Source of the DNA: Candidatus Moraniibacteriota bacterium
GTDB taxonomy: Bacteria > Patescibacteriota > Minisyncoccia > Moranbacterales > GCA-2747515
Assembly: GCA_942490825.1 (NCBI GenBank)
Contig: CALNYG010000004.1
Location: forward strand, 52,888 to 116,887
Length of the DNA stretch: 64,000 nucleotides
Direction of reading: 5' to 3'
This document shows positions 1-64,000 of the stretch, one piece after another (within the stretch, counting starts at the first letter, position 1; each line of letters opens with the position of its first letter). Below the pieces are notes generated by a model. That model made no database searches. It had not been told where the DNA came from and saw only the letters and a list, made by a program, of their open reading frames with translations. A program made the translations under genes and the position numbers.

Positions 1-50
1 TAATTTAAAATTTCAACTCTAATTCTAATTATACAACACTCACCAAAATA

Positions 51-83
51 AAAAAGCTCTTTACTTAAAGTAAAGAGCTTTTT
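51..83 (-). terminator. intrinsic terminator after the pilin operon
   Basis: Arms aaaaagctcttta / taaagagcttttt surround a 7-nt loop, 14 nt past the stop of 97..1749. A and T runs on both sides. Confidence 0.6.
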
Positions 84-96
84 AAATTTACCTAGA

Positions 97-1749
97 TTAC
101 CATTCAACACCTTTACATAAATCATCAATATTTTGACTATCAGCTTGCCATCCTTCACCTGCTGCCATATTACACATTTTTTGAGCTTCAAAATTAATCA
201 AATATCGATCAAAAATTTCAACATGATCCATCATTCCACCAAATCCACCTTCAAATTTTTCAATATCAAATTCTTTATCATTATTACCCTCATAAAATCC
301 TCCCATAAATAATGGTATTTTTGAATCATCATTTACTGTTCCAGCAGTTGTTAAGCCAAATTTTTCATTACCAGGTCCTCCACCGTCAATAATTATACCA
401 CTTTTTGAATCTGGATTTTGATCATAACGAGCAACTACATGATGCCATTGACCAGATGCTACATTATCAAGTTTTACATCCTGTCCATTAACTCTAAAAA
501 CTATATTTTCATCTTCAAGATACAATTCATAACCATTATTATCATCTTCAGCTTCTGTCTTTGAAACTAAAATCTGTTTTCCAGTTCCATCTCCATCTTC
601 TCCTCCGGTTTCAGAATTATTATTAAACCAAAGTGAAATCGACATTCCTTCACTGCCATCTAAACTTAAATTTTCTCTATACCCTTCACCAACATAATTA
701 GCATTTGGACTATTACGCGATCCTGGCTCCCAGTCATCAGATCTAGCATTTTCATCAAAGTTAGGAGCTAAATAATGACTATATCCATTAAATTCCAAAG
801 CTTCTGTCCCAATTCTACCAACATTATCCTCCTGACTGTAATATTCTGCATCATCTGGCTCCACATCATAATTTATAGGATTTTTAATGCTTGAACCATC
901 CTTACTTGCTCCCACTGAACCTATATCAAATATTCCTGGAACATATGCACCACAAGAAATAGTAGTAGTACTCCCACAATTACGATTTTCATCAGGATCA
1001 CCTTCTTTTGTAGTATTATATTTAGGGTTATGATTCATGAAAAAACCTTCTTCCACACCTACGTCAGCTATTGCCATTAGTGGACATAAATCATTGTGTG
1101 CTGTATCAGGCAAATCAGCATCCTCATCAATTGGACATAAAGTTAAAATATAATCATTTTTAGATCTATCCTTTGCCATTGGAGCACCCACTGCCCCTTT
1201 TCCATATAAACGAACACTTTCTGAATTCTCCTCAAAAGTCCATCTTCCTTTTAAACCACGTTTTAAAGAATCACTTAGATTAACTTCAATAGAACGAGTT
1301 GCTGTTCCAAAATTACCAGTAACTTTTACTTTCTTAATTCTAGCTATCTCTATTCCGCAACTATCTGCTATACCTAAATCCTTGCCCTCATTATTAGGAT
1401 CAGTGGGATCTACTTCCTTATATGAAATAATTTTAAATTCAGAATTGTCACCTCCTATAACAGCCACACCATCATTATTGTAACAATTATATTCTCCATC
1501 TAAATTTTTATCGATTGACTTAGCTAAATCATTTAAAGTATTAAAAGGCTTGGTATTTTCATACAACTCATACAAAAACAATTCCATACCCTTGTCCGTA
1601 TTTTGAAAAGCACTCGTTGAATTACTACTTATATCCGCGCCTTTTCTAATTAAAATAGAAGATGCGACTAAACCTATTGCAATAACCATCAGAAAAGACA
1701 TTATTATTACTGCAAACGCTAAAATTGAACCTTTTTGTTTCTTTTTCAT
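97..1749 (-). CDS. large minor-pilin-like protein (PilX-type N-terminal anchor) with C-terminal LamG/concanavalin-like domain
   Basis: N-terminus KGSILAFAVIIMSFLMVIAIGL is a pilin-type hydrophobic helix without Glu+5. The C-terminal stretch SISLWFN..GYELYLEDENIVFRVNGQ..GQWHHVVARYD..IIIDGG looks like LamG. It is the last gene of the pilin operon. Confidence 0.6.
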   Translation of the reverse strand: MKKKQKGSILAFAVIIMSFLMVIAIGLVASSILIRKGADISSNSTSAFQNTDKGMELFLYELYENTKPFNTLNDLAKSIDKNLDGEYNCYNNDGVAVIGGDNSEFKIISYKEVDPTDPNNEGKDLGIADSCGIEIARIKKVKVTGNFGTATRSIEVNLSDSLKRGLKGRWTFEENSESVRLYGKGAVGAPMAKDRSKNDYILTLCPIDEDADLPDTAHNDLCPLMAIADVGVEEGFFMNHNPKYNTTKEGDPDENRNCGSTTTISCGAYVPGIFDIGSVGASKDGSSIKNPINYDVEPDDAEYYSQEDNVGRIGTEALEFNGYSHYLAPNFDENARSDDWEPGSRNSPNANYVGEGYRENLSLDGSEGMSISLWFNNNSETGGEDGDGTGKQILVSKTEAEDDNNGYELYLEDENIVFRVNGQDVKLDNVASGQWHHVVARYDQNPDSKSGIIIDGGGPGNEKFGLTTAGTVNDDSKIPLFMGGFYEGNNDKEFDIEKFEGGFGGMMDHVEIFDRYLINFEAQKMCNMAAGEGWQADSQNIDDLCKGVEW

Positions 1750-1794
1750 AAATTTAATTATTTATTATTTTTATTTTTTATTATTTTTATAAAC

Positions 1795-2517
1795 TTAAAA
1801 AGTAATATCACTTGGATAATCTCTTAAAGATACCGACGTTTGAATTACAACCATATTTTGTGCGCCTCCATTTCCATCTTCCCCACCTTGTTCAACTGCT
1901 TCAGTAAACCGATTATCAATTTCTAAAGTAACAGTAACTTTTCCCATTGATTCATGATAAACTTCTGGCTCACCTTCAACTTCATCAGCATCTTCCCTAG
2001 TTGGTGTCATGTAGAAACTACCAGTCACTTTTCCCGAAGTTAATTTCATTCCATCACCTGTATAATTATTATCATAAGCACATACAAATAAATTGCCTCT
2101 ATTAATCTCAACCTTCTCAGTTGCTCCACCAGAATCATACTTTTCTTGAACGACATTTCCCTCCACAGAATAAACTATCAAACTATCATCCTCAAAAGCA
2201 AATTTAAAACATTTTCCCTGTGAGTAGTCATAAGCATACAAGGTTTGAACATAAGCTGTTCCTAAATTTTGATTAGCGCTTCCATCTTCTCCTTCTGGAC
2301 TTGTTGGCAAAGTACTTGTTCTCAATGTTTTAGCTAAATAATTCATCGCAAATTCTGCATCATCAATATTTCTCTGTAAAATTCGAGCATGTCGAGAAAC
2401 TACCACTTGTTTCCCAAAAATTTCAATAACAAGCGCAACGATAATTAAAAAAATAAAAATCGAGACCATCAATTCAATCAGAGTAAAACCTTTTTGTTTT
2501 TTTGCTAAAAATTTCAT
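1795..2517 (-). CDS. type IV pilin-like protein (prepilin cleavage/methylation motif)
   Basis: KKQKGFTLIELMVSIFIFLIIV contains G|FTLIE with Glu+5. Confidence 0.8.
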   Translation of the reverse strand: MKFLAKKQKGFTLIELMVSIFIFLIIVALVIEIFGKQVVVSRHARILQRNIDDAEFAMNYLAKTLRTSTLPTSPEGEDGSANQNLGTAYVQTLYAYDYSQGKCFKFAFEDDSLIVYSVEGNVVQEKYDSGGATEKVEINRGNLFVCAYDNNYTGDGMKLTSGKVTGSFYMTPTREDADEVEGEPEVYHESMGKVTVTLEIDNRFTEAVEQGGEDGNGGAQNMVVIQTSVSLRDYPSDITF

Positions 2518-2523
2518 AATCTT

Positions 2524-3144
2524 TTATTCAATATTTATCCAAGCAGTTAATATAGTCTCTGAATATGTACAATTTTGACCAATTTTACATTTATCTTGAC
2601 TCTCGGGAAATTCTTTGTCATTCCAAACAACCATACTCACAACGCCTTTTTTACCTTCACCCTCGTTACTAATAATAATTCTTCTTTTAAACTTAGTACC
2701 CTCTCCTGAATTTTCATGAGAATAAAATGATTCACCATCAATCTTTTTGAAATATAAATCATAGGAAGATGTTGAACAATCCAAACCATCCAAAAAATCA
2801 AAATCATTTCTAGGCAAATCTGCATCAAAGTTATATTCTACTGTACAATATTTTTTTTCTACTGTTGGAAAACCATTAAAAGCTTCCCCAAAAACACCTT
2901 CTGAACTTTTTTCTGTTACATTGTTATCACGAATATTCCGAATCAATTCCGTTCCCTCCTGAGAAAGCATAGATGCAACTAATAAATCTCGGCTTCTCAT
3001 TGTGTCTTGCATACTTCCTGCCATTAAAGCAATTGAAGCCGTAATTCCAAATGCCAAAACAAACAATGCCAGCATAACTTCTCCAAGTGAAAAGCCTTTC
3101 ATTGTTTTTACTAATCTATTATTTTTTTGTTTTTTTATTTTCAT
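2524..3144 (-). CDS. type IV minor pilin-like protein (PilV-like)
   Basis: TMKGFSLGEVMLALFVLAFGI is a class III signal peptide with Glu+5. Confidence 0.7.
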   Translation of the reverse strand: MKIKKQKNNRLVKTMKGFSLGEVMLALFVLAFGITASIALMAGSMQDTMRSRDLLVASMLSQEGTELIRNIRDNNVTEKSSEGVFGEAFNGFPTVEKKYCTVEYNFDADLPRNDFDFLDGLDCSTSSYDLYFKKIDGESFYSHENSGEGTKFKRRIIISNEGEGKKGVVSMVVWNDKEFPESQDKCKIGQNCTYSETILTAWINIE

Positions 3145-3198
3145 TTTTTATAGTTATAATAGAAAATTTATGTTTTCCTATTATCAGCATTTAGATAA

Positions 3199-3762
3199 CT
3201 ACTCAATTTCATCCACAAAACCAAGCTCTTCAATTCTGCCTGATGCATAAATTACAACTTTATATTTTTTACCCTTTTTTTCTATAATAAATTCTGTTTG
3301 TTCTTCTGCATCTTGATCAATAGGTGTATATGTGGCATGTGGCACAGTAAAAATAATTTCTTTGACACTTACAGACTCCACCCCAACAAATTTAACTGGA
3401 CCCACAAAATCTTCAAAAATATAACCTCCTTCATCTTGACCACACTGTTCATTTATTGATCGTGAAGCATATTTTATATTATAATAAACCCCATCTGCCA
3501 AAGGTTCAACAGAAAATTTAAAAGCACAGGGATAACTACCTTCTTCTTTTTGTTTTCCTGTTAATGCATAGTTTTGAGATTCTCTAAGTGCTCCTGATAA
3601 CTGACGTCCTGCTACTTTTAAAGTATTATTAACACCTCCCTTTGACATACTCACAAGAAGAACCGCAGTCATAATTCCAATAATTGCAATTACTATTAAT
3701 AATTCCACAAGTGTAAATCCTTTTTTGAAATTTTTATTTTTTATATTTTTTTGTTTTATCAT
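3199..3762 (-). CDS. type IV pilin, candidate major subunit
   Basis: FKKGFTLVELLIVIAIIGIMTAVLL. The ATG at 3762 (MIKQKN..) is preferred over the TTG at 3786. First gene of the operon. Confidence 0.75.
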   Translation of the reverse strand: MIKQKNIKNKNFKKGFTLVELLIVIAIIGIMTAVLLVSMSKGGVNNTLKVAGRQLSGALRESQNYALTGKQKEEGSYPCAFKFSVEPLADGVYYNIKYASRSINEQCGQDEGGYIFEDFVGPVKFVGVESVSVKEIIFTVPHATYTPIDQDAEEQTEFIIEKKGKKYKVVIYASGRIEELGFVDEIE

Positions 3763-4083
3763 TTTTTCATTATACCATACAACCAAAGCACCATCAAAAA
3801 ATACATTATTACGTTCAAAAAATAATCACAACACTTAAATTATCCACAGTTAATATTAGCATTTATCACTAAAATAATTAAAATAAATTATATATCATTT
3901 TATTTTTCATAAAAAATTACAAACAAAAATTTATTTATATAATTTTTTAACTAGACATTTAATTTTTCAAATATATAAATATTGCAATCAATCTTAAACT
4001 CAGGTTCAAAATAAAAAAATTGACGAAATCAAACAAAAAAAGTTATTATTGAATTATAAAAGTTTATTATAATATTTGAAAAT

Positions 4084-5859
4084 ATGACGAAATGTTTACA
4101 TAAAAATTGTCACAAAGAAGCTATTTATGAAGACAACTGCATTTTTCATTGTGAAAAAAATGATGAGAGTGGATGGTATATATTAAAAGATAATAAGAAA
4201 AAATGGAATAAAACTTTAGTGAAAAAATTTTGGAAAGAGATCAGAAATAAAATAGAAGATGAAAGTAAAAACGAAGCGTATACTACCCACGATTTTTCTT
4301 TTTATATATTTCCAGAATTTAATAGTTTTTTATATGTTCCTAATTTAGAATCAACAAATAATTTAATTCCGAACGACTTTAAATTTAAAAAAGTTAGTAA
4401 TCTTGAATTTTATGAAACATTAAAAGATTTTAATTTTTGGAAGGCAAATGAACAAATGATCTTTTCAAAAAAAGTAGATTTTTGGGAAGCAAAATTCATG
4501 GGAAATGTATATATACCCTACACAACTTTTTTAAAAGAAATCACATTAAGTAAAGCTAATTTTTTAGAAGAGGTAGATTTTGAGGGATCTCATTTTATTG
4601 AAGAGCTAAAAGTTTGGAACACTAGATTTAATAAAGAGATTAACCTTTCAAATTCAACATTTTCAAATGAAACAAAATTTGATCATTCAACTTTTCATAA
4701 AGAAGTGAGCTTTTTAAATGCATTATTTAAAAAAGATGTTTATTTTTGGAATACTGAATTTTCAAATAATGCTAATTTTGAAAATACCACTTTTTTAAAA
4801 ACTGCTTATTTTAGACGAACTATTTTTTTAGGAAAAACAAAATTTTGGAACACAAATTTTTTCTGGAAAATTTATTTTAGAAGCGTAACATTTTCACCAG
4901 ATCATCAAACATTTTTTAAAAATGTTAAATTTAATGGATTTAGCAAAAACAAAAATGAAATAATCTCAGCTGATTTTCATAACATAATTTTTCCTGAAAC
5001 TGTCTTATTTAGAAAAACAGACTTATCACGAGTTTCATTCTTAGATTCGAATTTAGAAAAAGCTCGATTTGATGAATGTGAGTGGAGTAACTTCAATTAT
5101 TGTTTTAAAAATAAATTAGATGAAAAAGGCAAAATAAAAGAAGTTATAGAATTCAAAAAATCAAAACCTAGAAATGTTTTGTGGGATGAATTTAATATAA
5201 GAGACAACCGTAATACCTGGAAAAGATTCTTCTGGATTTTTTACACAAAGGAAAAAAGAAAATTTAAAGAAATATTTAGGCAAACTGACAAACAAAAATA
5301 CCAACAAGTTGAGAACTTGAATCGTCAATTTAAGAAAAATTTTGATGACAAAAAAGATTATCAAACAGCTGATGACTTTTATATTGGAGAAATGAGCATG
5401 CGTAGAAAAAGCTTTGCTGCAGAAGTCAAAGATATCTCTTTTTGGAGAATAACATTACATAGTTATGGAAAAAGATTTTTTCTCTGGTTTTACAAATGGA
5501 TCTCAAATTACAATTCTAATCCTACTTGGGCTTTAATATGGTTAATTGGAATAATTTTTTCATTCACAATTATTTTTCATATATCTGAATACAAAATTAA
5601 TCCCGTTCAAGAATTTCAATTGTTAAAACAGTCTGCACAAAATAACACTCTCCTAGAATTTACAAAATCAAACTGGCTCAAACCAATTCATTATTCTTTT
5701 ACTTCTTCCATTCCACTTATTAGTTTTCCTGAAGAGTTAGAAAGAGGAACAGATGGAATGAATGGTTGGACAGTATTCTTTCACTATATGCAAGTACTAT
5801 CATCAACGATAGTTTGGGCTCTTTTAATACTTTCTCTTCGTCGCAAATTTAAAAGATAG
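4084..5859 (+). CDS. pentapeptide-repeat protein with N-terminal Cys/His cluster and C-terminal transmembrane region
   Basis: N-terminus is CLHKNCHKEAIYEDNCIFHC. A long run of A(D/N)LxF-like repeats follows (ANFLEEVDFEGSHFIEELKVWNTRFNKEINLSNSTFSNETKFDHSTFHKEVSF...). The last ~130 aa contain hydrophobic helices. Confidence 0.65.
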   Translation: MTKCLHKNCHKEAIYEDNCIFHCEKNDESGWYILKDNKKKWNKTLVKKFWKEIRNKIEDESKNEAYTTHDFSFYIFPEFNSFLYVPNLESTNNLIPNDFKFKKVSNLEFYETLKDFNFWKANEQMIFSKKVDFWEAKFMGNVYIPYTTFLKEITLSKANFLEEVDFEGSHFIEELKVWNTRFNKEINLSNSTFSNETKFDHSTFHKEVSFLNALFKKDVYFWNTEFSNNANFENTTFLKTAYFRRTIFLGKTKFWNTNFFWKIYFRSVTFSPDHQTFFKNVKFNGFSKNKNEIISADFHNIIFPETVLFRKTDLSRVSFLDSNLEKARFDECEWSNFNYCFKNKLDEKGKIKEVIEFKKSKPRNVLWDEFNIRDNRNTWKRFFWIFYTKEKRKFKEIFRQTDKQKYQQVENLNRQFKKNFDDKKDYQTADDFYIGEMSMRRKSFAAEVKDISFWRITLHSYGKRFFLWFYKWISNYNSNPTWALIWLIGIIFSFTIIFHISEYKINPVQEFQLLKQSAQNNTLLEFTKSNWLKPIHYSFTSSIPLISFPEELERGTDGMNGWTVFFHYMQVLSSTIVWALLILSLRRKFKR

Positions 5860-5885
5860 ATATACATAATTGCAAAAAATGATTT

Positions 5886-5917
5886 AAAAAAAGCTAATCC
5901 TAAGATTAGCTTTTTTT
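5886..5917. terminator. bidirectional intrinsic terminator between convergent genes
   Basis: agctaatc-ctaa-gattagct, flanked by an A-run and a T-run. Confidence 0.7.
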
Positions 5918-5941
5918 AAATTAAATTTATATCAATATAAA

Positions 5942-6976
5942 CTAAAACTGTTCTGCAAACCGAACATCACCACTGTGAAACAAACGAATATCATCAATCT
6001 TATATTTCATCATAGCCAATCGCTCCAAACCAAATCCCCAAGCAAATCCTTGATACTTATTTCTTTCATAACCCGCTGCTTCAAAAACATTTTGGTTAGT
6101 CATTCCTGCACCACCAACTTCAATCCAGCCAGTTTGCGAACAAGTACTACATCCATCACCATCACAATTTGTACAAGAAATATCAAATTCAAAACTAGGT
6201 TCTGTAAACGGAAAATAACTCGGTCGCAAACGTACTTCAATTTTTTTTCCAAAAAATTTTTCAAAAAAATTACCTGCTACAGAAAGAAAATTTGCCACAC
6301 TCACATCATCACCAACCACTAAAGCCTCAAACTGGTGAAAAGTATGTTCATGTGAAGCATCAGTCGCCTCACTTCGAAAAACTCTCCCTGGCACAATAAT
6401 TCTAAATGGTGGCTTATGCTCTTGCATATAGCGTATTTCTACAGATGAAGTTTGAGTCCGTAAAACTGTACCAGTCCCCTTCTCGCGACTTTCATCTTTT
6501 GAAATCCAAAAAGTGTCTTGCATATCTCGTCCAGGATGATCATCTGGCATATTAAGTGCATCAAAATTATAAAATTCAGTTTCCACATCTGGACCATCGG
6601 CAATCTCAAATCCCATTGTTGTGAAAATGTCTTCAATATCTCGTTGCACAATTGAAAGTGGATTTAAATGTCCTTGTTTAATTTTTTTTCCCGGAGTAGT
6701 TACATCAATCCATTCTTCTTTTGCATCAAAAGCTTCTTCAATCTCGCCTTTCTTTTTTTCTAAAATTTGCTGAATTTCTTGTTTAGTTTGATTTGCCAAC
6801 GGACCGATTTCTTTTTTTTCTTCTGGTGATAAATCTTTTAATCCTTTTAGAATTTCATTGAAAGCACTTTTTTTGCCGAGATAGTTTACTCGTAAATTTT
6901 CTACTTCTTCTAGGGTTTTTACTTTTTTAAGTCCACCCAACAGTTGGCTTTTGATCTCCTCTATTTTTTTTCGCAT
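5942..6976 (-). CDS. pheS: phenylalanine--tRNA ligase alpha subunit
   Basis: FRIIVPGRVFRSEATDASHEHTFHQFEALVVG, GWIEVGGAGM and GFAWGFGLERLAMMKY class II motifs. Confidence 0.95.
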   Translation of the reverse strand: MRKKIEEIKSQLLGGLKKVKTLEEVENLRVNYLGKKSAFNEILKGLKDLSPEEKKEIGPLANQTKQEIQQILEKKKGEIEEAFDAKEEWIDVTTPGKKIKQGHLNPLSIVQRDIEDIFTTMGFEIADGPDVETEFYNFDALNMPDDHPGRDMQDTFWISKDESREKGTGTVLRTQTSSVEIRYMQEHKPPFRIIVPGRVFRSEATDASHEHTFHQFEALVVGDDVSVANFLSVAGNFFEKFFGKKIEVRLRPSYFPFTEPSFEFDISCTNCDGDGCSTCSQTGWIEVGGAGMTNQNVFEAAGYERNKYQGFAWGFGLERLAMMKYKIDDIRLFHSGDVRFAEQF

Positions 6977-7132
6977 AAACTTATTCTTTTAATGATATTC
7001 TTTAATTCAACTTTTATATCTTGATTATAAAACGGATATCTCAAATATGCAAAATATAAATAAATCAAAAATTCGTAAATTGAAAATTATCTGTTATAAT
7101 TTAATTATAAACACAAAAATGAAAAAACGAAA

Positions 7133-8041
7133 ATGAACACTATTACTCACAATGATATAACTTGGGTCGACATCGAAAAACCGACTTCCGAAGATATTCG
7201 ATTCCTACAAGAAAATTTTGAAGTTCATCCGCTAGCGATTGAAGAATTTACTACGCCAACATATCGTGCTCGTGCCACTCGATACAGCAATTGTCTTTTT
7301 CTTACGATTCATATTCCCCTTTTCGACAAGAAAAAACGAACAACTTATGCGGGCGAAATTGACATTCTTTTGACAAAAACTCACTTAATAACTGGACATC
7401 AAAAACAAATTTTTCAACTTACTAATTTTTTTGACGCTTTACAAAAAAGCGTTGGCAAAAGAAGAATTTACATGGCAGACTCACCTGCACATTTACTTTA
7501 TGAAATTTTTAACTTACTAACTGAATCTTGTTTTCCTCGATTAGATCACGTGACTAAAAATATTGACGATACTCAAGAAGGTATTTTTAGTGGTAATGAA
7601 AAAAAGATGGTACGTGAGATCAGTGTAATTAAAAGGGATGTTTTGAATTTTCGTCGAACTTTAATGCCTCAACGAACTATTGTCGAATCAATTATTTATC
7701 AAGGTAAAGATTTAGTTTCTGAAGATCTCAAACCTTATTTTAAAGATTTAATCAGTACTAATATTCGCCTTTGGAATATGCTAGAAAGTGCGAAAGAAAC
7801 TATTAATTCATTAGAGGAAACTAATAATTCTCTTTTGTCTTATAAAATTAATTCTAAAATGCGTATTATTACGATTTTTTCTGCAACCATAATTCCTGTT
7901 ACGCTTTATATAAATATTTTAGGTATAAATGTTGAAATTCCTTTTGCTCACAATTCTCATGGTTTTTTAATTCACATTTTTATTATGATTTGTATTTCTT
8001 TTATAACTCTCATGTTTTTTAAATTTTCAAAGTGGGAATAA
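7133..8041 (+). CDS. corA: CorA/ZntB-family divalent cation transporter
   Basis: The length and two C-terminal TM helices fit the family. A loop motif YINILGINVEIPF sits where CorA has YGMNF. Confidence 0.75.
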   Translation: MNTITHNDITWVDIEKPTSEDIRFLQENFEVHPLAIEEFTTPTYRARATRYSNCLFLTIHIPLFDKKKRTTYAGEIDILLTKTHLITGHQKQIFQLTNFFDALQKSVGKRRIYMADSPAHLLYEIFNLLTESCFPRLDHVTKNIDDTQEGIFSGNEKKMVREISVIKRDVLNFRRTLMPQRTIVESIIYQGKDLVSEDLKPYFKDLISTNIRLWNMLESAKETINSLEETNNSLLSYKINSKMRIITIFSATIIPVTLYINILGINVEIPFAHNSHGFLIHIFIMICISFITLMFFKFSKWE

Positions 8042-8060
8042 GAATTTGATTTTAAAAAAA

Positions 8061-8085
8061 GAAAACGACCAGCAGGATCGTTTTC
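8061..8085. terminator. hairpin between convergent corA and 8098..8325
   Basis: gaaaacga..tcgttttc stem preceded by an A-run. Confidence 0.5.
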
Positions 8086-8097
8086 CTGTGATCGTAT

Positions 8098-8325
8098 TTA
8101 ACAATCTTTCTTATAAAAAATATTCATACTCTTCCCTGGATTTCCAGATTTTCCCTTAACTTCTTTTACTAAATCTATTCTCTTTCTTAATTTACGAATT
8201 TTTTCTTCTAGCCTTATGGTCATCCTCGTGACTTGCTTTTTGTTTTTTTCTTGAACTTCCAATTTGTATACAACTAAATTTAATTGAGAAATTAAAGATT
8301 TTAACTGCTTTCTATTGTTAGCCAT
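8098..8325 (-). CDS. small basic coiled-coil protein, unknown function
   Basis: ORF only. Its position between a terminator and a leader is consistent with a real gene. Confidence 0.4.
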   Translation of the reverse strand: MANNRKQLKSLISQLNLVVYKLEVQEKNKKQVTRMTIRLEEKIRKLRKRIDLVKEVKGKSGNPGKSMNIFYKKDC

Positions 8326-8410
8326 TTTTAAAACTCCTAAAAATTTTTTAATTTTTAAAGATTGACGAAAAAAAACTACTGTGTAACAATATAATTATAA
8401 ATACAATTAG

Positions 8411-8572
8411 TCAAGCGACGAAATGGTTTGCACCCATCGAGCTTGCGTGAACAGAGTTAACGATACAAACTCAAAAGAGCGCCCAAATAATTTCGGGAAG
8501 CTAAGTGGAACCGCCCTATTCTAGGGTCTTAGCATTATTTATGAAATTATTTAGGCGTTTTTTTGTTTTTTT
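8411..8572 (+). promoter_or_regulatory. T-box leader (Cys specifier UGC) of cysS
   Basis: Stem I is a K-turn: AAGC 8413-8416 pairs with GCUU 8441-8444, with a GAC bulge and tandem G.A pairs. It ends in a terminal loop UU-UGC-AC, with the codon at 8429-8431. The antiterminator is CUAAG-UGGAACC-GCCCUA-UUC-UAGGGU-CUUAG (8501-8532). A 15-bp helix (8480-8494 with 8543-8557) is followed by T7-G-T7. Confidence 0.85.
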
Positions 8573-8588
8573 GAACAAAATACTAATT

Positions 8589-8727
8589 CATGTCATCCCC
8601 GCGAAGGCGGGGATCCAGGAAAGCAATACTTTAAGTTTTAATACAAACAAAAGTTCATTTGCAAACTTTAAGTTTAATTTTCCTGGATTCCCTTCCACTT
8701 CGCTACGCTACGTACGGGAATGACATG
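8589..8727. repeat. family A nested-hairpin element, copy A1
   Basis: catgtcat-[ccccgcgaaggcgggg]-atccaggaaa ... tttcctggat-[tccc..cgctacgct..ggga]-atgacatg. Confidence 0.85.
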
Positions 8728-8745
8728 TACGAGAAGTAATGAAAA

Positions 8746-8762
8746 GCCCGTGCGGCGAGCAC
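8746..8762 (+). repeat. GC-rich 17-mer (gcccgtgcggcgagcac)
   Basis: Exact 17-mer flanked by aaaa/ttttt, 47 nt before the cysS ATG. Confidence 0.9.
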
Positions 8763-8809
8763 TTTTTATTTTTAAAAGTTTTAAATTGAATAATTAATAT
8801 ATAAAAAAT

Positions 8810-10279
8810 ATGTCAGAATTAAAAATCTACAACACACTCACAAATCAAAAAGAAGGATTCAAATCAATCAATGCTGGAAAAGTTGGAATTTACACTTGTG
8901 GACCAACCGTTTACGATTATATTCATATTGGAAATATTCGTTCTTACACTACTCCAGATGTTTTACGACGATATTTACTTTATTTAGGATACGAAGTTAA
9001 ACATATCAAAAATATCACTGATGTTGGACATTTAACTGAGGACGATCTCGCACAAGGTGACAGTGGCGAAGATAAGTTAGTAAAAAAATCTTTAAAAGAA
9101 AAGAAGTCTCCCGAAGAAATCGCTAGATTTTACGAAAATTATTTTAAAGAGACCGAGGAAGAAATGAATATTTTGCCAGCTAATTATTTTCCCCGTGCAA
9201 CAGCTCACATTCCGCAGATGATAAAAATAATTGAAAATTTAATCGAGAAAGGTTTTGCTTACGAAGCAAACGGAAACGTATTTTTCGATATTGAAAAATT
9301 TCCAGAATATGGAAAACTTTCCGGAAACACTTTAGAAAATTTAAAAGAAAATTCTCGTTTTGACGATCCACATCCTGACAAAAAAAATCAATGGGATTTT
9401 GCGTTATGGTTGAAAGCACCTGAAAATCATTTGATGCAGTGGAAAAGTCCATGGTCAATCGGTTATCCTGGATGGCACATTGAATGTTCAGCAATGAGTA
9501 CAGAATATTTAGGCGAGCAAATTGATTTTCATACTGGCGGTGAAGATAATATTTTTCCTCATCACGAAGCGGAAATTGCTCAGACGGAATGTCACACTGG
9601 ACATAAATGGGTAAATTATTGGATGCACACTCGCTACCTTTTAGTTGACGGCGAAAAAATGTCAAAGTCAAAAGGTAATTTTTATAAATTTGAAGATATT
9701 AAAGAAAATGGTTTTTCTGCAATGGATTTGCGAATGTTGATTTTGTCGTCTCATTATCGTTCTCAAATGAATTTTTCTTGGGAAAGTTTAACGCAAGCTC
9801 AAAAGAATATTAAGACTTTAGAGAACTTTTTTACTCGAATAAATAATTTAGAAAATGAAATAGAAAATAATGAAAGTAAAGTTGACGTGAAAGAATTTCA
9901 GAAAGAATTTGAGGATGCAATGAGTGATGATTTAAACACTCCGCAAGCTTTGAGTATCATTTTTGATTTTGTGAAAAATGTAAATTCTGTTTTAGATAAA
10001 AATGAAAATATTAATTTAAACGAAATAAAATCATTTTTTGAAAAAGTTTTAAATGTTTTAGGAATTAAAATTAAATCTAAAACAACCTACGTTAATTCAA
10101 AACTTACAATCAAAAGATCGATTGGAATTTCACAAGAAGTCTTAAATTTAGCAGAGCAACGCAAACAAGCTCGTGATGAAAAAAATTTTGAAAAATCTGA
10201 TCAGCTCCGTGATGAAATTAAAGATTTAGGTTTTGAAATTAAAGATGTCAAAGATGGCTATGAATTGGTGAAAATTTAA
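8810..10279 (+). CDS. cysS: cysteine--tRNA ligase
   Basis: HIGN (YIHIGNIRSY) and KMSKS class I motifs, plus GWHIECS. Confidence 0.95.
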   Translation: MSELKIYNTLTNQKEGFKSINAGKVGIYTCGPTVYDYIHIGNIRSYTTPDVLRRYLLYLGYEVKHIKNITDVGHLTEDDLAQGDSGEDKLVKKSLKEKKSPEEIARFYENYFKETEEEMNILPANYFPRATAHIPQMIKIIENLIEKGFAYEANGNVFFDIEKFPEYGKLSGNTLENLKENSRFDDPHPDKKNQWDFALWLKAPENHLMQWKSPWSIGYPGWHIECSAMSTEYLGEQIDFHTGGEDNIFPHHEAEIAQTECHTGHKWVNYWMHTRYLLVDGEKMSKSKGNFYKFEDIKENGFSAMDLRMLILSSHYRSQMNFSWESLTQAQKNIKTLENFFTRINNLENEIENNESKVDVKEFQKEFEDAMSDDLNTPQALSIIFDFVKNVNSVLDKNENINLNEIKSFFEKVLNVLGIKIKSKTTYVNSKLTIKRSIGISQEVLNLAEQRKQARDEKNFEKSDQLRDEIKDLGFEIKDVKDGYELVKI

Positions 10280-10290
10280 TTTCAACACAA

Positions 10291-10448
10291 CACAGGGTCG
10301 TGTTTCATAACCCCACCCAAAACATTTCTGAAAAAGTTTTGCGAAAAAATCAAAAATTGCACATGAACTTTACAAAAACATTATGGAACCAGTTATAAAA
10401 CTGGTTCCTGCGTAAATAATTACCAGAACAGGTTTTATAACCCGTTCC
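10291..10448. repeat. family B hairpin element, locus 1 (three hairpins)
   Basis: ggaaccagttataaaactggttcctgcg, gaacaggttttataacccgttcc and a degenerate cacagggtcgtgtttcataaccccaccc. Confidence 0.7.
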
Positions 10449-10533
10449 GTATACTTTTTTTCTACATATTTTTATTTAAAATAATTTTGACAAAAAATAT
10501 AAAAAGTGTAAAATTAAAATGTTGAACAATTTG

Positions 10534-10694
10534 TCAAGCGTTGAAATGGTTTACTACCCATTGAGCTTGCGTGAACAGAGTTAACGAAATAAACTCAAAA
10601 GAGCGCCCAAATAATTTCGGGAAGCTAAGTGGAACCGCCCTATTCTAGGGTCTTAGCATTATTTATGAAATTATTTAGGCGTTTTTTGTTTTTT
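10534..10694 (+). promoter_or_regulatory. T-box leader (Thr specifier ACU) of thrS
   Basis: Same architecture as 8411..8572. AAGC 10536-10539 pairs with GCUU 10565-10568. The loop is UUU-ACU-AC, with the codon at 10553-10555. The antiterminator spans 10625-10656 and the helix 3' strand 10667-10681 is followed by T6-G-T6. Confidence 0.85.
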
Positions 10695-10710
10695 GAACAA
10701 AATACTAATT

Positions 10711-10849
10711 CATGTCATCCCCGCGAAGGCGGGGATCCAGGAAAGTAATACTTTAAGTTTTAATATAAACAAAAGTTCATTTGCAAACTTTAAGTTTAAT
10801 TTTCCTGGATTCCCTTCCACTTCGCTACGCTACGTACGGGAATGACATG
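10711..10849. repeat. family A nested-hairpin element, copy A2
   Basis: Near-identical to A1. Confidence 0.85.
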
Positions 10850-10867
10850 TACGAGAAGTAATGAAAA

Positions 10868-10884
10868 GCCCGTGCGGCGAGCAC
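10868..10884 (+). repeat. GC-rich 17-mer
   Basis: Exact copy, 47 nt before the thrS ATG. Confidence 0.9.
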
Positions 10885-10931
10885 TTTTTTATTTATAATT
10901 TAAAAAGAATAATAATTAATATATAAAAAAT

Positions 10932-12749
10932 ATGTCAGAAAAAAAAGAACAAGAAAAAATTGATAAACAAATGATAAAGCGACATTCAACTGCACACGTA
11001 CTTGCAAATGCAGTTTTAGAAATGTTTCCAGAGGCAAAAATTGCCGTTGGACCAGCAACTGAAGATGGATTTTATCATGATTTTGAGTTACCTCGAAATC
11101 TAATTCCTGAAGATTTAGAAATTCTTGAAGAAAAAATGCGAGAAATTATTAAAGCAAATAATCCTTTTGAAAAATCTTCTATTTCAATTGAAGATGCAAT
11201 TGAGAAATATGAAAAATTAGGTCAAAAATATAAAGTGGAATTAATTAAAGATTTGGCTGAAAATGGTGAAACTGAAGTTTCTATTTATAAATCTGGAAAT
11301 TATGTTGATCTTTGTGCCGGACCACATTTAGATTCAACTGGAGAAATTAATAAACAAGCTTTTAAACTGACTAAATTTTCTGGAGCTTATTGGAAAGGAG
11401 ATGAAAAACGTGAGCAACTTCAAAGAATTTATGGTGTTGTTTTCAATGATAAAAAGCAATTGAAACAATATTTATTTCAACAGGAAGAGGCTAAAAAACG
11501 TGATCATCGGAAACTCGGAAAAGAATTAAAATTGTTTACAATCGATCCGAATGTTGGACTTGGCTTACCACTTTACAAACCAAATGGTGCAATGGTATTT
11601 AATCTTTTGAAAAGATGGTTTGAAGATGAACAATTGAAGCGTGGCTATGTTCCTGTTATTACTCCACATATTGGACGAAAAAGTCTTTGGGAAACTTCTG
11701 GTCACTGGGGATTTTACAATGAATCAATGTATCCTCCGTTAGAATTAGGTCAAACTCTTGAAGATTATCAAGACAGTCGAAAACCAAATGAAAATGAGAC
11801 TTATCTTTTGAAACCGATGAATTGTCCTTTTCATGTTGCTATTTTTAATGATGATCAATTTTCTTACCGAGATTTGCCGATTAAATATTATGAATTTGGA
11901 ACTGTTTATCGATTTGAGCAAAAAGGTGAATTGAGCGGACTTACTCGCGTGCGTGGATTTACTCAAGATGACGCTCATATCGTTTGCACTAAAGATCAAT
12001 TGGAAGAGGAAATGAAAAAGATGATCGATTTCGCTTCCTATGTTTTACGAGATACTTTTGGTTTTGAAATTGAAATTTATGCTTCTTTCCGTGATCCTAA
12101 AAAAGAAAAATATTTAGGAAATGATGAAAAATGGAATGTTGCTGAAAGTACTATTATTAAAATTTTAGAAGATAAAAAAATTGATTATAAAAAAGAGATT
12201 GGTGAAGCTGCTTTCTACGGACCAAAGATGGATTTTAAAGTTAAGGACTCCCTTGGTCGTCAGTGGCAACTTTCAACAATTCAATTTGATTTTAATCTTC
12301 CTGAAAGATTTGATATGACTTTTGTGAATAATGAAGGTGAGAAAGAACAACCTTACATGATTCACCGAGCATTGTTTGGGTCAGTTGATCGTTTCATGGG
12401 AATTATAATTGAACATTTTGCTGGTGCCTTCCCCACTTGGTTAGCTCCAAAGCAAGTTGTGATTGTTCCTGTTTCTGAAAAGTTTAATGATTATGCTGAA
12501 GAAGTTCGCGTAAAACTTTTTGAAAAAAATATTCGTGTGGAAGCTGATACTCGAGATGAGAGCTTAGGTAAAAGAATTCGTGAATCGGAAAAAATGAAAG
12601 TTCCTTATATTTTGGTTGTTGGTGAAAAGGAGATGAATGATAAAACTGTGGCTGTTCGTGCTAGGGATAACAAGGAAAATAAACAGGAAGTTGTTAAGTT
12701 TGATGATTTTGTTATGAATATTTTAGAAGAGATTTTGGAGAGGAAATAG
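10932..12749 (+). CDS. thrS: threonine--tRNA ligase (no N-terminal TGS domain)
   Basis: HSTAHVLANAV editing-domain HxxxH motif, class II core (FRFEQKGELSGLTRVRGFTQDDAH) and a C-terminal anticodon-binding domain. Confidence 0.95.
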   Translation: MSEKKEQEKIDKQMIKRHSTAHVLANAVLEMFPEAKIAVGPATEDGFYHDFELPRNLIPEDLEILEEKMREIIKANNPFEKSSISIEDAIEKYEKLGQKYKVELIKDLAENGETEVSIYKSGNYVDLCAGPHLDSTGEINKQAFKLTKFSGAYWKGDEKREQLQRIYGVVFNDKKQLKQYLFQQEEAKKRDHRKLGKELKLFTIDPNVGLGLPLYKPNGAMVFNLLKRWFEDEQLKRGYVPVITPHIGRKSLWETSGHWGFYNESMYPPLELGQTLEDYQDSRKPNENETYLLKPMNCPFHVAIFNDDQFSYRDLPIKYYEFGTVYRFEQKGELSGLTRVRGFTQDDAHIVCTKDQLEEEMKKMIDFASYVLRDTFGFEIEIYASFRDPKKEKYLGNDEKWNVAESTIIKILEDKKIDYKKEIGEAAFYGPKMDFKVKDSLGRQWQLSTIQFDFNLPERFDMTFVNNEGEKEQPYMIHRALFGSVDRFMGIIIEHFAGAFPTWLAPKQVVIVPVSEKFNDYAEEVRVKLFEKNIRVEADTRDESLGKRIRESEKMKVPYILVVGEKEMNDKTVAVRARDNKENKQEVVKFDDFVMNILEEILERK

Positions 12750-12765
12750 GTTTAAAATGAATAAA

Positions 12766-12793
12766 GGCATGTAGATTTGTTGATCTACATGCC
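12766..12793. terminator. 11-bp hairpin between convergent thrS and 12811..13269
   Basis: ggcatgtagat-ttgttg-atctacatgcc. The T-rich tract follows only on the minus strand. Confidence 0.55.
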
Positions 12794-12810
12794 CCTCCCT
12801 CCAAAGACAA

Positions 12811-13269
12811 TCAGTCTTTTGGCACTATAAGTAGAGTCTCCTCTGGATCTTCTGGGTCATTATATGCGATCCACTTTGGAGCATCTAGCTCATCATTCCA
12901 AAAAGTAACAATCTTACCATCGTCTTTACTTCCCCCAATATAAGATATCTTTGTTCTTAATAATTTTTTAGTAGTCAGCTTCACACAATCAGGCTTTATT
13001 CTAGACAAAAATTTTCTAAACTTTGCCCTAACTGCATATTCTACTCCTTCTTCATAAAAACTAATATCTCCTTCTTCCGTCCAAGCACTTATAGTACTGT
13101 ACTTAGACTTATGATTGCAGATATATTTTCCTTTATTATGTGATGGTATTATTTCATTACATCCATCGCTCTGATGAGCGATTATAGTCTTATCTGTTAT
13201 TGCAAAGACTGATGAATATGAGAGCAATGAAAATATCACCAAAAAACCAAATGATCTTACAGAACACAT
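12811..13269 (-). CDS. small secreted protein, unknown function
   Basis: GGAGGA lies 4 nt upstream of the ATG at 13269. Signal-peptide-like FGFLVIFSLLSYSSVFA. Confidence 0.55.
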   Translation of the reverse strand: MCSVRSFGFLVIFSLLSYSSVFAITDKTIIAHQSDGCNEIIPSHNKGKYICNHKSKYSTISAWTEEGDISFYEEGVEYAVRAKFRKFLSRIKPDCVKLTTKKLLRTKISYIGGSKDDGKIVTFWNDELDAPKWIAYNDPEDPEETLLIVPKD

Positions 13270-13385
13270 AATATCCTCCTCGGATATAAAATTTCTCGAT
13301 TCCGTCGAGTACGGTATCAAAGCTAAATAAACGATTTATCAAATTATCAAACTTTGATATATAAATATATCACACAATCAAAACT

Positions 13386-14429
13386 ATGTCAACCCCCAAA
13401 TCTCCAAACAAACAAATAACCATAATCGGACCAACAGCCTCAGGAAAATCCAACATCGCCATAGCTTTAGCCAAAAAAAATAAAGGCGAAGTCATCAGCT
13501 CAGACTCACGTCAGATTTATCGTGAATTAAATATCGGGTCGGGCAAAGAACCAGGAAAATTAGAAACCATTTACTATGCAAAAAATGGCGATTTTAAAAT
13601 TGTAAAAAACACTAACCAAAGATTCGACCTTCGGATACCCGAAGGTCGAACCTTGAAAAAGGTTTACATCTGCGAAAAAATCCCCCACTACATGATCGAC
13701 ATCGTCCATCCCAACACAATTTACAACGTCGAAAAATTCGTAAAGAAATCAAAAAAAATACGAAAAGAAATTTGGCAACGAAACAACTTACCAATAATTT
13801 GCGGTGGCACAATGTTTTGGGCTCAAGCTTTAGTCGAAGAACAACAATTCCCCAAAGTATTACCCAACGAAAAACTCCGTCAAGAATTATCAAAAAAATC
13901 CAAAGAAGAAATTTTTAATATTTTAAAAAATTTAGACCCAGAAAGGGCTGAAGATATTATTAAAAAAAATGAAATCAATAATTTAGTCCGTATAGTTCGT
14001 GCCATTGAAATCGCCACAGAATTAGGTAAAGTTCCCAAAATTAAAAAAAATGGAAATAAACAAAATGAAAATAATCTAATTATTTCCGTCACTCATCCAA
14101 AAGAATTTTTACACCAAAAAATAGAAAAACGCATGGACAAATGGTTTGACGAAGGAATTTTTGAAGAAATAAAAAAACTTCATTTTGAAATGAAAGTGCC
14201 TTGGGTTAGATTAGAAAGCTTCGGCTTAGAATATAAATGGTGCACTCGCTACGTCCGCGGTCAAATTGATTTTAACGAAATGCGAGAAAACACCATTCGA
14301 GATTTAAAAAAATATGCCAAACGACAAATGACTTGGATTCGCCGTTGGGAAAAATCTAGCACAAAAATTCATCACGTAACTTCCGCAAAAGAAGCTGAAA
14401 AATTAGTTAGTGATTTTCTAAAAAAATAG
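13386..14429 (+). CDS. miaA: tRNA dimethylallyltransferase
   Basis: GPTASGKS P-loop, DSRQIYRELNIGSGK and IPHYMIDIV. It carries an extra segment between these motifs. Confidence 0.9.
   Translation: MSTPKSPNKQITIIGPTASGKSNIAIALAKKNKGEVISSDSRQIYRELNIGSGKEPGKLETIYYAKNGDFKIVKNTNQRFDLRIPEGRTLKKVYICEKIPHYMIDIVHPNTIYNVEKFVKKSKKIRKEIWQRNNLPIICGGTMFWAQALVEEQQFPKVLPNEKLRQELSKKSKEEIFNILKNLDPERAEDIIKKNEINNLVRIVRAIEIATELGKVPKIKKNGNKQNENNLIISVTHPKEFLHQKIEKRMDKWFDEGIFEEIKKLHFEMKVPWVRLESFGLEYKWCTRYVRGQIDFNEMRENTIRDLKKYAKRQMTWIRRWEKSSTKIHHVTSAKEAEKLVSDFLKK
13619..13654. repeat. family C palindrome inside the miaA coding sequence
   Basis: ttcgaccttcgg-atac-ccgaaggtcgaa has perfect 12-bp arms. It is translated as RFDLRIPEGRTL. 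Confidence 0.9.
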
Positions 14430-14463
14430 TTTTAAACTTTTAAAATTTGTGTACTAAAAACCT

Positions 14464-14480
14464 GTGCTCGCCGCACGGGC
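14464..14480 (-). repeat. GC-rich 17-mer (reverse orientation)
   Basis: gtgctcgccgcacgggc followed by ttttt, 34 nt after the miaA stop. Confidence 0.9.
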
Positions 14481-14574
14481 TTTTTGATTTTTTAGTGAAA
14501 AATCATTACAATTTTTTATCATTAAAAGTTTAGCATAAAAAACTCCCCATAAAATCACAAATTTTCAATAGGTT

Positions 14575-15693
14575 CTATCCCGCCCAATAATGATTCACAA
14601 AAAGAATTGTATACAATGTAAACAACATGCACGAACAAAGCAACCACGCAAATTTTATATAAATATTTTTCACTGAAGCCGCAATCATATAAATTGGAAA
14701 AAGTACCAAAATATAACGACCAATACTCATCAAAGTTCCCGTCCCAATCGCCACGCCAATCGTCGCCAACATGTATAACGCCAAACCTCGATCTAATTTT
14801 TTCCAAGTCAAAAAAGTCATAATAAAAGCAAAAATCGCAAAAGCAAAATCTAAAATTAAATTAACTTTAGCCGTCGGATTATTCGCAATAAAATGATCAC
14901 CATTGATTTCAAAAGCTCTTCCCCACGCACTTTCCACATCGAAAAATAATAAAAAATTATCAAACTTTAAATAATGAAAAATAAAAAAAGAAAATAATCC
15001 TAAAGGAATTGCAAAAACGTAAATATTTTTCCAAGTAATTATTTTTTTAAAATTAAAATTATTTTTTTCTAGCAAATACCAAACAACTGGAATAAAAAGT
15101 AAAACTCCAGTTACTCGAGTTAGTGCCGCTAAAAACCCTAAAAGTACTACGAAATATTTTTTATCTTTTTTAGCATAATAAATTGTCGCTACAGAAAGAA
15201 ACAAAAAAAGAGATTCGGTATAAACTGAGTTTAAAAAGTAAGCTGTTGGAAATATTAGTAAAAAAATAATTGTTTCTAAATAATCTACTTCTGGAAAAAA
15301 TTCTTTGATTAGTTTTTTTAGAAAAATTAAAGCTAAAAGTAAACTGAAAATACTTATTAACCAGCCAACAAAAATATCATCGTTAATTATAAAAGTTCCT
15401 ACTTTAATTAAAAATGGATAGACTGGAAAAAATACTATGTTTGCGATACCTTCTGCTTCTCGTAAATAATATCCTTTTTGAACTATATCTAAAATCCAAA
15501 ATGAATCCCACTGTGCGTGAATTACATTAAAGCTTAATCCTTGTTCTTGATAGTAATTTTGCGGTATCCAAGAATAGGCTGTGTCGGCTTTTAGATTTAA
15601 TCGGTTTAATGATATTAGGGCAAATGTATTTATTGCAATAATCCAAATTAGAAATGTGATTATTATTTTTTTGTGTTTTTTTAGGTAGTTCAT
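14575..15693 (-). CDS. polytopic membrane glycosyltransferase-like protein (PIG-V/GT-C-like)
   Basis: Multiple TM helices. HAQWDSFWILDIVQKGY..FFPVYPF resembles the PIG-V mannosyltransferase signature. Confidence 0.5.
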   Translation of the reverse strand: MNYLKKHKKIIITFLIWIIAINTFALISLNRLNLKADTAYSWIPQNYYQEQGLSFNVIHAQWDSFWILDIVQKGYYLREAEGIANIVFFPVYPFLIKVGTFIINDDIFVGWLISIFSLLLALIFLKKLIKEFFPEVDYLETIIFLLIFPTAYFLNSVYTESLFLFLSVATIYYAKKDKKYFVVLLGFLAALTRVTGVLLFIPVVWYLLEKNNFNFKKIITWKNIYVFAIPLGLFSFFIFHYLKFDNFLLFFDVESAWGRAFEINGDHFIANNPTAKVNLILDFAFAIFAFIMTFLTWKKLDRGLALYMLATIGVAIGTGTLMSIGRYILVLFPIYMIAASVKNIYIKFAWLLCSCMLFTLYTILFVNHYWAG

Positions 15694-16301
15694 TTTTTAT
15701 TTTTTGGTTTTTCAATAATTTCTATTTCATGAATTAATTTTCTAATTATCCCTCTAATTTCTCTATAATTATTTCCTAAAATCTTTTCAAATTCCAATAA
15801 ATCATCACTACCTTCACAATCAGCCCAATCAATCATGCTTTTATCTAAGTAATCAAGTAGACAACTTATTTTTTCTTCATCTGCAAAATCAAAATAAATA
15901 AAAGACCAAATATCCGCAAAAATTATAGTCGCCTCAAAATTAAGATTATCAACTTTATTTGTAAATTGTTTTTTATCTGTCTTAGTAAGATTTTTATTAG
16001 GGTTATTTGAAATATTAATTACTTTTTTGCACTCTATAAAAATCACTCTTATTTTAGAATCTAAAGAAATTAGCATCTTTCTAACTTCATCTTGCTTTAC
16101 ATGCAATCGATCAATCTCTTTCTGTTTTATATATTGTCTAATCGCAAAAAATATACCAATAGCAAAAATTAAAATTGAAAAAAATATTGAAAAAAAAGAT
16201 CCAATCAAAACTGAAACTGTTGCATTATTAAAAAACTGATAAATCAAAGTTTCAGAAATATCCACCTTCTCTATTCCATTAATAATCAAAACAAAATCCA
16301 T
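15690..16301 (-). CDS. membrane-anchored hypothetical protein
   Basis: One N-terminal TM helix. Its stop overlaps the downstream start by 4 nt (ATGA). Confidence 0.5.
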   Translation of the reverse strand: MDFVLIINGIEKVDISETLIYQFFNNATVSVLIGSFFSIFFSILIFAIGIFFAIRQYIKQKEIDRLHVKQDEVRKMLISLDSKIRVIFIECKKVINISNNPNKNLTKTDKKQFTNKVDNLNFEATIIFADIWSFIYFDFADEEKISCLLDYLDKSMIDWADCEGSDDLLEFEKILGNNYREIRGIIRKLIHEIEIIEKPKNKK

Positions 16302-16321
16302 AAAAAAATTATATTATATTT

Positions 16322-16456
16322 ATGTTATCCCCGCGTAGGCGGGGATCCAGGAAAATAAAACTTTAAGATTTAACGTAAACAAAAATTAATTACAAAACTT
16401 TTAATTTAATTTTCCTAGATTCCCTTCCCTTACGCTACGCTCCAGCCGGGAATGAC
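16322..16456. repeat. family A nested-hairpin element, copy A3
   Basis: atgttat-[ccccgcgtaggcgggg]-atccaggaaa ... tttcctagat-[tccc..cgctacgct..ggga]-atgac. Confidence 0.8.
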
Positions 16457-16498
16457 AACTGTGATTGATAAATATTATAAAAAAATATTATAACACAC

Positions 16499-16523
16499 AA
16501 AAACGCAGCCAGCACTGCGTTTT
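16499..16523 (-). terminator. intrinsic terminator of the 19027..16537 operon
   Basis: cgcag-ccagca-ctgcg with A/T runs, 14 nt past the stop. Confidence 0.65.
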
Positions 16524-16536
16524 ACTATTTTATATT

Positions 16537-17214
16537 CTAACTAAAAAACCATCCCAAAGAATTGCATAAATAAACATTTGAATTTTTCTCCTTCTGCCAT
16601 TCAGATTTCAATGAAGAATCAATTTCCATACCCGATCCTTCACTTAAAAAATTATCACTCTTAGTAACCAAAAAAAGGTCTTCACCTTCAGGCACTTCAT
16701 CCAACAACAATTCCCAATTAATAGCATCACCATGCTTTCCAATTTCCCCAGGAGGATTTCCTGCCTGAATTCTGCTCATGGCTTTTTCTAGATAAATATA
16801 AGATTCAATAATACCTGCCTCGTTAAATATACTTCTAATCACCGAATCAGCTATCAAATTATTGCTCTCAATATCATCTTGAGCTTTTTGAATTAAATCT
16901 GATCTCGTTTTCGAAAGTTTGACATATTCAGGATAATTTTTTAAAACGGCATTTTCATTAAAAATATTTTCGAATTCATCTTTTCCTTTTAACTTTTCCA
17001 GCTTATCAAAAACATTCTTAAATTTATTTTTCCGATTTTCTTTAAATTCATTATGAACCTGTTTAGATATATAAAACTTCAATTCTTCATTAATAATTCC
17101 CTCAACTACTTTTCTCATTTTATCTAAGCCTTTTTGATTTAAATCGTAAATATCAAGAAGAATATTCGTGTCTATAAAAATATGCTTTTGTTTTTTATTT
17201 TCTGATTTTACCAT
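16537..17214 (-). CDS. PIN-like nuclease-domain protein (DUF4935-like)
   Basis: HIFIDTNILLDIY at the N-terminus and GNPPGEIGKHGDAINWELLL near the C-terminus. Confidence 0.55.
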   Translation of the reverse strand: MVKSENKKQKHIFIDTNILLDIYDLNQKGLDKMRKVVEGIINEELKFYISKQVHNEFKENRKNKFKNVFDKLEKLKGKDEFENIFNENAVLKNYPEYVKLSKTRSDLIQKAQDDIESNNLIADSVIRSIFNEAGIIESYIYLEKAMSRIQAGNPPGEIGKHGDAINWELLLDEVPEGEDLFLVTKSDNFLSEGSGMEIDSSLKSEWQKEKNSNVYLCNSLGWFFS

Positions 17215-17245
17215 GTTAAATTTTTATAATTCAAATATATCAATA

Positions 17246-18739
17246 TTATTCTTCCTTAGCCTCTTGTCTAGCTTTAGCCATTGCCACTTCATTAATTACA
17301 ACGCCCTTATTAGGCGTAAATGAAAAATGAATATTTTCTTCTTTTATTGATGCTAGGTCATAATTTCTAACTTCAATCGCATCTATTGTATTTTTCGGAC
17401 TCTTATATTTAAGATTCATTCTTTCTTTACTTCCACCGTTAACCCTTCCTCTTATAATGATTCCTATTCTAAAATCATCAATATTTAATTTTTCTTTTGA
17501 ATCTGCTGAAAAGCCCATTTCCTCATTATATAAATCACAAGCATTTATGAAAATACTAGTAGCTTCATGATATTCCTTCACTATCATATCTTTTAGTCTT
17601 TGTGCTTGTTCAGGATTATCTAATTGCTCTTGCTCTTGAATTGAACCTTTTTGAACTTCCTGTTGCCCTTCTGGCTGTTGTTCTAGTTTTTGTTGTTCTT
17701 CTAATAGTTCTTCTAATGGAATTTTCTCCACTGTTGTTTCTTCTTGAAAATTACCATCATGACTAGTGATCGATTCTACTTGGATATGACAACTACTAAA
17801 ATCTAAAGTTAACCCAGCCTTTCCATTTAATTTTTCTGTCAATTCATTTAATAGCTCATTAAATTCATCAACAAAATCATTCACTTTCACTTCACCTCTT
17901 TTATTATTATTTAACAATCTTTGTAAACCTTCCTCAAATTTATTTGATTCAGCTCTTATAGTCTTATCTAATGCATCCTTAACTTTAAGTTCGCCAAAAT
18001 AATTTTCTAATCCACTTTCAATTACTTTTAAGACAGGCACGGTAAATGCCTCCCTGATACGATTTACTAAATCTTTATCTAATAATTTACCTCTTCCAAT
18101 TTCCTCTTCTAATATATCATTAATTTTTTCCTTAATTTTATTTGCATTATTATCAATACTCTCTGGATCAATGTATTGTTTATTACCATTTTCCTTTATA
18201 TTATGAAAATACTTAAACTTAGCAAAGGCATCTTCTTTTCCAATAGCATAATTTGAACGCATTTGAACCAAGTCTCCACTTGTAATATTTCCATCATGAT
18301 CCTCTCCAGTTGCAGTTTCTAACAACACTACTAAAAATGGATTGTTTTCCTCTAATGGAAATTTTTCATTAAGTAATTTTTTATTTTCTATTGCATCATC
18401 TTCATTTTGTTTGCCAAAATAATCACCATTATCAATTTCTTCAATAAGCTCTTGTCTTTGTTTTAGTGCTCCGTTTGTATTTTTTTCTATTGGTTTTATC
18501 AAAGGGCATATAGCACCTGACTCCCTCTTAGCATGAGCATCTCCATCTCCAAAATTAAGCAAATCTGCCTTTACAAATAAAGAAGCTCCTGAAAAAATTG
18601 CTACTAGAGTTCTTAATATCTTATTTTGTCCAAACTCACTTAAAAATTGAGCTTCTTTTTTTAATATTTCAGCAGCCATCTCTTCTTTTTTTTTACACCC
18701 TACTTCATTTGATGGTAAAAATTGTTTTTCCGTTTCCAT
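17246..18739 (-). CDS. acidic 497-aa protein, unknown function
   Basis: Long ORF with no motif I recognise. Contains a Glu/Gln-rich linker. Confidence 0.6.
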   Translation of the reverse strand: METEKQFLPSNEVGCKKKEEMAAEILKKEAQFLSEFGQNKILRTLVAIFSGASLFVKADLLNFGDGDAHAKRESGAICPLIKPIEKNTNGALKQRQELIEEIDNGDYFGKQNEDDAIENKKLLNEKFPLEENNPFLVVLLETATGEDHDGNITSGDLVQMRSNYAIGKEDAFAKFKYFHNIKENGNKQYIDPESIDNNANKIKEKINDILEEEIGRGKLLDKDLVNRIREAFTVPVLKVIESGLENYFGELKVKDALDKTIRAESNKFEEGLQRLLNNNKRGEVKVNDFVDEFNELLNELTEKLNGKAGLTLDFSSCHIQVESITSHDGNFQEETTVEKIPLEELLEEQQKLEQQPEGQQEVQKGSIQEQEQLDNPEQAQRLKDMIVKEYHEATSIFINACDLYNEEMGFSADSKEKLNIDDFRIGIIIRGRVNGGSKERMNLKYKSPKNTIDAIEVRNYDLASIKEENIHFSFTPNKGVVINEVAMAKARQEAKEE

Positions 18740-18751
18740 AGTTATAAAATT

Positions 18752-19027
18752 TTATTTTTTTATTTTTTCTGCAATTTTTTCAATAAATCTCCTTTCTTTA
18801 TCTAAAAGTTCTTCCATCTTCTCTTCATCCCCACTAGCAATTATCTCTTTTTTCGCATAATAATTATCCAAGAGAAACTTAGCATAATTATTATCCTTAT
18901 TTATCAAATCATACAAAAAAATCAAAAGTTCTTCTGTAAATGAATTCAATATATTTGAAAAAACAATCCTATCATTATCCACAATATTAGATATTTCCAC
19001 TATTTTTTTTATTTTTTCTTCTTTCAT
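18752..19027 (-). CDS. small helical protein, unknown function
   Basis: ORF tightly spaced with the two downstream genes. Confidence 0.45.
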   Translation of the reverse strand: MKEEKIKKIVEISNIVDNDRIVFSNILNSFTEELLIFLYDLINKDNNYAKFLLDNYYAKKEIIASGDEEKMEELLDKERRFIEKIAEKIKK

Positions 19028-19071
19028 AATTCTTTTTTAATTATTTTTATTTTTTTACGGGCATGAACCGA

Positions 19072-20544
19072 CTATCCCAATTTCCCCTTTAAAATCTCCA
19101 TCACCATCTGCGGATTAGCCTTTCCCTGAGACTCTTTCATAACCTGCCCCATCAAAAACTTAATCGCATTTTCCTTGCCAGCCTTATAATCCTCAACAGA
19201 TTTTTCATTTTCAGCAATAATTTTATCAACACTAACCTCCAATTCACCTGTATCAGAAACCTGTGCCAAGTTTTTAGCATCAATAATATGCGAAGGATCG
19301 TCATCATCACCAAAAAACATTTCATTCAAAACAGTTTGAGCTGCTGATGAATTAATAACACCATCCGCCACAAAACCAATTAACTCCGCAAAATTCTCTG
19401 CTGAAATTTTCATCTCTGAAATATTTTTCTTTTCTTTAAAAAGTAACTTTTGCAATTCACTTACTAAATAGTTTGCTGAAAGTTTAATTGCTTTTTCAAC
19501 ATTAGATTTCAATTCACCTGAATTCTTTTTACTCAAAATTTCACTCACCACATTTTCAAAAAAATCTGCCGTTTCTCTATCTGCTGTAATTACATCAAGA
19601 TTTTCATCGTTAATTTTATATTCCTCTTCAAAACGGTTCCACTTTTGCTGTGGTAATTCTGGCAAAGTTCTTCGTAAACCTTCAATGTATTCATCGTTAA
19701 ATTGCATTGGAGGAATATCTGGTTCCGGAAAATAACGATAATCATTTGCATCCTCTTTCTTTCTTTGCGAAACCGTTTTATTTTTATTATCATCCCAACC
19801 ACGCGTTTCCTGTGCAATCTTCTCTCCATTATCCAAAGCTTTTGTTTGACGAATAATTTCATAATCAACTGCTTTTTCAACAACTTTAAAAGAATTCAAG
19901 TTTTTAATCTCGACTTTTTGACCGCTTAGTTTTTCCTCGCCATCTTTATAAAGTGAAATGTTCACTTCGCAACGCATTTGTCCTTTTTCCATATTTGCAT
20001 CAGCAATTTTTAAGTAACGAAAAACTTGCTGAATTTTCTGACAAAATAATCGAGCCTCCTTGCCATTTTCAATATCTGGCTCTGTAACTAATTCCATTAA
20101 AGGCAATCCTGATCGATTTAAATCCACTAAAGAATATTTAGTTCCTTTAGGGTGAGTTGATTTTCCAGTGTCTTCTTCCATGTGAATTCGAGTAATTCCG
20201 ATTTCTCTTTCGCCAATTAAAATTTTTCCATTTTCACAAAGTGGCATATCAAACTGAGAAATTTGATAACCTTTTGGCAAATCTGGATAAAAATAATTTT
20301 TTCGATCAAATTTACTTTTTCGAGCCAAATCACAATTCAAAGCTAATCCAGCTTTCTGCACAAATTCAATTGCTGTTCGATTTGGCACCGGCAAAGCTCC
20401 AGGTTGTGCTGTACAAACTGGGCAAATATTTTTATTAGGTGTTTTTTCTTCTCCCATTCCATTCGCACAACCGCAAAACATTTTTGATTTTGTTTTGAGT
20501 TCTACGTGAATTTCCATTCCGATTACTGGTGTATATTTTGACAT
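19072..20544 (-). CDS. gatB: Asp/Glu-tRNA amidotransferase subunit B
   Basis: PVIGMEIHVELKTKSKMFCGC and a C-terminal GatB/YqeY domain. Confidence 0.95.
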   Translation of the reverse strand: MSKYTPVIGMEIHVELKTKSKMFCGCANGMGEEKTPNKNICPVCTAQPGALPVPNRTAIEFVQKAGLALNCDLARKSKFDRKNYFYPDLPKGYQISQFDMPLCENGKILIGEREIGITRIHMEEDTGKSTHPKGTKYSLVDLNRSGLPLMELVTEPDIENGKEARLFCQKIQQVFRYLKIADANMEKGQMRCEVNISLYKDGEEKLSGQKVEIKNLNSFKVVEKAVDYEIIRQTKALDNGEKIAQETRGWDDNKNKTVSQRKKEDANDYRYFPEPDIPPMQFNDEYIEGLRRTLPELPQQKWNRFEEEYKINDENLDVITADRETADFFENVVSEILSKKNSGELKSNVEKAIKLSANYLVSELQKLLFKEKKNISEMKISAENFAELIGFVADGVINSSAAQTVLNEMFFGDDDDPSHIIDAKNLAQVSDTGELEVSVDKIIAENEKSVEDYKAGKENAIKFLMGQVMKESQGKANPQMVMEILKGKLG

Positions 20545-20575
20545 ATTTTTTTATTTAAAGTTTTAAAAATAAATT

Positions 20576-20592
20576 GTGCTCGCCGCACGGGC
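20576..20592 (-). repeat. GC-rich 17-mer
   Basis: Exact copy 31 nt upstream of the gatB start. It reads gcccgtg..gcac toward the gene. Confidence 0.9.
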
Positions 20593-20703
20593 TTTTATAA
20601 TTTATATGCATACAATTTTTTTCACTATCATTTTGAATTAATAAAAATATATAAAGTCTTTAATAAAATTTGTATTTATTTTATCTATTATAAATTAACC
20701 ATT

Positions 20704-20799
20704 TCAGCCACTATTCCCAAAAACTCCAACCCCTTGATTCATTTTATCTAATCCATTTATTTTTTCTACTGTAGAACATTTTACTTTTAAGATTAACAT
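20704..20799 (-). pseudogene. decayed dUTPase C-terminal relic (copy 2)
   Basis: Translates to MLILKVKCSTVEKINGLDKMNQGVGVFGNSG*. It is alignable with the relic at 21304..21405. Confidence 0.5.
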
Positions 20800-20850
20800 T
20801 TTAACAATTTCATTGCTCTTTTTAATTTATTTTTAATCATAAATGTAAGT

Positions 20851-21267
20851 TTAAACTTTCATCTTTTCAATTTTATTAAACCTATTTTCTAAATTAAAAA
20901 TCCTCTTTTCTAAAACACCAAAAGCTTCTCCAGTTGGTCTTTTTTCCAACTCCTTTTTTATTTCATCAAGTTCTTTTTTAATTAAAATCATTTCATCATC
21001 AAAACTATCAGAAAAATTACTTTGATAATCAAATATTACCTTAAAATTATCCGATGTTTTTTGTTTAAAATTATCTAAATTATTTCTCAAACCTTCAAAA
21101 TTTTCCCTAGTTTCTTCTTTAAATTCGTTTAAATCTTTTTGAACAATAGAAACACCCTCAGCCACTACTTGAATATCACCCCTCAATTCTTCTAAAATAA
21201 CTTGATTTTTATCATTAAATTTTTCCAAAATATTTTCCAATTGTTTAGTGGTAATATTTTCACCCAT
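20851..21267 (-). CDS. coiled-coil protein, unknown function
   Basis: ORF with heptad-like charged repeats. Confidence 0.5.
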   Translation of the reverse strand: MGENITTKQLENILEKFNDKNQVILEELRGDIQVVAEGVSIVQKDLNEFKEETRENFEGLRNNLDNFKQKTSDNFKVIFDYQSNFSDSFDDEMILIKKELDEIKKELEKRPTGEAFGVLEKRIFNLENRFNKIEKMKV

Positions 21268-21303
21268 ACTTTTGTAATAATTATTTTTAATTTAAAAATT
21301 TAT

Positions 21304-21405
21304 TTACTTCAATCCCGTACTCCCAAAACCTCCCTTTCCCCGCTCTGTTTCATCTAATTCATCCACTTCCTCTATTGTAGGACATTCCACCTTTTGAATC
21401 AACAT
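21304..21405 (-). pseudogene. dut: trimeric dUTPase C-terminal relic (motif V only)
   Basis: Translates to MLIQKVECPTIEEVDELDETERGKGGFGSTGLK*. R-G-x-G-GFGSTG is dUTPase motif V. Only 33 codons remain, 6 nt after the MazG stop. Confidence 0.65.
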
Positions 21406-21411
21406 TGACAA

Positions 21412-21765
21412 TTATCGATTATCACCTTTTCCATTTAAAACACTCCGATCTTTTCGACTGGAAAGTTTTTCTATATTAATAGCTGCAACATCATCTAATG
21501 AAACATCTAAATAACGAGCTATTACACTCAAATACCATAAAACATCCCCTAATTCTTTGGTCACTTCTTTTTTATCATCATCAGACAATATTCCGTCTTT
21601 ATCTCTTAAAATTTTTTTAAATTTTTCTGCAACCTCTCCTGATTCACCAACTAAACCAAGTAATTTCGTCATAAATGCACTATCAGAGACATTTATTGTT
21701 TTCAAATCATTTTCTTCAAAAACATCAAATGTTATTGCTTTTTTTTGGTATTCGTTAAAATTCAT
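21412..21765 (-). CDS. MazG-type nucleoside triphosphate pyrophosphohydrolase
   Basis: LVGESGEVAEKF and ELGDVLWYL EExxE/D motifs. Confidence 0.8.
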   Translation of the reverse strand: MNFNEYQKKAITFDVFEENDLKTINVSDSAFMTKLLGLVGESGEVAEKFKKILRDKDGILSDDDKKEVTKELGDVLWYLSVIARYLDVSLDDVAAINIEKLSSRKDRSVLNGKGDNR

Positions 21766-21797
21766 AATTTTATAAATTAATATTTATTTAAATTTAA

Positions 21798-22487
21798 TTA
21801 CCTTATACTTTCCCTTACTTCTTCCCAAACCAATTCACTAATTTGCCCTTTCGATAACAACTCATCCCCAATCACACACTTAACATCAATCCAATTACCA
21901 CTTTCCTTAACTAAATTCAAAGCACTCCTTTTAGCATTCTGTAAATGCTTCAAATCACTCTCATGAGCATCTTTCTTGCCATTCAAATATTTTTTCTTCT
22001 CCTTTGCACTTTTCTTTTCTAAAAGTTTTAATGAAAAACTTAAAGGCACATTCAAAAAAATAATCACATCAGGTCGAGGAATCTTAAAAACCTCAAACTC
22101 CAGCTTATCCAACCATTTCAAAAACTCTCGCCTTTTTTTCGCATCCAAAATTTTACCACCTTGATGAATTTGATTAGAATTGGCATAACGATCACCGATC
22201 ACAATATATCCTTTTTCTAACCATTTTTTAATCTGCTCACTCGACTCGAATCTATCCACCGCATATAAAACCGACGCAATCTTTGGATCCAATTTTGCAA
22301 AATCTCCATATTCACCAGATAAACATTCACCAATAAACTTTCCAAAAAAATTATTTTCATACTGTGGAAAATCAATTGTCTTTACTTTTTTTCCTTCACT
22401 TTTTATTTTTTTAATTAACAAATCTGTCTGAGTTTTCTTCCCACAACCATCAGTTCCTTCGAAAACAATAAATTTTCCTTTTTTCAT
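21798..22487 (-). CDS. tmk: thymidylate kinase
   Basis: FIVFEGTDGCGKKTQ P-loop and a DRY-like GDRYANS motif. Confidence 0.9.
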   Translation of the reverse strand: MKKGKFIVFEGTDGCGKKTQTDLLIKKIKSEGKKVKTIDFPQYENNFFGKFIGECLSGEYGDFAKLDPKIASVLYAVDRFESSEQIKKWLEKGYIVIGDRYANSNQIHQGGKILDAKKRREFLKWLDKLEFEVFKIPRPDVIIFLNVPLSFSLKLLEKKSAKEKKKYLNGKKDAHESDLKHLQNAKRSALNLVKESGNWIDVKCVIGDELLSKGQISELVWEEVRESIR

Positions 22488-22516
22488 ATTTGATACAAAT
22501 TTACAAATTACACACT

Positions 22517-22930
22517 TTACAAAACCTTTTTAAAAAATCCCGTATCACAAATCTCAAAACCCAAACTTTGATACAATTTTCTAGCAGATGTTCGTGATGA
22601 ATTACTAGTCAATGTAATTTGCCGTAAATTATTTTCCTCAGCAACTTCAATAAGTTTATTCATAATCATTCTGCCCAAGCCCTGTCCTCGATAATTTTCA
22701 TCAATAATAACATCCTCAACAACCCCTGTTAACCCTTTAACTGGACCCTGATAAAATGCCAGAGTTGCAGAACCAATAATCTCACCTTTGTCATTTTCCA
22801 AAACATGACAATGACATCTTTCGTCATCTATTATTGCATTAGAATTAATCAAAATTTTTCTACCTGCAAGATCCTGAAAAAGTTTATTCAAAACATTTTT
22901 ATCTTTAATTTCAAATGGTCTAATTTTCAT
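22517..22930 (-). CDS. GNAT family N-acetyltransferase
   Basis: YRGQGLGRMIMNKLIE acetyl-CoA binding motif. Confidence 0.8.
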   Translation of the reverse strand: MKIRPFEIKDKNVLNKLFQDLAGRKILINSNAIIDDERCHCHVLENDKGEIIGSATLAFYQGPVKGLTGVVEDVIIDENYRGQGLGRMIMNKLIEVAEENNLRQITLTSNSSRTSARKLYQSLGFEICDTGFFKKVL

Positions 22931-22960
22931 CTTGTTATTTCTAAAAATTTATATTCAAAA

Positions 22961-24313
22961 TTATTTTTTCTCAACAATATCATGTTCACCTCTTTTAACA
23001 TCAAATTGATTTGGCTCATCATCCTGATGAATAACCAATCCATCTTTTTCAAAAAGTTCTTTCAAACTATCAATCATCTTTAACGCCTGTTCAACTAAAG
23101 TCGGATGAACAAAACGAGTCGATCGCAACTCCGCCAAATAAACCAAAGCCTTCAAATCACCAACAACTCGACATGGAACTCTATAACCCATCGCAATATA
23201 ATATTGTTTAACTTCCTTAGAAATATCCAAATTTTTAATTTTATCTTCCTGACTTGCAATTAATTTTTCCGCTTTTTTTCTAACATCTTCTGGCAATTCA
23301 TCTAAATACCATTCATGAAATCCGTGATCAAAAGTTAGCAAAGGCATTCTCTGAATTACCGCTCGATGACGTTGTAAATCACGATATGAACCAAAGTCTA
23401 AAAGAAATTCATAACCAACAACACCACATTCACCAATTGTTTGAGGCAATTCAGTTTTAAATGGTCGAGTCTTCAAAAATTCTTCATAATCTTTCAAAAT
23501 ATTTCTTTCAACATTATCATATAAAAGCTCAAAATCTTTCGCTTTATCATTTTCATAATAATAACTTTCTTGCATCCACTTTTTATTATAATTTTCAGTA
23601 TTTGGAAAACGCTCATGACCAAAAGATTCCGGAAGAGCTTTTTCTAAAGCCTTTTCAGTTTTTTCAGCAATTTCTTTAACTTCTTCTAATGGATGATGTC
23701 GTAAAAGCATCATTTCATCAGCAAACTGACGCAAATTCATTCGCCAAGCTAAATTAGTCGTAGCTCCTGCTGGCAAAAAAGATCGAGTAATATCAAAAGC
23801 TCGAGCCGCAATCGCCTTTTCGTAAATTTTTTCGTTTTCATTTTCACCGCAAGAAAACTGTTTTTTCAAATGTTCTTTTACAGGCTCTTGAGCTTCTAAA
23901 TAAAATTTCCGCCAGTTTTCTAAAATCTCTTCTCCTTCCTTATTTTCCAAAGGATTTGAAAACTTTTGCTTAGAAAAATCAATATATCGAGTTGATGCTT
24001 CCTGTCCAGAATAAAGACGCCAATCCTGAATTGCCTTCGCCGCCAACATAGAAACACCTTCAACAAAAACTGTCACACTTCCGCAATCTCCAATCGACTT
24101 ATGTCCATAACCCACGTAAAATTGCTCCATGAAATTTTTTGCTCCTCTTTTTTTTAAAACTTCTAAATGATGCTTTATTCCTCCTGTTGAACGTGAATGT
24201 AATGCCTGTAACATCGCCTCCGCCTGTGAATCAATCTTCGCTTCATTGTTTAAAACCAAAACAAAACCCCCTTGAGATAATTTTTCAACAGAGTGTTTTT
24301 CTAAAATGCTCAT
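22961..24313 (-). CDS. thyX: long-form ThyX-like FAD-dependent thymidylate synthase homolog
   Basis: QEASTRYIDF (SxRY-like) in the N-terminal half and LQRHRAVIQ (RHR) in the C-terminal half. At 450 aa it is about twice a canonical ThyX. Confidence 0.65.
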   Translation of the reverse strand: MSILEKHSVEKLSQGGFVLVLNNEAKIDSQAEAMLQALHSRSTGGIKHHLEVLKKRGAKNFMEQFYVGYGHKSIGDCGSVTVFVEGVSMLAAKAIQDWRLYSGQEASTRYIDFSKQKFSNPLENKEGEEILENWRKFYLEAQEPVKEHLKKQFSCGENENEKIYEKAIAARAFDITRSFLPAGATTNLAWRMNLRQFADEMMLLRHHPLEEVKEIAEKTEKALEKALPESFGHERFPNTENYNKKWMQESYYYENDKAKDFELLYDNVERNILKDYEEFLKTRPFKTELPQTIGECGVVGYEFLLDFGSYRDLQRHRAVIQRMPLLTFDHGFHEWYLDELPEDVRKKAEKLIASQEDKIKNLDISKEVKQYYIAMGYRVPCRVVGDLKALVYLAELRSTRFVHPTLVEQALKMIDSLKELFEKDGLVIHQDDEPNQFDVKRGEHDIVEKK

Positions 24314-24441
24314 TTATGTAAATTTTAATAAATTAAAATCCCCTTTATTTTTACATTTTACCATAATATCTTAAAAGTTAAAAAACAAAAAAACGTAATA
24401 AATTACGTTTTTCTTTATAGTTTCTAAAAAATTAAGTATTA

Positions 24442-24999
24442 TTAATCAATAATTTTTTCTACTACTCTATCAACATTTTCATACAATTTTTTAATCGTTC
24501 CGTGATTAATAATTGTGTGATCTGCAATAGCAATCGGACCACCTTGTTCTAAATTCTCTATCTGCCGTCTATCTCTAATTTCCAATTCCTCTTTAGTCAA
24601 AGGACGATCTTTCCTTTCTCCAATTCTCCTAATTCTTTCATCAGGTGAAACATAAATAGCAATCGTATGCAAATCCTCTCCAAAAGCCTCCCGCAGAATT
24701 AAATACTCAGTCCACATATACAAACTCTCCACCAAGATAAACTCGTTATTTTCTTTAAGTTTATTTAATTTTTTAACAACTTCCTTTGCGTAATGATCTT
24801 TACCAAATCTCACCCGTAAATCTTCACGAACTTCCTGCTCATTTTTTGGATTTACTTCCAAACCTCTCTTTTTAATTTCATCAAAAGTAACTTCACCAAA
24901 ATAAACCTTTGGCCAATTATGTTCTTCTATTAAATAATCTATAACCGCTGTTTTACCACTTCCCGGCATTCCCAACAAAGCAATTATTTTATTTTTCAT
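24442..24999 (-). CDS. P-loop nucleotide/nucleoside kinase-like protein
   Basis: LLGMPGSGKTAVIDYL Walker A, with the size and layout of small NMP kinases. Confidence 0.6.
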   Translation of the reverse strand: MKNKIIALLGMPGSGKTAVIDYLIEEHNWPKVYFGEVTFDEIKKRGLEVNPKNEQEVREDLRVRFGKDHYAKEVVKKLNKLKENNEFILVESLYMWTEYLILREAFGEDLHTIAIYVSPDERIRRIGERKDRPLTKEELEIRDRRQIENLEQGGPIAIADHTIINHGTIKKLYENVDRVVEKIID

Positions 25000-25010
25000 A
25001 TAATATAAAA

Positions 25011-25571
25011 TTAAAAATTTTTATGCATTAAAGATTCTTGTACTCCCTTGTCTCCATAATACTTGCTATTTAACTTTTTGTCACCATAAGATCGCTCACA
25101 AGGTGAAGATAAATATTCAAAAGCCATCTGTGCAATTGGCATTTTGTAATAAAGTTTAATCGGCAATGCTCCTGCGTTAAATAATTCTAAAGTCATTTTC
25201 AAAGAATTTCCAGGATCGAGATATCCTGCTGTCGTATGAATAATTAAACCTAATCGACCTAATGAACTTTTGCCCTCCAGTCGTCCAACCATTTTTTCTG
25301 AAACCCCAGTTTCTTCGTGAACTAAAGCTAAAGCAAAATCTCCAGGATGTAAAATAAACGATCCATTATTTTTGATAATAATTTTTTTCATCAAATCTTT
25401 AGCAGGTTTTTTAACATCAATAATATGATGTGCGTTTTTATCAAAAATCATAAATTCTTTATCCAAACGCAAATCAACACTTGCCGGTTGCAGTGCTTTT
25501 TTGCTGAATGGTTTTACAATAATGTTTTTGTTTCGAATTTCTTTTTGAATGTCTTTATCTGATAATGCCAT
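25011..25571 (-). CDS. dcd: dCTP deaminase (dUTPase superfamily)
   Basis: SSLGRLGLIIHTTAGYLDPGNSLKMTLELFN and a C-terminal YYGDKG. Confidence 0.85.
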   Translation of the reverse strand: MALSDKDIQKEIRNKNIIVKPFSKKALQPASVDLRLDKEFMIFDKNAHHIIDVKKPAKDLMKKIIIKNNGSFILHPGDFALALVHEETGVSEKMVGRLEGKSSLGRLGLIIHTTAGYLDPGNSLKMTLELFNAGALPIKLYYKMPIAQMAFEYLSSPCERSYGDKKLNSKYYGDKGVQESLMHKNF

Positions 25572-25638
25572 AAATTTAAACTAGGAATTAATTATATACC
25601 ACTCTTATTATGCTTTATTTTTTTGTTTTTGAAAAGGC

Positions 25639-25667
25639 TTGACAAGATGATGATGATGTAGGATATA
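25639..25667 (+). promoter_or_regulatory. sigma70-type promoter candidate
   Basis: TTGACA, a 17-nt spacer, then GATATA. It lies ~125 nt upstream of the 25793 ATG. Confidence 0.45.
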
Positions 25668-25792
25668 GAGTCATAGTTAGAAATCTGATTGTGATTAGTT
25701 TCTTAAAAAAATTAAGAAAAATGTAGTTTTCAAGCATTTAATTTGAAAAATAATTAAATCAATGTCCGCAAATTCAATCAAGGAGCAAAAAA

Positions 25793-26095
25793 ATGGAAGC
25801 GAACAATGAAAAATTTCACTGGTTTTATATACCTTATGAAATTTTAGTGAATAACCAGCCTTATAGTGCTGGAAACATCGAACTTGGTTTTAAAAACTTT
25901 AAACCAACAATGAAAGAGGGCATTTGGGCAAAAAAAGTGATTATAGATGGCATATATCGAGATATGCTCAAAGGAAAAATCGCAGACCCAAAAGTCAGCA
26001 AAAACCAAATTGATATAAAGTTTGGAATTACCAAGTACATCGGACATCAAGCAAAAAGCGAGTACGAACAAGAATTACTTACTACGCAACCTTGA
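25793..26095 (+). CDS. 100-aa protein, unknown function
   Basis: AAGGAG lies 8 nt upstream of the ATG. Flanked by a candidate promoter and a terminator. Confidence 0.6.
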   Translation: MEANNEKFHWFYIPYEILVNNQPYSAGNIELGFKNFKPTMKEGIWAKKVIIDGIYRDMLKGKIADPKVSKNQIDIKFGITKYIGHQAKSEYEQELLTTQP

Positions 26096-26186
26096 AAACT
26101 GTTGGACTTCTCAAGTAACACTCGAGAAGTCCCAGCAACTAAAAATTTCAAACTTCAAGCTTTAGAATTTTTTGAGCTGGAATTTT

Positions 26187-26217
26187 AAAAAGCTATCTTT
26201 TTGTAGATAGCTTTTTT
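26187..26217. terminator. bidirectional intrinsic terminator
   Basis: aaaaagctatct-ttttgt-agatagcttttt. Confidence 0.7.
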
Positions 26218-26228
26218 ATTTTCCAAAT

Positions 26229-26789
26229 TTAATCTTTCAAAATTTCTTCCATTGCTTTATCAACCTCAGTCAAAAGATGATCCATAGTTGTTTCATTCTT
26301 AATAGCAAAGTCAGCTTTAGAACCAATTTCAGGAACCGCTCTTTCAGTTTCAGCAGTTGACTCAAAGTTTTGAAAATCTTCAAAACTTTGTTGATCATCT
26401 GCTTTTTCTCCTCGATTATATGCCCTCTGCCAACGCAACTTCTGATCAGCTGTAATATAAATTACATAACTATGCTCAAAAGATCTAACAAATTCATAAT
26501 CACTAGGCATTCTTAATCCATTAATACACATCACACCTTCATCATGCTGATCAATAAATCTTCTAATTCCTAAATGTAAAATATCTTCACCAAAACGCTC
26601 TTTAAGAACTTGATAAAACCAATTTTGATCAGACTTTTTAGGATTTTCAAAGAAAAACTTCAAGGCTCTCTTCATTGGCAAACTAAATCGAAGATCATGA
26701 GTACCATATTTTCTTTTAAGATAATGAGCCACAGTATCCTTTCCGCTACCAGTTTCTCCCACTAAACCAATAACAATTTTTTTATTCAT
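26229..26789 (-). CDS. dNMP kinase-like P-loop protein
   Basis: GLVGETGSGKDTVAHYL (GxxGSGKDT, as in phage-type dNMP kinases). Confidence 0.55.
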   Translation of the reverse strand: MNKKIVIGLVGETGSGKDTVAHYLKRKYGTHDLRFSLPMKRALKFFFENPKKSDQNWFYQVLKERFGEDILHLGIRRFIDQHDEGVMCINGLRMPSDYEFVRSFEHSYVIYITADQKLRWQRAYNRGEKADDQQSFEDFQNFESTAETERAVPEIGSKADFAIKNETTMDHLLTEVDKAMEEILKD

Positions 26790-26827
26790 TTTTATAATTT
26801 AAAAATAAAATTATTTCTATTCACGCC

Positions 26828-26851
26828 AACAAGGGGCCATGACCCCTTGTT
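26828..26851. other. GC-rich hairpin downstream of rplA
   Basis: aacaagggg-ccatga-ccccttgtt. No clear U-run follows. Confidence 0.4.
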
Positions 26852-26882
26852 ATAGTGTAATAAATTTTATAAAAGTAATCTA

Positions 26883-27560
26883 TTAAGCCTCAATCTTAAC
26901 TGATGGACCCATAGTTGAACAAACTGAAACATTAGTAATCAATTTACCTTTATGAGCATCTGTTTTACATTTATTAACAGCCTCAATAAAAGCATTGTAA
27001 TTCTCTTCAAGTTTTTCTGCGTCAAAACTAGCTTTTCCAATAATTTGATGAACGTTAGCAGTATTATCATTTTTAAAGCTCTCCTTACCCTTTTTAAGCT
27101 CTCCAACTGCTTTTTCTACATCAACAGTAACTGTATCAGTCTTTGGGCTAGGCATCATCCCTCGTGGCCCTAGAACTCTAGCTGCTTGAGCTAATTTAGG
27201 CATAATATCTGGAGTAGCCACTAAAACGTCTACTTCAGGCAATTTCCCTGTTTTAATTTTATCAATCAATTCTTGTCCACCAACTAAATCTGCCCCAGCC
27301 TTTTTAGCCTCGTCTTGTTTGCTTTCTGTAATTACACCAACTTTAACTTCTTTTCCAGTTCCTTGTGGTAAAGTAACTGTCCCACGAATTTGTTGATCTC
27401 CTTTTTTTGGATCCACGTTTAATCGAATATGAACCTCAATAGATTCATCAAACTTTGCCTTTGCATTATCTCTCACTAAAACAAAAGCTTCCTTTGATGA
27501 ATAAACTTTTTCTTTGTCTACCGCTTCTGCAGCGACATCATATCTTTTTCCTTTTTTCAT
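26883..27560 (-). CDS. rplA: 50S ribosomal protein L1
   Basis: Full-length L1 signature (GTVTLPQGTGK, ATPDIMPKL, LGPRGMMP). Confidence 0.95.
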   Translation of the reverse strand: MKKGKRYDVAAEAVDKEKVYSSKEAFVLVRDNAKAKFDESIEVHIRLNVDPKKGDQQIRGTVTLPQGTGKEVKVGVITESKQDEAKKAGADLVGGQELIDKIKTGKLPEVDVLVATPDIMPKLAQAARVLGPRGMMPSPKTDTVTVDVEKAVGELKKGKESFKNDNTANVHQIIGKASFDAEKLEENYNAFIEAVNKCKTDAHKGKLITNVSVCSTMGPSVKIEA

Positions 27561-27691
27561 AATATTTTTTTACGTGGTTCAAGCGAAATAATTTCAAAAA
27601 ATTACTTTTCTCCCACATTAATTAATTATTTAAATATTGTTATTCTCACAATCAAAACTTCTTTCAAATTTATCCGTATCTCTTCAAAAAA

Positions 27692-28222
27692 TTATTTTTT
27701 CAAATTAATTAACTTAACTCTATTTAAAATAATTTCTTTTAATTTTTCAGCATTTTTTTTACTGTCATACAAACTACTAATACCTATCAAATACACTCTT
27801 CCATTTATCATAATAATTTCTAAATAATCACCAGAGCCATCAGAAATGTCAAAAATTAAACGGAATGGAAATAAAGCTATTTTAATACCCCACAATGATC
27901 TAGCGTAAAAGCGATAAATCCCATAATTTTCTTCTTTATTCAAAATCCTAACAGACTTTATAGAATCAAATTTAATATTCTTTTTTAAAATTCCACCAAA
28001 AACTATACACAAATAATTTTTATCTGTAAATATCTTCATAGTCATAAATGGAAGAAGCGATATAAACAAAAAACAAAGAAAACCCAATATGATAAAATCA
28101 TCGAAATTCCTAACCAAAAAAACAATTCCTACTAAAATAACTATCAAAATCTTAAATAAAGATTGATAGCTAAACTTAAAATAAGAAAAATTATTTTTTA
28201 AATTATCGATGTTCATAATCAT
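27692..28222 (-). CDS. two-TM membrane protein with PH-like C-terminal half, unknown function
   Basis: ORF lies 5 nt after the rplK stop, between rplK and rplA. Confidence 0.5.
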   Translation of the reverse strand: MIMNIDNLKNNFSYFKFSYQSLFKILIVILVGIVFLVRNFDDFIILGFLCFLFISLLPFMTMKIFTDKNYLCIVFGGILKKNIKFDSIKSVRILNKEENYGIYRFYARSLWGIKIALFPFRLIFDISDGSGDYLEIIMINGRVYLIGISSLYDSKKNAEKLKEIILNRVKLINLKK

Positions 28223-28227
28223 TTACC

Positions 28228-28653
28228 TTACTCAACCGTAATCCCCATTGATCTTGCAGTACCTTCAACAATCTTCTCAGCAGACTCTAAATTAGCAGCA
28301 TTCAAATCAGACATCTTAATTTCAGCAATCTCACGAATCTGATCTTTAGTAACTTTACCAATCTTATCCGCTAAAGGATTTCCAGCACCTTTTTTAACAC
28401 CAGCAGCTTTTTTCAATAATTCAGCAGCAGGAGGAGTTTTCATTATAAAACTAAAACTTCTGTCCTCATGCACTGAAATTTCTACAGGCACAACATCTCC
28501 CATTTTATCCTTTGTCTTTTCATTAAACTGAGTACAAAAATCCTGGATATTAACACCGTGTTGACCTAAAGCAGGACCAACAGGAGGAGCTGGATTAGCT
28601 TTTCCAGCTGGAATTTGTAACTTAATAATTGCACTTACTTTTTTTTCACTCAT
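28228..28653 (-). CDS. rplK: 50S ribosomal protein L11
   Basis: [26 protein letters not shown]. Confidence 0.95.
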
Positions 28654-28683
28654 ATATTTAGATTATAATTAACTTCAATAATA

Positions 28684-29229
28684 TTATATTTTCTTAATCT
28701 GAACAAAATCTAACTCAATTGGAGTTTCTCGTCCAAATACCATAACCAAAACTTTTACCTTACCACGACCTTCATCAATTTCTTGAACTTCACCATCCAT
28801 TTCTTTAAACGGACCATCGATAATTTTAACTCTCTCACCTTTTTGAACATCAATCTTATATTTTGGTTCTTCTTGACCCATCTGTTTTTTTAAAGTAAAA
28901 ATCTCATCAGGATTAACAGGAGTTGGAGTTGTTCCTAAACCAATAAATCCAGTCACATTTGGAGTATTTCGCACCACATACCAAGAAGCATCTGTTACTA
29001 TCATCTGTACTAAAATATAGCCAGGATAAATCTTTTCTTCAACCGTAACTCTTTTTCCATTCTTAATTTTAATTTTTTTCTCTGTTGGCACAATCACATC
29101 AAAAATAAATTCTTCCATATTCATAGAATCTATACGTTGACGTAAATTTCGAGCTACATTATCTTCATATCCAGAGTATGTATGTAAAACATACCAAGCT
29201 TTACCATGATGTTGAGTTTGCTTTGCCAT
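28684..29229 (-). CDS. nusG: transcription termination/antitermination factor NusG
   Basis: WYVLHTYSGYE NGN domain and a C-terminal KOW (GERVKIIDGPFKEMDGEV). Confidence 0.95.
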   Translation of the reverse strand: MAKQTQHHGKAWYVLHTYSGYEDNVARNLRQRIDSMNMEEFIFDVIVPTEKKIKIKNGKRVTVEEKIYPGYILVQMIVTDASWYVVRNTPNVTGFIGLGTTPTPVNPDEIFTLKKQMGQEEPKYKIDVQKGERVKIIDGPFKEMDGEVQEIDEGRGKVKVLVMVFGRETPIELDFVQIKKI

Positions 29230-29233
29230 ATAT

Positions 29234-29422
29234 TTACTTATTTAAAATAAAATTCTTAAGAAGACTACTAAATGTATTATCTAACAACCCTAAAACAACC
29301 GCCACAATCAAACTAATAGCAATCACTAATACTGTATAGTGCATAGCTTGTTCCTTAGTTGGCCAAGAAACCTTATTTAGCTCAGCATAGGCTTCCTTTA
29401 AAAATTGAGTAATTTTTTGCAT
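29234..29422 (-). CDS. secE: preprotein translocase subunit SecE
   Basis: Size, ELNKVSWPTKEQ and a single TM helix. It sits upstream of nusG. Confidence 0.9.
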   Translation of the reverse strand: MQKITQFLKEAYAELNKVSWPTKEQAMHYTVLVIAISLIVAVVLGLLDNTFSSLLKNFILNK

Positions 29423-29655
29423 ATTTTTTCCGATTTTAAAAAGCCCTTTATGGGCTATAATATACCTTAAGAATATATAATATTTTCAATATTGTCAAAT
29501 CAAATTTAATAATCAGTAACAATTCTAACAACCATCTCTCCAAAATTACAATTTTAATATACCCTTAACCTAGTGAAAATTAAAATAAAATCCTTAAAAT
29601 CTAATGAGATATTAAATTTTTTAGTTACTATTTACAAATTAATAGTTTTTAACCT

Positions 29656-30761
29656 CTAATCATAATCCACAATAAGCTTTCCCAAAGTCAATTCTCTTTT
29701 CACATAAATATTCATCACAATTCCCGCTACAATCAAAACACTAATCAAAGAACTCCCACCAAAACTAACAAATGGTAACGGAATTCCTGTAACTGGCATA
29801 ACGCCCATATTCATGCCAATATTTACCAAAATATGGATAAAAAACATTATCATTACACCAGAAATAACAAAGTACCCAAAAGAGTCACGTGAACACCGTG
29901 CTATGCAACGAAATCTAAAAAAAATCATTCCGAATAAACCCAAAACAAATACTGCCCCAATAAAACCTGTTGCTTCGACAATCGTAGCAAAAATAAAATC
30001 AGTATGCTTCTCTGGAAGAAAATTAAGTTGAGATTGAGAGCCATAACCAATTCCCTGACCACTTAAGCCCCCATTTCCAATAGCAACAATTGATTGCTGC
30101 ACATTATAACCACTCCCCTGTGGATCTAATTCAGAATTAAGAAAAGTTTTAATTCTATTTTGCTGAAAAGTATCTAAAAGTGGCCAAATTGAAACTGAAG
30201 CTAGAACTCCAAAAATTAAAAAAGTAATTAAATATTTTTTGCTAATTCCTGACACAAAAATCATTCCAAACCAAATTCCATAAACTACTAAGGCAGATCC
30301 AAAATCTGGTTGTTGTAAAATTAAAAAAGTAACAATACTAACAATAATAAAAGAAGCAATGATCGTAGTTAATTCTCCTAAAAAAATTCTTTTATCTTCA
30401 ATAAAATGTGCTAAAAAAATAATAACAACGATCTTTACAAATTCAACTGGCTGAATAAGTGTGAATCCTAAATTTAACCAACCAGCTGTTCCTCGAACAG
30501 TCACACCTAATGGTGTAACTAAAATTAAAACTAGAATTGCAATACTAAAAAAATAAAGTGGTGTGCTGTACGTTCTAAAAATACTATAATCAGTTACTCC
30601 TAAAATTACAAACAACCCAACACCTATTCCTGCAAAGGTAAATTGTCGCCAAAAATTACTAGAATCTGGAGATATACTATATAAAGCAATAACCCCACCG
30701 CCAAAAGTAATAATACTCCAGCAAAATAGATAAAATCAAAATTTAAAAATTTTTTTAGCAT
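29656..30761 (-). pseudogene. SEDS-family FtsW/RodA gene with an apparent frameshift near the 5' end
   Basis: ATG at 30761 opens MLKKFLNFDFIYFAGVLLLLAVGLL.., which stops at 30624. The main frame reads ..ALYSISPDSSNFWRQFTFAGIGVGLFVILG and continues to 29656. The total span is not a multiple of 3. Confidence 0.7.
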
Positions 30762-30774
30762 TATTACTAATTTA

Positions 30775-31407
30775 TCAAGAATTTAAATTATCACATTTAT
30801 TCATTCCAACTTTTTTACCTTCTTCATAACAATTATTCTTATCTTTAGAGAAAACAGGATTAATTAAACGAAAAGAATCAATGTCAACATTCTCAATGAT
30901 ATTCTCATGATAAAAAATATTATTCAAGTCTCTAGCATAACCACCTTCCATCGCCATAAAAGATTTATAATCAACATTTTTTAATTTTTCATCTAAATAA
31001 AAAATATTTTCATTATCCCTTACATATCCAGATCCCAATGTTTTAAAAGACTTTGCATCAACACCTCTCATCTTATTGTAACCATAATAAACATCTTCAG
31101 AATCCTTGATATAATTTCCTAAAACTTTATAACTACTCATCTCTAGCCCTCTCATCTTTTTATTTTTAAAATAAACATTATTTTCATCTTTACTGTAAAC
31201 AGTATTCAAAGTCTTGAAAGAATCTTTATCAATTCCCCATAATCTTTTGTAAAAAATACTATTTTTTTCATTATAATAAATCCCTCTTTCATTTTCAAAA
31301 TAGTTACTATGTATTTTAACTTTCTGACCTCCTGTAAAAATATAAATTAAAAAACCGATTACTAAAACACCGATTACAACACCAATAGTAAATTTATAAT
31401 TTTTCAT
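30775..31407 (-). CDS. DKNYY-repeat membrane-anchored protein
   Basis: N-terminal TM helix and five repeats such as SKDENNVYFKNKKM and RDNENIFYLDEKL. Confidence 0.7.
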   Translation of the reverse strand: MKNYKFTIGVVIGVLVIGFLIYIFTGGQKVKIHSNYFENERGIYYNEKNSIFYKRLWGIDKDSFKTLNTVYSKDENNVYFKNKKMRGLEMSSYKVLGNYIKDSEDVYYGYNKMRGVDAKSFKTLGSGYVRDNENIFYLDEKLKNVDYKSFMAMEGGYARDLNNIFYHENIIENVDIDSFRLINPVFSKDKNNCYEEGKKVGMNKCDNLNS

Positions 31408-31495
31408 ATTATTCCAAAATAATTTTTTATTTTAATTATTCACTAAATCGTAGAGACGTAACAATACCCCATCTCTACTATCAAAAAATAATAAA

Positions 31496-32206
31496 CTAAG
31501 CGCCTAATCTTCTTACTCTTCTACTATATTCATCAATCGATTCAGAAAATTTTTCTGCTGTAAAATCTGGAAATAATCCTTCTGAAAAATAAAGTTGAAC
31601 ATTGGCTGTATCCCACATCATAAAACCTGTGCTTAAATGTGGCTCACCACCTGTGCGAATCATGTAATCAACTGCAGGCAAATCTTTAGTCATTAAATTT
31701 TTTTTGATAACTTCTTTAGTTATGTCTTTGGCGTCTTGAAATTTTTCTACCATTTTTTGAACTGTTTGCACTATTTCATCATCACCACTATATGCAATAA
31801 AAAAAGTAAGCAAATGTTTTTTATTGTTTTTCGTTTTTTCAATTCCTTTTTTAATAACGCTTTTAATTCCTTCTGGCAATTGTTCTTCCCAACGACCAAT
31901 TACTCGCACACAGACTTCGTTTTTTTCTATTTCATCACTTTCGAAAAGTCTTTTGAAATATCTATCATAAACTGCGAGGAGTTCTTTTTTTTCTCTGAGT
32001 GGTCGTTTGGTTAAATTTTCTACTGATGATCCCCAAATTGATAGGCATTTTATTCCTAAATCTCGTGATTTTTTTACGATGTCTTCGATTCTTTCTGCTC
32101 CTTCTTCATGTCCTATCCATGGGTCTAAGTCTTTTTCTTTTGCCCAACGTCGGTTTCCGTCTGGGATGATGGCTACGTGAGTTGGGATTTGGTTTTCTTT
32201 GTTCAT
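31496..32206 (-). CDS. uppS: isoprenyl transferase (undecaprenyl diphosphate synthase)
   Basis: HVAIIPDGNRRWA and the RTGGE-like IRTGGEPHLS. Confidence 0.9.
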   Translation of the reverse strand: MNKENQIPTHVAIIPDGNRRWAKEKDLDPWIGHEEGAERIEDIVKKSRDLGIKCLSIWGSSVENLTKRPLREKKELLAVYDRYFKRLFESDEIEKNEVCVRVIGRWEEQLPEGIKSVIKKGIEKTKNNKKHLLTFFIAYSGDDEIVQTVQKMVEKFQDAKDITKEVIKKNLMTKDLPAVDYMIRTGGEPHLSTGFMMWDTANVQLYFSEGLFPDFTAEKFSESIDEYSRRVRRLGA

Positions 32207-32241
32207 AAAATATTATTATTGATTTCTCATGATTCTTAAAT

Positions 32242-32802
32242 TTAACCTAAAATTTCATCTTCATTTTCTATATAATTATATTCTTCCATATAAACAAAAT
32301 TTTTAGATTTTGGGTCATAAATAACTTTTCCACATTTATTTCCAACATTATTTAAATAATCTTCGACATTTTTTAAATTACTCATGTCTGTCTTAGGTGG
32401 AATAATAATCTCCAAACTTTGCCTATGCTTTCTTTCTATAATTAATTTTGTAGGCATTTCTTTATCAAAAAGAACACTTAATGACTTTCTGTAAAGATCT
32501 TTTCCTAATTCTCCAAAAAAGCCACTCGAAGTTGCAGTAAAAATTACAGTCATTCCTATGTAAAAAAATGATTCTAAATGCTGCATTAAATCACAAATAT
32601 CACCCCCTCCCCCTTTATCTCCTGGCGGATCGATTTCATTTATTATAGCAACATTATTATTATCTTTAAAAATGCCCTCTTCTAATTCACTAGTTTTTCC
32701 GTTAACTATTTTTATATCAAAATTTTCAAATTCAAGTTCATCTTCAAAATTGACTGGCTCAGCTTTCGTTTGATAAATATGAAAATTATAAATTTTAGCC
32801 AT
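32242..32802 (-). CDS. hypothetical protein
   Basis: ORF between uppS and the polyprenyl synthase, with no recognised motif. Confidence 0.5.
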   Translation of the reverse strand: MAKIYNFHIYQTKAEPVNFEDELEFENFDIKIVNGKTSELEEGIFKDNNNVAIINEIDPPGDKGGGGDICDLMQHLESFFYIGMTVIFTATSSGFFGELGKDLYRKSLSVLFDKEMPTKLIIERKHRQSLEIIIPPKTDMSNLKNVEDYLNNVGNKCGKVIYDPKSKNFVYMEEYNYIENEDEILG

Positions 32803-32837
32803 AATTTTATAAATTGTTTTTTAAAAAATTTTTAATC

Positions 32838-33905
32838 TTAAACCTCCCGCTTATCCAAATAATCCACCAAACCCAACAAAAAATCCCTCGGTTCATCCAA
32901 TAATTCAACTTTCTCAATCGTCATTTTTGCCTCCTGCAATAAATCAAAAGACATACTATTAGCATATTCCAATGCTCCCGTATCCACCAAAACCTTTCTA
33001 AAATCCTCCAATTCATCTTCCATCAAACCCTCCTTACCCAAAGCATTATCAAGAATTTCCCTTTGATCCTTATTAGCCTGCTTATATGCCTCTAAAGTCA
33101 AGATTGTGATCTTACCCTCACTCACATCAGAACCAACCGGTTTACCCGTTTTTTTACTATCACCAAAAACACCAATAATATCATCCTGAATCTGAAAAGC
33201 AATCCCCAATGGAATCGAAAATTCACTCAGCTGAGCACAAAAATCATCATCCGCTCCCGCCAAAATCGCCCCCAAATGCAGAGGGCCTTCAAAAGTATAC
33301 CGAGCCGTCTTATTTTCATACATCGATAAAATTTCCTCTTCGGTTGCCTTTCCTCTATATTCCATAACCACATCTTGAGTTTCCCCCACAAGAGTTCTCC
33401 CAACAACATTTTGCAATTTACTCAAAGCTTTAATCAAATTTTCTGGTTCAAAATCAGAATTAAAAAGAGCCTTCATTCCCAAAGAATAAAGTAAATCTCC
33501 CAAAACGATTCCAGTCGAAACACCAAAATGAGCATTGTCTTTAGAAATAAAATACTGCTCACTGTATTTTCGATATTTTGCATGAATCGTATCATTACCA
33601 TGACGAATGTCATCCTTATCAATAATATCATCGTGCGCCAAAAGAAAAGAATGAACTAATTCAATACTCACTGAAGTTTTAATAATTTCCTCCCGATTTT
33701 TACCTCCCGCCGCTAAATAACCATAAAACATCATTGCTGGTCGCACTCGCTTACCGCCTGCTAAAATATTTTCTTTACAATCATGTAAAACCAAAGAAGA
33801 AAATTTATCAATATTTTCAGTTTCCGCAATAACTTTATCTAAATAAATTTCTAATTCTTTGTCTACTACTTTTTTAAATTCTGATAATTTTTCTTTTACA
33901 TCCAT
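32838..33905 (-). CDS. polyprenyl diphosphate synthase (trans-IPPS)
   Basis: LAHDDIIDKDDIRHG (first Asp-rich motif, FARM) and FQIQDDIIGVFGD (second Asp-rich motif, SARM). Confidence 0.9.
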   Translation of the reverse strand: MDVKEKLSEFKKVVDKELEIYLDKVIAETENIDKFSSLVLHDCKENILAGGKRVRPAMMFYGYLAAGGKNREEIIKTSVSIELVHSFLLAHDDIIDKDDIRHGNDTIHAKYRKYSEQYFISKDNAHFGVSTGIVLGDLLYSLGMKALFNSDFEPENLIKALSKLQNVVGRTLVGETQDVVMEYRGKATEEEILSMYENKTARYTFEGPLHLGAILAGADDDFCAQLSEFSIPLGIAFQIQDDIIGVFGDSKKTGKPVGSDVSEGKITILTLEAYKQANKDQREILDNALGKEGLMEDELEDFRKVLVDTGALEYANSMSFDLLQEAKMTIEKVELLDEPRDFLLGLVDYLDKREV

Positions 33906-33982
33906 AAAATTAAAAATTTCAATTATTACTTAAATACTTAATAAATTTCAGTAAAAAACTATTTTCGTAAATCGAATATAGC

Positions 33983-34246
33983 TTATTTTTTTACTTTAAT
34001 GCCCTGAATTATATCACGAAGAGCAATAAACGACCATGTTAAATTTAAAATTAAAAAAGGAATACTGTTAATATAAAAAGCATAAAAACTCAATAATCCA
34101 GCTCCTAATAAATTACCTAGATCGTAATAAAAACTTTTTTGACTTATTTTTCCAGCATTATTTAGAAAGAAAAACACTAAAATCAACGTCATTCCCACAA
34201 TTCCAATTATTTCTACTATGTTCATAAATAATTTCAAAAAATACAA
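33983..34246 (-). CDS. small three-TM membrane protein
   Basis: ORF with hydrophobic helices. Confidence 0.45.
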   Translation of the reverse strand: MYFLKLFMNIVEIIGIVGMTLILVFFFLNNAGKISQKSFYYDLGNLLGAGLLSFYAFYINSIPFLILNLTWSFIALRDIIQGIKVKK

Positions 34247-34311
34247 TAAAATCTCATTTCTTAATTATTATAGCAAATTTTAATATTTAAATCATTTTTT
34301 AAAAAATACAA

Positions 34312-34328
34312 GTGCTCGCCGCACGGGC
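34312..34328 (-). repeat. GC-rich 17-mer
   Basis: Exact copy, 65 nt upstream of the 34246 start. Confidence 0.9.
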
Positions 34329-34431
34329 TTTTTGCAACTAAAGCACGCGTCATTCTTAAAAATATATTTTCCTTTTAAAGGTTATGGTATTATAATAAAA
34401 ATATCAGATACCTTAAAAGACCTCTAATTTT

Positions 34432-34583
34432 ATCATCTCGAGCGTAGCAATAGTGAAATCAAGACCTATCCGCCGAAACACGACAGACAAAAATCTTAAA
34501 ACTTTGTAATTTTTTTAAACTTTGAGATTTATCCGTTCCGCTACGCCTGTCTGCCGACAGGTAGGCTCCAGTCGAAATGACAT
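34432..34583. repeat. family A-related element, divergent copy A4
   Basis: The left arm contains gagcgtagca. The right arm contains cgctacgc plus the hairpin cctgtctgccgacagg, and ends ctccagtcgaaatgacat. Confidence 0.6.
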
Positions 34584-34630
34584 AATATAGTCTTTTTAAG
34601 AATTGCATTAATTAATTTAAAATAAAAGCC

Positions 34631-35131
34631 ATGAATTCTGAACAAAAACTTTATGATATTTTAAAAGAATTAAAAATAGAATTTGAAAAAATTGAGCATC
34701 CTGCTTTTGATACTTGCGAAAAGTCTGGCGATTTTTATCAAGAAAATAATCTAGGCGTGAATTGTAAAAATATTTTTCTCCAAAACAGACGAGGCAAAAA
34801 ACATTATTTAGTTACTATATTAGCTGAAAATCAATTGGATATTCCGAAATTAGCGGAATTTTTAGACGAGCATCGGAAAATGGGATTCGCTTCTGCTGAA
34901 AGACTAGATAAATATTTAGGTTTACAGCCTGGATCGGTTACACCTTTTTCTATCGTTAATGAAAGTGCTAAAGATATTCCTGTGATTGTTGATAAAGAGA
35001 TTTTTAAAAGTGAGTTTGTTCATTTTCATCCCTTGCGGAATACGGCAACTTTGAAAATTTCCACAAAAGATTTTTGTAAATTTTTAGATAATTTTTCTGA
35101 TTCGAATGAGTTTTTGGAGTTTGAGTTTTAA
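34631..35131 (+). CDS. YbaK/ProX-type aminoacyl-tRNA editing domain protein
   Basis: Size, KNIFLQNRRGK, PGSVTPF and HFHPLRNTATL. Confidence 0.75.
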   Translation: MNSEQKLYDILKELKIEFEKIEHPAFDTCEKSGDFYQENNLGVNCKNIFLQNRRGKKHYLVTILAENQLDIPKLAEFLDEHRKMGFASAERLDKYLGLQPGSVTPFSIVNESAKDIPVIVDKEIFKSEFVHFHPLRNTATLKISTKDFCKFLDNFSDSNEFLEFEF

Positions 35132-35141
35132 AAAGAAAAAA

Positions 35142-35158
35142 GTGCTCGCCGCACGGGC
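35142..35158 (-). repeat. GC-rich 17-mer
   Basis: Exact copy, 10 nt after the stop of 34631..35131. Confidence 0.9.
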
Positions 35159-35223
35159 TTTTTAAACGTAAAGAAATTTTATTCTACAAATAATTTATTT
35201 TTAACTTTTTTAAAACTCCCAGG

Positions 35224-35376
35224 CATGTCATTCCGGAAAATAATTTTGTAACGTAGTGGAGAAATTATTTTCCGGAATCTAGGAAATTTTAAGATAAATA
35301 ATAAGCTTTGAATTTTCAACTTTCTTTTATTTTCCTAGATTCTCTTCTTCTCCGCCACGCTCCAGCCGGGAATGAC
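35224..35376. repeat. family A nested-hairpin element, copy A5 (long-arm form)
   Basis: catgtcat-[tccggaaaataatttt..aaattattttccgga]-atctaggaaa ... tttcctagat-[tctc..ccacgctccagccggga]-atgac. Confidence 0.8.
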
Positions 35377-35444
35377 AAAGTAAAATAATTGTAATTTTGT
35401 AATCTAATTAATTTTCGATGATGAGTTTTTGGGTTGTAATTATT

Positions 35445-35520
35445 TCCGGAATAGGTGTGTAGCCAGACCACCTATTTCGAAACGTTTCGGAAGCAGTGGT
35501 CTTCGACACACTACTTCCGG
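35445..35520. repeat. solo 76-nt imperfect hairpin with family A-like tccggaa/ttccgg base
   Basis: Pairings are ccggaa/ttccgg, gtgtg/cacac, cagaccac/gtggtct and cgaaac/gtttcg. Confidence 0.6.
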
Positions 35521-35535
35521 CTGAGTTATAATTTC

Positions 35536-36174
35536 TCATGTTAACTCCTCTTCTTTATTTTTATTTAAAAAAATATTTCCATTATTAACCGCTAAAATAA
35601 ATTGATAAATATCATTATTTAATTTATCCTCAATAATAAATATTTTTTCATAAGTAGATTCTTTTTTTCTACGTTTCTTTAAAATATAATCATTTTCTAA
35701 ATTTTTACAAACATAAAAATCAAAAGCTATATCATTAACCTTTTTAGGAATTTCAACATTTATAACTTCTCTATATTTTTTACAAGACTTACCCGAAATA
35801 GAAAATAGATCAAAAATACGCCTATCTTTATTATAAAAATCAGTCAACTCAAAATGAATAACACTCTCAATATTCCTAGAATTATTTTTAAATAAAAAAT
35901 GTTTATTCTTATACATATCGATATCTTTTAATTTTCCATCTTCATATTTCGTAACATCAAAATGCTCATTTTTCTCAGCCTCATTTAAATAATGTTCAAA
36001 ATTTCTATTTGAATCATTTATATCTGTCACTTTCCAAGTAACTCTATTATTTTCAGTATGAAGAGTACAATGTGTATTACATTGAGCATTCTTTTCTAAA
36101 TCAGTTAATTTAGGCATGCCTAAAATGTAATCCTTTTCATTCATACAAATCAAACTAAACAGGCTCTTTAACAT
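35536..36174 (-). CDS. hypothetical protein whose first codons now come from the ISL3 inverted repeat
   Basis: MLKSL is encoded by the IS end. The pre-insertion N-terminus reconstructs as MFSLICMNEK. Confidence 0.5.
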   Translation of the reverse strand: MLKSLFSLICMNEKDYILGMPKLTDLEKNAQCNTHCTLHTENNRVTWKVTDINDSNRNFEHYLNEAEKNEHFDVTKYEDGKLKDIDMYKNKHFLFKNNSRNIESVIHFELTDFYNKDRRIFDLFSISGKSCKKYREVINVEIPKKVNDIAFDFYVCKNLENDYILKKRRKKESTYEKIFIIEDKLNNDIYQFILAVNNGNIFLNKNKEEELT

Positions 36175-37454
36175 CTTTGGGCAAAGCTAAGTATTGAAAT
36201 TTGTTAAATTCTATGCTTAAATATTAAGTTATTTTAATAATTTAATATTTTAAAAATGCAAAAAAAAGAGATTAAAAAAATATTCAATTTAGAAGGATAT
36301 ATTTTAGATAAATTTGAAGAAAAAAATGATAAAATAATTTTACATTGTCATTTACAAAAGAATTCATTTAAATTAAAAAATGAGGTAAGTAAAAAAATTA
36401 ATCAAAAAAGAAATAGAATAATTGCTCATTCTATGTTTGAAAATAAAAAAGTTTTTATAGCTATTACTCAAAGAAGATTTTATTTTTCTAAACATAAAAA
36501 GAAACTTTGGGAATCTTTACCTCAAGTTAAAAAAGGGCAACAAATGAGCACAGCTTTTAAAAAAACTCTGTCATAGAATTAAGAGAAACCACATATAGCG
36601 GACTAGCTAGATCTAGACAGATAAGCATTATGTCGGCTCTGAGAATGATTGATGAAATGGTAAATACTTCATTAATTTGGGATAAATCTATTCAAAGAAT
36701 TGGAATGGATGGCAAAGGAGTTAGCAAAAGAAAACAAGTTTTTAACATTACTAATTTAATTGATAATGAGGTGATAGGTGTTCTACCAAATTTATCACAA
36801 AAAGAATTGCTGAAAGAATTATTAAAAATTGATTTAAAATTTAGATTAGCAGTTAAAGAAGTATGTATTGATATGGACTCTTTTTTTCCAGCTATTATTA
36901 AAGAATGTTTTCCTAATGCGGTTATTGTGATTGATCATTTTCATGTAATTCAGTGGGCTGTCTTTTTATTAAAAGAACAAAAAGTTTTCCAAGATATCAA
37001 CAATGAATCTTATAAAATAAATCAATTACTGATGATACCTACACACAAATTAACAATTGAAGAATTTAATAAATTAGAAAAAGTTTTTGTTAAAGTTCCT
37101 AAGTTAAAACAAAGTTGGAAAATAATTCATCAACTCAGAAAAGTATATTGGAAAAATAACAGAAAAGAAGCTCAAAAACAATTAAAATATGTCATCAGTC
37201 TTTGTAAAACTTCAGAATCAAAATATATGAAAGATTTGGCTAATACATTAACAAGATGGTTTGATGAAATATTAAATTATTATTTATCTAAAACAACTAA
37301 TGCTTATACTGAAGGAATTCATAATCATTTTGAAAGAATTAAAAGGAATCATTTTGGGATTAGGAATGTTGAACGTTTTTGTAAAAGATTATTATTTTGT
37401 ATTCTTCCGATGACAATTTTCTTAAATTTAGTTGCCCAAAGATGTTAAAGAGCC
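36162..37454 (+). mobile_element. ISL3-family insertion sequence
   Basis: Perfect 23-bp terminal inverted repeats ggctctttaacatctttgggcaa. Flanking repeats are actaaaca and gctaaaca. Length 1293 bp. Confidence 0.85.
36256..37448 (+). CDS. ISL3-family transposase, read through a -1 shift at an A7 run
   Basis: ORF1 is 36256..36576 and ORF2 is open from 36561 in the -1 frame. The A7 run is at 36559-36565. DMDSFFPAIIKECFPNAVIVIDHFHV is an ISL3 DDE signature. Confidence 0.7.
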
Positions 37455-37516
37455 GCTAAACATTGGCTTATTTTCTATTTTTATTTTGGCAATATGGCGT
37501 CTCATACTTTTATATT

Positions 37517-37554
37517 TAAAAAAACAAAACCTCCAACAAAAAGTCAGAGGTTTT
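37517..37554 (-). terminator. intrinsic terminator after serS
   Basis: aaaacctc..gaggtttt followed by a T-run on the minus strand. Confidence 0.6.
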
Positions 37555-37564
37555 CAATAAAAAT

Positions 37565-38890
37565 CTATTTAATTTTCTCAATCACACTCTTATTATTCGG
37601 CATAAACGGTCGCAAAACCTCCGGCACAACCACACTACCATCCTCCTGCTGAAAGTTCTCCAGAATCGCAATAAAAATCCTTGGTGACGGCAACGCAGTA
37701 TTATTCAACATATAAACATACTTTTTCTTACCATCCTTATCTTTATATTTAACATTCAACCGACGAGACTGCCAATCAAGAAAATTACTCGCACTCCCCG
37801 TCTCACCCCAACGATCCAATCCAGGCAACCATGCTTCAGAATCAAACATTCGATATTTCCCCGCACTCATATCACCCGTACAAATTTCTAATTTACGATA
37901 AGGAATCCCTAAGTCCATATGCATCTCCTCAGAAACACCAATCATTTCTTCCTGCAACTTCTCCGTCGCCTCAACGTCCGCTGGAGCTAAAACAACCTGC
38001 TCAATTTTCATAAACTCATGCACTCGATACATTCCAACAGTATCTTTTCCATAACTACCAATCTCACTTCGATAACATTGACTGTAACCACACATCTTCA
38101 TCGGCAACTGACTCTCATCTAAAGTTTCACCAGAATAATATGCCAAAAGTGAAGGCTCAGCCGTTCCAACCAAAAATTTATTCTCCTTTTTAGCTTTACC
38201 ATCAGCCTCAACCTCATCATTAGCCACTCGATAAATTTCATCTTCTTCTGTAAATTCCGTACCTTTAAAATATCCGCTTCCAAACAAAGGAAATTCTTTA
38301 ATTAAAGTTGGTGGAATCATCGGAGAAAAACCTTTTGAAATCATTTTTTGCATACCGTACATCATAATTGCCATCGTCAAAGCCGCTCCGTCATTTTTCA
38401 AATAGTATCCACGAAAACCGGCAACCTTAACACCACGTTCAAAATCAATCAAATCTAAATCTTTTCCAATCTCAATGTGAGTTTTTGGCGTAAAATCAAA
38501 TTCCCGTTTTTCACCTTTTTCGTAAACCACTCGATTATCGTTTTCATTTTTTCCCACAGGAACATCTGACGCAGTAACTGTTGGCACTTTTACCATCAAT
38601 TCCTCAAACTTTTCTTTAATCTCTTTCAAAGCTGGCTCTTTCGCCTCAAATTTAGCTTTAATTTCTTTTCCTTCTGCGATAATCACTTGTCGTTCTTCAT
38701 TATTCTGAGCTGTTTTCATTTTTTGATTCAACTCATTTTTCGCCGCTTGCAACTCTTCCAATTCCTGCATTATTGCAACACGCTCTTTATCGATTTTTAA
38801 AAGTTCTTGAATATCAACTTTAATATTTTTATTTTCTGCAGCTTCCTGAATCGCCTCAGCATTTTCTCGTATAAATTTTATATCTAACAT
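37565..38890 (-). CDS. serS: serine--tRNA ligase
   Basis: N-terminal coiled coil and class II motifs (CYRSEIGSYGKDTVGMYRVHEF, TALPSPRIFIAILEN). Confidence 0.95.
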   Translation of the reverse strand: MLDIKFIRENAEAIQEAAENKNIKVDIQELLKIDKERVAIMQELEELQAAKNELNQKMKTAQNNEERQVIIAEGKEIKAKFEAKEPALKEIKEKFEELMVKVPTVTASDVPVGKNENDNRVVYEKGEKREFDFTPKTHIEIGKDLDLIDFERGVKVAGFRGYYLKNDGAALTMAIMMYGMQKMISKGFSPMIPPTLIKEFPLFGSGYFKGTEFTEEDEIYRVANDEVEADGKAKKENKFLVGTAEPSLLAYYSGETLDESQLPMKMCGYSQCYRSEIGSYGKDTVGMYRVHEFMKIEQVVLAPADVEATEKLQEEMIGVSEEMHMDLGIPYRKLEICTGDMSAGKYRMFDSEAWLPGLDRWGETGSASNFLDWQSRRLNVKYKDKDGKKKYVYMLNNTALPSPRIFIAILENFQQEDGSVVVPEVLRPFMPNNKSVIEKIK

Positions 38891-38988
38891 AGTTTTAAAG
38901 ATTTATTAATAATATTTAAGATTTGTGAAATAATTTTAAATTTCAAATTTTAATTGAATTTTCTAATTTTTAAGTTGATCTCTATTTA

Positions 38989-39056
38989 TGTCATTCCAGA
39001 AAATATAATTTGTTCAAGAACGAAGTGATTGAATACAAATTAATTTATCTGGAATC
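38989..39056. repeat. family A element, left-arm hairpin only (copy A6)
   Basis: gtcat-tccagaaaatataatttgt..acaaattaatttatctgga-atc matches the left arm of A7. No right end was found. Confidence 0.6.
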
Positions 39057-39240
39057 TTAAACTTTAAATTTTCTCAAATCTTCAAGTCCACAACAAACCA
39101 AAGATACCCGAAGATAAATTATTGCCGTAAATAAGTAAGGGTTTTTTGTTATTTTTTTGATAAGTTATTTTATTCATTTCTTTTAAAAAATTGAGTTTAT
39201 TTCATTTTTAATAGTATCAAATGTATTCTGCTTTGGCAAT

Positions 39241-39277
39241 AAAAAAACCTCAATCACAATAAAAAAGAGGTTTTTAA
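39241..39277 (-). terminator. intrinsic terminator after the lipoprotein locus
   Basis: aaaaacctc..gaggttttt. Confidence 0.55.
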
Positions 39278-39295
39278 AAATTGAATTGAATTGAA

Positions 39296-39425
39296 TTATT
39301 TTTCTATAACTATACTGTCTATAACTTTCATTAATTCAGGATCAATATTTCTCTTATCATCTAATTGCTTAATATTTATAGTATAATCAAACCTTGTAAC
39401 TCTGAACCTCATATACTTTGTTATA
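39296..39425 (-). pseudogene. relic duplicate of the pre-Cys-rich C-terminus of the 39447..40403 gene
   Basis: TKYMRFRVTRFDYTINIKQLDDKRNIDPELMKVIDSIVIEK* aligns with TRIYARKNGYDYEIIVQQLDDKGNIDLELMKVINSFEFIE of the upstream gene. Confidence 0.6.
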
Positions 39426-39446
39426 TGATTTATGACGCAGGATAAT

Positions 39447-40403
39447 TTACGGTTGTTTTTCACAAACTTTTTTACATTCATCAACGCTTTCAAAAGGGGG
39501 ATCATCACACCCCCACGAAATTGATTCACATTTATTTGTTTTTTTATTAAATTCTGCACCAAGATATACTCCGTCGCAATTATCTTCAGGATCTTGCTGA
39601 ATACTGCAAAGAGATGATAATTTATTTTTATCAACCACCTGCTTATCTTCAATAAATTCAAAACTATTTATAACTTTCATTAACTCTAGATCTATATTTC
39701 CTTTATCATCCAACTGCTGAACAATAATTTCATAATCATAACCATTTTTTCTAGCATAAATTCTAGTCACATCCCACCTAGGATATTCTGTATTTTCTAA
39801 AACTGGGATTATTTTACCTTTAATACCTCCAATTTCATAATCCCCCACCCCAAAATCTTTTCTAAAATCATCTGCATATGGAAAATCATTAGAACCAATT
39901 TTCTCAGTTTTAGTAACATCAATAAGAATATCTCCTCCCATAAAGCCATATCCTATTAAGATTCCCACCTCATCGGAATTTAGCTTTTTTTTACTTAAAA
40001 CAACTGCATTTTCATTAACTATCTCACCCCCATATTCACTAAATTTGCCTATATCTTCATAAATATACCAATCTTTAGGATACTTAAAACTATAGTTATA
40101 TTTTTCGTTTTTATAAATAGCTAAGTCGTTTTCTTTATTAAAATTATTATTTAAAGACTTATCCTCTACCTGATCTTTAACGACAGTATTTTTATTTTCC
40201 TCTTTAGTTGTTGCTTCTTCATTTTCGATAACAACTTCTCCTCCATTTTTATTTTCTTCAATTCCTTCTTTTATTAATTGCTTTAATTCTTGTTCATTTA
40301 AAACAATTTCTTCAGATTTTTGTCCACATCCCGTCAAAATAACTGCAAGTACAAATAAAATTAATATTTTTTTCATAATATTTTTTTTAATTTTTAAACT
40401 CAT
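39447..40403 (-). CDS. lipoprotein with C-terminal six-Cys Kunitz/BPTI-like module
   Basis: Lipobox LAVILTGCGQ. The C-terminus has Cys spacing C-x9-C-x15-C-x6-C-x10-C-x3-C, with FNKKTNKCESISWGCDDPPFESVDECKKVC. Confidence 0.7.
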   Translation of the reverse strand: MSLKIKKNIMKKILILFVLAVILTGCGQKSEEIVLNEQELKQLIKEGIEENKNGGEVVIENEEATTKEENKNTVVKDQVEDKSLNNNFNKENDLAIYKNEKYNYSFKYPKDWYIYEDIGKFSEYGGEIVNENAVVLSKKKLNSDEVGILIGYGFMGGDILIDVTKTEKIGSNDFPYADDFRKDFGVGDYEIGGIKGKIIPVLENTEYPRWDVTRIYARKNGYDYEIIVQQLDDKGNIDLELMKVINSFEFIEDKQVVDKNKLSSLCSIQQDPEDNCDGVYLGAEFNKKTNKCESISWGCDDPPFESVDECKKVCEKQP

Positions 40404-40450
40404 TTAAGCGTATCATAAAAATTATACTTAGTAAACATAATAATCCAAAA

Positions 40451-41903
40451 TGTCAACTACCAATAGAAATGTCATACCTTTGTTTTCTTTAGAAATGTCA
40501 TACCTTTAGAATTTAATTAATTTTTGAGCTTTTAATTTTTCTTTTTTAAATTGGTAGCTTCTCCAAGGATGATCTGCTGGTGGAGTGTAATCTGATTTTC
40601 TTTTAGTGATAGCTGGTAATTTTAGTTCATTTTCTTTTTTGGGTTTATGTGGTAATTCTTTAAAACTTAAATATTTATCTTTTTTAGAAATATGAATTGA
40701 ATCATCTAAATGTTCTTCTATAATTACTTCATCCTTTTTGTAAACTGTAGTTGGTTGTATTTCATTTAATTGAAAATATCTATTTTTATATTGAACTACA
40801 AAATCATTCCTTATTTTTCTAGTGCTTTTAATTGAGAAAATATTATTTAATTTATCTTTTTCTTGCTTAGTTAGTTTTCTGTGTAGGTCTCCTTTTTTCT
40901 TTGCGGGAACATTGAATTTTTTATTAAATTCTGGAGTAAATTTTTCTTTAATAAATTCATCGGCTTGTTCGATACTATTTTATTTTAGCTAGTCGCATTT
41001 CTTTGATCATTCTGTCTTGTAAAGTTTCGTTCATTCTTTCTACTCTTCCCTTGGCTTGAGGCGTATTAGCAAAAATTACTTGTATATCTAATTCTTTCAT
41101 AGCTCTTTGAAATTGTGTCTTGAATTCTTGATTGTCCGTTGCATTTTTGTGATTTACTTTGTAAGTACTGAATTTATCTAGATAAATAGCTAATGGTCTT
41201 CCTTTTTCTTGTACGTATTCTTTCCAAAAATTAAATACTGCTTGTATACCTTCATTTTTATCAAGTTCTGGAGTTATCTCGCTAGTAGCATCGTCTACTG
41301 CAAGTAACAGGCATTGCTCTTCTTCATTTTCAAGCCAATCATGATATGAACCATCGAATTGAACTAATTCTCCATAATGTTCTTTTCTTTCTCTTTGTGA
41401 GAAGTATTTTTTATTTTGTTTTCTTTTTTGACTGTACTTAAACCTTCGTTTATTCTAATTCTTCTCGTCGAAGTGTAACTTATTTTAATTTCATGAACTT
41501 CATTTAATTTTTCATAAGTTAATTGTGATGAAAAATCTGAATAGTTTTCTTTGATTGTTTTTATGATTTTCTTTTTTAATTTTTCATCTAATTTTCTATT
41601 ACTTTCTTTCCCCCTGCTTTTATGAATTATTCCTTGTATTCCTTTTCTGTTTACTTTAGCTTTTAACCTTTTAGTTTGTCTGACTGATAAATTTAATTGT
41701 CTAGATGCTTGTGTTCCGTTTATCTTATTGTTTATTAAATTATTTATGATTTCATACCTTTGAGATTCCTTATTTGTCATGATTATTGTATCTTGCATAG
41801 TTTTTCATGTTTTTTAAATGTTAACATGTAAAACTAACATAATTTTAATAGGTATGACATTTCTATTGGTAACCTGGTATGACATTATCATTGGTAAGTG
41901 ACA
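40451..41903 (-). mobile_element. IS1202-group (ISNCY-like) insertion sequence, decayed
   Basis: Terminal inverted repeats are tgtcaactaccaatagaaatgtcatacc and ggtatgacattatcattggtaagtgaca, with extra internal gaaatgtcatacc copies. A 15-bp direct repeat cataataatccaaaa lies at 40436-40450 and 41904-41918. Confidence 0.8.
40506..41798 (-). pseudogene. DDE (rve-type) transposase broken by at least two frameshifts
   Basis: The helix-turn-helix ORF is 41364..41798. The next frame gives QFDGSYHDW..LLLAVDDATS..GRVERMN. A third frame gives SIEQADEFIKEKF..LIKF*. Confidence 0.8.
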
Positions 41904-41977
41904 CATAATAATCCAAAACAAAAATCCAACCTGATCTCTCAGATTGGATTCAAAACTTTAAAACAAATTTCCAAAAA

Positions 41978-44155
41978 CTATTTCTTACCACCAATCACTC
42001 TAACCTTAATCACATCCCCCTCATTCAAATCCTCACTCTTTTTATCTTTCGCAACAAGCTCAATCTTCTTATCTTCAACTTTTCCAACTTCTTTCTTTGT
42101 AGTTTTTTTACTTTCATTTTTTCGTTTTTTACTCTCATCAGAAGATTTAACTGATTTTTTAGCAGTTTTTTTCTTCGCAGTTTTTCTAGCCTTTTTCCTC
42201 GGTTTTCTCTTTTTCTCAATCTTTTTCTTCTCAACTTTTTTAGTAACAATCTTAGCACCAATAAAAGTCAAAACTGCACCAATAATAATTAAAATAGTTA
42301 CCTTTTCATTTAAAACAACAAGTCCAATAATCATACCTAAAGTCGCTTGCAAATAAGCATAAACAGAAGCCACTAAAATTCCTTCTCGTTTTACAATAAA
42401 CTGAAAGAGAACAAAGAAAACCACCGTACTTATCAAACCTAACCAAATAATCGCTCCAATTTGTGCAAAACCAAGATTCACTCTTTCAACTCCCCGAAGC
42501 ATTGGAACAAATGAAATTACCATCGCCACAATTGAAGAATAAAAAACTAAAGAATATGGAGAAGCTAACTTTTTAGCCTGTTGCTTTCCAGCGAAAATTG
42601 TATATGAAACAAAAAATAGAGTTGAAACTATAACCATTGAATTACCAATAACAGTTCCTACTCCGCCCTTAGCAATCGGCTGGAATAAAATTAAAGCCAC
42701 GCCCACAAAACCAACGCCCAATCCGATCAATTGATTTTGAGTCAATTTATTTTTAATGAAAAATTTATTATACAAAGCCATGAATAACGGACCTGCTGCA
42801 TAAATTAAAATTGCCACTGAAGCTGTTGTATATCCTAAAGCGTAAAATAAAACTATTGGATTCATTACTGCCAAGAAAGATGGTAAAAAATTATTTTTAA
42901 GATCTTTCCAACTTAATTCATTTCGTTTCACTATTATCGGCAACATAAAAGCAAAAGCAATCACATATCTAAAGAATAATAAAGCCAATGGAGAAAGTCC
43001 TGTTTGCATAGCAATTTTACCCGCAGTTGGAATTGAACCTGCTGTTGCACCAGCAATAACCAACAGTAAAAAGACGCCCAACTTATTAATTCCGCCCTCA
43101 ACTCCTGTAGTTTTTACACTTAACTTATCACTTTTGCGTTTTGCACTTACAGTTTTAGTTTTTTTATTTTCATCCTCTCCTCTTGATTTACGTTTAATCT
43201 TCTCTGCAGTCATCTTTCCGCCAATTATCATCATAACTGCACCAACAATCACCAACCAAGGCAACACACCACCTAAAACAATACTAGCTATAACTACCCC
43301 ACAAATCGGCAATAGGTAATAATAAATAGAAAGAATAAACTTGTCCCTAATAAAAAATTGGTACATTAAATTAAATAAGAAGACACCCACAATACTCAAC
43401 CACATTACCATGCCCGCATGTTCAAACTTAATTTTTGAAACAAAATCAAGATCCTGAAACTCAACAAATAACATCGGAACAACTGAAATCAGCATCGCCA
43501 TCAATGAAGCATAAAAAACTATTGAAACTGGATTTACACTTTTTTTTGTATGTTTCTGTCGATTTAAAATATAGAATGCAGAAAAAGACGCTGAAATTAA
43601 AGCTAATAGATTTCCTTTGATAGCATTTAAAGTAAAATCAAAACCGATACCTATACGCGACTGAATAATCGGTTGAAGCACCACCAAACACAATCCTATA
43701 CCACCAAGCAATAATCCCATTTTCTGATCACAAACTAATCTACGATTATTAAAAATTTTAAGATATGAAATTAAAATTAAAGGAACTGCCGCACAAATCA
43801 CCGCCACCATCACAGCACTTGTATATTTTAAAGCAAGAAATAAAGTAAATAAATTAGCTACAATAAAAAAAGCGGGAAAAAAATTATCGTTGAAATCTCT
43901 TGATCCAACTCGACTTTTTTTACCAATAGCAATTGAGGCAGTTATTATATAAGTTATTAAAAATATAAAAAAAGTCAAAGTAAAAGGAGGAATTACTTCT
44001 AATGAAATTTTTGCAGAAGTTATGACTGACCCACCGACAAACATTACCAAGATCATAACTAAAAATAAATCCAAAGTGCCCAATTGTTGTTTTGTGGATC
44101 GTCGTTTTGAACGTTTATTAGTCTTTTTTCCACCTGCTCTTTTTGCTTTTGTCAT
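41978..44155 (-). CDS. tandem-fused double EamA/DMT transporter with Lys-rich C-terminal tail
   Basis: Two ~300-aa ten-TM units are joined by a KRKSRGEDENKKTKT linker. The last ~100 aa are a polybasic KKxKK tail. Confidence 0.7.
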   Translation of the reverse strand: MTKAKRAGGKKTNKRSKRRSTKQQLGTLDLFLVMILVMFVGGSVITSAKISLEVIPPFTLTFFIFLITYIITASIAIGKKSRVGSRDFNDNFFPAFFIVANLFTLFLALKYTSAVMVAVICAAVPLILISYLKIFNNRRLVCDQKMGLLLGGIGLCLVVLQPIIQSRIGIGFDFTLNAIKGNLLALISASFSAFYILNRQKHTKKSVNPVSIVFYASLMAMLISVVPMLFVEFQDLDFVSKIKFEHAGMVMWLSIVGVFLFNLMYQFFIRDKFILSIYYYLLPICGVVIASIVLGGVLPWLVIVGAVMMIIGGKMTAEKIKRKSRGEDENKKTKTVSAKRKSDKLSVKTTGVEGGINKLGVFLLLVIAGATAGSIPTAGKIAMQTGLSPLALLFFRYVIAFAFMLPIIVKRNELSWKDLKNNFLPSFLAVMNPIVLFYALGYTTASVAILIYAAGPLFMALYNKFFIKNKLTQNQLIGLGVGFVGVALILFQPIAKGGVGTVIGNSMVIVSTLFFVSYTIFAGKQQAKKLASPYSLVFYSSIVAMVISFVPMLRGVERVNLGFAQIGAIIWLGLISTVVFFVLFQFIVKREGILVASVYAYLQATLGMIIGLVVLNEKVTILIIIGAVLTFIGAKIVTKKVEKKKIEKKRKPRKKARKTAKKKTAKKSVKSSDESKKRKNESKKTTKKEVGKVEDKKIELVAKDKKSEDLNEGDVIKVRVIGGKK

Positions 44156-44313
44156 AAAGAAAATTATATTTAAAATTGATTCTTAAACGTAACATTTTCC
44201 AACATTTTTGTCAAAAAAAGTTTAAAGTTTGTGAATTACTCTAAATGAGGCAATGTGCAGTGAAAAATCTTTCAAAGATAATCGCAAACTTCCAAATTTT
44301 CAAAATACAAAAA

Positions 44314-44350
44314 GTGCCTGTCTGCCGATAGGCAGGCTCGGCGCACGGGC
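44314..44350 (-). repeat. GC-rich 17-mer variant split by a 19-20 nt hairpin insert
   Basis: gtgc-[ctgtctgccgataggcagg]-ctcggcgcacgggc, 53 nt downstream of the Y1 transposase stop. Confidence 0.7.
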
Positions 44351-44402
44351 TATGATACATAATTTTAAAAAAATTATTTCCAAATTTACCCAAAATAAAA
44401 TC

Positions 44403-45110
44403 CTATTCCAAAATAAATTTCTCCAATTCTTTCTTCTCCTTCAAATACAAGGCATTTTTTTCAATAAAATCTTTATAATCCTTTAGATCATAATCAAACT
44501 GCTCTAAAATAACATCTTTATCACATAACATTCCATTTCTTTTTCCAAGATAATCTAAAAGACTAGAATATTTCCAATCTTCATTTTTATTTCCATGAAT
44601 GAAATGATTTTGATTTACATAAGCAGATAGATACAAAAGATATTCATTTGAATCAATGTGAATTGACTTGAATTTTCCTTGAAAAAGTGAGCCTGAACGT
44701 TTGTGTTTTTTGTTAAAATACATCGTGTAAGAAGTTCCTAATTTCTGCATAAATCTTTCTACACCCTTATCTGCGTTTTGTTTCAAAATAAAATGATAAT
44801 GATTTGGATTTAAACAATATGCAACAAATTCAACAAGTTTATTCCTATTCTTAAGTTGTTCTTTGAAATTATTTTCAAACACTCCAAGGTTCGACCTTCG
44901 GGGATCCGAAGGTCGAACCTTTTCACGTTGATAATCTCTATAAAGTTGCATCAATCCATTGCTTTCATCATTCAACAAATTCATATTCAAGATAAATCTC
45001 TTATAATCATCCTCATCCATAAAAACGTTCTTTTTATCAACGCCTCGATTATAAATATGATAAAATTCATAGTTTGCGAATTGCGTTTTTCTCATAAAAA
45101 AATTAAACAA
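44403..45110 (-). CDS. Y1 HUH transposase (IS200-like / REP-associated RAYT-like)
   Basis: YHIYNRGVDKKNVF, the HUH motif NPNHYHFIL and the C-terminal Tyr region LSAYVNQNHF. Confidence 0.75.
   Translation of the reverse strand: MFNFFMRKTQFANYEFYHIYNRGVDKKNVFMDEDDYKRFILNMNLLNDESNGLMQLYRDYQREKVRPSDPRRSNLGVFENNFKEQLKNRNKLVEFVAYCLNPNHYHFILKQNADKGVERFMQKLGTSYTMYFNKKHKRSGSLFQGKFKSIHIDSNEYLLYLSAYVNQNHFIHGNKNEDWKYSSLLDYLGKRNGMLCDKDVILEQFDYDLKDYKDFIEKNALYLKEKKELEKFILE
44886..44921. repeat. family C 36-nt perfect palindrome inside the Y1 transposase gene
   Basis: aaggttcgaccttcgg-ggat-ccgaaggtcgaacctt, translated as KVRPSDPRRSNL. Confidence 0.9.
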
Positions 45111-45115
45111 TAATC

Positions 45116-48097
45116 TTAGCTCTGCAAAATCCTCAACAACTCTACATATTCCTTCGTCCGCTGATCAACTTTAATATCCCTTTCTAAAAAATCCCCAGAA
45201 AGAATATCCTTCGCAAATAAATTAATTTCACCCTTCAAAATATCCACATCATCCTGCGTAACCTCAATAATTTCCTGCTCATACTCCCCACTCTTTTTAC
45301 TTCGCTCCACAAAATCCAAAACACCACAATTCATTTTATATTTACCATCCTGATAACTATCCAATAACAATTTATAAAAAACAACCTGACGCTTTAACGA
45401 CTCTTTCTCGCTTTTACTTTTTTCACTCCACGACTTTCCCGTCTTATAATCAATAACTCGAACGCCATCATTTTCTTCAAATTCAATTTTATCAATATTA
45501 CCCGTTAAAAAAATTTCCTCTCCGGAATCCAATTTAAAAGGGATCTCTTTAATGGACTTTTCAGTTTCTACATTCAAAACAAAATCCTGAGAATAATTAT
45601 CATAATAATCAATTAAGTTTTTTTCACCTTGCGTCAAAATTGAATCATAATCTTCCTTGGGAATGTAAGCCGCTTCCACTGACTCATGAAAAATATTAAT
45701 CAAATCTTCCTTTGATAAAAATTCTTTTTTCTTAGCTGATTGAGAAAAATATTGTTCCAAAGAACCATGAACAACATTTCCATAAATAAGCGGTTTCCTC
45801 TGAACACTTGGCAAACAAACTATTTTTCTAAAAAAATAAAGTAAAGATGAATCAAAGTAATTATTTAAAGCACTAACTGACAATGGCGTATTTAAAAACT
45901 TTTCACGAATATAATCAATTTTTTTGAAAGATTTTACATTACTAATTCTCTGCACAAAACTAACATCAACCTTTTCTTCTTCGGGTTTTAATTTAATAGA
46001 TTGATTGTCAATTATATTTTCATCCAATTCAGAAATAAAAAGCGAAGGAGATTTCTCCCGACCGTTCAAATCAAACCCAGAATAAGTAATTGTAATATTT
46101 TTCTTTGCTCGAGTTAATGCCACATAAAAAAGTCGTCGTTCATCCTCAACATCTCCCTGCACCGAATTAACTGGCAATTGAAAAGAAGAACGTTTCCGTT
46201 TTCCGCCCCATAATCCATGAACTGCGTTTGTAATATAAACATCATCAAATTCTAAACCTTTTGAACTATGTGCTGACATTAAATTAACACCACTTACTTC
46301 CAACGGAACTGTAGTTTCCAAAGATAAATTATAAGTAGCACTCAAATCTAAATAATCAATAAAGTCTTCCAAGGAATAATCATTATCATTTCCAACTTGA
46401 GACTTAACTTCACCAAAAATTCTTTCCAATTTAGCTATCAAAAAAACATGGTCTTTTTTATCTAGAATATGTTTTAAAAAGTTACTTTCTCTTACTGAAT
46501 TTTCAAAAAATTCCATAAAAGAAATATTCTCACTTTTTTCTTTTTGTTTTAATAAGAAATTTGAAAAATTGATCAAACTTTCCAAATCTTTAAAATTCTT
46601 TTTTTTCAATAATTCTTTGTTAGAAATTAAATCAAACAATACAGTCTTTCTCGAAGAATGATTAAATAAATCTAAAAGTAAAATTGCATCGCTACTATTT
46701 AAATTCAAAAAATCAAAAAAGATAACTTTTCCTAACACTTCCGAATTTCGCGGATTATAAATCGCTCTAATTAATAATAAAAGTTTTTTAATTTCTTTAT
46801 CTTCCAAAACATTCAATTTTGAAGCAACAATAAAAGGTATTTGCATTTTTTCAAAAACTTCTTGAACAAATGGTAAATTATTATGCTCACGATACATCAC
46901 CGCAATATCAGAAGGTTCAGTTCCCTTCTCAATTTTTTTCAAAATATCTTGAGCAATAAAAATTAATTCATCTTTATACGTCGGCAATTCTCGCACTCGA
47001 TTTTCTGTATTTTTTAAATCAAAAAAAGCCGTCAATTTTTTATGATCATCACCATTTTCACTTTTTTCAATTAAGCTCTGGGAAATATCCAAAATAGCTT
47101 GCGTACTCCGATAATTATCAATCAAGTTAATTATTTTAACATTTGCAAACTTATTTTTAAAATGAAGAAAATTTTCAACATTTGCCCCTTGAAAACGATA
47201 GATTGCCTGCTTGTCGTCTCCCACTGTAAAAAGATTTGGCGTATCAATTAAATCAATCAAAGCCGAAATAATTCGATTCTGCCCCTCATTCGTGTCTTGG
47301 TGTTCATCCACTAAAATATATTGATATTGTTCCTGCAAAATTGATAAAAGTTCATCATTATTTTCCATAGCTTCCACCACAGATAAAATCATATCAGAAT
47401 AATCATATAATTTTCCCTCTTTCATTTTTTCCTGATATTCTGCATAAACAACTTGCAATTCCAAATTTTTCTCAATCGGTTTTAAAACTTGTGGCTTCAG
47501 GTCTCCTTTTTTAAATTTTTTCGTCGCTCGTTTATAATAAGAATCTTCATCGGCAATAATATTTTTTTTCTGCTCGTCTATTTTTTTAATGAAAATTTCT
47601 GGATTTATTCCTTCTCGCTTTAATTCATCGATTGCTCCACGAATTCCCCGAACGTAATGCGATTCACTAGCAAAAGTTTTTAAATGTGAAAAATCATTTT
47701 CTCTTAAAATTTCTTCGATAATTTGTAAGCATTCAACATCAGTCGCCACTGAGGAATAGGCTAAATCTGGAAAATAATCGGGATAATTTTTAATTTGTTC
47801 CTCGGCAAAACTGTGGAATGTAAAGATATTTACTCGATAAGCTAATTCACTTCCGATAAATTCGGCAAGTCTTTTTTTCATGGCGTGAACTCCGGCATTG
47901 GTAAAAGTTAAAGCTAAAATGTTTTCTGGCTCGATTTCTGGTTCGGCTTTTTTTAGGATGTTGGCAATGCGTAAAGTTAGAATTTGGGTTTTTCCTGTTC
48001 CGGGACCTGCTACTACAACTACTGGACCTTCGATGGTATCGACTGCTTCTTTTTGTGCAGGATTTAGCATGTCATATTTTTCTTGAAATTCATTCAT
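45116..48097 (-). CDS. UvrD/PcrA-type helicase fused to a C-terminal PD-(D/E)xK nuclease
   Basis: AGPGTGKTQ Walker A and VDEHQDTN. The C-terminus has GNIDKIEF..VIDYKTGK and RQVVFYKLL (RecB-nuclease-like). Confidence 0.85.
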   Translation of the reverse strand: MNEFQEKYDMLNPAQKEAVDTIEGPVVVVAGPGTGKTQILTLRIANILKKAEPEIEPENILALTFTNAGVHAMKKRLAEFIGSELAYRVNIFTFHSFAEEQIKNYPDYFPDLAYSSVATDVECLQIIEEILRENDFSHLKTFASESHYVRGIRGAIDELKREGINPEIFIKKIDEQKKNIIADEDSYYKRATKKFKKGDLKPQVLKPIEKNLELQVVYAEYQEKMKEGKLYDYSDMILSVVEAMENNDELLSILQEQYQYILVDEHQDTNEGQNRIISALIDLIDTPNLFTVGDDKQAIYRFQGANVENFLHFKNKFANVKIINLIDNYRSTQAILDISQSLIEKSENGDDHKKLTAFFDLKNTENRVRELPTYKDELIFIAQDILKKIEKGTEPSDIAVMYREHNNLPFVQEVFEKMQIPFIVASKLNVLEDKEIKKLLLLIRAIYNPRNSEVLGKVIFFDFLNLNSSDAILLLDLFNHSSRKTVLFDLISNKELLKKKNFKDLESLINFSNFLLKQKEKSENISFMEFFENSVRESNFLKHILDKKDHVFLIAKLERIFGEVKSQVGNDNDYSLEDFIDYLDLSATYNLSLETTVPLEVSGVNLMSAHSSKGLEFDDVYITNAVHGLWGGKRKRSSFQLPVNSVQGDVEDERRLFYVALTRAKKNITITYSGFDLNGREKSPSLFISELDENIIDNQSIKLKPEEEKVDVSFVQRISNVKSFKKIDYIREKFLNTPLSVSALNNYFDSSLLYFFRKIVCLPSVQRKPLIYGNVVHGSLEQYFSQSAKKKEFLSKEDLINIFHESVEAAYIPKEDYDSILTQGEKNLIDYYDNYSQDFVLNVETEKSIKEIPFKLDSGEEIFLTGNIDKIEFEENDGVRVIDYKTGKSWSEKSKSEKESLKRQVVFYKLLLDSYQDGKYKMNCGVLDFVERSKKSGEYEQEIIEVTQDDVDILKGEINLFAKDILSGDFLERDIKVDQRTKEYVELLRILQS

Positions 48098-48149
48098 AAT
48101 TTGTTTTTTTAAAATTTGATTTCTTTTTTTATTTTACCATAGAAAAAAA

Positions 48150-48166
48150 GTGCTCGCCGCACGGGC
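48150..48166 (-). repeat. GC-rich 17-mer
   Basis: Exact copy, 52 nt upstream of the helicase start. Confidence 0.9.
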
Positions 48167-48175
48167 TTTTTGGGG

Positions 48176-48204
48176 TTGACATAGTTTTGTTTATGGTGTA
48201 TACT
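48176..48204 (+). promoter_or_regulatory. near-consensus sigma70-type promoter
   Basis: TTGACA, a 17-nt spacer, then TATACT. About 120 nt of leader precede the GTG at 48327. Confidence 0.6.
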
Positions 48205-48515
48205 TATGAATCAGTCGTTGAGAAGTTAGTTTAATTCTTGCGATTGCATTGTGAAAGTTTGTTGTTCTTGTTGTTCTTTGGGTAAAACATTTCCCGTAAA
48301 TCAATTTTATCAAAAAAGGAGAAAAAGTGTCTGTAAAAAATAAAACCATTATTTTTACCACTCTTCTAGTTATCTTCATCAAACCTGCACTGAGACCCTT
48401 CACAAAATTGTGTCTGATAGTAAAATTAAATTAATAAATTTAATAATAAAATCATGTCAGACAAGAAAAATAGAACCGAAGAATTATTAGAAAAAAACAT
48501 AAAAAACTGGTATTG

Positions 48516-48959
48516 CTACTCAAATATAGAAATAGCAATTTCTCTGTGCATGAATAGCAAGATTGTATATTCAACCATTTCAATACTTTTAGAATAACAA
48601 TGAGTTTTCCTATGAAATCTTGCTATATAATGTCTTAATTGATTATTCATTTCTTCAACTGTAAAAGTCTCTGCTTTTGTTTGAATGTGCTTATCTTTTG
48701 GTAAAAATTTTTTATAAACATCCCAATGATCTGAACAGTATTTATCGCAATCAATTTTTTGATTTTGTCCCATAATTTTCTTCCAGTTTTTTCACCTCTT
48801 GTCCCTATCACGAAATCAATTATTATTTTACTAGATCTATCAACTGCAAGCCAAATCCAGTGCTTTTTTCTTTTTTAACACAAAAATGCCACATTTCATC
48901 TAATTCCATTTTTTCTATTTTCCAATATTTTACTTCTTTTTTACTTTTTAAAATATTCC
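48516..48959 (-). pseudogene. insB: IS1 InsB-like DDE region with extra frameshifts (copy A)
   Basis: DEMWHF, ..WIWLAVD.. and ..CDKYCSDHWDVYKKF..RKTHCYSKS lie in three different frames. Confidence 0.7.
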
Positions 48960-49214
48960 TTAATTTTTTAGTTGCTTTTTTACCCATCTTAATATACTAA
49001 CGTTACTAACTTTCAGTATTCTTCCTATTGATCTAAATCCTAGTCCCTCTAAATACATTTCAATTGCTTTTTTCTTAATTTCTTTAGGTTTTCCTCTTTT
49101 TGTAAATCTAGAAAAGTTATAGCTACATTCTTTACATAGATATCTTTGTTTTTTATTTACTTTACCATTTTTAACATAATTCTTATTATTGCAATGAGGG
49201 CATTTAATTTTCAT
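48960..49214 (-). CDS. insA: IS1 InsA-like Zn-finger/HTH protein
   Basis: CPHCNNKNYVKNGKVNKKQRYLCKEC plus the helix-turn-helix GFRSIGRILKVSNVSILRW. It ends just after an A AAA AAG heptamer. Confidence 0.75.
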   Translation of the reverse strand: MKIKCPHCNNKNYVKNGKVNKKQRYLCKECSYNFSRFTKRGKPKEIKKKAIEMYLEGLGFRSIGRILKVSNVSILRWVKKQLKN

Positions 49215-50710
49215 TTTTTTGTTTTTAGGTATTTAATTACCTATTCATTTTACATTATCTATAGTTTGGTAGCAATACCAAAAAACTTAAGAGAAAATCT
49301 AGATGATTTATCCATGGATAAATTCATAGGAAAAACAATAGAAACCTTAATGCTAATAGAAAGAGATGAGTATTTAGAAGATATTAATAAAACTAAAAAA
49401 GATAAAGGAAATGGATCATACGGAAGAGCTATGAATTCATTATCAAAAAACTCATTACTTGTTCATATTCCAAGAACTAGAACAGGATTATTCTCTCCAG
49501 CAACACTAGAACTTTTAAAAATTAACAGAGAAAAAGTAGATGAAATAGCTTTATCTTTATATAAAAAAGGAATGACTTCCAATGACATTAATGAATTTTT
49601 AAATGAAATTTTTGAAGAAAACATGTCTCCTGCTAAGATATCTAATTTAGCAAAAGTATTTAATAAATTTAGAATAGCTTGGCAAAATTCCAAATTAGAA
49701 AAACATTACAAAGTTGTTTATGGAGATGTAATTTTCATTACTGTGCGAAGAGGTGATGAATACGCTAAGGAAGGTGTATTTATTGCTTTTGGAGTAAGAG
49801 AAGATAATAGACGAGAATTGCTTTGTTTAAGTCAAAATCCAACCGAATCAGCAGAATTTTGGAAAGAATTATTGCAAGATTTAAGAGAAGAAAGAGGTGT
49901 TCAACAAATAGATTTATTTGTAGCTGATGGATTAAAAAATTTAGAAAATGTATTTTTAGAAATATATCCCCAAGGAGAATTTCAAAAGTGCGTAGTTCAT
50001 AAACAAAGAAATATTTTAAACAAAACAAGACCGAAAGATAAAAAAGAAATAGGAGAAGATTTAAAAGAAATATTTAATAATTTTGAAGAAAATGATACAA
50101 TTGAAAAAGCCTTGAAAAAAGTAAATAATTTTTTAGAAAAATGGAAAACAAAATATCCAAATTTTAAAAATCATTTTACAGAAATTGAATATTATTTTAC
50201 ATATATTAAATTCAATCCTCGAGTAAGAAGAATGATTTATACAACTAATTCAATTGAAAATTTGAATAGGCAAATTAGAAAAACTACAAAGAATAAATTA
50301 TCATTTGAATCTCCCGAAAGATTATTGGACTATGTATTTATGGTTATTAAGGAGTTTGAAGAAAAAAATTATATGAAATATCCTGTTTCTAATTTTAAAT
50401 ATTTTAATAAAATTAAGAAAGGTTAAATGGGCGATGGACACACTTTGTTGAAGGGTCCCCCTGCACTCGCAGATGAAAGGATCGAGGTGCCCAATGAAGA
50501 TCTTGCATCTACTATCAGCGATGTCTTAAATACTGCGCAGGGTAATACTGGAGTGGTTACAGTCAATTATGCGTATGGAGATGGAGAATCTGAAACTTCT
50601 GTCATACGGATAAAACCAACCATCAGGGGAACGGCTGTGAGTGTCACACCAAGTAGTTCCACACTAACTCCTAGCCTAGATGATTGATTAACAACTCGTC
50701 ACATTGTGGC

Positions 50711-50755
50711 AAAAAAGGCATTCCAGCAGAACTATATTGTTGGAACGCCTTTTTT
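50711..50755 (+). terminator. intrinsic terminator after the split secreted-protein gene
   Basis: aaaaaaggcattccag..ttggaacgccttttttaa. Confidence 0.55.
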
Positions 50756-50810
50756 AATTCTCAAAAAAATTTCAAAAAACTTCTTTATTAAATTCTACCT
50801 CAAACCACTT

Positions 50811-50931
50811 TGCAGGATCGGGTTTTATAACCCGATCCACACGTTTTTGAATAAGTCTTGCAAAAAAAATTAAACACAACACCAAACCGAAACAAAAACG
50901 TTTAAAACCAGTTGTAAAACTGGTTCCTGCA
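50811..50931. repeat. family B hairpin element, locus 2
   Basis: tgcaggatcgggttttataacccgatcc, a ~60-nt spacer, then ccagttgtaaaactggttcctgca in inverted orientation. Confidence 0.7.
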
Positions 50932-50945
50932 TATTATTTTATAAA

Positions 50946-51203
50946 TCACTTCACATCCTCACTTTTCTTTTCATCAGCCTTTCTCTTCCCCAAAAACCCC
51001 TTCACATCAATCCCAAAATAACCCAAAGACGAAATCAAAAGAGCAGTTGCTCCCGCCTCATCCAAATTCCCCACAAAAGGTAAATTATCCGGCAAAAATT
51101 CAAATAAACCCGCTGTAGGATTAATCAAATAAACAACACAAATAAATCCCAAAATCGCCACAGAAAAACTTTTCATAAATTTATAATTAAAATTACTTAG
51201 CAC
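50946..51203 (-). CDS. DUF1232/YkvA-like small membrane protein
   Basis: FEFLPDNLPFVGNLDEAGATALLI. The start may be the internal Met at 51176. Confidence 0.6.
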   Translation of the reverse strand: MLSNFNYKFMKSFSVAILGFICVVYLINPTAGLFEFLPDNLPFVGNLDEAGATALLISSLGYFGIDVKGFLGKRKADEKKSEDVK

Positions 51204-51272
51204 TTTTATGATAACATAAAAATTAATTAAGTCGCCACCTTAAAAAAAATATTTTTAAAAAACTCTCCTATT

Positions 51273-51461
51273 ATGTCATTCCGGAAGACATAATTTGTTC
51301 AAGAGCGTAGCGATTGAATACAAATTAGTCTATCCGGAATCTGCACCTTAAGATTGAAGAAAACTCAGAGTACAAGATTCCAGATAAATTATTTTCTAGT
51401 TTTGAAACGCGATAAATCGACGTTTCTACAAAGGAAAATATATTTTCCGGAATGACACATG
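51273..51461. repeat. family A nested-hairpin element, copy A7 (long form)
   Basis: atgtcat-[tccggaagacataatttgt..agcgtagcg..acaaattagtctatccgga]-atc ... [ggaaaatatattttccgga]-atgacacatg. Confidence 0.75.
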
Positions 51462-51509
51462 TCTGGGGATTTTTTATTTTGCGAGAATTGAAGTTCTATA
51501 GTCTTGAAA

Positions 51510-51526
51510 GCCCGTGCGGCGAGCAC
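51510..51526 (+). repeat. GC-rich 17-mer
   Basis: Exact copy, 43 nt before the priA ATG. Confidence 0.9.
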
Positions 51527-51569
51527 AAAAAATATATCAATAAATAAATAAATCTGCTACAATAAATCC

Positions 51570-53552
51570 ATGCAACAAGAACCCCAAAAATACCTAATTT
51601 CACTAATACCACTAACCAGAATCTCTCTAACCAGAGATCCATTTTTTTATTACCTTTCAGAAAGTCCGATACCAACAGGATCATTGTGTGAAGCACCTTT
51701 TGGTCGTAGAAAAATAAAAGGAATAGTATTAGAAAGTAAAACAGATTTTCAAAGAGCTGGCGGAATGAGATTAAAAAAAATTAGCAAAATTTTAAATGAA
51801 AAATTTTTAACCGAAGAACAATTGCGACTAGCACAATTTATTTCAGAATATTATCTATGCCCTCTGGGAATTGTTTTAAAACACTTTATACCTACTCAAG
51901 CCAAATCCAGAAAAAAAGAAATAGAATCTGAACAATTATTCACAAAAATACAAAAAACCAATCTATCAAATCAAGAAAATATCGATAAAATTATCGATTC
52001 ACAAAACACTTCTAAATCATTTGTTCTACAAGTTGAACCAAATTCTGACAAAGAAAATTTTGTTTTAAATTTAATTAATGATTTTGCAAATAAAAAAGAA
52101 GATGAACAAATCTTATATCTATTTCCCGAAGTTTCCCAAACGCTAAAAATAGAACAAGACTTACTCAATCACTTTCCAAAAGAAAATGTAGCCTTACTTC
52201 ACAGTAAAATAACCAAAGGAAAATTCTTTGAAAATTGGGAAAAAATTAGAAGTGGTCAAGCTAAAATAATTATTGGAACACGAACAGCTGTTTTTGCACC
52301 ATTTAAAAATTTATCTTTAATAATCACTGATAATCACACTGACATTTCTTACAAGCAATGGGATATGAATCCTCGATATAACGCTCGCACTCTAGTTTAT
52401 AAATTAAGCGAATTATTCAATTGTCCCAATTTAAATATTTCTACCTTTCCTCGAACTTCTGATTATCATCACTCAATTAAAAATACAGATGGTTTAACTT
52501 TTTTAACTTTAAAAAATAAAAGTAGATCTCCGATAAAAATACATATCATCGACATGAAAAAAGAACGTTGGAATAAACGTTATTCTCCCATATCTCAAGA
52601 TCTCGAATTTAAATTACGCAACGTTTTAAATAAAAAACAACAGTCCCTACTATTTATAAATCGACAAGGATTGTCATCTTTTTCAATTTGTTTAAAATGC
52701 AAGTTACCTTTAAAATGTCCACAATGTCAAAGAGCTTTGGTTGCAAAGAAAGATAAAGCTTTTCATTGTTTACACTGTAATTATTCAACTGAGAAATCTC
52801 CAAAATGTAAAAATTGTTCATCAACAAAATTTAAAAATATTGGAATTGGCACAGAAAAAATTGAATATATTTTACAAAAAACTTTTCCCAAAGCTAGAAT
52901 CGCACGAGTAGATCAATCAATTGCTAAAAAATTTAGCGAAATAAAAAAAATTCATACTCGTTTTTCTCAAGGAAAAATTGATATTTTAATCGGAACTCAA
53001 ATGATAATGGAAGGTTGGAATAGTCCGAATCTAAAACTCACCTCAATTCTTGATATGGATAATTTAACTAGTCTGCCTGAATACGACGCTCAGGAAAAAT
53101 CTGTAAATTTTCTACTAAATCTTTATAATAAAGTCGCGAAAAATAATGGCGAAATACTAATTCAAACATTTAACGAATTCAATCCAATCTTCGAAGCTGT
53201 TAAAAAATCAGATGTAAAAGAAATATACACCGATGAATTAGAGAATAGAAAAGCACTTTCCTATCCTCCTTTTGCACGATTGATTAAACTTATATATCGA
53301 TCTTCAAATCAAGAAGAAAATAAAAATATAACTCAAAGTTTATACAAAAAAATAAAAGAGACTACTAAAGAAAACAAAAATATAATTATCACTCCCCCAC
53401 ACACCCCTCTTTTAAATAAAATCCGAACTCAATATCGTGAACAAATTATTATCAAATGCAAAAAAAATGATCTCCCTAAAGAATTAAAAAGTGAGCTAAA
53501 AAAACTAGATCACAAATGGATTATAGACATTGATCCTATCAATTTAACTTAA
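51570..53552 (+). CDS. priA: PriA-like primosomal protein with degenerate ATPase motifs
   Basis: Colinear with PriA, including the Cys-rich insertion CLKCKLPLKCPQC..CLHCNY..CKNC and ILIGTQMIMEGWN. Walker A, DEEH and motif VI positions are not conserved. Confidence 0.8.
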   Translation: MQQEPQKYLISLIPLTRISLTRDPFFYYLSESPIPTGSLCEAPFGRRKIKGIVLESKTDFQRAGGMRLKKISKILNEKFLTEEQLRLAQFISEYYLCPLGIVLKHFIPTQAKSRKKEIESEQLFTKIQKTNLSNQENIDKIIDSQNTSKSFVLQVEPNSDKENFVLNLINDFANKKEDEQILYLFPEVSQTLKIEQDLLNHFPKENVALLHSKITKGKFFENWEKIRSGQAKIIIGTRTAVFAPFKNLSLIITDNHTDISYKQWDMNPRYNARTLVYKLSELFNCPNLNISTFPRTSDYHHSIKNTDGLTFLTLKNKSRSPIKIHIIDMKKERWNKRYSPISQDLEFKLRNVLNKKQQSLLFINRQGLSSFSICLKCKLPLKCPQCQRALVAKKDKAFHCLHCNYSTEKSPKCKNCSSTKFKNIGIGTEKIEYILQKTFPKARIARVDQSIAKKFSEIKKIHTRFSQGKIDILIGTQMIMEGWNSPNLKLTSILDMDNLTSLPEYDAQEKSVNFLLNLYNKVAKNNGEILIQTFNEFNPIFEAVKKSDVKEIYTDELENRKALSYPPFARLIKLIYRSSNQEENKNITQSLYKKIKETTKENKNIIITPPHTPLLNKIRTQYREQIIIKCKKNDLPKELKSELKKLDHKWIIDIDPINLT

Positions 53553-53587
53553 AAACATTATTCTAATTTTACTTTTAAAAAAATAAA

Positions 53588-53604
53588 GTGCTCGCCGCAC
53601 GGGC
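53588..53604 (-). repeat. GC-rich 17-mer
   Basis: Exact copy, 35 nt after the priA stop. Confidence 0.9.
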
Positions 53605-53673
53605 TTTTAATTTTTTAAATAAAAAATTATTAAACTTTAGTTAGACTTCTCAAAAAAATATTATTCAATAATC

Positions 53674-53705
53674 AAAAAAAGACTTTCTTTAGAAAGTCTT
53701 TTTTA
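53674..53705. terminator. bidirectional intrinsic terminator
   Basis: aaaaagactttc-ttta-gaaagtcttttt. Confidence 0.7.
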
Positions 53706-53730
53706 TTAATATCTCACCACTATCAAAATA

Positions 53731-54669
53731 TTATTCACATCTATAAAGAGCAACCCAACTTTTCAAAGATCCTGAGCTCTTCTCCTTATTATTCCATAGT
53801 AAACAAGTTTGACCAATTCTGCATGAAGAAGTACATTTATCCTCACCTAATTCATCCTCATCAAAATCATCATCTAACTTAGAAGTTTTTTTACAATAAC
53901 TTACAACATTCTTATTTTCACTACACACATCTCTTAACTTAAGTTTTGTAATATCATCATCTTTATAATCATCAATGTCAAAGTATTCCTCATTAGTATA
54001 CATATGAGACCATTCACCTCTACTGCTAGAAGTTGAAGAATTACTTGAAGAAGAGTTTGAGGAAGAACTTGAAGAGGTAGAAGTTGTTGTAGACGTCTCT
54101 TTTTTAATTACAACTTTTAACACACCACTCTTACCCATATCATTACTCAATAAAATAGAAAATGACTTATCTCCGTCACCCCCAGCCGTATTTAAAACAA
54201 TCTCCTTTTTACCGTTTTCATCTATCTTACCAACACTCCATTCATTAACAAAAATTTCAGCGCCCGATTCACCATTAACTTCAACCTTTTCCTCATCTTT
54301 ATCAGTTTTAGAAGGTATGCTTGTTAATGTTGGAGCTTCAGGAGATTTAGGGACATCAGGAGTAACAACAACTTCCTTTTCTTCTTCCTTAGTTTCTCGT
54401 TCAACATTAATTGATGTAGACTCATCACTTTTAGCATCTGAAATATCTTCAGTAGCAACAGTAGTAGCAACCTCTTTTGATGTGCTTGGTGCAACATAAG
54501 GTGTAACCTCCTTTTCAGCTATTACCCCCGCCTGCCTATCATCTTCAAGTACAACATCATCAATATTTTCTGGTTCTTGATTTTTATTTCGAACAAAAAA
54601 GAATATCGAAGCAATTATTGCAAATATTGACACAATAATTAAAATAACTAAAAACCTTGAATCTCGCAT
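53731..54669 (-). CDS. membrane-anchored surface protein with Ser-rich linker and Cys-rich C-terminal domain
   Basis: N-terminal TM helix, a TSTTTSTSSSSSSNSSSSNSSTSSS tract and six C-terminal Cys. Confidence 0.55.
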   Translation of the reverse strand: MRDSRFLVILIIVSIFAIIASIFFFVRNKNQEPENIDDVVLEDDRQAGVIAEKEVTPYVAPSTSKEVATTVATEDISDAKSDESTSINVERETKEEEKEVVVTPDVPKSPEAPTLTSIPSKTDKDEEKVEVNGESGAEIFVNEWSVGKIDENGKKEIVLNTAGGDGDKSFSILLSNDMGKSGVLKVVIKKETSTTTSTSSSSSSNSSSSNSSTSSSRGEWSHMYTNEEYFDIDDYKDDDITKLKLRDVCSENKNVVSYCKKTSKLDDDFDEDELGEDKCTSSCRIGQTCLLWNNKEKSSGSLKSWVALYRCE

Positions 54670-54761
54670 ATTTTTGTTTTTAAAATTTATTTTATATTTA
54701 TACTTATATAATACAACCTTTCAACAAATTCAGCAATAAAAGCGTCCTCTTTAAAGATAGT

Positions 54762-55937
54762 TTAGAAATTTACATCAAGTTCGATTTCTTCCCCGTTTCG
54801 TAATAACTTCAATTTAGCCACATCACCTTTTTTATAATTTAATAAAACTTTAGATAATGGATTTTTAACATCAACTTTATATTCATCAACTTGAATAATT
54901 ATATCTTTATCCTTAACACCCATTTCCTTCGCCAAATTTTTCAATGTATTTTTGACTTCAGTATCATCAATAAAATAATTTACTTGAACTCCAGTGCCAG
55001 TATCACTCTTATTTTTAAATAAAGATTTACAAGAAAATCCTAATTTAATTCTTTCATTATTTTCCTCTTTGACATTTTCAATACCCTCAATATTCATCTC
55101 TTCACTTTCTATTTTCTGATCACCTTTTTCTAAAAATCTTTCAAAAGAATCTTTAACATCATTGGAAGCAATCAAAAAATACTCGTCCTTATAATTTTTT
55201 GCGAGCATCCCAACCATCTCACCATTAAAATCTATCATTGGACCGCCTAATCCATATTCTAAAGCCTCTCCATTAAAATCAACTCGAAATGCACCTTCTA
55301 AATAATCGCAACTTGGTTGTTTATATTGAGAAGAATAATCACGTCCAGAAAGAATTCCTAAAGTGAAAAAGGCTTGCTCTGACATTTCTTCTCTATAAAT
55401 ACTGATCAATTTTCTTCCAGAAATTGCATCCGAAGAATTAGCAAATGATACAACAGTTAAGTCATCTTTTCCTTCAACACGTAAAAAAATGATTCCACTA
55501 AAGTCATCTTTATAAACTTGTTTAGCCTCATGAACTGAACCATCAAAAAAACTTATTTTATATCCCTCTACACTTTTATTTTTGAAAATACTTTCATGAA
55601 TAGCAATAATTCCATCACTGCTTATTACAATCCCATTCCCCTTATTTGTATTTAATAACTTATCAGAAGAAACTGGTAAATTTTCTTCAACATAAACCAC
55701 TCCCGCAGACTCTTGAGCAGAGATCGTTGAAATAGATTCATTATCTTTTATGATTGTCTCTTTTGTGTGTTCTGTAACAACCACTTTACTTGATAAAGCT
55801 TTAATAGTTTCATTGTCTGAAAAAACAGGATTTGTAACTAGCTTCGAATATACTATGTAGTTAACAAACAAAGAGCCGAGACCTCCGATACAAAAAAGTC
55901 CCAAAACAACTAAAAATATCCTGATTGATTTTTTCAT
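54762..55937 (-). CDS. HtrA/DegP-like trypsin-fold plus PDZ protein lacking the catalytic Ser
   Basis: GNGIVISSDGIIAIHESIF (His region) and YGLGGPMIDFNGEMVGM where GNSGGP is expected. C-terminal PDZ-like GVKDKDIIIQVDEYKV. Confidence 0.6.
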   Translation of the reverse strand: MKKSIRIFLVVLGLFCIGGLGSLFVNYIVYSKLVTNPVFSDNETIKALSSKVVVTEHTKETIIKDNESISTISAQESAGVVYVEENLPVSSDKLLNTNKGNGIVISSDGIIAIHESIFKNKSVEGYKISFFDGSVHEAKQVYKDDFSGIIFLRVEGKDDLTVVSFANSSDAISGRKLISIYREEMSEQAFFTLGILSGRDYSSQYKQPSCDYLEGAFRVDFNGEALEYGLGGPMIDFNGEMVGMLAKNYKDEYFLIASNDVKDSFERFLEKGDQKIESEEMNIEGIENVKEENNERIKLGFSCKSLFKNKSDTGTGVQVNYFIDDTEVKNTLKNLAKEMGVKDKDIIIQVDEYKVDVKNPLSKVLLNYKKGDVAKLKLLRNGEEIELDVNF

Positions 55938-56099
55938 AAGACGTTGATATATTATTTAAATTTGATAATTTTTCATTATATATATTTTAACATATGCAAA
56001 AACTTTATACCACCCCCATTTAAAACTTAAACATATTAAAATTATATATATCTAAAATTAGTTGAAATAAAACACGACCAACAAAAAATAATTTAGCTA

Positions 56100-56128
56100 T
56101 TGACTTTAATTTAAATTTGGTGTAGTAT
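56100..56128 (+). promoter_or_regulatory. sigma70-type promoter candidate for the RRM gene
   Basis: TTGACT, a 17-nt spacer, then TAGTAT with an upstream TG. About 150 nt of leader follow. Confidence 0.5.
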
Positions 56129-56280
56129 TAAAAAAGTAAGAATAAGTGTTCTCAGGGTATCAAATGTTTCTCAAGTAAGTATTTAACGTGTTTTATGCAT
56201 TGTTTAAACGCTAAGTGTGAAATTAAGTTATTAGAGAAGGTCGCCTTATTACTGCACAAGTAATTAGTTTAAATAAATGT

Positions 56281-56550
56281 ATGGCACAAAAATTATACGT
56301 AGGTGGATTACCTTATACTACAACAGAAGAAGATCTTACAGATGCTTTTTCTAAAGCAGGAACAGTTGAGTCAGCTATTATCATCATGGATAGAGCTACT
56401 GGACGTTCAAAAGGTTTTGGTTTTGTTGAGATGTCTTCTGAAGACGAAGCTCAAGCTGCAATCGAAATGTACAATGAAAAAGATTTCGGTGGTAGAAACT
56501 TGACTGTTAACGAAGCTCGTCCACTTGAGGAACGACCTCGAAGAGACTAG
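56281..56550 (+). CDS. RRM-type RNA-binding protein
   Basis: RNP2 motif KLYVGGL and RNP1 motif KGFGFVEM. Confidence 0.9.
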   Translation: MAQKLYVGGLPYTTTEEDLTDAFSKAGTVESAIIIMDRATGRSKGFGFVEMSSEDEAQAAIEMYNEKDFGGRNLTVNEARPLEERPRRD

Positions 56551-56572
56551 TCTTTTAGTTTTCTGAAAATTT

Positions 56573-56603
56573 AAAAAGCAACATCGAAAGATGTTGCTTT
56601 TTT
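56573..56603 (+). terminator. intrinsic terminator
   Basis: aaaaagcaacatc-gaaa-gatgttgctttttt. Confidence 0.75.
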
Positions 56604-56645
56604 GTTTTCAAAACCTAAAGTTTATTTTAAAAAAATAAACTTTCA

Positions 56646-59102
56646 TTAACCCATATCCTCTTTCATAAAATAAATACGATCCCCTCGATGAATATTACCT
56701 GCAATAATCTTTTTAGCTAAAGAGTCAGAAATATTTTTTTGAATATAATGAATCAATGATCTCGCTCCAAAATCCTGATCAAAACCACAATTAATAATTT
56801 TTTTAACAACAGCCTTATCAAAAGAAATTTCTATATGTTTTTCTTTTTTAAATTGTTCAGTAAATTTATTTAACATAATTTCAACAATTTGAGGAAGTTC
56901 TTTTTCTGTCAAAGGATGGAAAATTACTACCTCATCAAAACGTCCAATAAATTCTGGACGGAAATCATTCTGTTCAACAATGTTATCAATAATCTCTTTC
57001 TTAGCGTTATTTAGATTAACGCCCTGATCAACTAACCTCTTAATATGCAAAGCACCGGAGTTAGATGTGGCAATAATAATCATAGTATTAAAATTAACTC
57101 GCCTACCAAAAGCATCATGTACAAAACCCTCATCTAAAATTTGCAAGAAGATGTCTAAGACTTTTGAATTAGCTTTTTCAATTTCATCAAGTAGCAGTAA
57201 AGTATATGGGTGTTCTTTAGCTGCCTTAATCAAACTTCCCTGTTGATTATTCTCTTTAGACCCTATTAATCTATCTAAAGCATCTTCGCCTTGAAATTCG
57301 CTCATATCCATTCTGATCATCTTATTTTCATCTCCAAAATACTGATCAGCTAATACTTTAGCTGTCTCAGTTTTACCGACACCAGTCGGACCTAAAAATA
57401 AAAAACTTCCCGCTGGCTTTTTCGGATTACCCACCCCACTTCTCATTCTTCTCACTGCTGAAACCACGGCATTAACCGCCATCTCTTGACCAATAACGCG
57501 TTGACGAAAATAATCTTCAAGCGAAAGTAATTTCTCCCGCTCCTCATTAGATACTCTTCCAACTGGCACTCCTGTTTTTTGACTGGTAAAAATATTAACT
57601 GTTTCAGCTGTAATAAATCTTTGCGAACCACTTTTCTTCCAAAAACTTAAAACTTCATTAGCTAAATTAATAGCTCGTAAAGGAAGTGGTGAATCATTTG
57701 TATAACGCTCTGAATTAATAATAATCTGTCGTAAGGCTTGAAAGGTAAAAGGAGTGTGTTTATCGCCATAAAAATAATTAAATAAAACTTTTATTGTTTC
57801 ATCTTCATTCATCTCATCAACATGAATTACTTCAAAATTTCTCATTAAAGATTTATTCACTTCAATTTTTTCACCAAAAGAATATTCAGTTGTTACACCA
57901 ATAATTCTAACAGTTGGCAGTGGCGCGTATTTATTAATAAAACTAGCAAATGAAAAATTATCTTTTCCCCTTTCCAAATACTTATCAATATTATCAATAA
58001 TCAAAATCACATTACCAGCATAAGCCGCTTCATGAAAGAGATTATGTACAAAATTTTCTGGATCGATACCTAAATCTCTAGCCTGAGAAATTGCTTCACT
58101 AAAATCACATTTAAGAACTCGACTATTCATAAAATTGGATCCATCATATTCACCATTGCGAATTCGACGTGCAAATTCATGCATTAACATATGACGACCT
58201 GATCCTGGTACACCTGTAATAACCACGTTATTCTCTTGCATTCGACTTAAAACAGTTTCTAAAATACTGATTTCTTCCTTATATCCAACAAAAGGAAATT
58301 TAGAATAAGGGCTATTATCAAATTTTGAAAAATCATGAGCTAATTTATTTAATTGACTAGTGAAACCAAACTGCCAATATAAACCGATCGGTCTAATTTT
58401 CATCAATTCTTTTTTTAAGAAAGTTCTTTTCTTGTCTTCACGTTCTAATTGTCTATCAATTTCCCAAGCGATAATTTTTTCACACTCCTCCACTGTTACA
58501 TCTAGTTCTATTAAGAACTTTTTAAATTCATTAAAGTTGCCCAAAACATTCTTTGGAACTTCATCTCTTTGCACACCTAGCCGCTCATATATTCGATAAA
58601 ACCATTTTAGCTTATTGAGTTGTGCAATATTCATTCGACGATATCGAATATGATTGAAAGTCTTAAATTTACTATAAATTATAATTAAAAATACTAATTG
58701 AAAAAATAAAATACTTAATCCAATATAAATCAAATTAGAGAAACAGAAAACCGTCGCTACAATAAAGATGCCTGTAAAAGTAAAATAAACAAAAATGATT
58801 AACAAACTAAAAATAAAAATTATAACAAAAAAAACCACTCCAACAGCTAAAACAATTAATCTCACAATCATCCCAACAAATCTTGAAAAAAGATTCCAAA
58901 TCAAGCGTTGCGCAGTTCGAGAAAAACTAAATCCTTGCCAATTTTTTAATGAAACATCTTTATGCCAAGAATAGAAAAGCGTCTTCAACAAAGTTTTCAT
59001 TGAAAAAAAGTGTGGAATAAATTCAAGCAAATTCATAAGTGCCTGAAAAAGATTTTTTAAACCATTAGAATAATACCAAGTAAAAAAAGTTTTTTTATGC
59101 AT
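56646..59102 (-). CDS. membrane-anchored Clp/Hsp100-like AAA+ protein (degenerate D1, intact D2)
   Basis: About 150 aa of N-terminal TM helices. D1 has GVPGSGRH and IIDNID. D2 has GPTGVGKTE and LLLDEIEKA. Confidence 0.75.
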   Translation of the reverse strand: MHKKTFFTWYYSNGLKNLFQALMNLLEFIPHFFSMKTLLKTLFYSWHKDVSLKNWQGFSFSRTAQRLIWNLFSRFVGMIVRLIVLAVGVVFFVIIFIFSLLIIFVYFTFTGIFIVATVFCFSNLIYIGLSILFFQLVFLIIIYSKFKTFNHIRYRRMNIAQLNKLKWFYRIYERLGVQRDEVPKNVLGNFNEFKKFLIELDVTVEECEKIIAWEIDRQLEREDKKRTFLKKELMKIRPIGLYWQFGFTSQLNKLAHDFSKFDNSPYSKFPFVGYKEEISILETVLSRMQENNVVITGVPGSGRHMLMHEFARRIRNGEYDGSNFMNSRVLKCDFSEAISQARDLGIDPENFVHNLFHEAAYAGNVILIIDNIDKYLERGKDNFSFASFINKYAPLPTVRIIGVTTEYSFGEKIEVNKSLMRNFEVIHVDEMNEDETIKVLFNYFYGDKHTPFTFQALRQIIINSERYTNDSPLPLRAINLANEVLSFWKKSGSQRFITAETVNIFTSQKTGVPVGRVSNEEREKLLSLEDYFRQRVIGQEMAVNAVVSAVRRMRSGVGNPKKPAGSFLFLGPTGVGKTETAKVLADQYFGDENKMIRMDMSEFQGEDALDRLIGSKENNQQGSLIKAAKEHPYTLLLLDEIEKANSKVLDIFLQILDEGFVHDAFGRRVNFNTMIIIATSNSGALHIKRLVDQGVNLNNAKKEIIDNIVEQNDFRPEFIGRFDEVVIFHPLTEKELPQIVEIMLNKFTEQFKKEKHIEISFDKAVVKKIINCGFDQDFGARSLIHYIQKNISDSLAKKIIAGNIHRGDRIYFMKEDMG

Positions 59103-59152
59103 TTTATTTTAATTTTATTTTTAAATCTATTTTATTTTAACATAAAAATATC

Positions 59153-60739
59153 TTAACCTCTCATCACATCTTCTACAAACATTCTATGCTCTTTAAAGTT
59201 TTGATACGATATATTAATTTTCTTTTTAGTAAATTTATCTACCATCTCAGCAGTGACAAAACCCCTCGATCCATCCTTCTCCCAAAAATCCAAAACCTCT
59301 TTAGCTAAATTAATAGCTCTCAATGGTAATGGTGTGTTCACCATATATTTGCCTGAATTAATAATAATCTGTCGTAAAGCTTGAAAAGTAAAAGGTGTAT
59401 GCTTATCGCCATAAAAATAATTAAATAAAACTTGTAAAGTCTCGTCCTCATTCATCGTACCAACATTAAGCAATTCAAAATAGTCCGATAATTCATTTGT
59501 TAAATTGATATTTTTTTCTAAAAATAAATCATCTGTAACTATTATAATTCTAAAAAAAGGAAGTGATGCGTATTTATTAATTAATTTCGTCAAAGAAAAA
59601 TTGTAATCTGGATTATCAAAATACATCTCAAATTTTCTAATAACCAAAATAATATTTCCCGCACAAGCTGTCTCATAAAAAATTTGTTCTAAAAAATTTT
59701 CTACATCAAAACCTTTATTTTCTGCCTTGATCACAGCCTCATTTAAATAAAATGTTATTATTCTACTTTTTATAAAATTACTAGAGTCATACTCACCCTC
59801 TCTAATTCTACGAGCAAATTCATGCGTTAACATTCTACGTCCAGAACCAGATTCACCCGAAATAATAACATTATTTTTATTTTTCCTAATTAAAACATTT
59901 TCCAATACATCCATTTCTTCCTGATAACCAACAAAAGGATATCTTGAATAAGAACTATCATCAGTCTTTGTCAGTTCTTTAGAGAAATTGTTTATTTTAA
60001 AAGTTTTACCAAAGGCCCAATTCAAACCTATTGGTCTAATTTTCATTAATCTATTTTTTGAGAAAAATTTCTTTTTTTCTTCTCTTTCTAATTGTCTGTC
60101 AATTTCCCAAAAGATAGTTTTTTCACATTCGTCCAGTGTAACGCCTAAACCATCTATAAACTTTAAAAATTCTTGATAATTTCCCAATACCCTTTTAGGC
60201 ACTGAGTTTTTTCTAACTCCCAACCTATTATAGATTCTATAAAACCAATCTAATTTATTCAACTCAACTATATTTACCTTTTGATAGTCAACATGATCAA
60301 ATTTTTTAAATCTATTAATCGAAATAATCAAAAAAATTATTTGAAAAAATAAAATTATTAAACCTACATAAAAAAGATTGGAAAATAAAAAAGCAATCAT
60401 CACCAACAAAATGCCTGGAAAAGCAAAATAAAAAAAGATAATCAATATGCCTAACACAAATACAATAATCCAAGATAATAATCCCAGAAATAAAGTGGCA
60501 GATCTAACAAAAAATCCAAATATTCTTAAAAAAAATCTACCACTAGTTTTAAGACAACTTACAGCAAAAGATTTTTTACCCTCCAAAACAACCTTTCCTC
60601 GCCACGGATAAAATAAAGTTTGAATTAATAAACTTATTGAAAAAAATCTAGGTAAAAAATGTAACAAATTAGCAAATGTTCTAAAAAGAGCTTTTAAGCC
60701 ATTCGAGTAATACCAAGTTATAAAATTTTCTTTATGCAT
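59153..60739 (-). CDS. truncated paralog of 56646..59102 (TM region plus degenerate D1 only)
   Basis: Colinear with the downstream gene through MNEDET..VLFNYFYGDKHTPFTFQALRQIIINS. It ends at the D1-D2 linker. Walker A is GESGSGRR. Confidence 0.7.
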   Translation of the reverse strand: MHKENFITWYYSNGLKALFRTFANLLHFLPRFFSISLLIQTLFYPWRGKVVLEGKKSFAVSCLKTSGRFFLRIFGFFVRSATLFLGLLSWIIVFVLGILIIFFYFAFPGILLVMIAFLFSNLFYVGLIILFFQIIFLIISINRFKKFDHVDYQKVNIVELNKLDWFYRIYNRLGVRKNSVPKRVLGNYQEFLKFIDGLGVTLDECEKTIFWEIDRQLEREEKKKFFSKNRLMKIRPIGLNWAFGKTFKINNFSKELTKTDDSSYSRYPFVGYQEEMDVLENVLIRKNKNNVIISGESGSGRRMLTHEFARRIREGEYDSSNFIKSRIITFYLNEAVIKAENKGFDVENFLEQIFYETACAGNIILVIRKFEMYFDNPDYNFSLTKLINKYASLPFFRIIIVTDDLFLEKNINLTNELSDYFELLNVGTMNEDETLQVLFNYFYGDKHTPFTFQALRQIIINSGKYMVNTPLPLRAINLAKEVLDFWEKDGSRGFVTAEMVDKFTKKKINISYQNFKEHRMFVEDVMRG

Positions 60740-60865
60740 AATTTAAAGTATTACATATATCTTAACACAAAAATAAAATGTCAGATATAATAAAAAGAGC
60801 TGACATCTTTGGCAACTCCTAAAAACCAGTGTAGAATTAAATCATTATCAATTTAAATTTAAAAT

Positions 60866-61435
60866 ATGATTGGCTTTTTAAAAGGTAAAGTTATAATGAA
60901 AAAAAATAATAGTATAATTATTAACGTAAATAATGTTGGTTACAAAATTAACGTGAATGATTATATTTTTGAAAAAATTAATATCGAGCAAGAAATTTCA
61001 CTATATATTTACACTCATGTTCGTGAACAAGAAATTTCACTCTATGGTTTTTTAACTGAAAAAGATCAACAAATGTTTGAATTATTAATTTCTGTTTCTG
61101 GAATTGGACCGAAAGCTGCTTTGAAGTTATTATCAATTGCTGACATCAAATCAATTAAGACTGCTATTGTTAATAGAGATATTTCTATACTAACTCAAGT
61201 TTCTGGAGTTGGAAAGAAGACAGCTGAAAAAGTTGTAATTGAACTATCCGGAAAAGTAGATAGTATAGACATTGAAACTGATCCTGGTAATTCTGATGTT
61301 GACGTAATTAACGCTTTAAAATCAATGGGTTATTCCATTTCTGAATCTCGAGATGCGCTTGGTGAAGTTCCAAAAGATATCACTGACACTAGTGAACGAG
61401 TTCGATTAGCTTTAAAATTTATTGGAAAAAAATAA
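60866..61435 (+). CDS. ruvA: Holliday junction branch migration complex subunit RuvA
   Basis: MIGFLKGKV, the helix-hairpin-helix motifs VSGIGPKAALKLL and VSGVGKKTAEKV, and a C-terminal domain III. Confidence 0.9.
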   Translation: MIGFLKGKVIMKKNNSIIINVNNVGYKINVNDYIFEKINIEQEISLYIYTHVREQEISLYGFLTEKDQQMFELLISVSGIGPKAALKLLSIADIKSIKTAIVNRDISILTQVSGVGKKTAEKVVIELSGKVDSIDIETDPGNSDVDVINALKSMGYSISESRDALGEVPKDITDTSERVRLALKFIGKK

Positions 61436-61487
61436 AATTAATTTATTTTGTTGAAAATAAATGTTAACCCTGCTTTTAAATATATAT

Positions 61488-63221
61488 TTAATTATCCAAC
61501 TGAACCCAAGAAGTTCCGTTATATCCGTAAAAATGGTTATCGGTTGAATTGTAATAAATACCGCCTTCGATTCCAGTTGGAGCGGAAGAAGAAGTTCCTT
61601 GGACAACAACTCCTTTTAGGTGTGTTTCTGTTATTGAGTTATTTCCTAAAGTAGCTGTATTATCACCATTACCTTCAGCATCATACCCAATAACAATTTC
61701 ATTTGTTACAATTGAAGATTCACCAGTTGTATATGCACCTAAATATAAAGAGTCAGAAGTATTACTTAAAGATCCGCCTGCATTAGTATTTCTCCCAGCA
61801 ATTGTGCCCAAAAAAGTAGAATTTGCAGCATCTGAATATCTTCCAGCACTATAACCAATAGCTGTTACATCTGCAGCACTGGCATTTTGAGCTGCCTGAG
61901 CACCAATAATAGTTGCATGAGGGTTAGAACCTATATATCTACCAGCACCTAATCCACCAATTATCACACCTCCGTAACCAGTTGAGCCTATTGCACTAGA
62001 ATCTCCGATAAGGATAGTGGCTGATGACGGGCGTCCAATGTAGGTATTATCAATATAAATATGATTTAATGCTGTTAAACTTTCTGTATCAATTTGAGAA
62101 GCACCATTAACGCTAATCCAACCGTCATTTCGAATACTAAATAAATTACTATCAGAGCTATTATCAACTTTTAAAGCATAAGCTGTGTCATCAGAAGTAG
62201 AGCCTTTAACATGAATTCGAGCATTTGGAGTTGATTGCCCTATTCCCAACCTATTTTCACCATCATCCCAAAACAAATTACCATTATCCTCAGTAACCCC
62301 TGAACTTGAAGTAAACAAAAGTGAACCTTCTGTATATGAATTAATCGTATCTGTTAAATTTAGAAAATTAGTTGAATGAGGATTAGCTGTATCTGAAGTA
62401 TGTGTGCTTATTGTAGTTGAATCATCTAAATCATCTAAATTTATAGTGTTTCCATCTGAAATTGAAAGTTCATTATTAATTAAATTGTAAGATAGCTCTT
62501 GTTTTAAATCATCTAAATCTACAGTATTTCCATTCGAAATTGAAAGTTCGCCATTACTTTCATTAAAATCTAAATCTTGTTTTAAATCTGATAAGTCTAC
62601 ATCATTACCATTCGAAATAGATAATGTATCATTATTAAAACTTAAAGTTTGTTCATCATCATCAATATCTTCTTCACAAATAAATTCATTACCATTCCAG
62701 ATTAATTTTTCTATTGAACTGCAAGTTGGTGATTCTATTGAAAGTTTGTCATTACTATCTATTTCTAATCCATTTTCTGTTGTTATGCTCTTCCCCGCAT
62801 CTCCACAAGCCCATTGATCATCATCCCAAATTAGAGTTTTGTTATCTTCTTTACATTCCAAACTTCCCGAACTATTTACTTTTACGTTGTTTTTATCTAG
62901 TTCTCCAAAAACTGCACTTGTTGGCTTTTTACATTCCCACATTTTTAATCCTCCATGCCATTGTAAAATTCTATCATCTTCAATACATTCTATTTTTCCG
63001 TCTTGTTGTTTAATTGTGTTGGTATCAAAATTTAAAGATATATTACTAGCTGTTCCCACGCCTGTGCTGGCGAAAGTTTTATAAAGCAAAATTAAAACTA
63101 CAATAACTGCAATAGTTAATGTTATTTTGAAAAATTTGGATTTTTTGGGTTCCGGAGTTTTTTGAGAGAAAAGTTTTTGAGCATTTCTGCTTGATTGGCT
63201 TTGTGAAGATGCCTGATTCAT
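61488..63221 (-). CDS. secreted repeat-containing adhesin/tail-fiber-like protein
   Basis: N-terminal TM helix; three C..L.W.g..W.C modules; three LSISNGN(D/T)VDL(S/D)DLKQ(D/E)L repeats; Gly/Ala-rich AIGYSAGR-type repeats; C-terminal FYGYNGTSWVQL. Confidence 0.6.
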   Translation of the reverse strand: MNQASSQSQSSRNAQKLFSQKTPEPKKSKFFKITLTIAVIVVLILLYKTFASTGVGTASNISLNFDTNTIKQQDGKIECIEDDRILQWHGGLKMWECKKPTSAVFGELDKNNVKVNSSGSLECKEDNKTLIWDDDQWACGDAGKSITTENGLEIDSNDKLSIESPTCSSIEKLIWNGNEFICEEDIDDDEQTLSFNNDTLSISNGNDVDLSDLKQDLDFNESNGELSISNGNTVDLDDLKQELSYNLINNELSISDGNTINLDDLDDSTTISTHTSDTANPHSTNFLNLTDTINSYTEGSLLFTSSSGVTEDNGNLFWDDGENRLGIGQSTPNARIHVKGSTSDDTAYALKVDNSSDSNLFSIRNDGWISVNGASQIDTESLTALNHIYIDNTYIGRPSSATILIGDSSAIGSTGYGGVIIGGLGAGRYIGSNPHATIIGAQAAQNASAADVTAIGYSAGRYSDAANSTFLGTIAGRNTNAGGSLSNTSDSLYLGAYTTGESSIVTNEIVIGYDAEGNGDNTATLGNNSITETHLKGVVVQGTSSSAPTGIEGGIYYNSTDNHFYGYNGTSWVQLDN

Positions 63222-63264
63222 AGCATTTTTATTTTAAAATAAGAACTGATTTTTATATTTTTTT

Positions 63265-64000
63265 GGTATTGCTACTCAAATATAGAAATAGCAATTTCTC
63301 TGTGCATGAATAGCAAGATTGTATATTCAACCATTTCAATACTTTTAGAATAACAATGAGTTTTCCTATGAAATCTTGCTATATAATGTCTTAATTGATT
63401 ATTCATTCCTTCAACTGTAAAAGTCTCTGCTTTTGTTTGAATGTGCTTATCTTTTGGTAAAAATTTTTTATAAACATCCCAATGATCTGAACAGTATTTA
63501 TCGCAATCAATTTTTTTGATTTTGTCCCATAATTTTCTTCCAGTTTTTTCACCTCTTGTCCCTATCACGAAATCAATTATTATTTTACTAGATCTATCAA
63601 CTGCAAGCCAAATCCAGGCTTTTTTCTTTTTTTTAACACAAAATGCCACATTTCATCTAATTCCATTTTTTCTATTTTCCAATATTTTACTTCTTTTTTA
63701 CTTTTTAAAATATTCCTTAATTTTTTAGTTGCTTTTTTTACCCATCTTAATATACTAACGTTACTAACTTTCAGTATTCTTCCTATTGATCTAAATCCTA
63801 GTCCCTCTAAATACATTTCAATTGCTTTTTTTTCTTAATTTCTTTAGGTTTTCCTCTTTTTGTAAATCTAGAAAAGTTATAGCTACATTCTTTACATAGA
63901 TATCTTTGTTTTTTATTTACTTTACCATTTTTAACATAATTCTTATTATTGCAATGAGGGCATTTAATTTTCATTTTTTTGTTTTTAGGTATTTAATTAC
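63265..64000 (-). mobile_element. IS1-family insertion sequence, copy B (runs off the window)
   Basis: Same end ggtattgctactc as copy A, and colinear with it to the window edge. It begins 43 nt upstream of the adhesin start. Confidence 0.85.
63272..63974 (-). pseudogene. IS1 InsA/InsB reading frames of copy B, with frame changes at homopolymer runs
   Basis: ATG at 63974. A T8 run (versus T6 in copy A) breaks InsA. An A AAA AAG heptamer lies in frame before AWIWLAVDRSS. Confidence 0.7.

Follow-up and report, generated by a model that had tools for sequence, protein, structure and literature searches.

Minimal T-box-type leaders of cysS and thrS in a Moranbacteria-like genome suggest an old Thr-to-Cys retargeting followed by gene conversion

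Analysis of a 64-kb window (the whole stretch of DNA considered here) from an uncultured CPR bacterium, in the Moranbacteria/Parcubacteria part, revealed two leaders lying 2.1 kb apart in direct orientation, one directly 5' of cysS and the other directly 5' of thrS. Judged by sequence and covariation, both are T-box-type 5' leaders of an unusual minimal type; the retargeting from Thr to Cys appears to be old, and the near-identity of the pair is best read as the product of later thrS-to-cysS conversion that spared Stem I. We regard this account as a whole, including the switch proposed below, as probable. The gene assignments of the first-pass annotation were confirmed, and a promoter-like site precedes each leader; relatives carry TTGACA-17-TAGAAT or TATAAT at the position of the cysS-leader site, and both sites are putative promoters.

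8810..10279, + strand: cysS, cysteine--tRNA ligase (TIGR00435, 481 bits)
10932..12749, + strand: thrS, threonine--tRNA ligase (TIGR00418, 718 bits)
8362..8390, + strand: promoter-like site for the cysS leader: TTGACG, 17-nt spacer, TG-n-AACAAT (consensus scan)
10487..10514, + strand: promoter-like site for the thrS leader: TTGACA, 16-nt spacer, TAAAAT (consensus scan)
8768..8788, + strand: AT-rich patch unlike the thrS leader (alignment, 13 of 21 positions different)
8789..8818, + strand: 30 nt shared identically with the thrS leader, including the cysS ATG TCA GAA (alignment)

MAFFT alignment with a per-column listing showed 391 of 417 positions (93.8%) to be identical between 8403-8818 and 10526-10940, with 96.4% identity over 8403-8767 and 98.3% over 8467-8767; the flanks reach 55% 5' of 8403 and 33% past 8818. 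The two cassettes thus align almost base for base, as had been claimed, and share the U-run, a repeat of about 140 nt, a 17-mer and ATG TCA GAA. Differences are clustered, not evenly spread: five events fall in Stem I (32 nt) versus five in the following 324 nt (Fisher p = 8e-4), or, counted otherwise, eight in the first 64 nt versus three in the following 301 nt (p = 6e-5), and the loop of the next hairpin after Stem I holds two, at 8464 and 8466. The earlier statement that the copies differ essentially at the specifier is incomplete in omitting the 21-nt patch at 8768-8788, the densest block of differences, which is flanked by the 17-mer on one side and by the shared 30 nt ending in ATG TCA GAA on the other. 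Motif and covariance-model searches of the window found these two copies only. The same Cys/Thr pair occurs in three related Moranbacteria-like assemblies (L086, L087, and L090) drawn independently from ENA, NCBI and Logan, which rules out an assembly artefact.

Both leaders have an ultrashort Stem I whose terminal loop displays the specifier. The Rfam T-box model places the Stem I base at 8412..8445, with 76 distal positions deleted, and both its C-stem and its 5-bp helix show compensatory changes among 16 related leaders. The described differences in loop and K-turn bulge were found as reported, as was the A.C versus A-U pair, position 8438 being C in the Cys leader and U at the Thr counterpart.

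8412..8445, + strand: ultrashort Stem I, Cys leader (Rfam T-box alignment; compensatory changes, 16 leaders)
8412-8416/8441-8445, + strand: C-stem
8417-8419, + strand: K-turn bulge GAC
8420-8421 with 8439-8440, + strand: tandem G.A/A.G
8422-8426/8434-8438, + strand: 5-bp helix
8427-8433, + strand: terminal loop UUUGCAC
8429..8431, + strand: specifier UGC (Cys), followed by A8432 (sequence; UGC-A kept in the L086, L087, and L090 cysS leaders)
10535..10569, + strand: ultrashort Stem I, Thr leader (alignment; compensatory changes, 16 leaders)
10540-10542, + strand: K-turn bulge GUU
10550-10557, + strand: terminal loop UUUACUAC
10553..10555, + strand: specifier ACU (Thr), followed by A10556 (ACU-A or ACC-A in 12 of 12 Thr leaders)

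The rule that the codon two nucleotides 5' of the helix 3' strand fits the synthetase gene is kept in all 16 related leaders: UGC-A stands 5' of cysS in four cases, and 12 Thr leaders, most of them directly 5' of thrS, have ACU-A or ACC-A in the loop. The Thr leaders of L084 and L090 lie 5' of a small gene instead. No tRNA genes of the host genome lie within the 64-kb window.

After Stem I come a Stem IIA/B-like element and a T-box-like discriminator. Stem II and the distal platform are absent from both window leaders.

8446..8472, + strand: Stem IIA/B-like element (covariation)
8454-8458/8468-8472, + strand: its hairpin GAGUU/AACUC (pairs covary)
8460-8462 and 8446-8448, + strand: loop ACG complementary to linker CGU, a possible pseudoknot
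8477-8481, + strand: purine string GAGCG
8482-8497, + strand: Stem III, CCC.AA/UU.GGG (covariation; MFE)
8498-8499, + strand: AA after Stem III
8500..8533, + strand: antiterminator-like element, Cys leader (Rfam T-box alignment, covariation)
8500-8505/8528-8533, + strand: A1
8506-8512, + strand: 7-nt T-box bulge UGGAACC
8513-8518/8522-8527, + strand: A2, with G8513.U8527 at its base
10597..10694, + strand: discriminator and terminator, Thr leader (folding, motif search, covariation)
10606-10621, + strand: Stem III, Thr leader
10624-10629/10652-10657, + strand: A1, Thr leader
10630-10636, + strand: bulge UGGAACC, Thr leader
10667-10694, + strand: terminator 3' arm and U-run, Thr leader

Across the 16 leaders, compensatory changes occur at 27 of 33 pairs and 90.5% of cells are paired, a share that falls to 44-45% once the partner column is displaced by a single position; A1 pairs in 100% and A2 in 90% of cases, with five compensatory pairs each. 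Stem III, with three G-C and two A-U pairs plus an A.C mismatch, is weak; it appears in the MFE structure when the transcript ends before the terminator 3' arm. The linker-loop triplet covaries among relatives (ACA:UGU, CCG:CGG, AGCA:UGCU), which suggests that the ACG/CGU complementarity may form a small pseudoknot. The GAGCG-Stem III-AA arrangement and the G.U pair at the base of A2 agree with conserved discriminator features (PMC7583486). Rfam T-box was the best and sole sensible match: the T-box bulge, Stem III and the K-turn base all align, and 8500..8533 fits best. In a search of 185 nt it scored 22.5 bits (E = 0.002), far under the gathering score of 93. The T-box-type identity proposed in the first-pass annotation is thus supported by alignment, motifs and covariation together. 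With the elbow-binding platform and the Stem II that contacts the codon-anticodon duplex both missing, tRNA affinity could be too low.

A predicted intrinsic terminator encloses the antiterminator-like element of the Cys leader.

8473..8572, + strand: predicted intrinsic terminator, Cys leader (MFE, covariation)
8473-8494, + strand: terminator 5' arm, overlapping the purine string and the 5' half of Stem III
8543-8564, + strand: terminator 3' arm
8558-8572, + strand: U-run

The predicted energy of the terminator is -35.1 kcal/mol, versus -16.0 for Stem III plus the antiterminator; its helix of 20 pairs is 93% paired with three compensatory pairs, and its topology is alike in relatives. Mean pairing energies are -27.5 kcal/mol for cognate arms and -13.7 for cross-clade combinations. 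Termination at 8473..8572 is predicted, and the switch could work as follows. Each leader would be transcribed, probably from its own promoter, and uncharged tRNA-Cys (anticodon GCA) or tRNA-Thr would pair with the terminal-loop codon of this very short Stem I with its K-turn base; UGGA in the 7-nt A1/A2 bulge would capture the free NCCA end, locking the Stem III/A1/A2 discriminator. Without this lock, the distal segment 5' of the U-run would find its partner in the purine string together with the Stem III 5' half, and the resulting helix of about 22 bp plus U-run would probably end transcription 5' of the synthetase gene. The terminator helix of the window clade is compatible with A1 and A2, so anti-termination must act via the weak Stem III alone; in the sister clade the 5' arm takes in the A1 5' strand too.

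Because terminal-loop specifiers have so far been described only in translational ileS T-boxes (bioRxiv 10.1101/2023.02.28.530422; PMC7583486), the leaders might instead act on ribosome access, like the actinobacterial ultrashort ileS class. We consider this extremely improbable: a Shine-Dalgarno-like sequence occurs in only 1 of 37 genes, which leaves nothing to sequester, a 7+7 U-run closes the switch helix, the start codon lies 30-240 nt past the U-run, and other terminal-loop leaders of Patescibacteria (L004, L009) carry classical G+C hairpin plus U-run terminators.

Between U-run and start codon, about 240 nt apart, both window leaders contain a MITE-like element with a strong hairpin and a 17-mer.

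8586..8725, + strand: MITE-like inverted-repeat element, cysS leader (repeat family D1; fold)
10708..10847, + strand: MITE-like element, thrS leader (repeat family D1; with an orthologue in the thrS leader of L086)
8746..8762, + strand: 17-mer GCCCGTGCGGCGAGCAC, then a T-run, cysS leader (exact-copy count)
10868..10884, + strand: 17-mer GCCCGTGCGGCGAGCAC, thrS leader (exact-copy count)

The cysS-leader element folds at -55 kcal/mol (z -7.8). The 17-mer has nine exact copies in the window versus none expected by chance; others lie where convergent genes end, or 31-52 nt 5' of three other start codons (priA, gatB and a PcrA-like helicase). This distribution would suit a marker of unit boundaries, and the leaders might be relics or decoupled elements, with a proximal promoter 3' of the 17-mer driving cysS and thrS and the T-box part yielding a short terminated RNA or nothing useful. 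The 240-nt insertion fits such a reading, as do the TATAAT-like sequences close to the ATG of many genes here and the position of the sole diverged block (8768-8788) where a proximal -35 element would lie. It is nevertheless unlikely, given that lineages share the specifier identity, the bulge, the G.U pair and the helices, whose pairing is kept up by compensatory changes, that Stem I remains gene-specific despite homogenisation, and that in L087 (thrS) and L090 (cysS) the U-run lies only about 30-40 nt from the ATG, with neither 17-mer nor MITE; the hairpin of the 17-mer, at -6 to -7 kcal/mol (z -0.6), is itself weak.

The first-pass annotation had proposed a recent duplication or gene conversion of the cassette followed by retargeting. 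Gene conversion is indeed implicated, but the order is reversed. A very recent single whole-cassette duplication in this genome with a subsequent codon swap would suit the 98% identity over 300 nt, mobile-element insertion included, and the two small changes between the loops. We judge it quite unlikely, as Cys and Thr versions with gene-specific Stem I features already exist in L086, L087, and L090, whose CysS proteins are only 76-83% identical. Across genomes Stem I clusters by gene and the remainder of the leader by genome; the window thrS Stem I equals that of L087 and is one change from that of L086, whereas paralogous Stem I sequences are five to eight positions apart. Since both versions coexist in relatives and Stem I groups by gene, the retargeting would be old, and the loop difference would predate the homogenising event.

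Outside Stem I, the window Cys and Thr leaders differ at 3 of 119 positions, versus 6 and 8 for the L086 orthologues compared with the window leaders, and alignment columns 81, 152, 8, 26 and 58 hold states that are genome-specific yet common to both paralogues. Within the T-box core the evidence for conversion rests on few informative sites, and the core (Stem III, bulge, A1, A2) is highly conserved among genomes too, so that purifying selection on the function of the RNA might by itself have kept old paralogues alike. This is very unlikely, for it leaves two observations unexplained. The first is the stretch 8573-8770 (198 nt of MITE plus spacer), which is 98% identical to its thrS-leader counterpart versus 78% to that of L086, and which is absent from the L086 and L089 cysS leaders; this points to a later conversion as the source of the near-identity. 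The second is the thrS-type ATG TCA GAA on cysS in two genomes only: CysS begins MSELKIY in the window and L086 and MLKIY or MLKLY in L087, L089, L090, and L092, and ThrS begins MSEK, which shows a cysS start region grafted from thrS.

We therefore retain old retargeting with later conversion. The thrS leader would be the older of the two, copied 5' of the adjacent cysS in the ancestor of a narrow clade and retargeted by two small loop changes (UUUACUAC to UUUGCAC, one A-to-G substitution and one U lost). Repeated gene conversion from thrS to cysS probably followed: an older tract would have placed the thrS start region on cysS, and a recent tract in this genome would have brought the MITE and 17-mer into the cysS leader, with Stem I staying gene-specific presumably through selection against converted specifiers. 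No T-box was found 5' of the more distant cysS genes of L091 and L093 (L092, with just 267 nt 5' of cysS, is uninformative on this point); Thr leaders of the minimal type are widespread in Patescibacteria-labelled MAGs.

The leaders resemble class I transcriptional T-boxes of Firmicutes (Bacillus subtilis thrS, cysE-cysS; RF00230) in their position 5' of aminoacyl-tRNA synthetase genes, the K-turn at the Stem I base, the purine after the specifier codon, RRRxG-Stem III-AA, the 7-nt UGGNACC bulge between A1 and A2, the G.U pair at the A2 base, and a helix plus U-run 3' of the element. They differ in a Stem I of only 10 bp with a terminal-loop specifier, in having no AG bulge, distal-loop platform or Stem II, and in a terminator 5' arm formed by the upstream purine string and Stem III 5' half, where class I uses the 3' strands of A1 and A2. 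The much shorter Stem I, terminal-loop specifier and missing elbow-binding platform recall the ultrashort ileS T-boxes of Actinobacteria, which, in what the secondary accounts relay (Sherwood, Grundy and Henkin 2015, via bioRxiv 10.1101/2023.02.28.530422, PMC7583486), are confined to ileS, tRNA-Ile responsive, translational and Stem II-reliant; here the genes are thrS and cysS, the CPR host has no Shine-Dalgarno sequences, the expression platform resembles an intrinsic terminator, and Stem II is missing from the window clade. Absence of Stem II in a compact transcriptional leader is shared with glyQS T-boxes, which however retain a long Stem I and the elbow-binding platform (PMC7583486). T-boxes are known to evolve by duplication and a subsequent specifier change (Wels et al. 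2008, PMC2494555); compared with those cases, both states and the neighbouring donor persist side by side here, the switch is reducible to two mutations, and there is direct evidence of ongoing gene conversion sparing the specifier hairpin. What is new is the CPR host, the Thr and Cys terminal-loop specifiers and the terminator layout.

Pairwise alignment of the two leaders (8403-8818 against 10526-10940) gave 391 identical columns of 417, in agreement with the near base-for-base match reported by the first-pass annotation; identity is 296/301 across 8467-8767 and drops to 55% upstream and 33% downstream beyond the aligned limits. The U-run, the ~140-nt repeat, the G+C-rich 17-mer, and the opening codons ATG TCA GAA are common to both copies as that annotation described, and the differences it listed are likewise present: terminal loop UUUGCAC versus UUUACUAC, K-turn bulge GAC versus GUU, and A.C versus A-U at 8438. 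As it also proposed, differences are concentrated in Stem I rather than evenly spread (5 events in 32 nt versus 5 in the next 324 nt; Fisher p = 8e-4), and the first 64 nt hold 8 differences versus 3 in the next 301 nt (p = 6e-5). The claim that the copies differ essentially at the specifier passed over two changes in the loop of the next hairpin (8464 and 8466) and an AT-rich 21-nt patch at 8768-8788, which differs at 13 positions and is the most diverged block overall.

Genes downstream of the leaders
8810-10279, cysS (TIGR00435, 481 bits), downstream of the Cys leader
10932-12749, thrS (TIGR00418, 718 bits), downstream of the Thr leader

After the cysS stop codon, two adjacent hairpins (GGAACCAGTTATAAAACTGGTTCC, CAGAACAGGTTTTATAACCCGTTCCG) followed by a T-run occupy 10383-10451; they probably terminate the cysS transcript before the thrS promoter is reached, and similar hairpins lie at the matching place in three related loci (L086, L087, and L089). 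Further copies of the leader, which the annotation had suggested looking for, do exist in relatives: a Cys leader and a Thr leader occur together in each of L086, L087, and L090. A motif search and a covariance model built in this analysis found only the two copies in the 64-kb window, where neither pheS (5942-6976, minus strand) nor serS (37565-38890, minus strand) has such a leader.

The anatomy of the leaders was read from the sequence using the feature list of a review (PMC7583486). Both leaders lie 5' of aminoacyl-tRNA synthetase genes on the same strand, as they do in relatives.

Anatomy of the leaders (same strand as cysS and thrS)
8412-8416 with 8441-8445, Cys leader, C-stem
8417-8419, Cys leader, bulge of the putative K-turn, with tandem G.A/A.G at 8420-8421 with 8439-8440
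8422-8426 with 8434-8438, Cys leader, upper helix of 5 bp
8427-8433, Cys leader, terminal loop, containing UGC then A
8454-8472, Cys leader, second hairpin
8477-8481, Cys leader, purine string GAGCG
8482-8497, Cys leader, Stem III, then AA
8500-8505 with 8528-8533, Cys leader, helix A1
8506-8512, Cys leader, 7-nt T-box bulge UGGAACC
8513 with 8527, Cys leader, helix A2, base pair G8513.U8527
10553-10556, Thr leader, specifier ACU then A; the rest of the anatomy is as in the Cys leader

A candidate K-turn (GA motif) can be recognized by its sequence pattern at the base of Stem I, where the Rfam T-box model also aligns. The specifier codons, UGC-A before cysS and ACU-A before thrS, match the amino acid of the regulated gene and are followed by a purine. 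Downstream come the RRRxG-Stem III-AA motif, here GAGCG-CCCAAAUAAUUUCGGG-AA (8477-8499) and GAGAG-Stem III-AA in relatives, and, at 8500-8533, a 7-nt UGGNACC bulge that separates the covarying helices A1 and A2; the basal pair of A2 is G.U, as it is in 13/16 leaders. An unconstrained fold of a transcript ending before the distal arm returned precisely these elements: Stem I, hairpin, Stem III, and A1/bulge/A2. Absent from both leaders are the distal Stem I platform (AG bulge plus distal loop) and the specifier internal loop; a 7- to 8-nt terminal loop stands in place of 76 Rfam model positions. Leaders of the window clade have no Stem II, of which there is a candidate in L002 and L083-L085 (other Thr-type leaders), but one hairpin with a covarying 3- to 4-bp linker-loop pairing resembles Stem IIA/B. 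Linker CGU at 8446-8448, directly after Stem I, is complementary to loop ACG at 8460-8462 on the 5' side of the next hairpin, with 10570-10572 and 10584-10586 as the equivalents in the Thr leader, and the pairing covaries in relatives (ACA:UGU, CCG:CGG, UCCG:CGGA, AGCA:UGCU, and ACGA:UCGU), which suggests a small IIA/B-like pseudoknot. Reading the 7-nt loop as a mimic of an anticodon loop, in which UGC would be the Ala anticodon, was rejected, as the Thr loop has 8 to 9 nt and the codon rule fits both genes.

At gathering thresholds, Rfam returned nothing in the window or in 11 related loci. RF00230 (T-box) emerged as best match only in a search of 185 nt, at 22.5 bits (E = 0.002) against a gathering score of 93, with an alignment that covers the Stem I base, Stem III, and the T-box sequence and deletes 76 distal Stem I positions and all of Stem II; every leader examined goes undetected by Rfam-based annotation. 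Matches of FtrB and WsnRNA46 to the inverted-repeat element (3.2 kb searched, E up to 10) were rejected as chance-level sRNA/miRNA hits.

In the bulge sequence UGGA, the variable base would complement the discriminator base of the tRNA, which predicts U73 in the cognate tRNA. U73 is a general identity element of tRNA-Cys. It was seen in one distant Patescibacteria-related tRNA-Cys (L059, 4751-4822); tRNA scans found none in the window and, across the window and all related loci, no tRNA-Thr and this single distant tRNA-Cys.

By its protein homologues, the window belongs to the Moranbacteria/Parcubacteria part of the CPR. Related leaders were collected by four routes: with ThrS as query (L002, L004, L009, L014, and L020), by scanning metagenomes for a DNA pattern (L081-L085), from the nearest homologues of CysS (L086, 83% identical; L087 and L088, 80%; L089, 79%; L090, 76%), and with the covariance model. 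The metagenome scan yielded five Thr-type leaders only; thrS follows immediately in three cases, and the window genome contributed none. With 16 leaders on the covariance model, 90.5% of cells are paired, versus 44-45% when partners are slid by one column, in an alignment that is fitted to the model and so somewhat biased toward the structure; changes on both sides occur in 27 of 33 pairs, and all helices are supported. The codon rule extends to these relatives: UGC-A precedes all four cysS genes with a recovered Stem I, and the loops of twelve Thr leaders hold ACU-A or ACC-A, in every case two nt before the 3' strand. In L084 (1374-1685; MTNCYLDNETKNIAFIDGQNLHMGTT...) and L090 (2949-3297; MSKKESINNIAFIDGQNLYMGTT...), a Thr-specific leader precedes a small gene and not thrS directly; Pfam gave no match for the 45 available residues of that gene. 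Based on these sequence comparisons, we infer that the Cys and Thr leaders work like T-boxes.

The expression platform departs from the textbook design. The most prominent feature of the MFE structures, in the Cys and Thr leaders alike, is a long helix pairing AAAAGAGCGCCCAAAUAAUUUC (8473-8494) with GAAAUUAUUUAGGCGUUUUUUU (8543-8564) and running into a 7+7 U-run. The 5' arm of this terminator-like helix consists of the purine string and the 5' half of Stem III, and the helix encloses A1/bulge/A2; the canonical layout, with the antiterminator's 3' half serving as 5' strand, is not seen here, and A1 and A2 persist inside the MFE hairpin. The long helix is worth -35.1 kcal/mol versus -16.0 kcal/mol for the conformer with Stem III and antiterminator. 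Across the eight closest leaders, its 20 pairs are 93% paired, three with compensatory changes; in more distant leaders the arm sequences differ and the topology is kept. Cognate arm pairs average -27.5 kcal/mol versus -13.7 kcal/mol for cross-clade combinations, the 3' arms of the distant leaders having been assigned by hand. The distal arm of L002 and L083-L085 pairs in addition with the A1 5' strand and there competes directly with the antiterminator, from the side opposite the canonical design. L004 and L009, which are more distant, show the canonical terminator layout.

Only 1 of 37 genes (37 start regions, whole window) has a Shine-Dalgarno-like sequence; with essentially no Shine-Dalgarno sequences in the genome, a translational switch is unlikely, and taking this together with the platform evidence, we infer that the leaders act by tRNA-dependent transcription attenuation. 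Uncharged tRNA would stabilize the Stem III/A1/A2 stack and thereby hold the Stem III strand off the distal arm. Against attenuation, Stem III is weak in the window clade and the terminator does not exclude A1 and A2.

Between the U-run and the ATG lies a 240-nt spacer that contains a strong hairpin formed by the MITE-like inverted-repeat element (-55 kcal/mol, z -7.8) and the 17-mer. The element has terminal inverted repeats TGTCATCCCCG ... CGGGAATGACA, and unrelated long inverted repeats occur in the L081 and L083 leaders at the same place, between T-box terminator and start codon.

Repeats in the spacer and elsewhere
MITE-like element, ~140 nt: 8586-8725, 10708-10847, 16318-16457, and 35325-35378; also L086 3428-3565
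17-mer GTGCTCGCCGCACGGGC: 8746-8762, 10868-10884, 14464-14480, 20576-20592, 34312-34328, 35142-35158, 48150-48166, 51510-51526, and 53588-53604

None of the nine exact window copies of the 17-mer would be expected by chance; they are flanked by A-runs and T-runs, and the sequence is also exact in L086 and L092 (a more distant locus) and variant in L087. It sits at convergent gene ends and, in GCCCG... orientation, also 31-52 nt ahead of the genes for cysS, thrS, priA, gatB, and a PcrA-like helicase, counted to the start codon. Candidate roles are a REP-like site, protein binding, or weak bidirectional termination; a strong terminator was rejected, the hairpin reaching only -6 to -7 kcal/mol. 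With the 17-mer recurring in such places, a proximal promoter that bypasses the leader is a less likely alternative. TATAAT-like sequences close before many start codons in the window hint that mRNA leaders in this lineage are short or missing. Attenuation in the leader remains our preferred reading.

Two other repeats were noted in the window. Segments of a ~730-nt repeat (48508-49240 and 63264-64000) are 88-100% identical, and the repeat overlaps the start of a Mutator/IS256-family transposase gene (ORF 49146-50426; PF00872, 241 bits); these are probably two insertion sequence copies, the second cut by the window end. Three tandem 78-nt units (62427-62660, 62-78% identical) lie inside a 577-aa ORF (61488-63221, minus strand), which had no Pfam match.

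Comparison with the paired leaders of relatives bears on how the window pair arose. Stem I groups by gene: that of the window thrS leader is identical to L087 and one change from L086, and paralogues differ at 5 to 8 positions. The remainder groups by genome: 3/119 positions separate the window paralogues, 6 and 8 separate the window leaders from their L086 orthologues, and some derived states, several in number, are common to both paralogues of one genome only. The clearest case of conversion is the MITE-containing stretch, which is 98% identical between the window leaders and 78% identical to the orthologous L086 thrS leader, and which is replaced by a small unrelated hairpin in the L086 and L089 cysS leaders. 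At the protein level, the CysS N-terminus is MSELKIY in the window and L086 alone; other loci have MLKIY or MLKLY, and ThrS begins MSEK. This indicates that the start region of thrS was grafted onto cysS and brought two extra codons with it. Thr leaders of this type are widespread. Upstream of more distant cysS genes (71%, 69%, and 65% identical) the analysis found no T-box, with L092 offering only 267 nt of sequence there.

In the most economical history, a thrS leader would have been copied to the front of the adjacent cysS, its loop retargeted by one A-to-G change and the loss of one U, and the pair then subjected to repeated thrS-to-cysS conversion, with Stem I escaping each time. The first-pass annotation had proposed duplication or conversion followed by retargeting; conversion is borne out, but the order is reversed, as Cys and Thr leaders coexist in relatives and Stem I groups by gene.

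A very small number of changes can retarget a T-box, as this pair illustrates; it also presents a regulatory RNA in concerted evolution with its paralogue, with selection presumably guarding only the specificity hairpin, and is of use in riboswitch engineering and in models of regulon growth. Duplication and divergence to a new specificity have been proposed for Firmicutes T-boxes (PMC2494555), so this route of T-box evolution by duplication and specifier change is not new. Literature searches found no paper linking T-boxes to CPR or Patescibacteria. With confidence a little short of even, we propose that the leaders belong to an undescribed natural class of minimal transcriptional T-boxes, apparently across Patescibacteria/CPR, with a terminal-loop specifier, no elbow platform, no Stem II (in this clade), and a terminator whose distal 3' arm invades Stem III (and, in a sister clade, the 5' strand of the T-box), a mirror of the textbook switch; the same tentative proposal takes the cysS/thrS pair as a natural reprogramming in which a substitution plus a deletion turned the 8-nt Thr loop into a Cys loop, the two being kept distinct by selection despite ongoing conversion of all the rest. 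If functional, these would be among the smallest natural tRNA-sensing riboswitches, with ~125 nt covering everything from K-turn to A1, and would extend T-box regulation to CPR bacteria.

Compared with canonical T-boxes (RF00230), the leaders have the discriminator features but neither the platform nor the terminator layout, and they score below the Rfam gathering threshold. Transcriptional T-boxes are generally said to require a long Stem I platform (PMC7583486), which functional leaders of this kind would contradict. With the ultrashort class II T-boxes, as defined in bioRxiv 10.1101/2023.02.28.530422, the leaders share a short Stem I and a terminal-loop specifier. Stem II is considered essential for the ultrashort class (PMC7913692), and terminal-loop specifiers have been described there for ileS only, in translational control (bioRxiv 10.1101/2023.02.28.530422; PMC7583486), with the class reported as confined to translational ileS control in Actinobacteria (bioRxiv 10.1101/2023.02.28.530422), a confinement that would likewise be contradicted. 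Whereas that class pairs ileS and tRNA-Ile with Shine-Dalgarno sequestration, the leaders described here precede cysS and thrS, carry UGC and ACU specifiers, lie in a genome that lacks Shine-Dalgarno sequences, and have a U-run after the switch helix.

Follow-up and report, generated by a model that had tools for sequence, protein, structure and literature searches.

T-box riboswitches with an ultrashort Stem I are known from ileS leaders (Sherwood et al. 2015, via PMC7583486 and PMC12990946). In the passages of these sources that deal with the class, it is actinobacterial and translational, decodes Ile and keeps Stem II. Its Stem I has no distal double-T-loop platform, and the tRNA is therefore held only by codon-anticodon pairing and by pairing of its NCCA end with the bulge. 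A sequestrator helix covers the Shine-Dalgarno sequence, and Stem II with the IIA/B pseudoknot reinforces the codon-anticodon duplex. Canonical transcriptional T-boxes (RF00230; Bacillus tyrS and glyQS) have an intrinsic terminator as the off state and lie 5' of aminoacyl-tRNA synthetase genes. They generally need a long Stem I, and the 5' strand of their terminator consists of the 3' strands of the antiterminator helices A1 and A2 (PMC7583486). The glyQS type passes from Stem I to Stem III without a Stem II and offsets this absence by its glycine specifier (PMC7583486), but it keeps the long Stem I and the distal platform. The long platform serves fast tRNA capture, and translational control with an ultrashort Stem I is slow and reversible (PMC7583486). 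The hallmarks of the discriminator are the series RRRxG-Stem III-AA, a 7-nt bulge made up of UGGN and ACC, and a G.U pair at the base of A2 (PMC7583486).

The DNA analyzed here is a stretch of 64 kb (the window) from a Candidatus Moranbacteria (Patescibacteria/CPR) genome. It carries cysS and thrS, each with a leader of about 400 nt on its 5' side. These leaders share about 97% identity, and their T-box parts extend from 8412 to 8572 (cysS) and from 10535 to 10694 (thrS). We consider it quite probable that both are T-box riboswitches which sense tRNA and regulate the read-through of transcription into cysS and thrS. A sequence-only reading had proposed a minimal T-box before cysS and had marked the stretch from 10480 to 10932 for a second search, and that stretch indeed holds a twin leader before thrS with the loop UUUACUAC. 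The closest named homologues of the window CysRS and ThrRS are those of Moranbacteria/Moraniibacteriota metagenome-assembled genomes (MAGs); an exact-protein look-up of the window CysRS, GatB and P0001 returned no record. The upstream region of pheS (6977-7132) has no such leader by inspection or with the covariance model described below, and no tRNA genes are present in the 64-kb window or in any retrieved locus of these bacteria.

Promoter-like sites lie directly 5' of Stem I in both window leaders; the one before cysS is given as a consensus match only, since the match is weak. Between the terminator and the ATG there are about 240 nt, which include a palindromic MITE-like repeat of about 140 nt. 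This repeat is missing in the thrS leader of L001 and the cysS leader of L003 (two of the relatives introduced below), and its sole full third copy in the window (~16320-16460) has no adjoining T-box. The stretch of about 240 nt was considered as a part of the switch and rejected, being a dispersed repeat that is absent from the orthologous leaders. The features of both leaders are collected in Table 1.

Table 1. Positions of the genes and leader features in the window (numbering from the first letter of the stretch)
Feature	Position	Strand	Support or remark
Promoter-like region, cysS leader (TTGACG, then AACAAT/TATAAT)	8362-8395	+	9/12 with TG
Stem I, cysS leader	8412-8445	+	GA-motif base aligned by the Rfam T-box model
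Specifier UGC (Cys), followed by A8432	8429-8431	+	also before cysS in L001 and L003
Linker hairpin P2, GAGUU (8454-8458)/AACUC (8468-8472)	8446-8472	+	89% paired, 2 compensatory pairs
Purine linker AAAAGAGCG, RRRxG = GAGCG; also part of the terminator 5' strand	8473-8481	+	
Stem III, CCCAAA-UAAU-UUCGGG, and 3' AA; 5' half also terminator 5' strand	8482-8499	+	
Antiterminator, cysS leader	8500-8533	+	A1 GCUAAG (8500-8505)/CUUAGC (8528-8533)
Terminator 3' strand, cysS leader, UUU-A-UGAAAUUAUUU-A-GGCG (8538-8557), and U-tract (8558-8572)	8534-8572	+	
MITE-like palindromic repeat, cysS side, between terminator and ATG	8589-8727	+	
cysS (cysteine--tRNA ligase), regulated gene	8810-10279	+	TIGR00435, 481 bits
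Promoter-like site, thrS leader (TTGACA-16-TAAAAT)	10487-10514	+	11/12
Stem I, thrS leader; bulge GUU, 8-nt loop UUUACUAC	10535-10569	+	
Specifier ACU (Thr), followed by A10556	10553-10555	+	also before thrS in L001 and L003
Linker hairpin, purine linker, Stem III (10606-10621), AA and antiterminator with UGGAACC (10630-10636), thrS leader	10570-10657	+	156.5 bits, covariance model
Terminator 3' strand and U-tract, thrS leader	10658-10694	+	
MITE-like repeat, second copy, thrS side	10711-10849	+	
thrS (threonine--tRNA ligase), regulated gene	10932-12749	+	TIGR00418, 718 bits

Stem I of the cysS leader had been described as a 4-bp base (AAGC/GCUU), a 3-nt bulge with tandem G.A/A.G pairs in K-turn geometry, and a 4-bp helix capped by the loop UUUGCAC, in which UGC is followed by a purine and stands in front of cysS. 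The pairs of the base are present, but a fifth, C-G pair is available, which extends this helix to CAAGC (8412-8416) paired with GCUUG (8441-8445). The remainder was found as described: the bulge GAC (8417-8419), the tandem pairs formed by G-A (8420-8421) opposite G-A (8439-8440), the upper helix AUGG (8423-8426)/CCAU (8434-8437), the 7-nt terminal loop (8427-8433) and, downstream, a cysS gene identified by TIGR00435. The bulge and tandem pairs are K-turn-like at the sequence level, and the motif is aligned by Rfam. The thrS leader differs from that of cysS mainly in Stem I, where the bulge is GUU in place of GAC; one A.C becomes A-U, and ACU occupies the same register as UGC when the loop is counted from its 3' end. 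A single register (the codon, an A, one more base, and then the 3' strand of the helix) accommodates the leaders of all the relatives described below, the purine after the specifier being A in 9/9. The GA motif, with its 3-nt bulge and tandem G.A/A.G pairs, is present at the sequence level in 8/9 leaders, and L012 has A.A at the second pair. Compensatory changes occur in 5/9 Stem I pairs, and the helices on either side of the GA motif covary.

A distal platform (AG bulge plus distal loop) is not present above the K-turn in these leaders, which carry there just a helix of 4-5 bp with a loop of 7-9 nt. The earlier remark that neither an AG bay nor a distal platform could be found is thus borne out by the RF00230 alignment, which replaces 76 upper Stem I positions with the 7-nt loop and deletes Stem II. 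The pattern GAAATGG-N5-10-CCAT occurs three times against 0.16 occurrences expected by chance, and the 13-mer AAGTGGAACCGCC has exact matches within the 64 kb at only the two leaders.

Stem I is followed by the linker hairpin P2, whose loop bases ACG (8460-8462) can pair with CGU (8446-8448); these bases are invariant and may form a 3-bp pseudoknot like IIA/B. Stem II is absent in 8/9 leaders, the ninth, L013, carrying an additional hairpin rich in purines. The first reading had overlooked the purine linker, Stem III and the lack of Stem II. In 9/9 leaders, Stem III has a purine string on its 5' side and AA on its 3' side. The RRRxG motif reads GAGCG, GAGUG, GAGAG or AAGAG in eight leaders compared, except in the cysS leader of L001, where it is AGUUG; L013 has the discriminator GAGAG-CCC...GGG-AA. 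Stem III is weak (CCC/GGG plus two A-U pairs), and it has no covariation support because CCC/GGG is invariant in 9/9 leaders.

The antiterminator with its UGGN bulge, A1 and A2 had been recognized at the outset, and rereading the sequence located every one of these elements where they had been placed. In the cysS leader, the 7-nt T-box bulge UGGAACC (8506-8512) is followed by A2, in which GCCCUA (8513-8518) pairs with UAGGGU (8522-8527) around the loop UUC and which opens with G8513.U8527. UGGAACC between A1, a helix of 6 bp with two compensatory pairs, and A2 is common to 9/9 leaders, as is the G.U at the base of A2 (alignment pair 136-164). Every discriminator hallmark listed in PMC7583486 is found in 9/9 leaders. 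With these hallmarks, a Thr codon in the register of the thrS twin and the pairing of codon and gene kept, the T-box interpretation of the sequence-only reading is well supported. By every discriminator feature tested the leaders have a T-box core, and judged from their sequence, they are real T-boxes. Three features of the family are lacking, namely, the distal platform, the canonical sharing of strands and a score above the Rfam threshold. Bacterial tRNA-Cys carries U73, which fits UGGA. The UGGA of the thrS leaders would predict U73 in tRNA-Thr as well, a base that is not universal in this tRNA among bacteria.

At minimum free energy, both window leaders fold into a single long hairpin, with z-scores of -4.1 and -3.6. 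In it, the purine linker and 5' half of Stem III, AAAAGAGCGCC-C-AAAUAAUUUCG, are paired with UGAAAUUAUUU-A-GGCG-U7, and A1, the bulge and A2 remain intact at the apex; the U-tract of the cysS leader reads U7-G-U7 (8558-8572). As the terminator draws its 5' strand from the linker and from the 5' half of Stem III, the A2 hairpin lies inside the terminator loop. The strand shared between the two states is on the 5' side, and sharing of the 3' strands of A1/A2 with the terminator, as in canonical T-boxes, was not found. A canonical terminator with ACCGCCCUA paired to UAGGCG was considered and rejected, for it is the upstream GAGCGCC, and not the invariant T-box sequence, with which the 3' strand covaries. 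In the window type, mutual exclusivity rests solely on Stem III and the linker because A1, the bulge and A2 all stay folded within the terminator. The first reading had overlooked that the switch is of the terminator type and not translational, and that the terminator encloses the antiterminator with its 3' strand unshared.

The terminator helix is 99% paired in six Moranbacteria leaders, with seven one-sided changes compatible with G-U and one compensation of C-G to U-A; a shuffle control on this helix is not significant because the variation is so small. The divergent leaders L009, L012 and L013 have the same terminator topology in other sequence, e.g., CCCAUACUUU/AAAGGUAUGGG against CCCGUAUUUU/AAAAUAUGGG. 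In L009 and L012, the downstream strand extends over GGGAA, the 5' strand of A1 and UGGA, and in L013 it covers GGGAA and a part of the 5' strand of A1, so that the T-box sequence of these relatives would be sequestered wholly or partly. The terminator duplexes have energies of -20 to -37 kcal/mol and are followed by U-tracts in eight leaders; in L013, the same helix is part of the minimum free energy fold, and the tract behind it is weak, with four U. Enforcing Stem III gives a conformer that is less stable than the terminator conformer by 12-18 kcal/mol. No sequestration of the Shine-Dalgarno sequence was found: the hairpin and U-tract lie 45-240 nt before the ATG, and the start region is not covered by leader strands.

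The comparison between genomes gives the strongest evidence for a T-box. Orthologous leaders were found in two other Moranbacteria (L001/L005 and L003), with UGC before cysS and ACU before thrS. Counting the genome of the window, UGC-cysS is present in three genomes and ACU-thrS in the same three; a fourth orthologous locus, L006, is cut by the end of its contig. The divergent leaders L009, L012 and L013 are all situated downstream of dnaE and have ACC in the same register. The leader of L012 stands directly before thrS, and the ThrRS encoded there is 71% identical to that of the window. The first ORF after the leaders of L009 and L013 is a short fragment without a Pfam or NCBIfam match and is not visibly thrS, and the contigs end there; this was counted against the main reading. 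No leader was found, by eye or with the covariance model, in L007 (CysRS 71% identical), L008 (65%) and L011 (ThrRS 70%), and L010 is too short for the presence of a leader to be judged. The range of the leader is narrow, comprising the set with CysRS at least 79% identical and the dnaE-linked group.

A search with the core pattern among genome contigs retrieved one Moraniibacteriota species (a GTDB representative, the same as L001) with its two leaders. Among metagenome contigs there was one match, which is L009 on a JGI contig, and among viral contigs there was none. A match in GC-rich sequence of an alphaproteobacterial MAG was rejected as chance.

The cysS and thrS leaders of the window differ in 5/37 Stem I columns and in only 3/119 columns elsewhere. 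Across genomes, Stem I groups by gene (the thrS leaders are 0-1/37 apart) and the remainder groups by genome. The expression platform seems to evolve in concert, while selection apparently keeps the specifier region apart. A gene-wise Stem I beside a genome-wise remainder makes little sense unless specificity is set by the loop.

A covariance model built from eight leaders, with L013 left out, detected no copies in the 64-kb window other than these two and recovered L013, which lay outside model building, at 78.6 bits (E = 5e-16). In the alignment of nine leaders, 96.7% of the cells are paired and ten pairs change on both sides, a value reached by 0/500 shuffles and compared with at most two in slid controls. 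The compensatory pairs come from both Stem I helices, the linker hairpin, A1 and A2. The covariation rests on about six lineages and on an alignment fitted to our own structure model.

The search with RF00230 recommended by the sequence-only reading gave a divided result. The model had no match in the 64-kb search at the gathering threshold or in a 2.7-kb search at E <= 10, but it was the best and the only sensible match of the 181-nt element when this was searched in isolation, at 22.5 bits (E = 0.0019) compared with a gathering score of 93, which was counted in favor of a T-box. In this match, the GA-motif base of Stem I, Stem III and the antiterminator are aligned, and the upper Stem I and Stem II are deleted. 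The 2.7-kb Rfam E-value search returned only noise (FtrB, WsnRNA46 and miRNAs) from the palindromic repeat. The RF00230 score, far under the gathering score, was also counted against the main reading. Further points on that side are the small number of lineages, the alignment fitted to our own model, the weak and unvarying Stem III, the intact A1, bulge and A2 of the window type, the U73 that UGGA predicts for tRNA-Thr, and the general need of transcriptional T-boxes for a long Stem I (PMC7583486).

Three other explanations of the leaders were weighed. They may be genuine T-boxes with another output, in which termination is governed by another competition or the hairpin affects RNA stability or translation. 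The persistence of A1, the bulge and A2 within the terminator hairpin of the window type speaks for this, since a tRNA could in principle bind both conformers; so do the translational nature of all of the ultrashort Stem I T-boxes described so far (PMC7583486) and the 240 nt, with further hairpins, that lie between terminator and ATG in the window. However, the 240-nt spacer is a dispersed repeat lacking in the orthologous leaders, and in the thrS leader of L001 the ATG follows about 45 nt after the U-tract with no switch strand pairing across it. A GC-closed helix followed directly by U5-U7 is kept in eight leaders (L013 has the same helix with just four U), and the downstream strand of L009, L012 and L013 covers T-box sequence too, which is the classical mutually exclusive arrangement. 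A different output is thus unlikely.

The narrow and patchy range, with no leader before cysS or thrS in L007, L008 and L011, the minimal decoding module without Stem II, and the small ORFs without assigned identity after the leaders of L009 and L013 would suit a relic that no longer senses tRNA, either as a constitutive attenuator or as a leader merely inherited with its genes. Such a relic is very unlikely, given that adjoining positions drift whereas, across lineages, the specifier, the purine after it, the bulge, the G.U and the AA either do not vary or vary only with the gene, that the paralogues of the window are homogenized elsewhere but not at the specifier, and that the pairing of the helices survives ten compensatory changes. 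The leaders might even be no T-boxes at all but a duplicated repeat or mobile sequence that resembles an antiterminator by chance, as the 97% identity over 400 nt with the MITE-like repeat included and the Rfam score under the gathering threshold might suggest. This is extremely improbable: the riboswitch part occurs without the MITE-like repeat in other genomes, the only full third copy of the repeat (~16320-16460) has no T-box, and the leader is always placed 5' of one of the two synthetase genes or between dnaE and thrS. The match of codon and gene in a fixed register would moreover have a chance probability of the order of 1e-4 (2/64 x 4/64 x 4/64, for three independent events).

From the observed anatomy, the match of codon and gene, the conserved and covarying helices and the conserved long terminator helix with its U-tract, we infer tRNA binding, the direction of regulation and the capture step at the linker and Stem III as follows. 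The codon of the specifier loop would base-pair with the tRNA-Cys (GCA) or tRNA-Thr anticodon. Stem III would fold first and the antiterminator second, and an uncharged tRNA held by the loop-anticodon pairing would insert its free NCCA end into the bulge. The linker purines and Stem III would then dock on the tRNA/bulge duplex, as in known discriminator structures, and would be withheld from the emerging downstream strand, allowing the polymerase to pass the U-tract. With a charged tRNA, the linker and Stem III would undock and the downstream strand would capture both, forming the terminator. Whether the tRNA is charged or missing, free linker and Stem III segments would thus lead to the far more stable long hairpin, and transcription would stop. 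In single-molecule FRET with an ileS T-box, mimics of charged tRNA are reported to make the GAG linker and Stem III undock (PMC12647780), which was counted in support because the same segment serves here as a terminator strand. The weak point of the mechanism is that in the window type the two states are told apart only by Stem III and the linker, and not by A1/A2.

The likeness to the actinobacterial ultrashort ileS T-boxes drawn by the sequence-only reading applies to Stem I but not to the rest; these leaders are of the terminator type and have no Stem II. Both have a Stem I without the distal double-T-loop platform and keep the discriminator core of linker purines, Stem III and A1/bulge/A2. 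However, where ileS has its sequestrator helix, the Moranbacteria leaders have a hairpin and U-tract, and in place of Stem II and the IIA/B pseudoknot, they have only the small hairpin and possible pseudoknot. They also decode Cys and Thr in Patescibacteria instead of Ile in Actinobacteria. With the canonical transcriptional T-boxes they share the GA-motif base, the specifier followed by a purine, Stem III with its purine flanks, the UGGN-ACC bulge, the G.U at the base of A2, and an intrinsic terminator as off state 5' of aminoacyl-tRNA synthetase genes. They differ from them in using the linker and the 5' half of Stem III as the terminator strand, and in the divergent relatives T-box sequence as well, where the canonical type uses the 3' strands of A1/A2. 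They are like the glyQS type in their transcriptional control and in lacking a Stem II after Stem I; unlike it, they have no long Stem I with a distal platform and present UGC, ACU and ACC without either that platform or a glycine specifier.

Three aspects are new. One is a CPR bacterium as a T-box host; no paper linking T-boxes with CPR or Patescibacteria was found in the literature searched. Another is an ultrashort Stem I without Stem II in combination with an intrinsic terminator. The third is the make-up of the terminator 5' strand, which consists of the purine linker with the 5' half of Stem III, joined in the divergent relatives by T-box sequence. The evidence is evenly balanced on whether the leaders form a separate T-box class of Patescibacteria, one in which a codon in a hairpin loop is combined with an NCCA-bulge helix without elbow platform or Stem II, and in which the linker and Stem III (in the relatives also T-box sequence) become the terminator strand and invert the canonical sharing of strands.

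The finding extends T-box regulation to CPR/Patescibacteria and indicates that such leaders escape standard Rfam annotation. If true, a T-box of the terminator type that has an ultrashort Stem I and lacks Stem II would challenge the rule that a long platform is needed, and with about 125 nt from Stem I to A1, it would be the smallest natural tRNA-decoding module. The inverted platform would likewise, if true, be a natural test of the undocking of the linker and Stem III by charged tRNA. The cysS/thrS pair, whose leaders are nearly identical save for a few Stem I bases, is a ready-made swap of specificity.

The leaders of cysS and thrS, both T-box riboswitches, show a sequence pattern indicative of concerted evolution. 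When positions 8409-8809 of the window were compared with 10532-10931, the expression platform (the terminator-forming part) and downstream spacer differed at 3 of 119 positions within the genome, versus 6 to 21 of 119 between orthologues. Unlike these regions, Stem I, the specifier-bearing hairpin, clusters by gene. The first three codons of cysS and thrS are also identical (ATG TCA GAA).

Both leaders of the window carry a MITE-like palindromic repeat, inserted downstream of the T-box terminator and upstream of the start codon, and a third full copy occurs elsewhere in the window. The repeat has the ends (T/C)ATGTCATCCCCG...CGGGAATGACA and the internal arms GGGGATCCAGGAAA / TTTCCTGGATTCCC, and it showed a weak, subthreshold likeness to the Rfam families FtrB and WsnRNA46 (E value of ~0.1). 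A small conserved hairpin followed by U's lies immediately 5' of the start codons of cysS and thrS alike, and it was identified as a terminator-like site when the opposite strand was scanned. The two adjoining hairpins 3' of cysS were likewise recovered as terminator-like sites in the minus-strand scan and probably form the terminator region of cysS; L001 and L003, the loci of two other Moranbacteria, have a comparable hairpin 3' of cysS.

Coordinates of features in and around the T-box leaders
Feature	Location	Strand or context
pheS	window 5942-6976	minus strand
MITE-like repeat, ~140 nt	window 8589-8727, 10711-10849, ~16320-16460; L003 3428-3565	
Small hairpin AAAAGCCCGUGCGGCGAGCAC, then U's	window 8744-8768, 10866-10890; L003 ~1593-1617, ~3582-3606	
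Adjoining hairpins GGAACCAGUU...AACUGGUUCC and CAGAACAGGUU...AACCCGUUCCG	window 10383-10451	3' of cysS stop codon
Extra purine-rich hairpin (GAUUUUAGA-GAAAAGAA-AUUAUCUAAG region)	L013 1843-1872	between Stem I and linker hairpin
First ORF, short fragment	L009 1569-1685; L013 2069-2137	3' of T-box leader

Among the leaders of more divergent relatives, that of L013 carries an extra purine-rich hairpin, which might be a remnant or analogue of Stem II. The first ORF after the leader in L009 and L013 is not visibly thrS, and the contigs stop before the next gene. The N termini of these short ORF fragments resemble NYN-domain and GxxExxY-type small proteins, but the fragments had no match in Pfam or NCBIfam.

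The window also encodes the aminoacyl-tRNA synthetase gene pheS, and no T-box-like element was found in its AT-rich upstream region (6977-7132, 155 nt). Within this stretch of the genome, the regulon appears to comprise cysS and thrS only.

Follow-up and report, generated by a model that had tools for sequence, protein, structure and literature searches.

The GC-rich palindrome inside the miaA gene of this Moranbacterium is probably a REP/REPIN-type repeat, the cognate DNA of a Patescibacterial Y1 (HUH) single-stranded DNA transposase of the RAYT/TnpAREP kind, and the palindrome in miaA would be one of the dispersed copies of this transposase's hairpin repeat. We give this reading a probability of roughly 70%. 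The link between enzyme and repeat rests on their co-occurrence. One copy of the repeat lies in the enzyme's own gene, within a disordered linker where nearly all family members keep a hairpin of their own. From these sequences we infer mobilisation by the enzyme. What began as an orphan "RPE-like" palindrome thus gains a probable mobilising enzyme, and Patescibacteria are placed among the lineages with REP/RAYT-type systems. In-frame REPs, including those inside tnpAREP genes, are already published; what is new here is the Patescibacteria host, the lack of a GTAG foot and the near-universal site upstream of the HUH motif. A literature search returned no relevant work joining REP, REPIN or RAYT with CPR/Patescibacteria.

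Two exact copies of a palindrome lie within genes

Within the window, by which we mean the whole 64-kb stretch of DNA analysed, the pattern TTCGACCTTCGG-N4-CCGAAGGTCGAA occurs in two exact copies, at 13623-13650 in miaA and at 44890-44917 in a Y1 transposase gene, a density of 2 in 64 kb with both copies intragenic (Table 1). The sequences and coordinates originally reported for both palindromes were confirmed. The miaA copy reads aAGaTTCGACCTTCGG-ATAC-CCGAAGGTCGAACCTT and forms a perfect 12-bp stem around the 4-nt loop ATAC; over its full length 14 of 16 pairs are kept, the outer 4 bp having partly decayed. This AAGGTYSRACCT-type palindrome of 36 nt (12 codons) has a GC content of about 56%, against about 30% for the genome. 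All three of its frames are free of stop codons, and both host genes are read through in frame, as the original prediction had it. No exact match to the pattern was found in 100 dinucleotide-preserving shuffles of the window, and the single-strand folding of the two copies stood well apart from that of shuffled sequences (z = -6.1 and -7.1; 0 of 200 shuffles equal). Chance or base composition as the source of the palindrome is ruled out by the absence of shuffle matches together with folding z-scores of -6 to -10. A 12-mer search of the window allowing up to 2 mismatches returned only the four known arms and no further degenerate copies. A tRNA-related origin was also ruled out, as the window holds 0 tRNA genes.

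Table 1. Coordinates of the palindromes and of their host genes in the window
Feature	Position	Strand	Details
Palindrome in miaA	13619..13654	+	36 nt; encodes RFDLRIPEGRTL, residues 79-90
miaA (tRNA dimethylallyltransferase), host gene	13386..14429	+	347 aa; Pfam IPPT and TIGR00174
Lineage-specific MiaA extra segment, residues 55-96	13548..13673	+	From alignment; predicted added beta-strands around the palindrome-encoded loop (AlphaFold)
Perfect 16+4+16 palindrome in Y1 gene	44886..44921	-	Encodes KVRPSDPRRSNL, ORF residues 64-75, in a disordered linker that precedes the HUH motif
Y1/HUH transposase gene, RAYT/TnpAREP-like	44403..45110	-	Pfam Y1_Tnp; Foldseek 4er8

The second copy resides in a RAYT-like Y1 transposase gene

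The second palindrome had been assigned to an unrelated gene. This was not borne out: its host is a RAYT-like Y1 transposase gene with a cognate hairpin site that is found across the family. The gene probably starts at the ATG at 45095 (MRKTQFANYEF...), and its product matches Pfam Y1_Tnp (1.5e-8) with an HUH motif at H104-Y105-H106 and a catalytic tyrosine, Y164, in YVNQN; the HUH histidines and the tyrosine are invariant in family alignments. When the predicted structure was compared with the PDB using Foldseek, the best match was 4er8, the E. coli RAYT with a bound REP hairpin (E=1.7e-4, probability 1.00), and the IS200/IS608/ISDra2 transposases scored worse, with E-values of at least 0.05. 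The RAYT was found by fold search alone, as a sequence search of the PDB with a Y1 profile gave no match at E up to 1. The NCBIfam REP_Tyr_transpos equivalog scored 29.8 bits, under its cutoff of 80. In the model of the Y1 protein, pLDDT falls below 50 at residues 65-67 and 70-74, in the loop formed by the palindrome peptide.

The protein is about 220-235 aa long, with a C-terminal extension and the motif set NHYH / FQ / YVNxN[NH]. The motifs and a length of about 220 aa resemble those of TnpAREP subclass 2.1, for which REPs were not reported (PMC6006769). The tyrosine motif is YVNxN[NH] and not the Y---NP given for TnpAREP (PMC6006769 Table 1).

The window's own Y1 gene has an internal copy only, with no flanking hairpin copies. 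A paralog (P0121, listed for a contig of 182,390 bp, equal in length to the contig that carries this MiaA, P0001) encodes the same palindrome peptide.

Y1 relatives carry a cognate hairpin inside the gene and at its flanks

We gathered a sample of 84 relatives of the Y1 gene from Patescibacteria, in which the gene spans both sides of the internal hairpin. An inverted repeat of at least 9 bp was present in the same linker in 76/84 relatives versus 6/84 control segments, and one of at least 12 bp in 46 relatives versus 0 controls. The same 10-nt core recurred no more than 90 nt upstream of the start codon in 53/76 cases and downstream of the stop codon in 50/73; at least one flank carried it in 59/73, and both flanks did in 41/73. 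By comparison, cores taken from other loci matched in 43/1410 trials (3%). Upstream of the gene, about 10-25 nt separate the flanking hairpin from the ATG, and downstream 5-15 nt separate it from the stop codon; the hairpin sequence is specific to each locus, being common to the Y1 gene, its flanks and the distal copies. Judged from its sequences, the family has the layout of a REPtron, with cognate hairpins at the gene flanks. We found no conserved GT[AG]G or CGTC guide tetranucleotide beside the flanking hairpins, whose feet read TTCC..., (C/T)ACTTGG..., CGGAG... or AAGG....

As in REPINs, each long palindrome consists of two short hairpins joined head to head. Across 29 distinct long palindromes, the mean stem within a single arm was 6.5 bp, versus 3.6 bp in shuffled arms, and at one locus (L001) the single flanking hairpin, TTCCGAAGGT-CGA-ACCTTCGGAA, is identical to a single arm of the doublet inside the gene.

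Translation could pass through the internal hairpin in every gene: in 84/84 Y1 genes the length of the insert is divisible by three and the frame in use has no stop, and many hairpin types carry stops in two of the three frames, the unused ones. We infer from this frame conservation that the palindromes are translated as peptide. In an AT-rich genome, an intragenic hairpin that is rich in GC does resemble the byp elements, which are GC-rich hairpins of yeast mitochondria, and the insert could in principle be left untranslated and removed by translational bypassing, as with byp or in T4 gene 60, or be an artefact of assembly. We find either barely credible: unlike byp/hop inserts, which are under no constraint of frame or stops, those in the Y1 genes always preserve the frame, free of stops in the frame used despite the stops in other frames, and the same structures appear in independent assemblies (NCBI, ENA, JGI and Logan).

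These counts also bear on the behaviour seen in the original prediction, that of Rickettsia palindromic elements (RPEs). That part stands which concerns the repeat as such: it is dispersed, in frame, adds a peptide and introduces no stop, and like RPEs it lies in housekeeping ORFs of a small AT-rich genome, at apparently permissive surface sites. The unit is only 36 nt, in contrast to the longer RPE-1 insertions, usually about 100-150 bp; the host is a Moranbacterium and not Rickettsia; and, unlike in RPEs, there is an evident cognate Y1 gene. Because the second host is a RAYT-like gene with a family-wide cognate hairpin, the element belongs with REP/REPIN-RAYT systems and not with orphan RPEs. 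That it is nonetheless an orphan selfish element, unrelated to the Y1 enzyme and present in the Y1 gene by a chance landing, would agree with its stop-free, in-frame insertion in housekeeping genes and with the unflanked Y1 gene of the window. We regard this as very improbable, given that 76/84 family members have an inverted repeat at the internal site, that internal and flanking hairpins agree in 59/73 against 3% for cores of other loci, and that each locus has a hairpin sequence of its own, shared by gene, flanks and distal copies. RPE-4 and RPE-6 have themselves been reinterpreted as GTAG/CGTC REPs (PMC3733652).

The Y1 unit shares features with REP/RAYT systems and with insertion sequences

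The likeness to REP/REPIN-RAYT systems extends over several features. The Y1/HUH protein is closest in fold to the E. coli RAYT; at the level of the family, each gene has a repeat family of its own, whose hairpins stand at the gene's flanks; two repeats in inverted orientation build a long hairpin; further copies are scattered over the genome; and some are inserted in frame, both in the transposase gene and in unrelated genes, among them those for enzymes of replication, repair and tRNA. REPs have been described within genes (Di Nocera et al. 2013, PMC3733652) and, in frame, within the tnpAREP genes that make up subclass 2.4 (Quentin et al. 2018, PMC6006769). In subclass 2.4, internal REPs are located between HuH and Y (PMC6006769), whereas here nearly all members (76/84) have the internal copy, and it precedes the HUH motif. 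Other differences from REP/REPIN-RAYT systems are the lack of a foot with GT[AG]G or CGTC, doublets that are perfect palindromes around a loop of 0-5 nt in place of two REPs and a spacer, a low copy density with the long form mainly intragenic where classical REPs are abundant and mostly extragenic, and the host phylum, Patescibacteria. Counting against the REP/RAYT reading are thus the low copy number, the missing GT[AG]G foot, the score of 29.8 bits against a cutoff of 80, the YVNxN[NH] form of the tyrosine motif, the unflanked Y1 gene of the window and the fact that the Y1 gene is not single-copy.

Some of these points would suit an IS200-like insertion sequence better than a domesticated RAYT. 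The mobile unit would then consist of hairpin, Y1 gene and hairpin (about 750 bp), and any palindrome in another gene would be a solo end or a miniature derivative that this element had left there or mobilised. As in IS200/IS605 elements, hairpins bracket the Y1 gene near its start and stop, at distances like those of the subterminal hairpins of IS200. The neighbours of the Y1 genes are mostly non-conserved, falling into 93 clusters among 124 neighbours, and a genome can hold several copies, as shown by the three Y1 genes of L010 and by the paralog P0121. Because of these last two features, the Y1 unit may be an IS-like element rather than a domesticated RAYT. Against an IS200-like origin, the protein is longer (about 220 aa with a C-terminal extension and NHYH/FQ/YVNxN motifs, versus about 150 aa and Y---Q in IS200 TnpA; PMC6006769), and its best structural match is a RAYT and not the IS200/IS608 TnpA. 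Moreover, unlike IS200/IS605 elements, the unit lacks tnpB, has a third hairpin inside the ORF and is accompanied by hairpin-only copies elsewhere in the genome. The Y1 genes of L010 have two different hairpin types and so are not identical IS copies, and upstream neighbours are shared between L015 and L016 and between the window and L076, which suggests some vertical inheritance of the Y1 gene. On balance we consider an IS200-like origin unlikely.

Dispersed copies occupy loops and linkers of unrelated proteins

In-frame copies, either of the hairpin proper to a locus or of the palindrome type seen in the window, were found in genes for a P-type ATPase, MurB, TsaE and an AMP-binding enzyme. 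In RA.bin150, where the whole assembly holds only 2 exact palindrome matches, the Y1 gene and the P-type ATPase gene share 40 identical nt including the loop, and a single hairpin stands just before the Y1 start codon. The same palindrome is likewise shared by the Y1 gene and MurB in L016, and by the Y1 gene and the AMP-binding enzyme in L066. Single hairpins also occur between genes (L012, L017, L019, L020, L063 and L064). The in-gene palindromes use all three frames, giving RFDLR..EGRTL in MiaA, KVRPS..RRSNL in the Y1 gene and GSTFG..KVEP in the P-type ATPase and TsaE. LigA, DnaG, a XerC/D-like recombinase, Dus and an Elp3-like enzyme also contain in-frame palindromes, of other sequence. According to Pfam, the inserts of MurB, the XerC/D-like recombinase and DnaG are located between domains. 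On the structural models and domain boundaries, the host sites appear to be permissive loops and linkers.

The long form of the repeat survives mainly in the genes of very compact genomes, at loops or interdomain linkers of MiaA, TsaE, MurB and the P-type ATPase, with the palindromes of other sequence in Dus, DnaG and LigA placed likewise. Being found mainly at loops and linkers within genes, the repeat is a measurable source of protein-length variation. Assemblies can be interrupted at palindromes of this kind, and annotation by homology can be misled by them.

The three-hairpin layout with its near-universal in-ORF copy offers a tractable system for the co-evolution of a Y1 enzyme and its DNA hairpin. 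A more far-reaching proposal, which we put forward tentatively and judge doubtful as a whole, is that these REPtrons form a class spanning the Patescibacteria in which the hairpin in the Y1 gene, far from being a tolerated passenger, is obligatory and co-evolves as a cis element. The promoter-proximal, in-ORF and terminator-proximal hairpins would then all be bound by the enzyme, for autoregulation or as alternative transposition ends, and essential proteins of these reduced genomes would regularly gain new loops and interdomain linkers from 36-nt doublets that lack stops.

The miaA palindrome recurs at one site in orthologs, with changes matched on both arms

The assignment of the host gene as miaA is supported by its profile matches (Pfam IPPT, E=3.8e-52; TIGR00174, 191 bits versus a cutoff of 149) and by its context, thrS-miaA-...-gatB, which is syntenic in relatives. 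An extra MiaA segment of about 40 residues holding the palindrome had been proposed. The segment is real when set against the solved MiaA structures 3d3q and 2qgn, which have only 5-6 residues opposite query residues 54-96, but most of it is not encoded by the palindrome, which accounts for 12 of its roughly 36-40 residues. The AlphaFold model has strands at 58-64, 70-72 and 91-96 and a coil at 73-90 with a pLDDT of about 70. Whether the insert maps to a surface loop had been raised with the original prediction, and the model does place the palindrome peptide in a predicted surface loop.

Four orthologs (L004, L005, L007 and L008) carry a palindrome at the same codon position of miaA and in the same frame. 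Since these syntenic MiaA orthologs share the palindrome site at 60-76% identity, the idea of a recent, private insertion does not hold. Their palindromes differ from that of the window by changes that are matched on both arms. The closest MiaA relatives, P0003 (83%), P0002 (80%) and P0006 (72%), lack the palindrome at this site and also lack the peptide, and most Moranbacteria MiaA proteins are without the extra segment altogether. The original prediction would have taken the same peptide in orthologs from genomes lacking the repeat as a sign of ancestral sequence. Orthologs do carry a homologous peptide, IRSNLRISEGWTL, yet insertion is not refuted by this, because their DNA has the palindrome and the closest relatives without it are also without the peptide.

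Comparison of the miaA genes of L004 and L007, which are 83% identical in nucleotide sequence, showed hardly any difference in the outer 12+12 nt of the palindrome; in the inner 12 nt, 8 positions differ, all by symmetric changes. The inner core from this comparison, CTAGGGTCGACCCTAG, recurs in the Y1 gene of L090. These patterns point to turnover of the miaA palindrome by copying. They could also be expected if the palindrome were a selected cis-acting structure in the mRNA or DNA of miaA, for instance one for translational pausing, an RNase III site or mRNA stability, with its likeness to the Y1 copy being secondary. Perfect palindromy at the same codons in 60%-identical orthologs, with changes matched between arms, and the strong predicted folding would fit such a role. 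We nevertheless hold it to be quite improbable, as the closest relatives have no palindrome at the site, most Moranbacteria MiaA lack the segment, genes of unrelated function carry the same palindrome, which is read in all three frames, and an Rfam scan of the whole window found no family at gathering score.

If the palindrome is instead the repeat of a RAYT-like transposase, the Y1 enzyme would bind the AAGGTTCGACCTTCGG hairpin extruded on single-stranded DNA, cut it and rejoin it, so that copies are made or replaced. Re-copying or gene conversion would keep the copies within a genome alike, and such homogenisation would explain a perfect miaA palindrome that stays at one site with symmetric replacement of both arms between lineages. 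The miaA copy, 36 nt long, stop-free in every frame and placed in a predicted surface loop, would be tolerated and simply translated.

A single ancient gain of the MiaA segment is disfavoured by a neighbour-joining tree built with the insert masked, in which long-insert forms fall into two separate clades. In this tree, which is without support values, the MiaA proteins P0008-12 are nested among forms with a 19-aa linker. The history of the segment may involve loss or repeated gain, and the tree fits either. Another entry, P0126, comes from assembly GCA_027016355.1, which is other than the assemblies of L004, L007 and L008.

A palindrome shared by miaA and a Y1 transposase gene

Reading the sequence at both positions confirmed the two palindromes of the original prediction (table). 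Two exact 12+N4+12 matches are present in the window, against none in 100 shuffles, and the two copies, taken as single strands, fold much better than shuffles (z = -6.1 and -7.1). The genome has a GC content of about 30%, and its closest protein matches place the organism among the Moranbacteria (Patescibacteria/CPR). The first host gene encodes a MiaA of 347 aa (Pfam IPPT, 3.8e-52; TIGR00174 above cutoff). The second had been called unrelated, and we found that it is a Y1 transposase gene (Pfam Y1_Tnp, 1.5e-8), with a match to the NCBIfam REP-associated tyrosine transposase model below cutoff. The top solved-structure match of its AlphaFold model (mean pLDDT 79.8) is 4er8, the E. coli RAYT with a REP hairpin (E=1.7e-4, probability 1.00), and the IS200, IS608 and ISDra2 transposases gave E of 0.05 or worse. 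The HUH histidines H104 and H106 and the tyrosine in YVNxN are kept in its relatives, and the palindrome-encoded residues 64-75 lie within a modelled stretch of pLDDT <50.

The frame is kept in every palindrome-bearing gene examined, and the 36 nt of the palindrome would be translated. The suggested likeness to Rickettsia palindromic elements (RPEs) is partly right; a REP/REPIN-type doublet linked to a RAYT-like Y1 transposase, and tolerated in a MiaA surface loop, is the better description. RPE-4 and RPE-6 have themselves been re-read as GTAG/CGTC REPs (PMC3733652).

Palindromes in the window and at loci of relatives (L numbers)
Feature	Position	Host gene	Description
Palindrome 1	window 13619-13654	miaA, ORF 13386-14429(+)	aAGaTTCGACCTTCGG-ATAC-CCGAAGGTCGAACCTT, translated RFDLRIPEGRTL
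Palindrome 2	window 44886-44921	Y1 gene, ORF 44403-45110(-)	perfect 16+4+16, translated KVRPSDPRRSNL
miaA palindrome	L004	miaA	AAGGTCCAACCTTCGGAT / ATCCGAAGGTTGGACCTT
miaA palindrome	L007	miaA	AAGGcCCAACCTAGGGTC / GACCCTAGGTTGGaCCTT
miaA palindrome	L008	miaA	14-bp stem, 11-nt loop
miaA palindrome	L005	miaA	ATCCAATCTAG-AGTCGACC-CTAGATTGGAT
LigA palindrome	L039 5392-5434	LigA	in frame
Recombinase palindrome	L082 2722-2755	XerC/D-like recombinase	in frame
DnaG palindrome	L089 5472-5503	DnaG	in frame
Dus palindrome	L028 1599-1626	dihydrouridine synthase (Dus)	in frame, GTAG foot (GTAGAGACG...CGTCTCTAC)
Elp3-like palindrome	L086 3169-3196	Elp3-like radical-SAM/GNAT gene	in frame, GTAG foot (GTAGAGACG...CGTCTCTAC)

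Long palindromes are doublets of a short hairpin

In the assembly RA.bin150, a single hairpin, TTCCGAAGGT-CGA-ACCTTCGGAA, lies 5' of the Y1 start codon, and two inverted copies of this hairpin make up the internal 52-nt palindrome. Likewise, the arms of 29 distinct long palindromes are hairpins themselves, with a mean stem of 6.5 bp versus 3.6 bp for shuffled arms. Together, these results show that the long palindromes are doublets of a short hairpin, the arrangement of a REPIN (two inverted REPs), almost spacerless. Nine of the 29, the window type included, are stop-free in all three frames.

Y1 genes carry their own hairpin inside and at their flanks

We retrieved 80 metagenome loci encoding Y1 relatives and aligned 86 Y1 ORFs. 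The linker that joins the first helix to the HUH strand contains an inverted repeat of >=9 bp (<=1 mismatch) in 76/84 Y1 genes, versus 6/84 equal-length control segments of the same genes; at >=12 bp the counts were 46 and 0. A hairpin at this internal linker is a family-wide feature of these Y1 genes. Its sequences are very unlike across loci (TTCCTAAAGGG-a-ACCTTTAGGAA, ACTTGGGAGCC-g-AGCTCCCAAGT, CGGAGTTCGACTCCGA-a-TCGGAGTCGAACTCCG), and some are perfect palindromes as long as 26+26 nt. Every locus has a hairpin of its own, which the Y1 gene shares with its flanks and with distal copies. In 53/76 genes the 10-nt core of the internal hairpin recurs no more than 90 nt 5' of the start, and in 50/73 it recurs 3' of the stop (either side 59/73, both sides 41/73), whereas cores from other loci matched Y1 flanks in 43/1410 control trials. 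Flanking copies end ~10-25 nt 5' of the ATG and start ~5-15 nt 3' of the stop. The exception is the window's own Y1 gene, which has the internal copy only. These data show that the repeat is associated with the RAYT-like gene.

At many of the loci L010-L089, a TATAAT-like box follows the upstream hairpin and precedes the ATG by only ~8-15 nt, a position that suggests a leaderless or near-leaderless transcript with the hairpin within the promoter. Together with the near-constant occupancy of the internal site, this box bears on a possible role of its own, such as autoregulation, for the in-ORF copy. In Y1 genes of L040/L041, L043/L045, L046, L033, L083 and L084, a second or third site also holds an in-frame palindrome, either behind the FIHGY motif or in the vicinity of the C-terminal LGQF region; P0170 has a similar insert, GSTLGAFKVEP. 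One L010 contig holds three Y1 genes in 12 kb (2112-2901, 9955-10669, 11419-12133) with two hairpin types, one identical to the RA.bin150 type. In the window, a GC-rich imperfect palindromic island, gccgagcctgcctatcggcagacaggcac (~44315-44350), unrelated in sequence to the window-type palindrome, lies ~50-90 nt downstream of the Y1 stop.

Copies in other host genes

In RA.bin150, the Y1 gene and a P-type ATPase gene share the window-type palindrome over 40 identical nt including the loop; the ATPase copy uses the third frame (peptide KGSTFGIPKVEPL). A partly decayed window-type copy lies in TsaE of L020 (1251-1282; GSTFKIPKVEP). The palindrome of the Y1 gene is repeated in MurB at L016, between its two Pfam domains, and in an AMP-binding enzyme at L066, and recurrences of short single hairpins are mostly intergenic (L012, L017, L019, L020, L063, L064). 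Long perfect or near-perfect palindromes unlike that of the local Y1 gene were found in frame in LigA, an XerC/D-like recombinase, DnaG, Dus and an Elp3-like enzyme (table), often between domains; those of LigA, the recombinase, DnaG and TsaE are mostly between Pfam domains. The Dus and Elp3-like copies have a GTAG foot; therefore, canonical GTAG-type REPs are also intragenic in Patescibacteria.

The MiaA insert

The extra segment predicted in MiaA is real: solved MiaA proteins have 5-6 residues in place of residues 54-96. Moranbacteria MiaA mostly have a 19-aa linker, versus 34-50 aa in the window protein and P0002-P0012. AlphaFold modelling (mean pLDDT 85.9) puts residues 79-90 in a coil (73-90, pLDDT ~70) flanked by added strands 70-72 and 91-96, and the palindrome-encoded peptide fits a tolerated surface loop.

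We read the DNA of seven syntenic miaA orthologs, all with the order thrS-miaA-...-gatB. Four (L004, L005, L007, L008) have a palindrome at identical codons and in the same frame; the site lacks it in the other three, the closest relatives (L003, 83% aa identity; L006, 80%; L009, 72%). With the insert masked, long-insert forms make up two clades in a neighbour-joining tree, a distribution that could reflect either loss or repeated gain. The window and L004 palindromes differ by two changes, each compensated on both arms. L004 and L007 miaA share 83% nucleotide identity overall. Their palindromes barely differ in the outer 12+12 nt; of the inner 12 nt, 8 are changed, always symmetrically. The inner core CTAGGGTCGACCCTAG of this comparison is also present in the L090 Y1 gene, and the Y1 palindrome of L011 resembles the miaA palindrome of L004. 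Comparison of the orthologs shows symmetric replacement of the two arms, a pattern that copying or conversion fits better than independent point mutations do.

Comparison with known REP systems and a possible mechanism

In the REPtrons described in PMC6006769, a transposase gene has copies of its own repeat on both sides, and Patescibacterial Y1 genes are mostly flanked by their own hairpin likewise. REPs inside genes are described in PMC3733652: they are often dimers that encode 20-30 aa, and genes for replication, repair and tRNA-related functions hold them frequently. None of the papers searched relevantly joined REP, REPIN or RAYT with CPR/Patescibacteria. The present system differs from known ones in its host phylum, Patescibacteria, in the absence of a GT[AG]G foot from hairpins flanking Y1 genes, in doublets that are near-spacerless perfect palindromes, and in a low copy density. 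In tnpAREP genes of subclass 2.4 the in-frame REPs are found between HuH and Y (PMC6006769); the internal site here is upstream of HUH and is occupied almost universally. The Y1 proteins resemble subclass 2.1 in motifs (NHYH/FQ/YVNxN[NH]) and length, a subclass for which no REPs were found (PMC6006769). The Patescibacterial system works like a REPtron; it falls outside strict membership because it has no guide tetranucleotide and a low copy number. On protein subfamily, the RAYT fold match and the NCBIfam score below cutoff point in different directions.

From what is established for IS200/IS605 and TnpAREP enzymes, the Y1 enzyme would bind the hairpin on single-stranded DNA, and cut and join it. 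Y1 activity or gene conversion would keep the copies of one genome alike.

Other repeats

A 140-nt element has three copies in the window (8586-8725, 10708-10847, 16318-16457; 99%, 100% and 84% identity), with inverted ends (CATGTCATCCCCGC ... GGGAATGACATG) and an inner hairpin, ATCCCCGC-GAAG-GCGGGGAT. Rfam had no match to it at threshold; the element is a candidate miniature mobile element or structured RNA. Two copies of a ~390-nt leader, 93-96% identical, precede thrS (leader 10556-10946, gene 10932-12749) and a gene at 8810-10279 (leader 8432-8824) for a putative aminoacyl-tRNA synthetase. The leader contains a T-box-like-looking motif, AGCTAAGTGGAACCGCC, and Rfam gave no T-box match for it. 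Another palindrome, AACAAGGGG(T)-loop-(A)CCCCTTGTT, at 26828-26851 in the window and at 2708-2731 and 15013-15036 in the closest relative, L003, could represent a second repeat family in the lineage. Finally, apparently intergenic hairpin pairs with AT-rich loops (GGAACCAGTT-ATAA-AACTGGTTCC; GGATCGGGTT-TTAT-AACCCGATCC) lie at window positions 10374-10459 and 50802-50940.
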